Of a stretch of 29,902 bases of DNA, positions 1 through 29,902 are shown in pieces. Positions within the stretch are counted from its first letter, which is position 1. Each line of letters starts with the position of its first letter. The position numbers and the translations under genes were made by a program. The stretch comes from a virus (lineage: Duplodnaviria; Caudoviricetes): IMG/VR virus record IMGVR_UViG_3300017540_000272, positions 1 to 29,902 of that record. The stretch is one strand, 5' to 3'. The notes below the pieces were generated by a model, which saw nothing but the letters and a program-made list of their open reading frames with translations, did not search any database and was not told where the DNA came from.

Positions 1-588
1 ATGATTGACATTCGCAAACTTGCCACCGCTGCCCTGTTCACCGCGATCTCCGTCACGCTGCTCAGCGGGTGCACACCAGACGAACCCCCGGTAGCACCCA
101 ACGTTGAGTCCGCAGTCGAGGAAGAACCCTCCGAGGAAATCACCCTGTCCGAGCGCGGCAACGTGATCAAGAAGGTCGGAGAAGGCGCGAACATCACCAA
201 CAAGGACGGCGAGGAACTCATCGTCTTCGGTGTGGACAGCATCGAACTTGACCCCGGCTGCACCAACGCTGAGGCCATGGAACCCGAGAATGGTCACTTC
301 CTCGTGGTCAGCATGACAGCAGAAACAGGGCCATCGTTCGAAGGCTACGAAGTGCATCTGGCAAACGACTGGAAAGTCATTGCCGAGAACGGCACCACCG
401 TGAACTCTGACCCGCACACGTACGCCGCGACCACATGCATGAACAGCACCGAAACAATCCCGCTCAACATTGGACGGTCGGAGAAGCTCAACGGGAAGGT
501 TGTCCTCGACGTGCCGGTCGAAGCCGGCTACCTCGTACTGTCGATAGCGACCGGTGACGGCTGGGAGTGGCAGTTCCCCGAAAGCTAA
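1..588 (+). CDS. Lipoprotein (DUF4352-like beta-rich fold possible); candidate superinfection-exclusion or envelope accessory protein
   Basis: Basic N-terminus, hydrophobic stretch and lipobox LSG-C24, then an acidic Pro/Glu linker and a C-terminal GWEW motif. The ORF starts at base 1, so the upstream context is not visible. Confidence 0.75.
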   Translation: MIDIRKLATAALFTAISVTLLSGCTPDEPPVAPNVESAVEEEPSEEITLSERGNVIKKVGEGANITNKDGEELIVFGVDSIELDPGCTNAEAMEPENGHFLVVSMTAETGPSFEGYEVHLANDWKVIAENGTTVNSDPHTYAATTCMNSTETIPLNIGRSEKLNGKVVLDVPVEAGYLVLSIATGDGWEWQFPES

Positions 589-690
589 ACGATCGCCTAG
601 AATTGGCGCGGAAAGAGGAGGGCCGAGCCAAGCACAACGAGTCTCACAGTCGGACGCAACCGCGTCCGCGTGTCTACCAGGAGACTCGAA

Positions 691-1407
691 ATGCTGCATG
701 CCCTTGCCCGCCTCACGAAACCACACACCGTCACCCTCGAACGCGACGACGGAACGGAAACAACCGGCCACGCGGCACCACTGATACAACAACTCCGAGA
801 CGCGATCTTTGGTGAAGACGGACGCAACGGCGGGGTGGCTGAGTCGCGTGCACGCCTCCCCCTGTCCGCGCCCGCGCTCGACCTGTACCAGTGCATCGAC
901 GACTGGATCACGGAGGTGTGGGTGCAGCGGTTCCAGCGTGTCCCCGGCATCGAACATCCGGAGCACCTACTCGCAGAGTGGGCTGAAGGGCTCGAACCCG
1001 ACACGCTCGTCATCTATACGGTGAAGAAGACTGTGCCAACCACGAAGGGTGTCCGCGTCGAGCCCGAACTGACCACCACCACGGTTGCCGAGTTCATCAC
1101 CATGCTTGCCGAACGGATCGTCGCACTACTGGAGCGACCAACCGTGCAGGTGCCCGTGAAGGGACCATGTCCTGCGCCTGGGTGCTGGGCAACCACGGTG
1201 ACACGCCGGGTCGACGGTGACCTGGTGACTTCCCCCACGCTCGAGTTCACGCGCGAGCAACTCACCGGCGACACTCTGTCGGTGTCGTGCCAGTCGTGCG
1301 GAGCGCACTGGGATCGCACCGAGTTCCGCACGTTCGCGGAAGCGCTCGCAATGACAGAACGTGGCGTTAAACCTCACCAGTTCGAAATGCTGCACGCGGC
1401 CACGTGA
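691..1407 (+). CDS. Conserved actinophage Cys-rich protein with C-terminal Zn-binding motifs; candidate late transcription regulator or antiterminator
   Basis: SD AGGAG at 679-683 precedes ATG 691 (track start is GTG 670). Motifs CPAPGC and CQSC..W. It lies directly before a promoter-terminator-tRNA block. Function is inferred. Confidence 0.65.
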   Translation: MLHALARLTKPHTVTLERDDGTETTGHAAPLIQQLRDAIFGEDGRNGGVAESRARLPLSAPALDLYQCIDDWITEVWVQRFQRVPGIEHPEHLLAEWAEGLEPDTLVIYTVKKTVPTTKGVRVEPELTTTTVAEFITMLAERIVALLERPTVQVPVKGPCPAPGCWATTVTRRVDGDLVTSPTLEFTREQLTGDTLSVSCQSCGAHWDRTEFRTFAEALAMTERGVKPHQFEMLHAAT

Positions 1408-1410
1408 TCA

Positions 1411-1419
1411 TGATAAAAT
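1411..1419 (+). promoter_or_regulatory. Extended -10 promoter (TGnTAAAAT), putative late promoter
   Basis: TGATAAAAT lies just after the stop of 691..1407; the -35 is poor. Confidence 0.55.
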
Positions 1420-1453
1420 CTCAAGCATCCACTACAAGTCTGTAGTTTTTCGG

Positions 1454-1483
1454 GAAGCCTCGGTTCGTTGCCGGGGCTTTTCT
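1454..1483 (+). terminator. Promoter-proximal intrinsic terminator
   Basis: Stem GAAGCCTCGG/CCGGGGCTTT followed by a T-rich tail, preceded by the small hairpin ACTACA-AGTC-TGTAGT (1431-1446). Confidence 0.6.
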
Positions 1484-1489
1484 CATTCT

Positions 1490-1985
1490 TGCCCCGCATG
1501 GCCTGGAATCCTGTGGGGTGACTCTGTACCGCATCTGACGCGGTCACCTCACCCTCGTGTCGCACACCACGACGGTGAGAGCCTGCACGGGATAGGTTGT
1601 TGGCCCGGTGGCAGGCACCAAGCCCCTGATGGTCACCGGCCCGATGGTTGCTACGCGCATCACACCGCAATCGCGGTGAGGGCCAGCATTAGGCGCGAGG
1701 TTCGATTCCTCGCAGGGGCGCGGCAGCGAATGGTCGGCCAACCGGACGCTGTTAGGGAATGGCGGAGTGCCGAAACCCGCGGGTTGTTGTGCCCAACGGC
1801 GGAGGTAACGCGCGCATCAAAAGGCGCAATGCTGACGCTCGACAATGCTCAAATGAGTGAGTCGAGGTTGCTGTTAGCGACGTGGGTAGCTCCACTGAAC
1901 GCGCCGAGTCGTCGCCGACAGGATGCGGCCAGTGAGTTTCATAGGCTTGAAGCAACACTCACTGCGGGGCCTCAAGAACCCCTTC
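1490..1985 (+). ncRNA. Large structured non-coding RNA candidate (GOLLD-like), with an embedded tRNA-like domain
   Basis: No credible ORF. Dense hairpins, including GCGACG...CGTCGC enclosing GTGG-GTAGCT-CCAC, CTCGAC/GTCGAG and CAGTGAGT/ACTCACTG. Adjacent to a tRNA in a phage. The GOLLD resemblance is from recalled motifs and context, not a search. Confidence 0.5.
1622..1720 (+). ncRNA. tRNA-like element (acceptor stem plus T-arm, non-canonical interior)
   Basis: Perfect 7-bp stem GCCCCTG (1622-1628)/CAGGGGC (1713-1719) stacked on T-arm CGAGG-TTCGATT-CCTCG. The interior forms a GGCCC/GGGCC stem with two hairpins instead of D and anticodon arms. Confidence 0.6.
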
Positions 1986-1991
1986 CCACTT

Positions 1992-2064
1992 GTCTCCGTA
2001 GCTCAATTGGTAGAGCGCCGGTCTCCAAAACCGGAGGTTGCAGGTTCGAGCCCTGCCGGATTCG
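1992..2064 (+). tRNA. tRNA-Trp(CCA) with two acceptor-stem mismatches; CCA end not encoded
   Basis: D-arm GCTC-AATTGGTA-GAGC; anticodon arm CCGGT-CTCCAAA-ACCGG (CCA at 2025-2027); T-arm GCAGG-TTCGAGC-CCTGC; discriminator G. Confidence 0.85.
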
Positions 2065-2168
2065 CGAACGCGCTGCGCGTCTATCGAGGCCCGGCTGAGC
2101 CCGCGTATGCGAATCAGCACACATTCTTGCCCGCGCCACTCGATCAGCACACCACACACAACCGCGAG

Positions 2169-2381
2169 GTGAGCGCGGGCAGATTCTTACGGCGGTGCGA
2201 GGTGCTTGACCATGATGAACCCACACCTAACGCGGACGGTATTCGCGCAAAGGTCCGCGCGGCACTCGCTGACCACGTTGACGAGCTGGAACGCGGCGAC
2301 TTCAACGAAGGCATGAGGCGGCTGCACGCGGAATTGGAACCGCTGCGGCAGCGTGCGCTTGCGCTGGGTCAATTGGCTTGA
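2169..2381 (+). CDS. Small hypothetical helical protein (start uncertain, 2169 or 2202)
   Basis: This is the 3' part of track ORF 1923..2381 downstream of the tRNA; the amphipathic sequence looks protein-like. Confidence 0.35.
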   Translation: MSAGRFLRRCEVLDHDEPTPNADGIRAKVRAALADHVDELERGDFNEGMRRLHAELEPLRQRALALGQLA

Positions 2382-2405
2382 TCGCTTGTAGTATGTGGAT
2401 ATGCT
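2378..2405 (+). promoter_or_regulatory. Putative sigma-A promoter of the TA operon
   Basis: TTGATC-16 nt-TATGCT upstream of the SD GAGGA. Confidence 0.4.
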
Positions 2406-2421
2406 TGCGAGGACGGCTGCC

Positions 2422-3060
2422 ATGGATGACATTATGAGCATCCCGATCTACTCGCAATCCGAAGTCGCATCGATTCTCGGTGCTCCACAGTCGTCGCTGC
2501 AACGTTGGGCGAGTGGCTACCGGACGACACACGGCACACTGATGCCACCGATCATCACCGCGGAGAGCGGTCGAGGCTTCAAAGTTCCCTTCGTAGGTCT
2601 CGCTGAAGCGTTCATTGTGCGCGCCTTTACGCGTGCCGGAGTCCCGCTGCCGCGCATCCGAGAGACAGTGGAAGTACTCCGCAAGGAGATCGGGCTAGAG
2701 AATGCCTTAGCCAGCGAAAGGCTCCAAACTGACGGGGCCGAGATCTTAATGAATTTCACGGACGGTGACACGCGACTCGTGGTGGTGCGCAACAAGCAGG
2801 CAGCATTCGGGGAAATCGTGAATGCTCATCTCAAGCAGATCGACTACTTCGACGGCTTCGTCGGCCAAGTCCACTTCCCAGATCGGAAGATCTTCGTGGA
2901 CCCCCGAGTCAACTTCGGGCAGCCAACCGTTAAGGACATTGGTGTGCGCGTTTCCGACATAGTGGATCGAGCCCGGGCCGGCGAAGACAGTGCGTCGCTT
3001 GCGCAGGATTTCGGAATGCCAGTGCAATCAGTTCAAGAGCTTCTTCTTACCGCTTCATAA
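2422..3060 (+). CDS. VapB45-like (Rv2018-like) antitoxin: N-terminal HTH plus C-terminal DUF433
   Basis: IYSQSEVASILG..SSLQRW HTH, F.GLAEAFI, and VDPRVNFGQP..IGVRV.DI..R.RAGE...LAQDFG (DUF433 pattern). SD GAGGA precedes ATG 2422. Confidence 0.85.
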   Translation: MDDIMSIPIYSQSEVASILGAPQSSLQRWASGYRTTHGTLMPPIITAESGRGFKVPFVGLAEAFIVRAFTRAGVPLPRIRETVEVLRKEIGLENALASERLQTDGAEILMNFTDGDTRLVVVRNKQAAFGEIVNAHLKQIDYFDGFVGQVHFPDRKIFVDPRVNFGQPTVKDIGVRVSDIVDRARAGEDSASLAQDFGMPVQSVQELLLTAS

Positions 3061-3068
3061 GAGATACC

Positions 3069-3467
3069 TTGACGACATTCTTTATCGACCGGAGCCTCGG
3101 CGGGCAGCTCATTCCGCATGCACTGCGAGCCTCGGGATGGGATGTCGTCACGATGGCAGAGCGCTACGGTCATGACGTTGGCGAGCGGCTTGAGGACCCT
3201 GACTGGATTCGAGATGCATCCGAGAACGGCGAAGCGATTCTCTGCAAAGACAAGATGATCGCGAGGCGTCCTATCGAAGCACGCACCGTGCACATGTGCG
3301 ATGCTCGTGTCTTCGCCATGGGGAGCGGAATTCTGACCGGACAGTCAATGATTGAGCGAATCATCGCTCACGAGAAAAGGATCATGCAATTATGCTCAGC
3401 AAAGGGGCCGTTCGTTGCGCTGATCCACGAAGACAAGGTAGTGCGCACCAAGCTCGGCTACCCATGA
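3069..3467 (+). CDS. VapC45-like PIN-domain toxin
   Basis: FFIDRSLG..L..GWDV, DPDWI and AILCKD acidic motifs typical of this PIN subgroup; immediately downstream of the DUF433 antitoxin. Confidence 0.85.
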   Translation: MTTFFIDRSLGGQLIPHALRASGWDVVTMAERYGHDVGERLEDPDWIRDASENGEAILCKDKMIARRPIEARTVHMCDARVFAMGSGILTGQSMIERIIAHEKRIMQLCSAKGPFVALIHEDKVVRTKLGYP

Positions 3468-3488
3468 TGAAAATGCAGACTCGATGTC

Positions 3489-3524
3489 GAACCCCGGACT
3501 TATCCCTCCGGGGTTTTCGTGTTT
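3489..3524 (+). terminator. Intrinsic terminator after the TA operon
   Basis: GAACCCCGGA/TCCGGGGTTT stem with a T-rich tail. Confidence 0.7.
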
Positions 3525-3538
3525 ACAGGGGGTAACGA

Positions 3539-3643
3539 TTGAGCGACGACGCCTACAAGTGCAGCCTCTGCCCTGCCACGTTCCCAGTGCCCAGCTTGAA
3601 GCTCGACCATGAGCTAGTGCATGAGCGCGAAGGCAACCAATGA
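3539..3643 (+). CDS. 34-aa single C2H2 zinc-finger microprotein (not in ORF track)
   Basis: TTG start after AGGGGG. Translates as MSDDAYKCSLCPATFPVPSLKLDHELVHEREGNQ, matching YxC-x2-C-x3-F-x8-H-x3-H. Confidence 0.65.
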   Translation: MSDDAYKCSLCPATFPVPSLKLDHELVHEREGNQ

Positions 3644-3677
3644 GCGACACCCTCCGCACCAACGACGGGAGCGCGTA

Positions 3678-3800
3678 ATGTTCAAGTGCCCTGAATGCCC
3701 GGCCAGGTACACGTCCGAGCTTGCCGCTGAGGAATGCGGCGAACAGGATCGCCTCGAAGCATTGCACGCACGACAAATGCTCCGGGCCCGCGGGAAATGA
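3678..3800 (+). CDS. 40-aa CxxC microprotein (not in ORF track)
   Basis: GGGAG SD. Translates as MFKCPECPARYTSELAAEECGEQDRLEALHARQMLRARGK; the stop overlaps the HNH start (ATGA). Confidence 0.65.
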   Translation: MFKCPECPARYTSELAAEECGEQDRLEALHARQMLRARGK

Positions 3801-4099
3801 GCGGTTGGCAGCAGCGCCCCACGGACAGGCGCGCGACACTCCCCCGCAACTGGACACAGCTACGCCTTGCAAGATTCCGCCTCGACGGGTTCCGGTGCAC
3901 CGCGATACGCGCAGACACAGGCGCACGATGCGAGGCCCCAGCAACGGACTGCGACCATGTGGGCGAAAGGCTCGACCACCGCATCGAGAACCTACGATCC
4001 TTGTGCAGTTGGCATCACAAGCAGGTCACCGCGCAACAGTCCGCACAGGCCCGTAAACGCAAAAAGCCCCAGAAACAGAAACACCCCGGCATCATCTGA
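3797..4099 (+). CDS. HNH endonuclease, terminase-associated type
   Basis: LPRNW..R..DGFRC..C..ATDCDH..DHRIENLRSLCSWHHKQ.T..HPG, the typical actinophage packaging HNH pattern. Confidence 0.9.
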   Translation: MSGWQQRPTDRRATLPRNWTQLRLARFRLDGFRCTAIRADTGARCEAPATDCDHVGERLDHRIENLRSLCSWHHKQVTAQQSAQARKRKKPQKQKHPGII

Positions 4100-4116
4100 C
4101 ACCGGGGTGTTTTTTC
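4079..4116 (+). terminator. Terminator between the convergent HNH and leftward module
   Basis: AACACCCCGG/CCGGGGTGTT stem followed by a T run. Confidence 0.7.
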
Positions 4117-4123
4117 TGTGCGC

Positions 4124-4363
4124 TCACTTCTTCGCGCTTCGGGACTGTTTCGATGGCACGGCAATACGGTTCCCTGAGCCGCGACGGGCACTGTTCCACC
4201 GGTCGATCGTCTCCTCGGACCAGCCGCGCGTTGCCCGCGGCCCCTCTCCGACGATCACGTCCGGCTTCGGAAACGAAACCAGCTTCTCGTATGAGCTGAG
4301 TTCTCCCATCTGCATGCCGACGCGCTCAGCAAACATTTTCTTCGAGTAGTACCGTTTCGCCAT
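4124..4363 (-). CDS. AlpA/excisionase-like HTH DNA-binding protein, probably leaderless
   Basis: YYSKKMFAERVG..SSY..FPKPDVIVG..RGWSEETIDRW. The ATG lies 6 nt downstream of a CATGAT -10 and has no SD. Confidence 0.8.
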   Translation of the reverse strand: MAKRYYSKKMFAERVGMQMGELSSYEKLVSFPKPDVIVGEGPRATRGWSEETIDRWNSARRGSGNRIAVPSKQSRSAKK

Positions 4364-4369
4364 GCTTCC

Positions 4370-4399
4370 ATCATGCGCTACGGATAACTCAATCTGCAA
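4370..4399 (-). promoter_or_regulatory. Promoter (TTGCAG-18-CATGAT) overlapped by operator TCATGCG-N6-ATAAC
   Basis: The operator copy at 4371-4388 matches the three copies at 9477-9566. Confidence 0.65.
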
Positions 4400-4401
4400 G
4401 C

Positions 4402-4557
4402 TCACGGTATTGGCTCCCATCTGTACTGTTCTGCAACTTCGGGTCGGTCGTTCATCAGCGCCGCGCCGGCTTCGGCCTCCGCAACGGTTTCAAAGGGCGC
4501 ACGCCTGAACGCTTCACGGTCGTACACGTACTCGCGTATCTGCACGTACCGGTTCAT
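4402..4557 (-). CDS. Small hypothetical protein
   Basis: MNRYVQIREY...; ATGA overlap with the upstream gene. Confidence 0.55.
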   Translation of the reverse strand: MNRYVQIREYVYDREAFRRAPFETVAEAEAGAALMNDRPEVAEQYRWEPIP

Positions 4558-4871
4558 GCTGACATCCTTACGAGGCGTTCCAGTACTCGCTTCGCGTGGT
4601 CGATGTGCTCGCGGGTTGCGTCGAATGCCGCTGGGAGGTCGCGGCGCAACCATACGAGTTCCCCGCGTGCAAGCTCTGCAATGCTCTTGCTTGGTTGCGT
4701 TTCGCGTCTGTCTCGGAACGCAACCAGGATCGGGTTCGGGTTGTTGTCGAACTCCGGGCGGGGCTTGTGTTCAAAATCTCCGAACTCTTGCCGAGCGTAT
4801 CGACCGCCGCTATTCGGATTCACCCACTGCAGCGGGTCGGTGTTGGTCTTCTGTGAGTTAAACATGGTCAC
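4554..4871 (-). CDS. Hypothetical protein (start 4871 or 4865)
   Basis: GGAGG SD and overlapping stop/start with its neighbours. Confidence 0.6.
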   Translation of the reverse strand: MTMFNSQKTNTDPLQWVNPNSGGRYARQEFGDFEHKPRPEFDNNPNPILVAFRDRRETQPSKSIAELARGELVWLRRDLPAAFDATREHIDHAKRVLERLVRMSA

Positions 4872-5068
4872 GCCTCCCTCGCTTCCCACTCGGTGATATG
4901 CTCGCTCGCCGCTTGCGCGACGCTTGGGCCGTAGGATCGCCCGATAACTTGGCTCGGCATGTCGGGATCGTCAGGGAACCAGCACGTCTCAATTGCGCCG
5001 TCATGTGGCAGTCTGACGGTGCTGTATTCTCCGTTGATGCGGCGCTCAATGACTGGCCGGTCGTTCAT
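4868..5068 (-). CDS. Hypothetical protein
   Basis: AGGAGGT SD and ATGA overlap. Confidence 0.65.
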   Translation of the reverse strand: MNDRPVIERRINGEYSTVRLPHDGAIETCWFPDDPDMPSQVIGRSYGPSVAQAASEHITEWEAREA

Positions 5069-5337
5069 GCACCCACCTCCTTCTGCTTGATCTTGCAATG
5101 CTCGATGTAGTCGGCGAGGTCTTCGGCGTAGTCCTCTGCCGCTTCGGGGTCACCCTCGGCCCATTCCTCGATGAGAATCTGCGCGAGGTCGTGACGGCCT
5201 GCAACTGCGAGCAGATTTGCCAGCGCCTCGGCCTCTGGGTAATTCAGCGACTCATGGAACGAGTCGGCGGGGGTCATGCGCTCGTAAATGCTCACCCACT
5301 GATCGAGCGCAGCGGATACTTCTAATTGCTCTTGCAT
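5065..5337 (-). CDS. Acidic helical hypothetical protein
   Basis: AGGAGG SD; D/E-rich sequence. Confidence 0.7.
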   Translation of the reverse strand: MQEQLEVSAALDQWVSIYERMTPADSFHESLNYPEAEALANLLAVAGRHDLAQILIEEWAEGDPEAAEDYAEDLADYIEHCKIKQKEVGA

Positions 5338-5340
5338 GGC

Positions 5341-5673
5341 TTACGCCTCCTTCGTCTTTTCGTCCCATGCACGCCACAGCCTCATAGCGTGCTCGCGTTC
5401 TGCAAATGCTGCCGCGCGTCTCGTGCGATGCTGCCCGACTTCATCGCGGAAACATGCGCTCTCAAACTTCCCGCTCCTTGTGTGGCGAGCGCTCACAATG
5501 CACCCGCATCCGCCTTGCGGGAAAACGATGTTTACGACGTAGCTGCCGCCGTGCCGCCACGGGCTATAGGCCGGCTCCCAGTCGTCGCGCTCCATTTCGG
5601 CGCGCGCCTGCAACCGGCGCTGCATATTCTCGCGCTCGATACGCGCTACGCGCTCCGCGTTCGTCTCAGTCAT
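5341..5673 (-). CDS. Hypothetical protein
   Basis: GGAGG SD and TAATG overlap; contains PWRHGG.YV..GCGC. Confidence 0.7.
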   Translation of the reverse strand: MTETNAERVARIERENMQRRLQARAEMERDDWEPAYSPWRHGGSYVVNIVFPQGGCGCIVSARHTRSGKFESACFRDEVGQHRTRRAAAFAEREHAMRLWRAWDEKTKEA

Positions 5674-6083
5674 TAGTCAGCCTCCACTTCTTCCCACGGG
5701 CGTTCGCGCTCAATGTCGTCAAGCATCGGCCCGGCGTAGCGGTCCCAGAAGTCATCCGGGTTTTCCTCGATCCACTGAGCGGCGCGCTTGTAGGGCTCTT
5801 CATCCTCAACGCCCCAGTTGTTAGCGCGATCCAAGCAGGCAATAATCGCCGCTCCGTGTAGCGTGCCGTCTGCGTTCGGGTCGCGCTGTGCGCGGTCAGC
5901 TTCGACTGCACGTGCAACTAGCTCACGTAACGCCGTCTCCACGTTCACAGAATCCCCGTTGGCCAACTCCCACGCGAGCGTCGTAATCGCAGACTCATCA
6001 ACCAAGTCCTCGAACACCGGCACATCATGCGCCTGAATAACTTCGTGCGCGGCACGTTCCGCAATCTCATCTATCGGCATCAT
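5673..6083 (-). CDS. Acidic hypothetical protein
   Basis: AAAGGAG SD before ATG 6083. Confidence 0.7.
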   Translation of the reverse strand: MMPIDEIAERAAHEVIQAHDVPVFEDLVDESAITTLAWELANGDSVNVETALRELVARAVEADRAQRDPNADGTLHGAAIIACLDRANNWGVEDEEPYKRAAQWIEENPDDFWDRYAGPMLDDIERERPWEEVEAD

Positions 6084-6094
6084 GGCCGCTCCTT

Positions 6095-6271
6095 TCACGC
6101 AATCCCCACAAGCGGGGCAAGAATCAAAGCAAGCGGCGTGATCGCCGCGAACGCTGCAACCGACAACGTCACGCCCGCAACATCCGCGAGCACAGCACGC
6201 CGCGCCCTGCGACGCTGCAACACCTCGGCCGTTTCACACAACGGCCACTCACTGCCAAGCATCCGGCTCAC
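6095..6271 (-). CDS. 58-aa membrane protein (not in ORF track)
   Basis: GTGA overlap with the upstream gene; an Arg-rich patch followed by the hydrophobic C-terminus VAGVTLSVAAFAAITPLALILAPLVGIA. Confidence 0.55.
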   Translation of the reverse strand: MSRMLGSEWPLCETAEVLQRRRARRAVLADVAGVTLSVAAFAAITPLALILAPLVGIA

Positions 6272-6516
6272 AGCGCCACCTCGAACGCGTGCGCTGCAAC
6301 TACCTGCCAGAACTCTCCCGGCTCAACCGTGCAATAGAAGCCTTGCCGGTTCAGGTGCGTCACACCGCCGGCGTCAACCCCGTCCTCGAACGCAATCACC
6401 CTGTCAGCGATAGCGTCAACATCGAACTCGGCACGCGCGTCCGCAACCATGCCGGACGCCTCGATCGGTGCAATAACCTCAGCCTGCACAGCCTCAGGCT
6501 TTGTCGAATAGAACAT
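6268..6516 (-). CDS. Hypothetical protein
   Basis: Start follows the repeated motif ACCGGGAAGGGGTT; contains EFDVDAIAD..FWQVVAAH. Confidence 0.7.
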   Translation of the reverse strand: MFYSTKPEAVQAEVIAPIEASGMVADARAEFDVDAIADRVIAFEDGVDAGGVTHLNRQGFYCTVEPGEFWQVVAAHAFEVAL

Positions 6517-6624
6517 GATGAACCCCTTCCCGGTCCGTTGTGTGTTTGTGTGCGGTCTGCAAACCGCCGTGCGCTCGCGAGCGCTTGCAACTCGCCGCCC
6601 GGCTCGTCCCGGTAGCGCCACCGC

Positions 6625-7701
6625 CTAAGCGGCTTTCACGTACTCAGTCAGCGACTCGATAGGCGCGCCAGCCTTCGCAAGCTTCCACGCCTCGCCTCGT
6701 GGCTCGATACCCGCGGCCCGCAACTGCGCCGCAAGCTCCTTGTTGCTCGCCTTCGCTTGCAACTTCTCAGCCTTCACGGACTGCTGAACCTGAACGTCAC
6801 CCTCGCCGAGCATCACTCGAGCGAGCGCGTCAGTCACGTAACAGGCCTTCTCGTAAGCAACCGCGAGCAGCTTCTCGTCGCGCTTCGCCCAGTCAGCCGC
6901 GTACCGGACGCTGCCCTTCGCAAGCTCAGTCTGACCTGCAAGCATCATGACACCGAACGCGACCGACTCAGCCTCAGCCTCAATCTCGCCACGGTGCGCC
7001 TGATAGTCGCGCTCGTCGTTCTCACCATGCAAGATCGCGTGTGCAATCTCGTGAGCGAGCGTCTCGACCGCGGCCCAACCATCGAGCCCGCCATGCACTG
7101 CAATCGTGCGAGCCGCGTGAATCGTCCAACCGTTCTCCCGCATGTCACGAGTTGCCCGCGTAACCCGCCAACCCTGGCCCGTGATCCACGACTCGAGCCG
7201 ATCCCATGCAACACCCGCGTCGCCGTCTGTGAGCGCGGGTGCCGCTGTTGCAACCTCACCGGTCACCCCGTCAGCGTTGCGAACGTCAGCCGCAATATAG
7301 GTGCGCTCGCCACGAAACACGGTCCGCTTGATCGCACCAGGCGTGCCCGGCTTCACCCGGTTGTCGTTCTCGTCAACCCACAACGGCACCGGCTTCGACC
7401 AGATCGCAATCGGGTTACCCTCAGGCACGAACCCGCTACGCGCCCAAACCGTGCGCGGCGCAATTTCACCCTGCAACGCAACCAGCGCCCGCCCGATCGC
7501 ATCTTCAAACTCGACACCCTCGTCGCAATACCGCTGTACCAGTTGCGCCAAGATCAGCGCCTGATTCGTTGGAGAGTACGCCGGGTGCCCTGCCGCAATC
7601 CTGAGAGTGCGCGCCGCCATAGCCGCCGGCCAGTTCGCCGGCGAAGCAATGTAATCGGCGACCATGCCCGCAAACTCTTTCGTGCTCGGTACAGTAGACA
7701 T
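6625..7701 (-). CDS. ArdC-like protein: N-terminal ssDNA-binding domain plus zincin-like HExxH metalloprotease domain
   Basis: YSPTNQALI..Q and W...G in the N-domain; TLAHEIAHAILH..EAEAESVAF..Y...W in the C-domain. This matches ArdC/polyvalent metallopeptidase architecture. Confidence 0.8.
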   Translation of the reverse strand: MSTVPSTKEFAGMVADYIASPANWPAAMAARTLRIAAGHPAYSPTNQALILAQLVQRYCDEGVEFEDAIGRALVALQGEIAPRTVWARSGFVPEGNPIAIWSKPVPLWVDENDNRVKPGTPGAIKRTVFRGERTYIAADVRNADGVTGEVATAAPALTDGDAGVAWDRLESWITGQGWRVTRATRDMRENGWTIHAARTIAVHGGLDGWAAVETLAHEIAHAILHGENDERDYQAHRGEIEAEAESVAFGVMMLAGQTELAKGSVRYAADWAKRDEKLLAVAYEKACYVTDALARVMLGEGDVQVQQSVKAEKLQAKASNKELAAQLRAAGIEPRGEAWKLAKAGAPIESLTEYVKAA

Positions 7702-7840
7702 AATCAAACCCCTTCCCGGTTTGGTTCACGCGCCCGGGTGACTGCAATCACGCCGGGCGCAATCCTGTTTCATGCGCAACCGCGCCGTGCCCTAGTGCCG
7801 CTGCGACGCGGCCACGCCTTACGCGCTAGGGCTGCAACCC

Positions 7841-7978
7841 TCACCACAACGAGGGCGCAACATCCGTCCGTGGCACGAACGAATCGAGCACGCCGCCATT
7901 CAGCGGGTCGCAATCTTCGACCTCAAGCAGCGGCGTATCGTCTGCCGTCACAGTGTCCGGCAACCAGCCCGCGCTCAT
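7841..7978 (-). CDS. Small acidic hypothetical protein
   Basis: GGAGG-TTGCA-CC-ATG start and ATGA overlap. Confidence 0.5.
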   Translation of the reverse strand: MSAGWLPDTVTADDTPLLEVEDCDPLNGGVLDSFVPRTDVAPSLW

Positions 7979-8145
7979 GGTGCAACCTCCGGATCCAGCC
8001 CCGCATGATTCACGTGCCAATCCCAACGCGCCAGGTAGTCGTCGCAATAATCGCGCTCAACATGACCGCAACTGCACCGGTACGCGTACGTGTAATTAGC
8101 TCGCTCGCCCTCGTTCCAGACACGCAATATTTTGTGCTCGCTCAT
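7975..8145 (-). CDS. 56-aa His/Cys microprotein, possibly Zn-binding (not in ORF track)
   Basis: MSEHKILRVW..YRCSCGH..WHVNH; GGAGG-TTGCA-GT-ATG start; ATGA overlaps at both ends. Confidence 0.65.
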   Translation of the reverse strand: MSEHKILRVWNEGERANYTYAYRCSCGHVERDYCDDYLARWDWHVNHAGLDPEVAP

Positions 8146-8351
8146 ACTGCAACCTCCTCGCGAGCCAGAAGCGCCGCCGCGAGCCGTTCCGCGCCGCGCT
8201 CAGTGGCGAACCCGTTGTAATGCAACGCATACCCGAGATTCTGCGGCGCGAACTCCGCAACCAGCTCACGTAGCAGCGCCTCAGACTCAGCAGGGTTTCC
8301 CCCGCCGCGTACTCGCCGCGCAATTCCCGCCGCGATAATCCGTTCGCTCAT
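8142..8351 (-). CDS. Hypothetical protein
   Basis: GGGGG-TTGCA-TC-ATG start and ATGA overlaps. Confidence 0.6.
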   Translation of the reverse strand: MSERIIAAGIARRVRGGGNPAESEALLRELVAEFAPQNLGYALHYNGFATERGAERLAAALLAREEVAV

Positions 8352-8509
8352 GATGCAACCCCCCTGAACATGCCCGCGAGCTCGCCCGCTGTCGGCATCT
8401 CGAACGCGGCCGCATGACACTCAATGCAACGCTCACCAGGGAACATGTCGATCCGCATCCCCTCGCAACCGCAACCCTTACAAGTAAACGGTGTCGTAAA
8501 CGGGTTCAT
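8348..8509 (-). CDS. 53-aa zinc-ribbon microprotein
   Basis: FTCKGC..FPGERCIECH (CxxC..CxxC); GGAG upstream. Confidence 0.65.
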   Translation of the reverse strand: MNPFTTPFTCKGCGCEGMRIDMFPGERCIECHAAAFEMPTAGELAGMFRGVAS

Positions 8510-8559
8510 AATCTCCAACCTTTCTGCAACTCCCGGCCATGCCCAGCGCATAGCCCCAG

Positions 8560-8607
8560 TGGTGACGCCCGGACTCGAACCGGGCCGACGCCTGAACGCT
8601 CGCCACC
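8560..8607 (-). ncRNA. Intergenic mini-tRNA element (acceptor stem plus T-arm, no anticodon arm)
   Basis: GGTGGCG/CGTCACC 7-bp stem, CCCGG-TTCGAGT-CCGGG T-arm, then A-CTGG. Confidence 0.6.
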
Positions 8608-8615
8608 TTGCGCAA

Positions 8616-9155
8616 CTAGAACGCAACCCCCCATTCGGCAGACTCAGACTCTGCCGCGTACGCTTCACGCATCTCCGCACGCTCAGCAACTTTCATGGCC
8701 TTGAAGTCCGCAAACGTGGTCCACTTCCAAACCCCCTCGTCATGCAACCGTTGCATCTCCTCGGTCAGATGAGGCCACGCCTGATGCAATGGTCCCTTGC
8801 AAAACTCGGGCCTACGCGCCGCGGACGGCTTCCAGAAGTCATCCCATAACATGCCAGGCCAACCCATAGCGTCCGCAATACGCGCCCGCATCGAATCCAC
8901 CAAGTCCGCATACTCGGCACGATCAGCCTGATCCGTAGCCGAGGCCTTACGCGATGCAATCACCGGCTTCGGTGCAACCGCGGGCACGTCCCCCGCATCT
9001 TTCAGGATCGCGGTCCCGGGAACGCAACGCGCCACCATGTACGCGTTCGCCCGGTGCACCCATTCCATGTACGCCGGCGAACCCACAGGCTCACCCGCCG
9101 GCTTAGGCTCAACATTCGCCGCATACCAAGCGCGACGCTCAGACTTGACACTCAT
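8616..9155 (-). CDS. Hypothetical protein, first gene of the leftward terminal module
   Basis: AAAGGGGA SD; Trp-rich C-terminal half (AWPHLTEEM..W.WTTFADF). Confidence 0.7.
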   Translation of the reverse strand: MSVKSERRAWYAANVEPKPAGEPVGSPAYMEWVHRANAYMVARCVPGTAILKDAGDVPAVAPKPVIASRKASATDQADRAEYADLVDSMRARIADAMGWPGMLWDDFWKPSAARRPEFCKGPLHQAWPHLTEEMQRLHDEGVWKWTTFADFKAMKVAERAEMREAYAAESESAEWGVAF

Positions 9156-9203
9156 GTCGTCCCCTTTCACTCAATCGACTAGCGGCCAGCAAACCGCTAC
9201 CAG

Positions 9204-9254
9204 TGGACGGCCACGGACTCGAACCGTGCTCATGGCGCACCATGCGCGCCGCCC
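9204..9254 (-). ncRNA. Mini-tRNA element in the operon leader
   Basis: GGGCGGC/GCCGTCC stem with G3:U wobble, GCGCA-TGG-TGCGC hairpin, CACGG-TTCGAGT-CCGTG T-arm, then A-CTGG. Confidence 0.6.
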
Positions 9255-9470
9255 TAAACGCTCGCACTGCACCTAGCCCGATTGGCCGTGTCTGGCAAGC
9301 GTTGGCAGTCTCTCCACTGCCGTTTCATCCATCCGCTGTTGAGTTGGTGCCATATGGGCGAGGTTCATGCGCTAGACCGTTGGCGGTTATTCATCCGAAC
9401 CGGGATTCTCACCCCGGCCGTTGCTACCGATCCGCTCCGCCTCCGTCTCTCACTCGGTGGCGATGAACCA

Positions 9471-9566
9471 ATCATGTCATGCGGCCCGCATAACCCACAA
9501 GTCATGCGCGCCACATAACCCACCGAAACCCCCCAAACTTCCGCGGAATCATGCGGCAGAAATAAT
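9471..9566 (-). promoter_or_regulatory. Leftward promoter (TTGTGG-18-CATGAT with TGn extension) and three operators TCATGCG-N6-ATAAY
   Basis: Operators at 9477-9494, 9502-9519 and 9549-9566; the first fills the -35/-10 spacer exactly. Confidence 0.7.
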
Positions 9567-9590
9567 TTTCGAAAGTGTACCCGCACCCGG

Positions 9591-9895
9591 GCGTGTCGCG
9601 GCGTGTCGCACCACTCACCAGCGCTCACACCCAGCCACACCCAGCCACCCTCAGGCTCACCCAGACTCGGCCAGACTCGGCGGCTCACGCTCACCACACG
9701 CCACGCGCACCACACGCCACGCCCTCACACACACCACACGACACGAGCGCGGACACACGACAGCATGCGAGCCACGCGCGCACGACGCGCACGACGCGCA
9801 CGACACGAGCGCGCGGACACGAGCCCACACACACGCGGACACACACGCGAGCACACACGCACACACGCGCACGTACACACGCGCACACGCGTCCC
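9591..9895. repeat. Low-complexity CA/CG-rich subterminal tract with short tandem repeats
   Basis: GCGTGTCGC x2, CACACCCAGC x2, CCAGACTCGG x2, GCACGACRC x3; a perfect 42-nt purine-pyrimidine alternation at 9851-9892. Confidence 0.85.
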
Positions 9896-9934
9896 ACTAA
9901 CCCCCCACAGGGGAACCCCCCGCCCCCCGCCAAA

Positions 9935-9985
9935 AGCTCCCCCGCAAGCGTTCTGCAGTATTTATTGCGCGCGGGTCTGGGGGGT
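9935..9985. other. Predicted cos/packaging site (3' overhang near CCCGCAAGCG)
   Basis: C-runs on the left and TCTGC..TGCGCGCGGGTCTGGGG on the right, just upstream of terS; strand composition flips here. The exact cut site is unknown. Confidence 0.55.
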
Positions 9986-10011
9986 GTTTTTGGATCGTGG
10001 ACTTGAGTCTT

Positions 10012-10054
10012 CCCGCTCCGACATGGATCGGGTTTTGCCTACCGACATGGAGGT
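10012..10054 (+). promoter_or_regulatory. Tandem C-GACAT-G loop hairpins over the terS SD
   Basis: CCGACATGGA occurs twice (10018 and 10042); the second hairpin contains GGAGG. Confidence 0.6.
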
Positions 10055-10059
10055 TTGTT

Positions 10060-10560
10060 ATGGCTGGTTATGGTCCGCCGCCGAAGGAGGATCGCGCTCG
10101 TAAGCGTGACACGGTTGTTCGTGAGCTTGTGAAGTCTGACGGGAAGATCGGTGGTTTTGATCTTCCTGATGATGTGCTGCCTCAGATTCGCGTGAATGGT
10201 GAGTTGCAGTTCGATGTGGATGGGAATCCTATTCGTGAGGAGTGGCATCCGCAGACGGTGCGTTGGTGGAATAACTGGCGGGAGTCTCCTCAGGCGACGC
10301 GCATGTTGACTGCTGTTGATTGGGACTACCTGCTGGATACGGCTTTGTTGCATCACCAGATGTGGATGACCGGCGGTAAGAACTCTGAGCGTGCGGGTGA
10401 GATCCGTATCCGGGTTGCTGGGTTTGGCGCGACGTATGCGGATCGTATGCGCTTGCGGTTCGAGATTGAGGTTCCTGAGGAGTTCGAGGTGGGTTCGAAC
10501 TCGAATGTTGCATCGATTGATTCGGCGCGCAGGAAGCGGGTTATTAACGGGGGTGCTTGA
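10060..10560 (+). CDS. Terminase small subunit
   Basis: MAGYGPPPK..R, WHPQT..WW..WR.SPQ, DW..L.DTA..H, E.R.R.A.FGAT..DR.RLR, the typical actinophage TerS pattern. Confidence 0.9.
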   Translation: MAGYGPPPKEDRARKRDTVVRELVKSDGKIGGFDLPDDVLPQIRVNGELQFDVDGNPIREEWHPQTVRWWNNWRESPQATRMLTAVDWDYLLDTALLHHQMWMTGGKNSERAGEIRIRVAGFGATYADRMRLRFEIEVPEEFEVGSNSNVASIDSARRKRVINGGA

Positions 10561-12323
10561 TGCCTCGCCGTTTGATTCGCAATGAGGAACTTCATGATCG
10601 CGAACGTTCGCTCGGTCATCTTGCTACGTGGTGGATTGAGGCGTTTGTTCGGCATGGGCGCGGCGATATTGCGGGTCAACCGATCAAGTATGGCGATGAG
10701 TATTACGGGTTCATTGTTGATTGTTACTCGCTTGATGCTCGTGGGCGTCGACTTTATGATTCTGCGTTCTTTTCTCGGCCGAAGGGTACTGATAAGTCGG
10801 GTCTTGCTGCGGCTCTGGTTTTGTTTGAGGCGTTTGGTCCGTGCCGGTTTTCTGGCTGGGCTGAGGGTGGCGAGACGTACACGTTTCTTGGGCAGACCTA
10901 CACGTATGTGAAGGGTGAGCCGATGGGTCGCCCGGTGAACCAGCCGGTGATCCGGATTCTTGCTACTGCCGAAGGACAGACCGGAAACGTCTATGACTCG
11001 GTCTATTTCAATCTGAGCGCCGAGGATGCTCCTTTGAATGCGCTGGTGAAGCTGTACGGCGTCGAGTGCACGATGACTCGAGTGACGATTGCGAAGTCGT
11101 CGGGTGGTGGAACTATTGAACCGATGTCGTCGGGTGCGTCATCTAAGGATGGTGGCCTTGAGACGTTCGTTGTGTTCGATGAGTCGCACCTGTATAACAA
11201 GCCTCGACTGAAGGATTTGCACGCGACGGTCACTCGTAACCTGCGTAAGCGGAAGAAGCTCGCTGAGCCTTGGTATATCGAGACCACGACGATGTATCAG
11301 CCTGGTGAGGAATCGGTTGCTGAGGAAACGTATCATCTGGCGGATCTGATCGCTGAGGGTCGGACACGGCGTAAGCGCATGTTGTTCGATCACCGTTGGG
11401 GCGAGCTCGGTGATCCGATGCAGGGTGAGCTTGAGTCCGATGCCGAGTATGAGGCCCGCGTGCAGGCTGCGTTTGCTGACGCGTACGGTGACGCGGCTGA
11501 GTGGAACTCGGTCGAGGACATGCTGGATGCGTTCTTCGATCCCCGTAACAACCTGAATGATCAGATTCGTTATTTCTTGAACTCGCTTGTTGAGGCGAAT
11601 AATTCGTGGTTGACGGTGAAGATGTGGAACCTGATCGGGTTGTCTCATCGTGCGAAGCTTGCGAATGAGTCTGGCGAGAAGCTTGATTGGCGTCCGCCGC
11701 GCGAGGGTGACAAGATCACGCTCGGTTTCGATGGTTCTCGTTCTGATGATGCGACGGTGCTGATTGCTTGTCGTGTCGATGACGGGTATGTGTGGCCGAT
11801 TCTGATTGAGGAGCCGCCGGATGCTGAGGAGGCGAAGTCGTGGACTGTCGACCAGTTGAAGGTCGATAAGCGTGTTCGTGAGACGTTCGAAAAGTTCGAT
11901 GTGGTGGGGTTCTTTGCGGATCCCCCGTATTGGCAGGACTACGTGGATGCGTGGGATCGTGATTTCGCTGACTTGGTTGAGGTTCATGCCACTCGCGATA
12001 AGAGTTTCCATTTCTATACGAATAACCACAAGGCGATGGCGATGGCGGTTGAGCGTGCTCATACGGCTATTGGTGAGGGGCGTGTGATTCACGGGAATGA
12101 TCCGCAGTTCACTCGGCATGTGCTGAATGCGCGTGTGTGGGAGCGGAACACTGGCGATGTCATTGGTAAGGACAAGCGCGGGTCGAAGCACAAGATGGAT
12201 GCCGCGGTTGGCATGGTATTGGCGCTCGAGGCGCGTGCTCGCTATCTGGCGAAGGAACACAAGTCGGAAGATTCGTTTACGCCGTTCAACCCGAGGGGGA
12301 ACGCGTCGCGGCATAGGAGGTAG
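10557..12323 (+). CDS. Terminase large subunit
   Basis: Walker A variant RPKGTDKS, Walker B VVFDESH, nuclease motif LGFDGS..DDAT, and KMDAAV. Confidence 0.95.
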   Translation: MMPRRLIRNEELHDRERSLGHLATWWIEAFVRHGRGDIAGQPIKYGDEYYGFIVDCYSLDARGRRLYDSAFFSRPKGTDKSGLAAALVLFEAFGPCRFSGWAEGGETYTFLGQTYTYVKGEPMGRPVNQPVIRILATAEGQTGNVYDSVYFNLSAEDAPLNALVKLYGVECTMTRVTIAKSSGGGTIEPMSSGASSKDGGLETFVVFDESHLYNKPRLKDLHATVTRNLRKRKKLAEPWYIETTTMYQPGEESVAEETYHLADLIAEGRTRRKRMLFDHRWGELGDPMQGELESDAEYEARVQAAFADAYGDAAEWNSVEDMLDAFFDPRNNLNDQIRYFLNSLVEANNSWLTVKMWNLIGLSHRAKLANESGEKLDWRPPREGDKITLGFDGSRSDDATVLIACRVDDGYVWPILIEEPPDAEEAKSWTVDQLKVDKRVRETFEKFDVVGFFADPPYWQDYVDAWDRDFADLVEVHATRDKSFHFYTNNHKAMAMAVERAHTAIGEGRVIHGNDPQFTRHVLNARVWERNTGDVIGKDKRGSKHKMDAAVGMVLALEARARYLAKEHKSEDSFTPFNPRGNASRHRR

Positions 12324-13829
12324 TTGATGCTGGCTGATGCTCAGAATCCAGGGACTGATGATTGGTTTCTGGTCCAGATTGCTACCGAGATGGGCGCGCG
12401 TTTCGAGCGTCTTGCGTTGCTTGATTCGTATGACGATGGTTCGTGGGTTGTTCCTGTTGAGGCGGATCCTGCGAATCGTGAGGCCTATATGCGCCAGGCG
12501 GAGAGGGCGAAGCTGACTTTCGGGAAGACGATTGTCGACCAGAAGGTTTCGCGTATGAAGTTGCGCGGGTTTCGTACTGCTGCTGACGATGACGTGAATG
12601 GTGATCGTGAGGCGTCTCGCTTGATGAAGCTGAATCATTTCAAGACTCAGTTTCGTGAGATGCAGCGTTGGAAGACACTGTATGGGCAGGCGTACTTTGT
12701 GATCGGCATGGACGAGGTGAATGAGCCGTTCATCACGGCTCGGTCGCCTTGGCAGGTTGGCGTGAAGATGAACGAGCTTCGCCCGTGGTTGACGGACGCG
12801 GCCTTGATCATTTCTCGGGATGAGTTGAATCAACTGGATTTGTTGACGCTTATCCGGCCTGGCTATATGAGGGTTGCTGCGAAGGAGTCTCAGGAGCCTT
12901 CGATTCCGACGGATGGTACGCCCTGGGAGCCTGGTACCGACTGGGACTGGGTGTCGTCTACGGCGGTTACCTGGACTGAGCGGGTTCCGGTGGTGCCGTT
13001 CACGAACCCGGGCGGTAAGGGTGAGTTCGAGCCGCATTTGCCGTCGTTGGATCGGATTACTCAGGACATTCTTGAGCGGTTGACGATCACTGCGATGCAG
13101 GCGTTTCGTCAGCGTGCGATCGAGTCGGGTGATGATCCGCTCCCTGATGTGTGGCCGGAGGGTCACCCGCAGGCTGGCGAGCCGATCGATTACGACGACA
13201 TCTATAAGGCTGGCCCGGCAGCGTTGTGGTTGTTGCCTCAGGGCGCGAAGGTCTGGGAGTCGGCCCCGATCGAGATGTCGTCGTTGACGCTTGCTGAGAA
13301 GAAGGATCTCGAGCATCTTGCCGGCATTTCGGGTACGCCGCTGTATGCGTTCTCGTCTGATGTGCAGGGTTCTGCTGAGGGCGCGAAGCTGCAGCGGGAA
13401 ACGATCCGCTCGAAAGTGATCGAGGCTCGCGAGTTCGATGATGAGTCGCTCGCGATGTCAATGTCGCTGTTGTTCGAGGCGCATGGCGACCAGCAGCGTG
13501 CTGACCGTACAGAGATCACGACGATGTGGGGACATATCGAGTGGGTTTCGAAGGCCGATGTTGCGCCGGCGGCTGCGTCTGCGAAGCAGGGCGGCATGTC
13601 TCAGCGGGGCATTAACGAGCACATTTACGAGATGACGCCGGAGGAGCTGGAACTCGAGGCGAACAATCTGCGCGACGAACAGTTCCAGTTGAGCCTGATG
13701 AATGCGGGTGGTGGAGATGGCGCTTACGGAGCGGGCGGTTCAGCAGCACGCGAACCGGAAGGTTTCGATCATGGAACGCCTGATTCTGATTCTGCTGGGG
13801 CTGTGGAGGAACTACAACCGGTGGAATGA
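12324..13829 (+). CDS. Portal protein (SPP1 gp6-like)
   Basis: About 500 aa following TerL; VPVVPF.N..G.GEFE.H...DRI..QAFRQR, SAEGA. Confidence 0.9.
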   Translation: MMLADAQNPGTDDWFLVQIATEMGARFERLALLDSYDDGSWVVPVEADPANREAYMRQAERAKLTFGKTIVDQKVSRMKLRGFRTAADDDVNGDREASRLMKLNHFKTQFREMQRWKTLYGQAYFVIGMDEVNEPFITARSPWQVGVKMNELRPWLTDAALIISRDELNQLDLLTLIRPGYMRVAAKESQEPSIPTDGTPWEPGTDWDWVSSTAVTWTERVPVVPFTNPGGKGEFEPHLPSLDRITQDILERLTITAMQAFRQRAIESGDDPLPDVWPEGHPQAGEPIDYDDIYKAGPAALWLLPQGAKVWESAPIEMSSLTLAEKKDLEHLAGISGTPLYAFSSDVQGSAEGAKLQRETIRSKVIEAREFDDESLAMSMSLLFEAHGDQQRADRTEITTMWGHIEWVSKADVAPAAASAKQGGMSQRGINEHIYEMTPEELELEANNLRDEQFQLSLMNAGGGDGAYGAGGSAAREPEGFDHGTPDSDSAGAVEELQPVE

Positions 13830-14880
13830 CCCGGACTTTGTGACGGTTGTTGCGTCGCAGTCGGTGTTGCAGGTGGAGTCGGCGTTGCGGGAGGTGCAGC
13901 GTGAGACCCGCCAGTTTCAGTTGCACGCGTTGCGCGAGCTCGGTGTGAATGTGCCCCAGCTTGGTCGACCTGTGGATGTGTACCCGCGTTCTGGGGTTGA
14001 CGCGTTGGACGTGTATCGGCGTCCGGCGCGTGAGGCGCAGGCGGTTCTGGATGCTGGCGGGTCGATAGATGAAGCCTGGGCGGCGTTCGAGAACCGGTTG
14101 AACGGGATCGTTGCGGCTGATCTTGCGATCGCCGAGCGTGACGAGCTTGATGTGATTCAGGAGCGTCTCGAGGAAGCTGACCTGGTTGATTGGTTGGATC
14201 CTGGCGACCCGATCCTTGACGAGCTCCCCGAACCGGACTCCGACGATGACTCGGATCTTCTGCCGTACGAGGACATGCTCGAGTTGTTGGGTCTCGATGA
14301 GGATCCGGATGTTGCTAAGTACACGGGCGACGGGAAGAAGGTTCTCGGGTTCAGGCGTGTGATCCGGCCGGAACTGTCGATGCATGGGTCGTGCGGCTTG
14401 TGCGTGGTGGCGGCGACGAACTGGTACACGTACGAGCGGTTGAAGCCAATTCATCACCTGTGTAAGTGCGTCACTGTCCCGGTCACGAAGGACGCGGATC
14501 CTGGGTTTCGTTGGAATCAGGAGGATCTTCGCCGGAATCTTGATGAGATTTATGGCGGCGCTGGCGGGTCCACGTACGGCAAGGATTTGAAGCGTGTTCG
14601 CGTGAAGATCAGCGAGCACGGCGAGCTTGGCCCGGTGCTGCAGTGGCGGGCGAAGAAGGGGTGGACGGAAGCGAACGCTCGCCCGCACACACCGAGGTAC
14701 ACGCGGCCAGACGCGTCCGTTCAACGGGAACGGCTGGAGCGGCGGCGTGACGAATATTTACAGACCATCGATAACTTGCGTTCTCGTCTCGATGCGGGTG
14801 CGGATCGCGGGGCTATCGAGCAGGCGATTTGGACCGTCGAGCAATCCATTCGGGATCTCGATGTGAAGCTCGCCCGGTAG
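13717..14880 (+). CDS. MuF-like head morphogenesis / capsid maturation protein
   Basis: GFRRVIRPELS..GSCGLC..IHHLCKC...P motif; positioned after the portal. Confidence 0.75.
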   Translation: MALTERAVQQHANRKVSIMERLILILLGLWRNYNRWNDPDFVTVVASQSVLQVESALREVQRETRQFQLHALRELGVNVPQLGRPVDVYPRSGVDALDVYRRPAREAQAVLDAGGSIDEAWAAFENRLNGIVAADLAIAERDELDVIQERLEEADLVDWLDPGDPILDELPEPDSDDDSDLLPYEDMLELLGLDEDPDVAKYTGDGKKVLGFRRVIRPELSMHGSCGLCVVAATNWYTYERLKPIHHLCKCVTVPVTKDADPGFRWNQEDLRRNLDEIYGGAGGSTYGKDLKRVRVKISEHGELGPVLQWRAKKGWTEANARPHTPRYTRPDASVQRERLERRRDEYLQTIDNLRSRLDAGADRGAIEQAIWTVEQSIRDLDVKLAR

Positions 14881-14928
14881 GCCATCCCGACATGGGGTGG
14901 CTTTTTTCATTCCTACGACATGTAAGGA
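14881..14928 (+). promoter_or_regulatory. Tandem C-GACAT-G loop hairpins before the scaffold gene; the first is terminator-like
   Basis: GCCATCCC-GACAT-GGGGTGGC-TTTTTT and TCCTAC-GACAT-GTAAGGA. Confidence 0.6.
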
Positions 14929-14938
14929 CTACTCACTC

Positions 14939-15613
14939 ATGTTTACCAAACGTTTCCGCCCCATGTTTCTGCGTTTCGTCACTGACGAGGACGAGCCTGG
15001 TGGTGGTGACCCGAAGGTCGACGAGAAGCCGAAGAACGATGATCTTGGGTTTCCGGCGAACACTCCTGTCAAGGAGATGACGCCCGAGCAGCAGGCCGCG
15101 TATTGGAAAGATAAGGCTCGCAAGCACGAGAAGCGTGCGAAGCCTGAGTCGTTCGATGCGGATATGGCAGAGCTCGAGGCGTTCCGTGCGGAGAAGCGTG
15201 CCGCTGAGGATGCTGCGAAACCGCCTGAGCAGAAGGACCTTGAGCAGCAGATCGCTGCCGCGGTCGCGAAGGCGGAACAGGATGCTCTGGCGAAGGTTTT
15301 GCCGTCTCTGGTTCGTGCGGAGTTCGCCCGCCGGCTCCCCCATCTTGACGATGAGGGACTCGATGAACTCATGTCGGATCTTCCGGCGCTCGAGTCATAC
15401 ACGAAGGACGGGAAGGTCGACGTTGAGCGAGTGGAACGCATGGCGAAGCGGCTTGCGCCAAGAGAAGACGAGGGGGACGACAAGTCCAACCAGCAGTGGA
15501 ACCTTGGGCACATTCTGAGTCAAACGCAGCCGCTCAAGAAGGGCATGAACGAGTCCATGGCTGAGGCCGAGGCTCGCACCCTTGCCAAGTACCAACAGCC
15601 CAAAAGTAAGTAG
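14939..15613 (+). CDS. Head scaffolding protein
   Basis: GFPANTPVKEMTPEQQAAYWK.KARKHE.R and coiled-coil character; lies before the capsid genes. Confidence 0.85.
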   Translation: MFTKRFRPMFLRFVTDEDEPGGGDPKVDEKPKNDDLGFPANTPVKEMTPEQQAAYWKDKARKHEKRAKPESFDADMAELEAFRAEKRAAEDAAKPPEQKDLEQQIAAAVAKAEQDALAKVLPSLVRAEFARRLPHLDDEGLDELMSDLPALESYTKDGKVDVERVERMAKRLAPREDEGDDKSNQQWNLGHILSQTQPLKKGMNESMAEAEARTLAKYQQPKSK

Positions 15614-15630
15614 ACCAAGGAGGCTACATC

Positions 15631-16101
15631 ATGGCTGATTTTGCTATCACTAGCACGCATGTCGACAACCCGGTCGACACTCGCTGGCGTGCATCTCATC
15701 ACGGGCAGACCACTGCCCAGCCTGGCACTCTCGATCTCACTGAGTTCGTTGAGGGTGTCCACTACAACATTGGTGGGCGCACTGACTTCGTGATTCCTTC
15801 GGGTGTCGCGGTGCAGCTCGACAAGGATTCCGGCATGTATGTGCCGTGGGTTCCTGGCACCCCCGCCGAGGGTGACGAAGGCGAACCTGGCTACAAGCCG
15901 GCCGTCGAGGCGGAGCCTGTTGCTGGGTTCATTAATGACAACGAGGGTGTCGAGATCAAGCGTGCTGATGGCACGGTCTCGGAGACCTCGCCGTTCGCGC
16001 GTCTCCTCCACGGTTTCGTGGATGTCGCGTTCCTGCCCGTCGCGACCCAGGCTGCAGCGCTCAAGGGTGCCCCGCACGCCGTTCAGGTTTCTTACCTCTA
16101 A
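15631..16101 (+). CDS. Capsid decoration / minor capsid protein
   Basis: Between scaffold and MCP; IPSG..G.Y.P..GF..LLHG.V...LP. Confidence 0.75.
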   Translation: MADFAITSTHVDNPVDTRWRASHHGQTTAQPGTLDLTEFVEGVHYNIGGRTDFVIPSGVAVQLDKDSGMYVPWVPGTPAEGDEGEPGYKPAVEAEPVAGFINDNEGVEIKRADGTVSETSPFARLLHGFVDVAFLPVATQAAALKGAPHAVQVSYL

Positions 16102-16110
16102 GGAGTAATC

Positions 16111-17136
16111 ATGGCTTTCGATAAGCAGTACAAGACTCCGTCCGCGCTTTCGGGTGTCGCTCGCGGCGCTTTCAGTGGCGTGTACGGGGCATCGATTGTG
16201 TCCACCTACCTGCCGGCGGTAGCGAACCCGAAGCTCACGTACGACTTCGACGTGAACTCGGTTGCGCTCACTCAGGCAGCGCGTTTCCGCTCGTGGAACA
16301 CCGAGTCTGATCAGACCATCTCGCATGGTCGCGAGTCGCGCGCCGGTAAGCTCGCGCCGATCTCTCGCCGCTACAACGTGGACGAGTACCAGCATCTTCA
16401 GATGTTCGGTGGCGACCTTGGTGCGGAGTTCGAGAAGAAGGCTCAGCAGATCGCGGCCGAGATCGCGATGCGTTTCGTGCTCGCGGGCGCGGAGGCGATC
16501 GAGACTGGCAAGGTCACGATCGAGGAGCGTGATCTCTCGTTCGAGCTCGACTATGGGCGCAAGCCGGAACTGACTGATACCGCGTCGACGGTATGGTCGA
16601 ACCCTGCCGCTGACGTGATCGGTGACCTTGAGGCTCTCCGTGACGCGTATGGCGAGAACCCTGGCACGATCATCGTTCCTCAGGCTGTGATCGCGGCGCT
16701 CTCGAAGAACACCGGAATCATCAAGTTTGCTGTTCAGCGAGGCACTGACCTTCCGAACCAGGTGTCCTACGACGATGTTCGTCGCGTGCTCGCGAACTTC
16801 AACTTCGTGTACCCGACGACGAACGATGAGCGCCTGATCGACCCGGCTGGTAACGAGCGTGCCCTGTTCTCTGATGACAAGGTGCTGTTCCTCCCGCAGA
16901 CCAGTGGTCTAGCTTCGGCGGTTGCGACCGCTTCGGGGTCGGGCCCGCTCGGCAACCTGTCGCTCGGCATCACGTCTGAGGCGATGGAGCCGGAGAACGG
17001 TCTTGGCCGTGTCGCTGGCGTTGTGTCTGGCGCGTACAAGACGGAGGATCCGAACGGGTTCGATGTTCTCGTTTCGGCGATCGGCATTCCGGCTGTGACT
17101 GCCGCTAACCGCACCGCCTCGCTCGAGGTTCTGTAA
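16111..17136 (+). CDS. Major capsid protein (HK97 fold, capsid E-like)
   Basis: 341 aa with a strong SD; A.FRSW..E, G.L.PIS, DYG, WS...D...DL. Confidence 0.9.
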   Translation: MAFDKQYKTPSALSGVARGAFSGVYGASIVSTYLPAVANPKLTYDFDVNSVALTQAARFRSWNTESDQTISHGRESRAGKLAPISRRYNVDEYQHLQMFGGDLGAEFEKKAQQIAAEIAMRFVLAGAEAIETGKVTIEERDLSFELDYGRKPELTDTASTVWSNPAADVIGDLEALRDAYGENPGTIIVPQAVIAALSKNTGIIKFAVQRGTDLPNQVSYDDVRRVLANFNFVYPTTNDERLIDPAGNERALFSDDKVLFLPQTSGLASAVATASGSGPLGNLSLGITSEAMEPENGLGRVAGVVSGAYKTEDPNGFDVLVSAIGIPAVTAANRTASLEVL

Positions 17137-17202
17137 CCATTCCCGGCTGGCGGGGTCGACGCTCCGGTGTCGGCCCCGTCCGCTGTTCCATAGGAGGAAC
17201 TG

Positions 17203-17634
17203 ATGAAGGTCCGCAAGACCGTGAACATTATGAACCCGCTGTTTCAGCGTGTCACTCTTCGCCCCGGCGATGAGATCCCTGAATGGGCGGTCGGCATGAT
17301 CACCAACCCGAAACTGATCGAGCCGGAGACAACCGTCAGCGTGGAGTCCGTCACCGTTGAGTCGAGTGGTGACGACACTCGGCCAGTCGACTACGCGGGC
17401 ATGCGCAAGGGTGAACTGCAGGAACTGTGTCGAGCTCGCGGTCTTGACGACCAAGGCAAGGTTGACGAGCTGAGGGCCCGCCTGCATGCCGACGATCTCA
17501 AAGACATCGACGCTGACGTTTGGTCGATGGATGTTGCTGAGCTGCGTGAGCTTGCTGCAGCGAAGGGCATCGACGTTGGTGAGGCCTCAACGACTGCCGA
17601 GCTGGCTGCAGCGATCGAGCAAGCAACCAAGTAG
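17203..17634 (+). CDS. Protein with SAP-like and HeH/Rho-N-like nucleic-acid-binding motifs
   Basis: MRKGELQELCRARGL...G.VDELRARL and MDVAELRELAAAKGID....AELAAAI. Confidence 0.7.
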   Translation: MKVRKTVNIMNPLFQRVTLRPGDEIPEWAVGMITNPKLIEPETTVSVESVTVESSGDDTRPVDYAGMRKGELQELCRARGLDDQGKVDELRARLHADDLKDIDADVWSMDVAELRELAAAKGIDVGEASTTAELAAAIEQATK

Positions 17635-17645
17635 AGGGGGCTGTT

Positions 17646-18038
17646 ATGGCCGTCACGCTTCCCACGGTCGACTACCAGTATGTGGTCGACTCTTACGAGG
17701 GTGACCCGGAGGATCTGGGCTCGAAGACGTATATCGAGAAGATGATCCGCAAGTCGATCGGTCGTTTGTCGTCTCGGTTCGGCACTCGGATTGCTCGCCG
17801 CCTGCAGTCGGGTGCGTTGGACGAGGACACGTTCAAGGACACGGTTGCTGAGGCGGTGCTTCGTATTGCCCGTAACCCTGACGGGTTTCGGCAGGAGCAG
17901 CAAGGCAATTACATGTACCAGTTGAACTCGGCGGTTGCCGCAGGTTACCTGTGGTTCACGAAGGACAACATGCTTGACCTGTTGGGTGAGTCTTCGGCAC
18001 CGATTGGGACGGCGACGATCGGGATTCACGGGAGGTAG
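17646..18038 (+). CDS. Head-to-tail adaptor
   Basis: V.R..RNPDG.RQE..GNY.Y..GYLWFT motif and gene position. Confidence 0.8.
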   Translation: MAVTLPTVDYQYVVDSYEGDPEDLGSKTYIEKMIRKSIGRLSSRFGTRIARRLQSGALDEDTFKDTVAEAVLRIARNPDGFRQEQQGNYMYQLNSAVAAGYLWFTKDNMLDLLGESSAPIGTATIGIHGR

Positions 18039-18040
18039 TC

Positions 18041-18424
18041 ATGCCTTCTATCCGTGGGCGTGGCCCGCATACGGTGATCGTTCAGAACCGCGTGAAGAGC
18101 CGAGTGAACGGGATTGCTGCCTATGTTCCTGACGGTGACCCGATCACCTTGCCGAATGTTCATGTGCAGTCGGTTCGCGAGTGGGCTTCTGCTGAGGAGT
18201 ATTACGAGGAGGGGTTGCGGCTTCTGTCGATGAACCGCATCTTCGCTCGCGAGTGGCCCGGCAACGTTGATTCGCTCGTGTATTTCAACGGCGGTGAGTA
18301 CGAGACAGTCGGAACGCCGCAGCACATGGACGGGTCGAAGCGCACGCATCATTGGGTGGTCACGATCAAGTGGTTGGGCGATAAGCCCGCCCCCGCAGGG
18401 CCGGAGGTGGTCTCTGATGATTGA
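18041..18424 (+). CDS. Head-to-tail stopper
   Basis: Gene position; WPG..S..G..YE.VG.P..S.RT.H. Confidence 0.75.
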   Translation: MPSIRGRGPHTVIVQNRVKSRVNGIAAYVPDGDPITLPNVHVQSVREWASAEEYYEEGLRLLSMNRIFAREWPGNVDSLVYFNGGEYETVGTPQHMDGSKRTHHWVVTIKWLGDKPAPAGPEVVSDD

Positions 18425-18782
18425 CGTGAAGATCGACGTGCTCGCCCATATGGAGCCGTCGAAGATTGTCGGCACTTCGGTGTACATGGACAGGGCCGCG
18501 CAGCGGGTGAAGGATCGCGTTATTGCGAACGCGCTCACGCATCGTGATACGGGCGCGTTCATCAATTCGCTGAAGATCAAGCGTGTTCGTGGACGTTCTG
18601 GTCGGGGTAAGCAGATCACCGACCGGCTTGTGTACTCGGATGATCCTGGCGCTATGGCGATCGAGTACGGTCGCACTCCCCCAGGCGGGTCGAGGCAGCG
18701 TCCTGTTGGTGGGCAGCATAACTTCACTGAGGCGCTCGTACATTTCCGGCTCACGAGACAGTCCGGGGAGGATGACGATTGA
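18417..18782 (+). CDS. Neck protein (HK97 gp10/DUF5403-like)
   Basis: H.DTG.F..S..D.LVYSDDP.A.AIEYG; GGAGG SD before ATG 18417. Confidence 0.7.
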   Translation: MIDVKIDVLAHMEPSKIVGTSVYMDRAAQRVKDRVIANALTHRDTGAFINSLKIKRVRGRSGRGKQITDRLVYSDDPGAMAIEYGRTPPGGSRQRPVGGQHNFTEALVHFRLTRQSGEDDD

Positions 18783-19198
18783 AGCCTCACTACCCGAACA
18801 TGCACCGGTTGTTTCAGACGATCCTCACGGAAGACGCTTACCCCGGTAGCGCCGTCTCTGCGGATCTCGACGGCGACGACTATGACACGATCCCGCTGGT
18901 GACGTGGCGCGCCATGAATGACGGGCAGGTCGACCACGGGAAGTGGAACGTGCTGCTGATCGTTCACGTGCTCATCGACTTGGCCGAGTCCGACATGGAT
19001 GCGGTGCTGAGTCATGTGTATGCGCAGATTCAGTCGTGGAACAAGCCCGGCAGGGGCGTTCTCGCCGATGAGAAGTATGGCGTCCTGTCTGTCGAAGATA
19101 GCGCCGTATTCAACCTGGTCAACCAGTCGATGCTTAACGGCAAGCAGGTTGCTCAGTTCACTTCCCAGTTCCGAATCATTGTTCAGGACTGGTCTTAG
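18779..19198 (+). CDS. Tail terminator
   Basis: Size and position immediately before the major tail gene. Confidence 0.65.
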   Translation: MKPHYPNMHRLFQTILTEDAYPGSAVSADLDGDDYDTIPLVTWRAMNDGQVDHGKWNVLLIVHVLIDLAESDMDAVLSHVYAQIQSWNKPGRGVLADEKYGVLSVEDSAVFNLVNQSMLNGKQVAQFTSQFRIIVQDWS

Positions 19199-19221
19199 TT
19201 CCCCTACCGATTTCTTCCCTT

Positions 19222-19250
19222 GAAAGCCCGCCCTTACCGGCGGGCTTTTC
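19222..19250 (+). terminator. Terminator-like hairpin before the major tail gene
   Basis: GAAAGCCCGCC/GGCGGGCTTTT. Confidence 0.6.
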
Positions 19251-19272
19251 GTATTTCTAAGGAGTTTTTCTC

Positions 19273-19893
19273 ATGGCTGTTGACGCTACCAAGCTCATCA
19301 TCCCTGGCCACGGCACGGTGTTTCAGTCGGCCGCGAATGCGGCACTTCCGAGCAATCCGCTGGACGCCTTCTCGCTGACTATTGACGGGCCGGTCGGTTG
19401 GTCCAATCTGGGCCACACTTCGAAGGCGAACACGATCGCGTTCACCAAGGAGGGTGGCGAGGCCACCCAGATCGACACGTTCCTGGCTGATGCTGTGCGT
19501 GTGATCAACGCTTCGAACCAGTGGTCGGTCACGATTCCTGCGCTGCAGTTCGACGAGGACGTTCTCGACCTCGCGTTCAACGGTGATTGGGATCCGGAGA
19601 CGAACGGGTACATCATTCCTGGTTCGGCTTCTGCCGTGGAGGCTGGCCTGTTCATTCTGCTCGAGGACAACACGGGCAAGCTCGGGTTCTGGCTTCCGAA
19701 CACGTCGGTGACGCTTGGCGAGGCTCCGTCGATCGATACAGAGAACTTCCTTGAGCTTCCGCTCACTGCGTCGATTCTTTCGGCCTCGTCCGACGTGATG
19801 CCTGCAGCTAACGGCAAGGCCGGCATCATGCAGCTTTTCAAGACTGGCCTGTCTCGCCCCGGTAGCGGCGGCGGTACTGGCGGCGACGACTAA
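19273..19893 (+). CDS. Major tail protein
   Basis: IPG.GTVF..W.NLGHTS..EGGE, typical of actinophage tail tube proteins. Confidence 0.85.
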   Translation: MAVDATKLIIPGHGTVFQSAANAALPSNPLDAFSLTIDGPVGWSNLGHTSKANTIAFTKEGGEATQIDTFLADAVRVINASNQWSVTIPALQFDEDVLDLAFNGDWDPETNGYIIPGSASAVEAGLFILLEDNTGKLGFWLPNTSVTLGEAPSIDTENFLELPLTASILSASSDVMPAANGKAGIMQLFKTGLSRPGSGGGTGGDD

Positions 19894-19995
19894 TCCCGTC
19901 TCTCTACTCCCCTGGCGCGTCTCGTGCGGGCCACGCGCCAGGGGCTCCCCCTGTGGCCCGCACCCCTGTTGGTTTATCAATGAAAGGCCCGCACT

Positions 19996-20409
19996 ATGGC
20001 TACGAAGAAGACCGAAGAAGAAGTCGAACCGGTTGAGCTTTCCGCTGAGGAGGTTCGCGAAGCGGAAATCGAAGAAGAGGATCTGCTTGCGGATCTGCCC
20101 CCGATGCGAAAGCCGGAACGTTTACGCATCCGGCAGAAGAACGCGCTGAAGACGATCGGCATCCGCCATTCGAAGCACCTGCAGGCGCTTCGCGACGCGA
20201 TCGAGAACGACACCGACATCCCTGAAGAGGCTGCTATTGGTTTGCTGGATCTCGCCGCTGACGTGGACGAGTTCGGTGAGTCGATCGCGCTCGACAAGGC
20301 GGCGTACGAGCGCTGGTCGGAGAAGAACGCCGACAACATCGACGTGTTCGTCGCTCTTCTGAACCGTTACATGAGCGCCGTGGGGGAATCGAACGGCTCT
20401 ACGAGCTAA
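19996..20409 (+). CDS. Tail assembly chaperone (short product)
   Basis: Between the major tail and tape measure genes; ends ..AVGES at the slippery site. Confidence 0.85.
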   Translation: MATKKTEEEVEPVELSAEEVREAEIEEEDLLADLPPMRKPERLRIRQKNALKTIGIRHSKHLQALRDAIENDTDIPEEAAIGLLDLAADVDEFGESIALDKAAYERWSEKNADNIDVFVALLNRYMSAVGESNGSTS

Positions 20410-20816
20410 TTGACGAGTTCGATCACCACCCCGAACTTCCGGGGTCGCTGAGTGCTGACCTTGCCGAGTTCTACAGCGGACTCACGTTAGAGGACGTGTG
20501 GGCGGGCAGGGTCAGCACCAGGCGCGTACTCGTGCTTGTGGAGCATTTGCTACTCAACCCCCGGTCCAGGTGTCGCGCGATCCGTTACGACGGTGATCTG
20601 CGGTGGATCGGTTGGGATTACACATCTGAGGCGATGGCCTCACTTTTTGATCTCGTTGCCGCGATGGCGGCGGGAGAGAAGTTCACGGACGAGTTCCGGT
20701 TCGCACGTCCGGGCGGGCGCTCCACGCCCGTCACAGATTCACCTCCCGAGGACTTGGTCGCGCCGACGATCGCGGACTTCAACACTGGCGCTTTCATGAG
20801 CCAAGTCTCGGGGTAG
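19996..20816 (+). CDS. Tail assembly chaperone, -1 frameshift product
   Basis: Slippery GGGGGAA at 20382-20388; the -1 frame is open and continuous with track ORF 20496..20816. Confidence 0.8.
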
Positions 20817-20831
20817 CGGCAGGAGGCTTGC

Positions 20832-23800
20832 ATGGCAACGCACGAGATCGGTTCCGTCGGCGTACGAGTACTCCCGAATACCCGAGGCTTCGCCCGGAAG
20901 GTGCGGGAGGATCTGCAACGGATCAAGAACATCGACGTTTACGTCAATGTGATTCCGCGATTGAAGCGGCGTGCGATCCGCAACCAGTTGCAGGACCAAC
21001 TTGACGAACTGAAGGATCTTCGGATCAACGTTGATGCTGTCGCGAATCTTCGGCAGATCCGTCAACAGGCGAAGAAGATCGAGCAGGTTGTTGACGATGT
21101 CGATGTTGTGCTTCTGCCGCAGTTCGACAAGAACCGTTTCTTGCGGGTCAACAACGAACTGAGCGACCTGATTCGCGATGTCGAAGTGAATATCGACCTT
21201 GACAAGGATTCGGGGCGCGCGGTGCGTCAAATGCTCAACGAGATTGAGCGGGAGATGCACGACCTGAATCAGATGTCGTTGTTCGAGAACCTCGACGACC
21301 GCGAACTGATGTGGATTCACCGGCGCATGGACGACGCCGTGGAGTCTGCCCGCCACCTGAAGCACCAGATCGAGCTTGCGACTCACCAGGCATCTCGCCT
21401 GGATGAGCAGCTCGACGATGTTGCGAAGGATCGTGAGGCCCGGATCGACGCGAACCCGATGACGGCTTGGGCGTCCGCGCGGCTCGCGTGGCTGACGCGC
21501 GCCCGGATCGTGGACATCATTCCTCGGGTGTCGCGGGCGGCGATCACGAAGACCTTGACCGCGCTTGCTGCACTGTCCGGTGCTCGGCTCACCTGGACCT
21601 ACATCGACCGTTTCCAGCGGTGGATGGGTGAGCTCGACAAGAACCTCCCCCGAATCACGTTCGGGGTGACGGGTTTGACGACCGCGTTCTCTGGCCTGAT
21701 GGGTTCGATATCGGGGCTTGTTGGGATCGGTGATGGGCTCGCGGCGACTCTACCGTCGCTGCTGCTGCTTCCGGGCTTGATGGCTGGCGCGGTGGTGTCG
21801 ATCGTTGCGATCGCGGTCGCGTTGAAGGACGCGAAGACTGAGCTCGCCGAGTTAGGTGATTCGTACCGGAATCTCGGGAAGATCATCAAGGAGAACTTCT
21901 GGCGAGAGGCACGCCAACCAATCATCAGCCTGTCTCGATCGGTGATGCCGCAGTTGGAGCGTTCGTTCCAGAGGACTTCGGCGGCGATCGGCCGGTTCAC
22001 GGCACGTATCGCGACCTCGTTCGAACGGGAGTTCGCGGGCGGTCGTCTCGAGAAGATGTTCGACGGTCTCGCCGCGGCGTGGGACGTGCTGTCCACTGGG
22101 ACGGACGCGTTCGCTGGCGCGATCACGAACCTTGGGCTGGTGGCTGCGAAGTACATGCCTGGGCTGGCGCAGTGGTTCGTTGACTTGTCGATCACGTTCG
22201 ACAACTGGTTGTCTGACGTGTCGACCGACGGCCGACTGGATCAGTGGCTCATGGAGGCCAAGGAAGCGTTCTACGACATTTGGGACGTGATGGCAGCCAC
22301 GCAAGGCATCTTTGCTGGCTTGTGGAGGGCCGCTGAGGCTGGTGGTTCCGGTGGGTTGTCTGGGTTCGCGGACATGCTGCTCGAGTGGGAGCGTGCCGTG
22401 AACGGTGCGAAGTGGCAGCGGACATTGACGGCGATGTTCCGTGGCGCTGGCCGCGCGTTGAGCGGGTTCAACGTCGGGTTGAAGGCGTTCGGCAACATGC
22501 TGGATGAGAATCGACGCGAGATCGAGTACTTCATGGGCACCGCTGGTGTCGCCTTGGGGTCGTTCTTTGCGGCCATCGCGGAGGCGCTCGAGCAGCCGGC
22601 CGTGAAGCGTGGCCTGGCTGATCTGATCGACGGCCTCGCTGACGGGCTGAAGTCGCTAGAACCCGCGCTCGGTCCGCTCGGTGAAGCGTTCGGCACGCTG
22701 CTGTCCTTCATGGGTGAGCTGGCTCGAGTAGTCGGCCCGGTGCTGTCGGAAGCGCTACAGGTGCTGGCCCCGTTGCTCGTCGACGTGCTAGAGGCGCTGA
22801 CTCCTCTGCTACCGCAGTTGGGCGAGGCGTTTATCACCGCGATAGAGGAGCTCACTCCGTACCTGGAGGACTTCGTTCAGTGGTTCATAGACGCTTTGCC
22901 GTCCATCGTGGATTTCGGCGAGAAGGTGCTCGAGAACGCGCCGACGATTGTTTTGCTCGCGGGCGCGTTCATGCTTGCGCTGAACGCCGCTAAGTGGCTG
23001 TTTGGTGCGGCGAAGAGTGTATTCGACTTGTTCGAGAAGCATGGTGGCAGGTTCAGTGACTTCTCGGGGAAGGTCGGTGGTCTCGCGGGAGCTTTGGCGC
23101 GGGTAGCGGGTATTGCTGGTGCTGTCATTTGGGCGATCGTGAACATGTGGCAGAACAGTGAACGGTTCCGTGATTCCGTCGGCCGGCTGTTCGGGAAGCT
23201 TGGCGAGCTCATTGGGAAGCTTGGTGAGCTTGGTGGCGCGTTTCTTGGCCTGAATGGGGACTCCGAGTCGACTGCGAAGCTTTGGAAGTTCATGGGCGAC
23301 AGTATCTCGTTCGTCCTGGACGGCATCACCACTGGGATCGGTTTCGTGATCCCGCTCATTGAGAGTTTCACGACGTATCTGGGCAGCATGGCCGAGGGGG
23401 TCGGGAAGCTGTTCACTGGGGATTTCGGTGGCGCGTTCGAGGCGTTCGAGAGTGCGGGCCGAAAGTCTGCTGATGCTCTTGCGAACGGAATGAAGTCCGC
23501 ATGGTCTGAAGCTGGGGCTCTCGCACTGGACACTCTTGGCATGCAGGAGAAGCTGGGTCTTTCTGACGCTGAGATGCGTGAGGTTGGCCGGAGTGTGGGC
23601 ATCTCGATCTCCGATGGTACGGAGGAGGGTGCGACTTCCGCGTTTGATCCGTCCGTCTATGCCGCTCTGGGTGGTCAAGCGGGCCAGGGGTTCTACTTTG
23701 GTGCTGGTGCGGCTGACCCCTCACTGTCGCCTTGGATTGCCGCTCCGGGGTTGAACGCTGAACCGTTCAGCCTTTCTGGTGTGGCTGCGGCGGATGCGTT

Positions 23801-24722
23801 CTACCAGGGCGCATCAACTCCCATGGGGACGGACGGGTTGCCTTGGAAGGGTATCCCGTGGGCGATCGACACGACCCCTTACGAGAACGCTGGTCAACTG
23901 TCCGCTGACGCGTTCCTGTACGGATTCGATAGCGCTCAACCTGAGCAGAACATTGTTGCGATCGATCCTGAACCGTACCGTCAAGCGGCGCATGCGGCTG
24001 GTGTCGCATTCTCGTCGTCGTTGCAGGAAACCATTGCGTCTACCGAGATTGCAGTTGCGCAGGTGAACGTTAGCGCTGACGCGTTCAACGCCGCGGCGGA
24101 AACCGTTGGTGCTTCGTTCAAGCAAACGATCACACAGTCGATTGGTCAGACGAACCTGAGTTTGGTGGCTATGTCGATCATCCGCACGTTGCTGCAGGGG
24201 TTCTCGAACAGTCAGTCGGGTGTGAATAATTCCGCGAAGAACCTCGGTGACGGTGCGAAGGCGTCGTTGGCGTCTTCTGCTGGCGGGTCGTACACGATCG
24301 GTGCTCAGTTTGGGCAGGGCTTCGCGAATGGTATTGCCGGGCAGATCCAAAGTGCTGCGAATGCTGCAGCCGCGTTGGCAGCTTCTGCGATGGCTGCCGC
24401 GAAGGCCGAGCTGGACATACGTTCGCCGTCGCGTCGTGCTCGCGACGAACTGGGCATCATGGTTGGTCGCGGGTTTGCGGGTGGTTTGACGGATTCCATT
24501 CCGCTGGTGCGGCGCGCGATGAACTCGATGGTTGACAGGTCACTGACCGATGCGTCTGGCCGGATGGTTGGTATGAGTGACCTGAACCGGCCGAGACCAG
24601 TTGCCGTTGGTGGATCTGCGCTGACCAGTCACGTTGTGAACTTCACTGTCCATAACCCAGTGGTGCGGGATCCGTTTAATGACGACTGGAACGACGCGAA
24701 CGAGAAGGGACTATTCGACTGA
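20832..24722 (+). CDS. Tape measure protein
   Basis: 1296 aa, Ala/Gly/Leu-rich; N-terminal IG.VGVRVLP.T.GF and C-terminal L.IRSPSR. Confidence 0.95.
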   Translation: MATHEIGSVGVRVLPNTRGFARKVREDLQRIKNIDVYVNVIPRLKRRAIRNQLQDQLDELKDLRINVDAVANLRQIRQQAKKIEQVVDDVDVVLLPQFDKNRFLRVNNELSDLIRDVEVNIDLDKDSGRAVRQMLNEIEREMHDLNQMSLFENLDDRELMWIHRRMDDAVESARHLKHQIELATHQASRLDEQLDDVAKDREARIDANPMTAWASARLAWLTRARIVDIIPRVSRAAITKTLTALAALSGARLTWTYIDRFQRWMGELDKNLPRITFGVTGLTTAFSGLMGSISGLVGIGDGLAATLPSLLLLPGLMAGAVVSIVAIAVALKDAKTELAELGDSYRNLGKIIKENFWREARQPIISLSRSVMPQLERSFQRTSAAIGRFTARIATSFEREFAGGRLEKMFDGLAAAWDVLSTGTDAFAGAITNLGLVAAKYMPGLAQWFVDLSITFDNWLSDVSTDGRLDQWLMEAKEAFYDIWDVMAATQGIFAGLWRAAEAGGSGGLSGFADMLLEWERAVNGAKWQRTLTAMFRGAGRALSGFNVGLKAFGNMLDENRREIEYFMGTAGVALGSFFAAIAEALEQPAVKRGLADLIDGLADGLKSLEPALGPLGEAFGTLLSFMGELARVVGPVLSEALQVLAPLLVDVLEALTPLLPQLGEAFITAIEELTPYLEDFVQWFIDALPSIVDFGEKVLENAPTIVLLAGAFMLALNAAKWLFGAAKSVFDLFEKHGGRFSDFSGKVGGLAGALARVAGIAGAVIWAIVNMWQNSERFRDSVGRLFGKLGELIGKLGELGGAFLGLNGDSESTAKLWKFMGDSISFVLDGITTGIGFVIPLIESFTTYLGSMAEGVGKLFTGDFGGAFEAFESAGRKSADALANGMKSAWSEAGALALDTLGMQEKLGLSDAEMREVGRSVGISISDGTEEGATSAFDPSVYAALGGQAGQGFYFGAGAADPSLSPWIAAPGLNAEPFSLSGVAAADAFYQGASTPMGTDGLPWKGIPWAIDTTPYENAGQLSADAFLYGFDSAQPEQNIVAIDPEPYRQAAHAAGVAFSSSLQETIASTEIAVAQVNVSADAFNAAAETVGASFKQTITQSIGQTNLSLVAMSIIRTLLQGFSNSQSGVNNSAKNLGDGAKASLASSAGGSYTIGAQFGQGFANGIAGQIQSAANAAAALAASAMAAAKAELDIRSPSRRARDELGIMVGRGFAGGLTDSIPLVRRAMNSMVDRSLTDASGRMVGMSDLNRPRPVAVGGSALTSHVVNFTVHNPVVRDPFNDDWNDANEKGLFD

Positions 24723-25522
24723 TGCCTCAAGAGAACTATCTCGTGAATGGCGTCGTGCTGGACGACCCTTCGAGGGGGTGGCGGTTACTTGCCGCCACCC
24801 TCCCGAGGTCCGGGTTAACGATGTCTACTTCGCAAAGCACCAGGCCTGGACGGGACGGGTTCAAGCAGTTACCTTCGACCCGCGGAGGAGTTGTCCCTCA
24901 GTTCGAGGTACTGGTCCCTGCTGCAGATTGGGAGGAACTGCTGGCGGTGTTCACCGCACCAGCCCTTGTGATCTCTCGTGACGATGCACCCGGGCGTGTC
25001 GCGGTGGGCTCATTGAAGTCATCCTCCTCGCCAAAGGACTACCCGCGATCCGGGATGGTTTCTGCGGTGTTTTATGTGGAGATCCCTGATGGGGCGTGGC
25101 GCGGTGGTGAGGAGGTTACCGCTCTGTTCGTTACCGGGCCGGCCGGGGTGACTGGTTCACTATTCCCAGGCCTGTCTGCCCCGGTGCAGGACGCCATAGT
25201 GAGGTTCCGTGGCCCGTTGGAGGACCCGCAAATCGTGGACCCGTCAGGAGCGTTCATAGCTGTGGACGGAACGATCGGAGATGGGGAGTTTCTACGATTC
25301 GAGTCGGACCGCGGCAGGGCGTGGCTTACCGACACGGACTCCTGGACCGGAGGCGAGGAAGTCAGCGGCCTCGTTGATTTCGGTGGCCCTCGCGGAATAT
25401 TCGAGATCACTCCGCAATTCACTGACCCAGCAGAAAGAACAGGTCAGGTGACACTTACTCAGGCGTCGTACAACACGGGGTCTGGTTTTCAGGTTCGAGG
25501 GCGCGCAGCGTTCCTCACTTAG
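24722..25522 (+). CDS. Minor tail protein (distal tail-like)
   Basis: Follows the TMP with a TGATG overlap; YLVNGV.LD and PGRDG. Confidence 0.75.
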   Translation: MPQENYLVNGVVLDDPSRGWRLLAATLPRSGLTMSTSQSTRPGRDGFKQLPSTRGGVVPQFEVLVPAADWEELLAVFTAPALVISRDDAPGRVAVGSLKSSSSPKDYPRSGMVSAVFYVEIPDGAWRGGEEVTALFVTGPAGVTGSLFPGLSAPVQDAIVRFRGPLEDPQIVDPSGAFIAVDGTIGDGEFLRFESDRGRAWLTDTDSWTGGEEVSGLVDFGGPRGIFEITPQFTDPAERTGQVTLTQASYNTGSGFQVRGRAAFLT

Positions 25523-25531
25523 GGGGATTCT

Positions 25532-28234
25532 ATGTTGCATCGAGTGCGGTTGGTGACCGACAGCGGTACCGTCAACGAATCGTCGAGGGTGCTCCAGACT
25601 CGCGACCTCTCATTGACTTTGGTAGAGAACTCCACTCCGAGGCTGTCGTTCAAAGTCTCCAGGGATGACTTCTCGCCCACAGTGTTCCCATTCGTAGTGC
25701 GTGTCGAGTATGCCATTCCGGGTGGCGACCAGGTGGCCAGGTTTCAGCCGATCCCAGAACATGACTTGTTCATCGTGCTGGAGGATGAGGACGACTCCGG
25801 AGACGCCGCGAAGATCGTTACCTATACGGCGGAGGGATTCGTTCCATGGCTCCTCGGTGGAGCGTTGGTGCCGTGGTCCGCATCGTCGAAGAACGGGAAA
25901 CGTCGATGGGTAGAACCGGGCAATCGTCCCGCATCAGCTGGCTACACACTGCACGGGATGCTGACTGAATCGAAGAACGCTGGATGGTTCCCATCTCTAA
26001 TGTGGGACTTTAACGGTACGAATGATTCGAACGGGTTGCCCTGGGCGTCGGCGGATAAGTCCGTGATCGAGTGGGAGCTGTCAAAGCCGTATACGCACGT
26101 ACTGAACAGCCTGGTGAACGACGGCATGTGCGACTGGTCAGCTTCGGGAATGACTCTCCGCCTGTTCCGACCGGGGATGAAGGGCGTCGACCGACCGAAC
26201 GTGGTGTTGGGGGGACCAGAGTTCACGAAGATCCCGGTGAAGACGGACGCTACAGGACTGTACTCGCATATTCGTGCCGCACCTGACGGATTGCCGTGGC
26301 AGAACTACGCCTCAAATATGTCGATCTCGTCAAGGTTTGGGCACCGCCAGATTTTCTTGTCGCAGTCCGGAATTAAGGACGTGGCTTCCTCGGCACGGCA
26401 CGCGGCCCCGTACATCGAAGCCGGTAAACAGGTCGCCAGGGAGGAAGCGTACGAGTGGACCCCGTCAGAGGGTGGGGTGTCTCCGTGGGCTGATTTCGTG
26501 GTCGGTGATTCGGTGAGCGCCCGTTCTCGTGGAGGGAAGCAGCTTCGCCGAGTGGTGGGGTTGATTGTGCGTCAGGGGACCGCCGATTCAACCGTTCAGG
26601 TGCGTGTCGGTGATGTGTTGAAGTCTCGAGCTGCACGGGTGAAGGACCGACTGAACTCGGTAAGTGTTGGAGGTAACGTTGGCGGGTCGGGCGCGTCGTT
26701 CCCAGCATCTTCTGGGCCGGCCCCGTTCGCTCCTGACCGCCCTGACGGCCTGGTTGTGTCATCGAATGTTGGCGAGTACCGTCCCGATTTCACTGCAGTG
26801 TCGAGCGTGGAGCTCGCTTGGAGTGCGGTGACATCCGCAGTTGATGGTTCCGAATGCGATGTGGTCGAGTACGAGTTGTGGTCTCGGCTTCCAAACGAAG
26901 CGTTGTCACTCGTCACATCTGTGACGGCTTCCGCCTCCCCATCTGTGGTTGTGTCGTCTTGGGCTCCGGGGCTGCTTCGTCTCGTGGCGGTTCGTGCCCG
27001 GGATACCGGGGGCCGTTGGTCAGAGTTCTCGCTTGAGGTTCCGGTCACTCCGGCTATGCCTGCGTCCGTAGTTCCTGCAGCTCCGTCGAACCTTCGTGTG
27101 GTTTCAAACACTGGACAGTTCACACCCACCGGCCCGAACGCGTTAGTCGTGTTGGCTTGGGATGAGGTGACCATGTCAACGGATTCTGAACCTCTTGAGG
27201 CGACAGAGTATGAACTGTGGAATGGTTCAGGCCCTCTACTGCGTCTCGATGCTCTCACGACGACGGTCACCATACCTTCTGGGGTTGATGCTGAGTTCCG
27301 GGTGCGCGCCGTAACGGCTCAGGGAGTGTGGGGGGACCTTAGTGTCCCGGTTGAAGTAACCGGTGGTGTCCCTACTATGGCGACGTTCTCCCCCTCTGCC
27401 CCGGTATTGACGACCGGGTATGGGGTTGTGTCGGTGGTTTGGGACGGAACTTACACCAGCACACCCACTGGGGGGCACACTGTGTGGGTGGAAGCTCGCA
27501 TCGGTGGCAGCGACTGGGTGCAGCAAGGCACTGCGCTCGCGGGCGCGGGTTCCGCTCTCGTCCGGCTCGGATCCGTCGGCGACACTCTCGACGTACGACT
27601 GGTGTCGTACGACCAGCTCGGCCGACAAACGGGAGTGTCAGATACTGAGCAGATCGTAATCGAAGCGATCGACGGTGAAGACATTCTTGCGAACTCGATC
27701 CACGCGAACCGGATGGTCCTTGGTGAGCTCTCCGTCGACCACTTGGAACCTAATGTTGGCGAGAACCTGAACATTTCAGCGAATGCCGTCGTTATCGATC
27801 TGAATGATCGCGGAGACCAGACAGACATCGACGTTGCGGCGCTTGGCGATCTTGTCGAGGATGTGCAGACAACGGCCGAAGAGGCTGCCGAATCGGCGGC
27901 GGACGCTCAGTCGGCGGTGGATGCGCTCGCAACAGGTCGAATGCTTTCCGCCGAGGGGAACATTGCTGCCCTGTCGGACAAGTTGGACCAGTATGACAAC
28001 TCGTTCTCGTTCGAGTCGGACGGACTGCATATTCGTGAAGCGAATGGTGCTGAAGCTGAAATGGTACTCACGTCCGCGGGAGCGCGCTTGATCGCGGATG
28101 GTGTTGTCGCTTCGGAGTGGAACCAGGGGCAACTTATCGTTGCGCAGATCGTGGTCGGTGGTGGCCGGATCGGGAACCACACTATTGATTCGTCGATCTT
28201 GGGGCACACGACATTCCGCCCGTTTAACCCGTAG
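25532..28234 (+). CDS. Minor tail protein (hub/Tal-like with FN3-like repeats and a C-terminal coiled coil)
   Basis: Repeated P..P..L.V.SN.G..V.LAW..V...YELW..VRA....WS/WG modules. Confidence 0.8.
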   Translation: MLHRVRLVTDSGTVNESSRVLQTRDLSLTLVENSTPRLSFKVSRDDFSPTVFPFVVRVEYAIPGGDQVARFQPIPEHDLFIVLEDEDDSGDAAKIVTYTAEGFVPWLLGGALVPWSASSKNGKRRWVEPGNRPASAGYTLHGMLTESKNAGWFPSLMWDFNGTNDSNGLPWASADKSVIEWELSKPYTHVLNSLVNDGMCDWSASGMTLRLFRPGMKGVDRPNVVLGGPEFTKIPVKTDATGLYSHIRAAPDGLPWQNYASNMSISSRFGHRQIFLSQSGIKDVASSARHAAPYIEAGKQVAREEAYEWTPSEGGVSPWADFVVGDSVSARSRGGKQLRRVVGLIVRQGTADSTVQVRVGDVLKSRAARVKDRLNSVSVGGNVGGSGASFPASSGPAPFAPDRPDGLVVSSNVGEYRPDFTAVSSVELAWSAVTSAVDGSECDVVEYELWSRLPNEALSLVTSVTASASPSVVVSSWAPGLLRLVAVRARDTGGRWSEFSLEVPVTPAMPASVVPAAPSNLRVVSNTGQFTPTGPNALVVLAWDEVTMSTDSEPLEATEYELWNGSGPLLRLDALTTTVTIPSGVDAEFRVRAVTAQGVWGDLSVPVEVTGGVPTMATFSPSAPVLTTGYGVVSVVWDGTYTSTPTGGHTVWVEARIGGSDWVQQGTALAGAGSALVRLGSVGDTLDVRLVSYDQLGRQTGVSDTEQIVIEAIDGEDILANSIHANRMVLGELSVDHLEPNVGENLNISANAVVIDLNDRGDQTDIDVAALGDLVEDVQTTAEEAAESAADAQSAVDALATGRMLSAEGNIAALSDKLDQYDNSFSFESDGLHIREANGAEAEMVLTSAGARLIADGVVASEWNQGQLIVAQIVVGGGRIGNHTIDSSILGHTTFRPFNP

Positions 28235-28243
28235 GAGGCATTC

Positions 28244-29902
28244 ATGGGGGTTCAGTACTTCAATGGGCCGGTAGTCAACTCGAGGAATCTGCAGATCCGC
28301 GTGTGGGTCCCGCCAGGGGCTCCGTCGTCACAGTCAATCGCGAACAACACGACAACGTTGTATGCGGAGCTGTGGCTCATTAGCCGGAACTCGTACACCG
28401 CATATTCTGGCCGGACCCGAATCAAGATCGGCATTGGGAACACCTTCGTTGTCAACAAGGTTGTGAATGGGAGCTACGGGTACGGTGACCATTTCCTTGG
28501 ATCTGGACGGCGTACGGTATCGCATAACTCAGCCGGCGCGTTGTCGATCGGCGTATCGGGGACGTGGGCCGATGAGGTCCCGCCGTCGGCTTGGAGTCTC
28601 GTATACTCGACCGGCAGCATTCCGATGCCAACAATTCCGCGCGCTACAACCCCCAGCTTGTCTGGTGGTGGCGGGTTCACTACCGGTGCGGCGAAGACGA
28701 TCAGCTTGCCTCGAGCGAGCTCGGGGTTCACGCATGACGTGTCGTACAAGTTCGGCACCGCGACGGGCACGATCGCGACGGGTGCAGGAGTTTCAACTAC
28801 ATGGACACCTCCGCATTCGCTGCTGTCGCAGATTCCAAACAGTGAATCTGGGACGGTGACGATCACGGTCGTCACGAAACAGGGCTCGAGCACCATTGGG
28901 ACGAAGTCAGCGAATTACGTTCTGTCTGCAGGTGCAGGCACAGAGCCTGACGTCCCTTCGGTCGCGTGGACCGATGGGAATGTGATCGTAGCAACGAGCA
29001 TTGGTGCGTACGTGCAGGGTCAGTCGATCCTCACAGGTGTCGTGTCATCGGCGGGGCAGTACGGTGCCTCGATCACTGAGCGCACCCTGACAGTCTCGGG
29101 TGTCCCAGTGCAGCCAAACTGGACTCCGAATTCCGCGGGAACCCTTCCAGTTGTTGCGACCGTGAAAGATTCCCGAGGGAAGACCCGGTCCTGGACTGGC
29201 ACGATCTCGGTGCTTGAGTACGCGGGGATTCGGGTGACGAAGGCTCTAGTTCGGCGTGCGACCGATGTTTCAGGGACGTTGGGGGATGGCGCGTTCCTAC
29301 GGATCGACCTGTCCGCTGCTGTCCCGTCTCTGATCGTGGGGGGAACGCAGAAGAACGAACTGAAGTTGAGAGTGCAGACGTCCTTGACGGGAGAATCGCC
29401 ATGGACAACGCGGAATGATTTGACGCACACCGAGCTGTCGTATAGCAATGCGCTCATCATGGTCGGCGGCGGCGACATCTACCCCGTCACGCAATCACTG
29501 TTCGTTCGAGTCTTAGTCAGCGACAATGCGTCACAGCAGCCTGCGACCATATTGCTCCCGGTGGGCACGACCGAGGTACCGTTCGATATTGGCGAGGAGG
29601 GTACTGGTCACGGGAAGCTGTGGGAACGTGGCGCAATAGATGCCGGTGGCCCGATCTATCAAGAGGGCGTCCAGGTTGCGAATGTGGGTCATACGCATAC
29701 CGGAGATCAGGTGTCAGCCGCTAGTACGACCGCTCGCGGCACTGCGAAGATCGCCACCCAATCCGAGGTGGATGCTGGTGAGGATACGCTGAGTTATGTC
29801 ACGCCAGCGACGCTGAAGAACGCGGAGCATCTGCCGTTCGCCATGGCCGCAGGCTCCGTTACTGCGGGCGTGTCGTGGGCGACGGTCACGCTACCTGCAG
29901 GG
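28244..29902 (+). CDS. Minor tail / receptor-binding protein, DUF859-like N-terminus, truncated by the window end (not in ORF track)
   Basis: AGGAGG SD; PTIPRA..RASSGFTH..YKFG..GTIA..WTPP..QIPNS.SG; tail-fibre-like ASTTARG..IATQSEVDAG..VTPATL near the end. Confidence 0.8.
   Translation, partial: MGVQYFNGPVVNSRNLQIRVWVPPGAPSSQSIANNTTTLYAELWLISRNSYTAYSGRTRIKIGIGNTFVVNKVVNGSYGYGDHFLGSGRRTVSHNSAGALSIGVSGTWADEVPPSAWSLVYSTGSIPMPTIPRATTPSLSGGGGFTTGAAKTISLPRASSGFTHDVSYKFGTATGTIATGAGVSTTWTPPHSLLSQIPNSESGTVTITVVTKQGSSTIGTKSANYVLSAGAGTEPDVPSVAWTDGNVIVATSIGAYVQGQSILTGVVSSAGQYGASITERTLTVSGVPVQPNWTPNSAGTLPVVATVKDSRGKTRSWTGTISVLEYAGIRVTKALVRRATDVSGTLGDGAFLRIDLSAAVPSLIVGGTQKNELKLRVQTSLTGESPWTTRNDLTHTELSYSNALIMVGGGDIYPVTQSLFVRVLVSDNASQQPATILLPVGTTEVPFDIGEEGTGHGKLWERGAIDAGGPIYQEGVQVANVGHTHTGDQVSAASTTARGTAKIATQSEVDAGEDTLSYVTPATLKNAEHLPFAMAAGSVTAGVSWATVTLPAG

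Follow-up and report, generated by a model that had tools for sequence, protein, structure and literature searches.

Locus organization

The window analyzed here, the whole 29,902-nt stretch of record IMGVR_UViG_3300017540_000272, is an IMG/VR provirus carrying terminase, portal, capsid and tape-measure genes. Because its large terminase is 76–78% identical to those of four Leucobacter prophages, and the sole named homologue of the DUF7341 gene upstream of the interval under study comes from Leucobacter, the window is probably a Leucobacter-type soil prophage, with Leucobacter or a close relative as its host. The DUF7341 gene is followed by a −10-like element, a terminator-like hairpin, the interval itself, a tRNA-Trp gene, a PIN-type toxin-antitoxin pair and an HNH gene, with the packaging genes further on. 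The features up to the tRNA are as follows:

670–1407, plus strand: DUF7341/DUF7340 gene, the last protein gene ahead of the putative late promoter, whose position alone suggests a regulatory role
1411–1419, plus strand: extended −10-like element (TG-n-TAAAAT), a candidate late promoter read by eye
1452–1482, plus strand: intrinsic-terminator-like hairpin directly 5′ of the candidate RNA, whose synthesis would need read-through
1486–1978, plus strand: candidate structured non-coding RNA, from the predicted fold, with homology breaks at 1470 and 1988 in run X6
1992–2065, plus strand: tRNA-Trp(CCA), co-oriented and 14 nt downstream of the RNA, whose 3′ end would be fixed by 5′ processing of the tRNA

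We take the late transcript to begin at the slot that the interval occupies. The order of gene, promoter, terminator and cargo is seen in several of 18 distant DUF7341 loci, of which four contain tRNAs called by ARAGORN, and inspection by eye found a similar hairpin with a U-run 3′ of the DUF7341 genes in L183, L184, L269, L270 and L271. A consensus promoter scan returned no promoters, the candidate element at 1411–1419 included. Modeling of the DUF7341 protein (pLDDT 76) matched no solved fold, phage proteins being the only matches; homologues of this protein (P0002–P0008) are 60–70% identical to it. A literature search found no paper on DUF7341 or on RAGATH-15, an RNA considered below.

The tRNA-Trp directly downstream bears out the tRNA adjacency noted in the original prediction, and a near-identical tRNA-Trp occupies the same slot in a Leucobacter prophage (L186, 308–381). 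Both tRNAs carry the same two acceptor-stem mismatches, at pairs 2 and 3, and CCA is not encoded in that of the window. Only ~130 nt of non-coding room lies 3′ of the tRNA. A closed hairpin unit at 2117–2182, kept in runs X6, X11 and X14, has 11 bases at its start in common with the RNA (1484–1494 = 2122–2132) and is possibly a small sister element. At 2395–3467, in the late cargo slot, a DUF433/HTH antitoxin-like gene and then a PIN_10 gene form a VapBC-type toxin-antitoxin pair.

Further along the window, ARAGORN called a tmRNA on the minus strand at 9203–9650, which we rejected as it is without Rfam support; on the same strand, 9203–9500 is a non-coding leader with a T-arm mimic at its end. 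In related Leucobacter prophages (L082–L085, L189), this same reverse operon contains minihelices of ~47 nt that consist of an acceptor and a T-arm. Low-complexity purine-pyrimidine repeats at 9560–9900 immediately precede the small terminase gene and probably lie close to the end of the genome.

Coding potential of the interval

The original prediction described the interval as poor in open reading frames. A 245-aa frame (1361–2098) does cross it, but this frame is not supported as a gene. It runs through the tRNA-Trp as well as the interval, matches no Pfam or PHROG family, and in a relative from run X6 loses its reading frame through a deletion of 4 nt. Its GC content at codon position 2 is 0.60, versus 0.43–0.49 in four real genes, a dip shown by four of the five tested genes and missing also in the real HNH gene (0.58). 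On the grounds of family match, codon-position GC, tRNA overlap and frameshift, we treated the interval as non-coding.

A predicted fold closed end to end

The best bounds of the RNA are 1486–1978, which in the models likely form a many-armed domain of ~490 nt, closed end to end. Folding of the whole interval was more stable than that of shuffled sequences (z −3.07 on the plus strand, −2.39 on the minus strand), and 1486–1978 gave z −3.66, whereas 150-nt pieces exceeded chance weakly (plus-strand z −0.3 to −1.3). Its GC content is 62%. The predicted arms, in addition to an embedded pseudo-tRNA, are as follows:

1486–1524, plus strand: 5′ strands of three stacked closing helices, main-stem pair probabilities (P) 0.88–0.97
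1528–1544, 1548–1579 and 1581–1616, plus strand: three hairpins off the central junction, P 0.69–1.00
1622–1720, plus strand: embedded pseudo-tRNA, with a 7-bp acceptor-like stem, a T-arm and an altered anticodon position
1624–1757, plus strand: long arm of the minimum-energy fold, P 0.96–1.00 for most stems
1810–1827, plus strand: short GC hairpin with a UCAAAAG loop (loop 1817–1823), P 0.61
1831–1895, plus strand: long arm (1831–1878) and GTGG-GTAGCT-CCAC hairpin (1882–1895), whose loop contains the palindrome AGCU
1932–1962, plus strand: 3′ hairpin of the closing three-way junction, P 0.76–0.91

The closing helices are predicted to pair 1486–1498 with 1963–1978, 1499–1503 with 1927–1931, and 1508–1524 with 1906–1924. 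Between the first 40 and the last 80 nt, 29 pairs have P > 0.8, compared with a shuffle mean of 6.9, and none of 60 dinucleotide shuffles matched this closure. As the bounds were picked post hoc, after inspection, we applied a harder control, folding 114 other 493-nt windows of this phage: five had more pairs at P > 0.9 and two had equal numbers, and four had more long-range pairs, with two again equal. Thermodynamic modeling alone therefore ranks the interval in the top few percent of the phage without setting it apart.

Within the closed domain, the three hairpins at 1528–1616 are covered by an 85%-identical homologue piece (1470–1591), and the 3′ domain (1761–1905) is less certain. The prediction contains several junctions, and its pseudoknot candidates, drawn from a single sequence, are one of 7 bp and a few of 5–6 bp. 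The 7-bp candidate, between strand 1828–1834 and the loop at 1684–1690, is within chance for this length.

The complementary segments named in the original prediction are all present at about the proposed places, and most are plausible in the whole-RNA ensemble: CTCGAC/GTCGAG (P 0.5–1.0), GTGG/CCAC (P 0.4), GGCGC(1823)/GCGCC(1901) (P 0.23) and GCTGAC/GTTAGC (P 0.2). Imposing these four together places the fold 2.1 kcal/mol above the minimum. The proposed GCGACG/CGTCGC helix, by contrast, was rejected (P 0.0, at a cost of ~9 kcal/mol), because 1906–1924 pairs instead with 1508–1524. The original prediction had overlooked the features with the best support, namely the helices that close the ends and the pseudo-tRNA within the fold.

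An embedded pseudo-tRNA

The acceptor-like stem of the pseudo-tRNA is a perfect 7 bp (1622–1628/1713–1719; the chance of such a partner is 0.04), and its canonical T-arm (1695–1713) sits at the tip of the long arm 1624–1757, in a four-way junction. The anticodon position holds a hairpin with a 4-nt rather than a 7-nt loop, and the D region is over-long; 1622–1720 does not qualify as a cloverleaf tRNA (RF00005) and was called by neither ARAGORN nor Rfam. Against the tRNA-Sec model it scores 16.5 bits (gathering 47), and the best non-self match of a covariance model of this arm (R1) is a phage tRNA-Tyr (E 0.43), a weak hint in the sequence at a class II tRNA origin. The long-arm and acceptor-stem folds are mutually exclusive, the long arm being 7.2 kcal/mol lower when tertiary contacts are ignored.

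Pseudo-tRNAs of this kind have parallels in the tRNA islands of related actinophage loci, where they likewise combine an acceptor stem and canonical T-arm with a non-functional anticodon region and sit in the late leader beside true tRNAs. Unlike those, the mimic here forms part of a predicted closed fold of 490 nt, in which an alternative arm can hide the acceptor strand. The species I and II RNAs of phage T4 are comparable to such island pseudo-tRNAs. T-arm mimics are also common loose parts in related phages, which counts against the interval being one RNA, and a 22-nt stretch over the T-arm (1694–1715) is identical in an unrelated non-coding unit of two Leucobacter genomes (L476, L477). 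That unit, on the minus strand at ~1350–1680, is ~300 nt long, rich in hairpins and without an Rfam match. In Streptomyces and Kitasatospora prophages (L098–L108), tRNA islands hold up to six tRNAs and many pseudo-tRNAs in which the T-arm is kept and the anticodon arm altered.

Comparison with GOLLD, ROOL and RAGATH-15

GOLLD is 700 to >800 nt long with separate 5′ and 3′ domains (PMC12286853, PMC12990946), the 3′ domain being described as universally conserved (PMC12286853); it is located close to tRNAs, increases in the course of lysis and in some cases contains a pseudo-tRNA (PMC6582537, PMC12286853, PMC12990946). GOLLD and ROOL are characterized as RNA-only multimeric cages whose expression rises with lysis. 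ROOL has an average length of 581 nt (PMC5737381, PMC12286853).

The Rfam scan suggested in the original prediction gave no match for either family. The GOLLD model (RF02032; gathering 150 bits) did not match the interval at gathering or at E ≤ 10, and a control GOLLD, L303, scored 303.4 bits in the same scan, although this control is AT-rich (38% GC), unlike the GC-rich interval. The same model found no match in 151 phylum and 151 Mycobacterium-genus genomes, a result that says nothing on the interval. The ROOL model (RF03087; gathering 99.1 bits) did not match the interval at E ≤ 10, in a scan that had a GOLLD as its positive control. The RAGATH-15 model (RF03150; gathering 199.5 bits) gave no score on the window, with controls L119 and L148 scoring 217 and 227 bits. 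In view of these missing covariance-model scores, we rejected membership of the interval in GOLLD, ROOL or RAGATH-15.

Individual motifs gave a similar picture. Using the GOLLD 3′ core motifs (GAAAGG, the GAGUA bulged-G strands, the CGCAAG loop, GUGGA, AUAAUC and the terminal CUCAnC hairpin), we found that seven of nine consensus motifs are absent from the interval and that all seven are present in L303. The interval does contain TCAAAAG (1817) and a CTCAnC 6-mer (1548), the latter short, degenerate and far from its GOLLD position, and blastn against full-length GOLLD gave a best E of 17. The GGTAGCTCC motif, initially taken as a likeness to the GOLLD 3′ domain, is absent from both the Rfam GOLLD consensus and L303; it forms instead the hairpin with which RAGATH-15 begins, and is present again in hairpin form in tRNA islands of Streptomyces prophages (L103, L106).

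What the interval shares with GOLLD is a prophage location beside a tRNA, a large multi-branched predicted architecture, an embedded pseudo-tRNA (as in mycobacterial GOLLD) and a UCAAAAG sequence in a predicted hairpin loop. At ~490 nt, it is, as first proposed, shorter than the 700–833 nt of GOLLD, and it differs further in drawing no model score, lacking the 3′ core motifs and having ends predicted to pair into one closed domain. Its pseudo-tRNA lies inside a predicted long arm rather than in a loose linker, and GOLLD forms multimers, for which the interval is a candidate. With ROOL it has in common a similar size class, the prophage and tRNA context, 5′ and 3′ ends predicted to interlock and the UCAAAAG loop; unlike ROOL, it has no model score, a GC content of 62% and a pseudo-tRNA with a T-arm. 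RAGATH-15 shares the GGUAGCUCC hairpin motif with the interval, its stem register being off by one base, and 40–70 nt upstream of it L119 and L148 carry a UCAAAAG hairpin, in the order seen here too (the pattern that retrieved these loci required that order); the remaining 285 positions of RAGATH-15 are unrelated to the interval.

The UCAAAAG loop is thus the one GOLLD- or ROOL-like detail that we found, and it is distinct from the GGTAGCTCC motif. In Supplementary Tables 2 and 4 of PMC12286853, such loops supply A-minor adenosines to the GOLLD intermolecular bridges B6 and B10 and the ROOL bridge B4; we located the bridge adenosines by our own count on the sequences printed there, checked against other listed residues. 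UCAAAAG hairpins with stems of at least 4 bp are rare: 3.4 Mb of DNA from related phages contains four of them (0.0006 per 500 nt). The one here has a 4-bp stem and one A more than its GOLLD counterpart, and in a fold just 2 kcal/mol higher it is open. In a local fold of 1795–1905, and only there, it falls within a P13-like closing helix.

Conservation and distribution

The stretch or part of it occurs in 20 of 21 listed runs, from 15 studies, of which we compared four (X6, X10, X11 and X14). Among near-relative pieces, the interval is 99–100% identical, versus 92–94% for the neighboring gene. In X6, there are 4 substitutions in 580 positions of the RNA against 23 in 392 of the upstream gene on a separate contig (Fisher p = 2e-6), and in X11, 0 of 199 against 16 of 208 (Fisher p = 2e-5); X10 shows no differences over 151 positions of the RNA, and X14 covers only the tRNA and the sequence beyond. 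The pieces are shallow (depth 2–5), unlinked and possibly from different phages, so the high identity is accounted for just as well by a cassette that spread recently.

One X6 contig matches 1405–1988, with the 4 substitutions and a 4-nt deletion, and continues with 123 nt unlike the window, indicating that the tRNA-Trp is replaced there. On a second X6 contig (85% identical), 201 bases are unlike the window before the match sets in at 1470 and extends to near the contig's own end. The X6 changes listed (two of the four substitutions and the deletion) fit the predicted fold: T1706C is the variable T-loop base and G1723A is unpaired (P 0.97), the chance of both falling on unpaired bases being ~0.1, and the deletion replaces a hairpin by a 4-bp stem capped with a GCAA tetraloop while leaving the remaining fold unchanged.

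Wider searches returned no diverged full-length relative. With blastn, INPHARED gave three short matches and PLSDB none; 401 family genomes gave five matches, all short and judged to be chance, 401 order genomes gave none, and 86 genus genomes gave two, over the T-arm only. IMG/VR pattern scans recovered chance matches, tRNAs, one T-arm mimic (L018) and RAGATH-15, but no relative. Loci anchored on DUF7341 comprised two identical copies of the source and the 18 distant loci, none with a diverged full-length relative. Terminase-anchored loci (28 + 80) likewise held none, and nhmmer reached a best E of 0.74 over 126 related loci. Three single-sequence covariance models, run on 94 sources and 86 genomes, gave best non-self E values of 0.03–0.6, to tRNA-Tyr or coding DNA. 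A search of the literature available to us found no description of RNA 1486–1978, which is not proof of absence. Five motif terms were absent from the six supplementary files of PMC10690425 that the search covered, and the RNA may be among the 10,000 candidates of that study.

Taken with the end closure, the contrast in conservation supports the central idea of the original prediction, a structured phage RNA beside a tRNA. The interval is probably a real, uncatalogued and narrowly spread structured RNA of ~490 nt. Between the reduced GOLLD and the new class originally offered, a new class is more likely; a reduced GOLLD is poorly supported, given the missing model score and motifs.

Proposed function and alternative readings

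Our preferred reading, to which we give about an even chance, is that 1486–1978 is one discrete, end-closed and many-armed non-coding RNA that displays a broken tRNA and would act as a structural RNA, free of protein, late in the lytic cycle, in the manner of GOLLD and ROOL. From its location, the T-arm with its acceptor-like stem, the conservation contrast and the negative family searches, we infer, by modeling and analogy, how it may be transcribed, processed, folded and self-associated. Transcription would start at a putative late promoter near 1411–1427 and read through the terminator at 1452–1482. RNase P cleaves at the 5′ end of tRNAs during their processing, and the same cut at tRNA-Trp would release the 3′ end of the RNA. 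The long arm at 1624–1757 would hide the acceptor strand, so that the pseudo-tRNA would not be cut out and its elbow would be shown on the scaffold, where its likeliest use would be to bind or divert host proteins that recognize tRNAs. Self-association could proceed through the UCAAAAG loop, as an A-minor donor, and the AGCU loop. By analogy, such GOLLD- or ROOL-like working is plausible for this RNA.

A stronger version, which we consider rather unlikely, would make the interval the representative of a new class of compact (~490 nt), self-assembling ornate RNAs of actinobacterial prophages, using the GOLLD/ROOL A-minor loop without sequence kinship and carrying a two-state pseudo-tRNA. One fold would lock the acceptor strand in the long arm and present the elbow on a multimeric scaffold, and the other would free a top-half tRNA mimic for release by RNase P.

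Neither GOLLD nor ROOL has a known function, and the interval would add a third, smaller, GC-rich RNA of the same kind of locus with a UCAAAAG bridge loop. With such an RNA one could test whether the RNAs of phage tRNA islands generally self-assemble in a cage-like way, a point raised by PMC12286853. Its pseudo-tRNA with two exclusive folds would offer a direct test of whether such RNAs store or display tRNA shapes, an idea found in PMC12990946, and its length of 490 nt makes transcription and probing easy.

Possible, though on the doubtful side, is that no 490-nt unit exists, the interval being a mosaic put together from small, unconnected components of a tRNA island (an eroded class II tRNA and stray hairpins) and processed into pieces, with the T-arm mimic as the working part, either as a processing signal or as a small decoy. 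In this slot, other DUF7341- or terminase-related loci have tRNAs (as in the four DUF7341 loci with ARAGORN calls), mimics of the T-arm and short, closed units of hairpins, and the order of these varies. The sharing of the T-arm stretch with an otherwise unrelated Leucobacter unit, the recurrence of the GGTAGCTCC hairpin in L103, L106 and RAGATH-15, and the perfect acceptor stem of the pseudo-tRNA fit such a mosaic as well. Three stacked end-to-end helices, homology whose limits fall close to the predicted ends, and near-identity over the whole unit rather than the T-arm alone argue instead for a single RNA, as does the energetic cost of the acceptor fold, with tertiary contacts again ignored. 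If the interval is only a mosaic of island parts, it would be a modest addition to phage tRNA-island biology.

An improbable alternative is a cis-acting leader of the late operon, which would aid antitermination on the nascent transcript or protect the processed late mRNA, with no free RNA formed. RNAs of the put/nut type bring about antitermination by folding on the nascent transcript, and the interval is the first element past the candidate late promoter and terminator, a position in which L269, L270 and L271 have closed hairpin units 3′ of their terminators. However, the interval sits after the terminator, not before it, and processing of tRNA-Trp would sever it from the mRNA. L183, L272 and others go from terminator to protein gene with little room between, so that the late operon can do without the interval.

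More improbable still is that there is no functional RNA, and that a GC-rich spacer folds by chance or the 245-aa frame is a real gene. Of 114 other windows, mostly coding, five give more confident pairs, local z-scores are weak and an open frame is present; against this stand an identity above that of a real gene in two studies, a canonical T-arm with an acceptor partner, and a frame that has no family match or codon pattern and is shifted by the deletion in a relative. Largely refuted and hardly credible is a GOLLD that has diverged strongly and been shortened, with its P13/P14 region kept and the remaining 3′ domain replaced: the local fold of 1795–1905 sets the UCAAAAG hairpin in a closing helix with a distance-pairing strand, as in GOLLD P13/P14, and a pseudo-tRNA is embedded in a phage tRNA context, but the Rfam model gives no score at E ≤ 10 against 303 bits for the control, most GOLLD motifs and any convincing blastn match are lacking, and the 3′ domain is described in PMC12286853 as universally conserved.

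Other candidate RNAs

In Microbacteriaceae prophages L270 (2517–2653) and L271 (reverse, ~2631–2782), a related end-closed unit of 137–152 nt lies directly 3′ of the late terminator and is a candidate for a separate small RNA family. Just upstream of where the Rfam model starts, L119 (980–1062) and L148 have both a long hairpin and one with a UCAAAAG loop, and the RAGATH-15 RNA may, judging from these sequences, be longer than its model.

What the first reader, a model, noticed from the sequence alone, without database searches (positions are those of the whole stretch)
5600..9300. Strongly polar excess of TTGC (mostly TTGCR on the coding strand), also displayed in hairpin loops and SD spacers
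By hand count there are about 70 GCAA on the + strand in 3.7 kb (roughly one per 50 bp, mostly YGCAA) against about 11 in the other orientation. A rough composition estimate expects around 15-20. A spot check of the terminase region showed no such excess. The motif occurs in coding and intergenic DNA. It caps hairpins: GCGGT-TTGCAG-ACCGC (6552-6567), GTGA-TTGCAG-TCAC (7738-7751) and AGGG-TTGCAG-CCCT (7828-7841). It also fills the SD-ATG spacer of three consecutive genes (starts 8351, 8145, 7978). Inferred: a distributed, oriented binding code for a protein that coats, translocates on or protects this DNA or RNA, such as the ArdC-like protein, or a decoy array for a host factor.
Basis: partly seen in the sequence, partly recalled or inferred. 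Interest (0 to 1): 0.8.

Follow-up and report, generated by a model that had tools for sequence, protein, structure and literature searches.

The report
One-way GCAA array beside phage end
A temperate-type phage of Leucobacter/Microbacterium-like bacteria writes the short DNA word GCAA about every 46 bases on one strand of the 3 kb beside its likely DNA end, eleven relatives keep the same array under selection, and it likely works as a Chi-like signal that would restrain the host's DNA-end-chewing enzyme, although what reads it is not identified.

Summary
Window 5600-9300 has 71 GCAA against 11 TTGC on the + strand, and 65 of them lie in 6064-9030. The excess survives a second-order Markov model (z 7.6) and a synonymous-codon shuffle (60 observed, 31.0 +- 3.8 expected, maximum 42 of 2000). 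It occurs in all three frames and in intergenic DNA.

The word is YGCAAY. Eleven distinct Leucobacter and Microbacterium prophage relatives carry the same one-strand array over mostly unrelated genes. Sites are kept more often than neighbouring 4-mers (0.71 against 0.49).

The orientation follows the DNA strand, not the gene direction. The + strand HNH genes carry the word in sense (64 observed, 29.5 expected).

The array ends 0.6-2.3 kb from a conserved element. That element aligns with the physical left end of Arthrobacter phage Janeemi.

Hairpin-loop display is at chance level. No search supports an ArdC-like protein.

Best reading (about 0.3): a Chi-like end array for the hosts' AdnAB-type nuclease. 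This has the geometry of phages LLS and MD8. Against it, the host genome shows no excess or skew of the word.

This scan has noted similar arrays with other words on other DNA.

The parts
6064..9030 (+). Dense core of the array: 65 GCAA (50 YGCAAY) on the + strand against 11 TTGC (4 RTTGCR), about one per 46 bases
3734..4653 (+). Weaker left part of the array over HNH (+) and the two last minus-strand genes: GCAA 11, TTGC 4
   Evidence: HNH sense GCAA 5 against 2.1 expected; genes 4124-4420 and 4402-4653 each 3 against about 1
4868..6083 (-). Four minus-strand genes without the excess (GCAA 7, TTGC 7); likely a more recent insertion into the array
   Evidence: the insertion reading is inferred
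8616..9155 (-). First gene of the leftward operon, 179 aa, no family; TTGC 10 against 2.8 expected; homologues in 5 of the 12 related array loci (all Leucobacter; L003 and L062 are one sequence, so four distinct)
6625..7701 (-).
7841..8509 (-). Four small overlapping genes (7841-7978, 7975-8145, 8142-8351, 8348-8509). Three starts share GG-TTGCA-NN-ATGAGCG, with the word in the SD-ATG spacer
6095..6516 (-). Two small genes (6095-6262, 6268-6516) at the left edge of the dense core; TTGC 6 and 5 against 2.1 each
4124..4420 (-). Small predicted winged-helix DNA-binding protein (phrog_597; excisionase/MerR-like look-alikes). It is the only gene of the region specific to array phages: 11 of 12 array loci, 0 of 74 others
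3734..4099 (+). HNH endonuclease (phrog_333), convergent with the leftward operon and inside the array in all relatives
4079..4112 (.). 15-pair hairpin at the convergence point of HNH and the leftward operon (terminator-like)
9171..9996 (.). Stretch with no family match; the two ORFs in it (9365-9715 minus, 9421-9900 plus) matched no Pfam or PHROG family. It holds short tandem repeats and a C+A-rich repeat field (about 9580-9900); GCAA 3, TTGC 2
9941..9985 (+). Conserved cos-like element. The inferred physical genome end lies near 9951-9955
   Evidence: conserved in the array phages; two IMG/VR contigs (L002, L008) end there; it aligns with nt 1-36 of the linear record of Arthrobacter phage Janeemi
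9997..12323 (+). terS (Terminase_7) and terL, which define the top strand and the left arm
6552..6567 (.). Hairpins 2 and 3 are at 7738-7751 and 7828-7841. All are real, but loop display is not above chance

Best explanation
The 3 kb next to the inferred right cos end of this phage carries 65 same-strand copies of GCAA (YGCAAY), an array kept by selection in eleven related Leucobacter and Microbacterium prophages. It likely acts on DNA as a Chi-like array that would switch off or redirect the host's AdnAB-type helicase-nuclease when that enzyme enters at the free cos end.

Shown: the excess, its independence of codon usage, its fixed DNA-strand orientation across genes of both directions, its conservation and site retention, and its place 0.6-2.3 kb from a conserved element.

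Inferred:
- The element is cos. This rests on alignment with the physical end of a distant isolated phage and on two contig ends.
- The strand carrying 5'-YGCAAY-3' is the one that ends 3' at that end.
- A translocating end-processing enzyme reads the word.
- The benefit is protection and recombinational rescue of cut concatemers or of entering DNA, as proposed for phages LLS, MD8 and P1.
For: 1. The signal acts at nucleotide level and is under selection.
- The synonymous shuffle fails to explain it.
- It occurs in all three frames and in intergenic DNA.
- Neighbour-dependent codon choice is strong.
- Window genes 6095-9155 have 57 TTGC against about 21 expected from late-gene codon usage.
- In homologous aligned parts of relatives' arrays, top-strand GCAA is kept in 294 of 416 cases (0.71). 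All 4-mers are kept at 0.49, reverse TTGC at 0.35, and ten control words at 0.13-0.50.

2. It is conserved over unrelated genes. All 12 testable loci with TerL identity of 56% or more have it (11 distinct relatives). None of 39 more distant loci gave a GCAA word. Of the window's 17 minus-strand proteins tested, only three have homologues in any relative. TTGC per kb, array against late genes: 22.2/5.0, 14.5/1.3, 14.0/0.5, 12.7/0.2, 10.3/0.8.

3. The orientation is fixed to the strand. HNH (+) has sense GCAA 64 against 29.5 expected over 12 phages. The L010 phrog_1229 gene (+) has 8 against 2.5. HNH genes of non-array phages have 5.6 per kb against 17 per kb.

4. It is a random-spaced, information-poor word. 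There is no helical phasing, no further context within +-45 nt and no -10 partner (0 of 566). This fits a scanning enzyme better than a site-specific regulator.

5. End geometry. The array ends 591-2289 nt left of the conserved core in 10 of the 12 phages (window and 9 relatives; L062 repeats L003; core not found in L015 and L066). The core aligns with nt 1-36 of phage Janeemi, and contig L008 starts there.

6. Precedent with the same geometry. LLS has 20 of 23 Chi on the top strand, clustered at the right end. MD8 has 32 against 0 (PMC12315714, sections 6 and 15).

7. All 5 host genomes have paired ~1100-aa PD-(D/E)XK ORFs (AdnAB-like). None of the 5 has RecC.
Against: - The Leucobacter host genome (800 kb around dnaA) shows neither excess nor leading-strand bias of the word: YGCAAY about 1.0 per kb on both strands. 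After separating genes by strand, the word is about 20% more common on the lagging strand. One preprint argues that host over-representation is not a defining property of Chi (passages), so this weakens the reading but does not kill it.
- Every Chi-type word printed in the papers read here is G-rich. Here the word on the 3'-ending strand is C/A-type.
- A second, unrelated prophage in the same host has no array.
- Phage Janeemi, which shares the cos-like core, has none (12 sites against 12.4 expected).
- The density (about 20 per kb) is far above that of LLS (about 1 per 1.9 kb).
- No Chi for AdnAB is in print in what I searched. In PMC13000450 the whole word 'Chi' (the only form searched) occurs only in the reference list.
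- The presence or absence of a phage Rec module could not be settled.
Confidence: 0.3

Rival explanations
1. The word is read by the phage's own packaging machinery. It could be the preferred strand-specific nick or contact site of the cos-associated HNH-terminase complex, or of the clade-specific small winged-helix protein. In that case it would mark the last kilobases before cos, for example to slow or prepare the motor, or to nick one strand.
For: - The array is lineage-specific. An unrelated prophage in the same host lacks it, and the host genome shows no sign of using the word.
- The HNH gene lies inside the array in all 12 phages.
- The phrog_597-like protein is in 11 of 12 array loci and 0 of 74 others.
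- Cos/terminase-adjacent phage HNH enzymes are site- and strand-specific nickases with 3-7 bp sites, and their function is open (PMC3592412, passages).
- The word lies on the strand that runs 5'->3' in the inferred direction of packaging.
Against: - L072 (Kocuria) and Janeemi share the cos-like core and a cos-adjacent HNH but have no array. The array is therefore not needed for this cos type.
- HNH homologues occur in 40 non-array loci.
- The co-occurrence of the small protein may be plain shared ancestry.
- No multi-kb packaging signal of this kind is known to me (recalled).
- The model of the small protein was poor (pLDDT 60.7).
Confidence: 0.2
2. The word is read on the leftward early transcript or on its non-template strand (RUUGCR). 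An RNA-binding or RNA-polymerase-associated factor would act on a transcription unit that runs from the cos-proximal promoter region through the leftward operon and on into antisense HNH.
For: - The array coincides with the presence of the leftward operon: phages with HNH directly at cos have neither.
- In the window the word is in the sense strand of all array genes 6095-9155.
- Late genes show a weak same-sense trend (TTGC 55 against 37.4, z 3.7; L069 z 3.2).
- Relatives have no detectable hairpin terminator at the convergence point, so read-through is possible.
- The word sits in SD-ATG spacers of three window genes and occasionally in relatives.
Against: - The array continues 1-3 kb into + strand genes in Microbacterium phages.
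- The window has a 15-pair hairpin that should stop leftward transcripts at 4079-4112.
- In L009, L010 and L065 the part of the leftward operon nearest cos lies outside the array.
- High-GC relatives show no late-gene trend (L010 TTGC 0 against 7.6).
- Loop display is at chance.
- No RNA data could be obtained.
Confidence: 0.15
3. The word is a priming or replication signal. 5'-TTGC-3' on the bottom strand would be a primase recognition site on the lagging-strand template of forks leaving an origin in the repeat-rich region next to cos, giving primers that start GCAA.
For: - GC skew flips sharply at about 10,000 (from -0.2 to +0.25). The repeat-rich stretch with iteron-like tandem repeats lies there.
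- The orientation fits a lagging-strand template for a leftward fork.
- A four-base core plus one flanking base resembles phage primase sites in form (recalled, not tested).
Against: - The skew flip coincides with divergent transcription and is weak in high-GC relatives.
- The array is a bounded 3-4 kb block, not genome-wide.
- No primase is conserved among the array phages within 10 kb.
Confidence: 0.08
4. The array is a decoy or sink for a host defence enzyme that binds an asymmetric short site, for example a Type III-like restriction enzyme, which needs inversely oriented sites to cut. The array would be placed on the DNA that is exposed first.
For: One-orientation arrays cannot be cut by enzymes that need head-to-head sites (recalled knowledge of Type III enzymes). 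The array lies next to a DNA end.
Against: Avoiding one orientation does not explain a 10- to 60-fold enrichment. No such enzyme was looked for or found. The same word serves in two host genera.
Confidence: 0.05
5. The array is a by-product of composition, codon-pair bias or a strand-specific mutation process, and has no reader.
For: The bottom strand of the arrays is G- and T-rich. 41 of 62 coding sites are in one frame.
Against: - Markov and synonymous-shuffle controls fail to explain it.
- There is no consistent depletion of one-step precursor words across phages.
- Sites are retained more than other 4-mers, including similar words.
- The word is equally enriched given the protein sequence in + and - genes.
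Confidence: 0.03

Closest known systems
Terminally clustered, co-oriented Chi sites of cos phages LLS (E. coli) and MD8 (P. aeruginosa), and Chi-rich P1 (Zheng et al. 2025, PMC12315714; abstract and sections 6 and 15 read)
   Same: Same-strand copies of a short word, written through genes, concentrated toward the right (terminase-distal) end of a cos genome. The word is on the top strand, that is the strand ending 3' at that end. It is selected independently of codon usage.
   Different: - There the word is the host's experimentally known 8-mer Chi, read by RecBCD, at about 1 per 1.9 kb.
- Here the word is a 4-6 base word of unknown reader at about 1 per 46-69 bases, in hosts that have AdnAB-like genes and no RecC.
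- The host genome shows no excess or skew of the word.
- The array is a bounded block that starts 0.6-2.3 kb from the end.
Five-base Chi of Bacillus subtilis AddAB (AGCGG, as quoted in the preprint 10.1101/2021.07.08.451572; passages read)
   Same: Shows that a helicase-nuclease of the AddAB/AdnAB architecture can use a very short word.
   Different: That word is G-rich. No link to phage end arrays is described in what I read, and AdnAB has no known word.
Strand-specific nick sites of cos/terminase-adjacent phage HNH endonucleases (Xu and Gupta 2013, PMC3592412; passages read)
   Same: An asymmetric 3-7 bp site read on one strand by an enzyme whose gene sits by cos. The HNH gene lies inside the array here.
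   Different: No array or enrichment of such sites is described there. None of the listed sites contains this word. Non-array phages have homologous HNH genes.
Stoperator arrays of Cluster A mycobacteriophage repressors, and the intergenic repeats of Microbacterium phage clusters EC, EF and EG (PMC7302621, passages read; stoperators recalled)
   Same: Asymmetric repeated words with a fixed orientation in actinobacteriophage genomes.
   Different: Those are 13-18 bp, a dozen to a few dozen copies, almost all intergenic at fixed distances from starts, and oriented with transcription. Here the core is 4-6 bases, 62 of 72 sites lie inside coding sequence, there is no promoter partner, and the orientation does not flip with gene direction.

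Membership tests
End-clustered Chi array (LLS/MD8 type) | Many co-oriented copies of one short word concentrated toward one cos end | tested here: met
   65 against 11 in 6064-9030. The array ends 591-2289 nt from the cos-like core in 10 of the 12 phages (window and 9 relatives; core not found in L015 and L066). The end assignment is inferred.
End-clustered Chi array (LLS/MD8 type) | The word lies 5'->3' on the strand whose 3' end is at that genome end | tested here: met
   YGCAAY is on the terL-sense (top) strand, left of the inferred cos. This is the same arrangement as 'Chi on the top strand' near the right end in LLS.
End-clustered Chi array (LLS/MD8 type) | The word is the one that the host helicase-nuclease recognises | not testable with these tools
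   Hosts have AdnAB-like genes (5 of 5) and no RecC (0 of 5). No AdnAB word is in print in two searches or in the passages.
End-clustered Chi array (LLS/MD8 type) | The word is frequent and leading-strand biased in the host chromosome (usual, but its status as a defining feature is disputed) | tested here: not met
   About 1.0 per kb on both strands of 800 kb of Leucobacter DNA. There is a slight bias the other way after controlling for gene strand.
End-clustered Chi array (LLS/MD8 type) | The phage lacks its own recombination module and nuclease inhibitor | tested here: inconclusive
   No annealing protein was recognised upstream in five relatives. L009 has a phrog_284 exonuclease. Most ORFs have no family, and the window's left part is cut.
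Operator/stoperator-type regulator sites | Longer sites at fixed positions relative to promoters or starts, mainly intergenic, oriented with transcription | tested here: not met
   Information is confined to 6 positions. 62 of 72 sites are coding. TANNNT lies 16-19 nt downstream in 0 of 566 cases. The orientation is kept in + genes.
Loop-displayed hairpin signals (boxB/nut-like, ssDNA signals) | The word is presented in hairpin loops more often than chance | tested here: not met
   50 of 566 against 44.4 +- 5.8 (stems of 4 or more); 13 against 13.1 (stems of 5 or more).
Codon or codon-pair bias | The excess disappears when synonymous codons are shuffled | tested here: not met
   60 observed against 31.0 +- 3.8, maximum 42 of 2000. 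Also present in intergenic DNA (10 sites) and in antisense of the coding direction in + genes.
HNH nickase target sites | The cos-associated HNH nicks at the word on one strand | not testable with these tools
   Only the form fits (3-7 bp asymmetric sites). HNH is inside the array in 12 of 12 phages, but homologues also occur in 40 non-array loci.
   Only Peptidase_M78 (E 2.7e-5) and phrog_87. No ArdC model was found in Pfam, PHROGs or NCBIfam. Sources name the homologues ImmA/IrrE.

The most novel reading that the evidence does not exclude
The array is not a host Chi at all. It is a phage-lineage-specific directional DNA code: a multi-kilobase field of a 6-base word read by the phage's own machinery (the HNH-terminase complex or the clade-specific small winged-helix protein) as DNA approaches or leaves through the cos end. 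That would be a kind of packaging, ejection or end-handling signal with no described counterpart.
Probability: 0.22. Interest if true: 0.85.

Novelty: new variant of a known kind. Interest (0 to 1): 0.68.

Why it matters
If the word is read by AdnAB, it would be the first Chi-type signal for the actinobacterial end-resection enzyme. That question is open in what I could search. It would be directly testable, because the hosts (Microbacterium, Leucobacter) are culturable and several named strains carry array prophages.

If a phage protein reads it, it is a new kind of directional signal beside cos.

Either way, phages can overwrite several kilobases of unrelated genes, down to amino-acid choice, with a one-strand word. 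The scan's other notes (unchecked) suggest that this is widespread, with a different word in each lineage.

Practically, such arrays mark genome ends and strand polarity in uncultivated phages. They also need to be respected when phage genes are recoded.

Tried and rejected
- blastn of the region against isolated phages: no match.
- Relatives of the 358-aa protein in viral contigs: none.
- TerL tblastn against isolated phages: nothing above 47% identity, so no close isolate with mapped ends.
- Public runs: all 19 holders are kept as contigs and no RNA holder is listed. The laid contigs bridge 8483-11828 and gave no molecule ends.
- A three-site spaced pattern was too insensitive to serve as a collection-wide probe: 0-6 hits per array and 4 hits in 1.6 Mb of host sequence. 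I therefore did not scan the collections for arrays in other lineages.
- Helical phasing of sites: none, only codon periodicity.
- Polarity flip in late genes as a mirror array: weak and inconsistent. Window z 3.7 and L069 z 3.2, L016 and L068 at expectation, high-GC relatives at or below expectation. Dropped as evidence.
- One-step precursor depletion (mutation signature): inconsistent across phages.
- Small winged-helix protein: no significant match among solved structures by sequence (best E 0.0013 over 17 residues). The model was poor (pLDDT 60.7), so no fold search was made. Atlas look-alikes are HTH_17/MerR-type leads only.
- Rfam: only the tRNA.
- Terminator scans at the convergence point of relatives: nothing.
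- Rec-module annotation: inconclusive.
- One search stopped on a script error and was repeated.

Full report
**What the window is.** The window is a whole 29.9-kb virus record.
- It has terS (9997-10560), terL (10557-12323), portal, protease, scaffold and tape-measure genes on the + strand.
- A leftward operon of small genes lies at about 4124-9155.
- An HNH gene (3734-4099, +) converges on that operon.
- An 826-base stretch (9171-9996) lies between the operon and terS. The two ORFs in it matched no family.
- TerL relatives are prophages in Leucobacter (76-78% identity) and Microbacterium (57-58%).
- An identical copy of the 358-aa protein sits on a 141-kb contig, so the phage is probably temperate.

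**The observation.**
- In 5600-9300 the + strand holds 71 GCAA and 11 TTGC. Each kb of 6001-9000 holds 21-22 GCAA, against 0-11 elsewhere. The dense core 6064-9030 has 65 against 11.
- Read on the minus strand, the context is R-TTGC-R: 58 of 71 sites have a purine before and 62 of 71 a purine after.
- The zero-order expectation is about 13. The second-order Markov expectation is 39.9 (z 7.6, the highest of all 4-mers).
- I refined the gene starts. Of 72 sites in 5341-9300, 41 are xTT-GCx, 11 TTG-Cxx, 10 xxT-TGC and 10 intergenic.
- Shuffling synonymous codons among the nine genes gives 31.0 +- 3.8 (maximum 42 of 2000) against 60 observed.
- Codon choice depends on the neighbouring codon: GTT before Ala in 17 of 21 cases against 17 of 60 elsewhere; ATT before Ala in 15 of 17 against 9 of 24; GCA after xTT in 13 of 32 against 9 of 143; T before TGC in 10 of 12 (p from 6e-5 to 1e-3).
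- Given the protein sequences and late-gene codon usage, genes 6095-9155 should hold about 21 TTGC and hold 57. Genes 4868-6083 are not enriched.

- The three hairpins exist. But sites in loops are no more frequent than when flanks are shuffled: window 7 of 74 against 4.3 +- 2.1; all phages 50 of 566 against 44.4 +- 5.8; stems of 5 or more, 13 against 13.1.
- The three SD-TTGCA-NN-ATGAGCG junctions are real, and similar ones occur 0-3 times per relative.
- I read them as one more tolerated place to put the word.

**Relatives.**
- I scanned 58 IMG/VR loci and 28 genome loci.
- Every locus with TerL identity of 56% or more and enough upstream DNA has a block of GCAA on the terL-sense strand upstream of terS: L003 (the same sequence as L062), L009, L010, L015, L059-L061, L064-L066 and L069.
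- Loci L002, L008, L011, L016 and L068 have too little upstream DNA to test.
- In a strict unbiased scan for polar 5-mers, 10 of 51 loci (the window and 9 relatives) gave GCAA words. L015 and L069, whose blocks are weaker, fell below that threshold. None of the 39 other loci gave a GCAA word.
- TTGC per kb on the minus strand of the blocks against the coding strand of late genes is 22.2/5.0 (window), 14.5/1.3, 14.0/0.5, 12.7/0.2 and 10.3/0.8. Between 30% and 42% of all TT dinucleotides in the blocks sit in the word.
- Pooled over 13 loci (L003 counted twice, as L062), GCAA is 617 on top, 123 on the bottom strand and 123 outside after scaling. TGCAAT is 87, 2 and 0.3.
- Information is confined to YGCAAY.
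- The genes under the arrays are mostly unrelated. Of the window's 17 minus-strand proteins tested, only three have homologues in any relative. Only one, a small phrog_597-like DNA-binding protein next to HNH, is general: 11 of 12 array loci and 0 of 74 others.

**Selection on the sites.** In homologous aligned parts of the arrays (14 pairs, not independent), top-strand GCAA is kept in 294 of 416 cases (0.71). All 4-mers in the same alignments are kept at 0.49, reverse TTGC in 30 of 85 (0.35), and ten related control words at 0.13-0.50.

**Strand, not gene direction.**
- PHROG hits fix the direction of several genes inside the relatives' arrays: HNH in all of them, phrog_1229 in L010, and an exonuclease in L009, all on +.
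- In these genes the word is GCAA in the sense strand. HNH has 64 observed against 29.5 expected over 12 phages. L010 phrog_1229 has 8 against 2.5. The exonuclease and helicase further left are not enriched.
- HNH genes of 40 non-array loci have 5.6 GCAA per kb against 17 per kb.
- The enrichment given the protein sequence (2-3 fold) is the same in + and - genes.
- So the orientation is tied to the DNA strand as defined by terS/terL.
- A caveat remains. A leftward transcript that reads through the convergence point would have the same polarity. The window has a 15-pair hairpin there, but the relatives show none.

**Where the array lies.**
- The stretch 9171-9996 holds tandem repeats and a C+A-rich field. 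All relatives have such a field between the array and terS.
- At the right edge of that field is an element conserved in all of them (window 9941-9985).
- Two IMG/VR contigs (L002, L008) end at the element.
- Its core matches nt 6-36 of the linear record of Arthrobacter phage Janeemi. The E-value is only 0.2, but the match is at the extreme end of a 43,877-base record. In the alignment, Janeemi nt 1 and the start of contig L008 fall within 3 bases of each other.
- In Janeemi, terS and terL lie near that end (second and third genes, after an endolysin), and an HNH gene is the last gene at the other end.
- I infer that cos lies near window 9951-9955. The array then occupies the right end of the virion DNA, ending 591-2289 nt from the core in 10 of the 12 phages (the window and 9 relatives; the core was not found by exact match in L015 and L066).
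- Janeemi's right 12 kb has no array (12 sites against 12.4 expected). L072 (Kocuria), which also has the core, has none either.

**Host tests.**
- The five host genomes have no RecC. Each has two adjacent ~1100-aa ORFs with PD-(D/E)XK domains, the AdnAB pattern.
- I took 800 kb of a Leucobacter chromosome around dnaA; the replichores were confirmed by GC skew. YGCAAY and RTTGCR each occur about once per kb with no leading-strand excess.
- With genes separated by strand, RTTGCR is about 20% more frequent on the leading strand.
- The most skewed host 8-mer is a different word, at 83 against 1.
- A second prophage in that host, with 30% TerL identity, has no array.

**Interpretation.**
- The array is a short, information-poor, randomly spaced word. 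It has no promoter partner, is kept by selection, has one polarity over 3-4 kb, crosses genes of both directions, and lies next to a DNA end. These are the properties of a signal read by something that moves along DNA in one direction.
- The nearest described case is the end-clustered, co-oriented Chi sites of phages LLS and MD8: 20 of 23 and 32 of 32 on the top strand, concentrated at the right end. The geometry here is the same.
- I therefore rank a Chi-like array for the hosts' AdnAB-type enzyme first, at about 0.3.
- I hold it no higher for four reasons. The host genome gives no sign of using the word. The word on the 3'-ending strand is C/A-type, unlike the Chi words printed in the papers I read. 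The array is lineage-specific in the one host where I could look. The density is an order of magnitude above that of LLS.
- One preprint argues that host over-representation is not a defining property of Chi, so the host test lowers this reading without excluding it.
- The main rival (0.2) is a phage-encoded reader: the cos-associated HNH, a family shown to contain strand-specific nickases with 3-7 bp sites, with terminase, or the clade-specific small DNA-binding protein.
- A transcript-level reading (0.15), priming (0.08), a defence decoy (0.05) and a compositional by-product (0.03) follow.

**Novelty.** Searches and the passages read in PMC7302621 turned up no description of this word or of arrays in Microbacteriaceae phages. 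The repeats described there are 18-bp intergenic motifs with 8-12 copies (8-10 in cluster EG, 12 in cluster EC). The kind (end-clustered polar word arrays) is known from 2025. This scan has noted at least eight others with other words on other DNA (AI notes, not checked here, and not used as evidence). I file it as a new variant of a known kind. It has identified, culturable hosts, and that makes the open question of an AdnAB signal testable.

Noticed in passing
window 9171-9996, core element 9941-9985: A stretch with no family match, full of short tandem repeats (25-nt repeat at 9473-9522, 10-nt pairs at 9590-9609, 9626-9655 and others) and a C+A-rich field at about 9580-9900. It ends in a roughly 45-nt element conserved across Leucobacter, Microbacterium and Kocuria prophages. 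The element aligns with the physical left end of Arthrobacter phage Janeemi, so it is a likely cos with terminase-binding or origin-like repeats.
   Followed up: partly
window 1992-2065 (+): tRNA-Trp gene (ARAGORN and Rfam, 62 bits). It explains a roughly 15-fold depth spike in all four metagenome runs at 2002-2668.
   Followed up: yes
window 9203-9650 (-): ARAGORN calls a 448-nt tmRNA with a tag peptide. Rfam finds no tmRNA even at E up to 1. By my reading of the sequence, a T-arm-like stretch lies at about 9215-9225 on the minus strand, followed by a 6-bp hairpin at 9180-9199. Possibly a tRNA-like fragment or a small RNA gene ahead of the leftward operon.
   Followed up: partly
L004, L028, L031 (TerL about 52% identity), about 2.6-9.5 kb of each locus: A different polar word, CCACC, on the terL-sense strand (44 against 4 in the best 4 kb of L004; late-gene scaled 6.5). 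The sites are dispersed, and the orientation flips at about 9.6 kb, next to terS. This suggests that sister clades carry arrays with other words.
   Followed up: partly
G001 (Leucobacter) contig C1, 800 kb around dnaA: The 8-mer CGGGGGAG is on the leading strand 83 times and on the lagging strand once. This is a KOPS- or Chi-like architecture word of the host, unrelated to the phage word.
   Followed up: no
window 4868-6083: Four genes in the middle of the array lack the word excess (GCAA 7, TTGC 7). They look like a recent insertion that has not yet been overwritten.
   Followed up: partly
window 7978-7992, 8145-8159, 8351-8365: Three consecutive overlapping genes share the junction GG-TTGCA-NN-ATGAGCG with an ATGA stop/start overlap. 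The preceding proteins therefore end in V-A-x. The fixed offset is unlikely by chance and suggests a copied coupling junction.
   Followed up: partly
window about 9500-10500: Very sharp flip of GC skew, from about -0.2 to +0.25, and of AT skew at the cos-like region. It coincides with divergent transcription. It is equally strong in the low-GC relative L069 and weak in high-GC relatives.
   Followed up: partly
window 2395-3467 (+): An adjacent pair of an HTH_66 + DUF433 protein and a PIN_10 protein, which looks like a toxin-antitoxin-type module. None of the window's genes left of HNH has a homologue in the relatives.
   Followed up: no
window 4079-4112: A 15-pair hairpin at the point where HNH and the leftward operon converge, overlapping the end of HNH. 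No counterpart was found in four relatives.
   Followed up: partly
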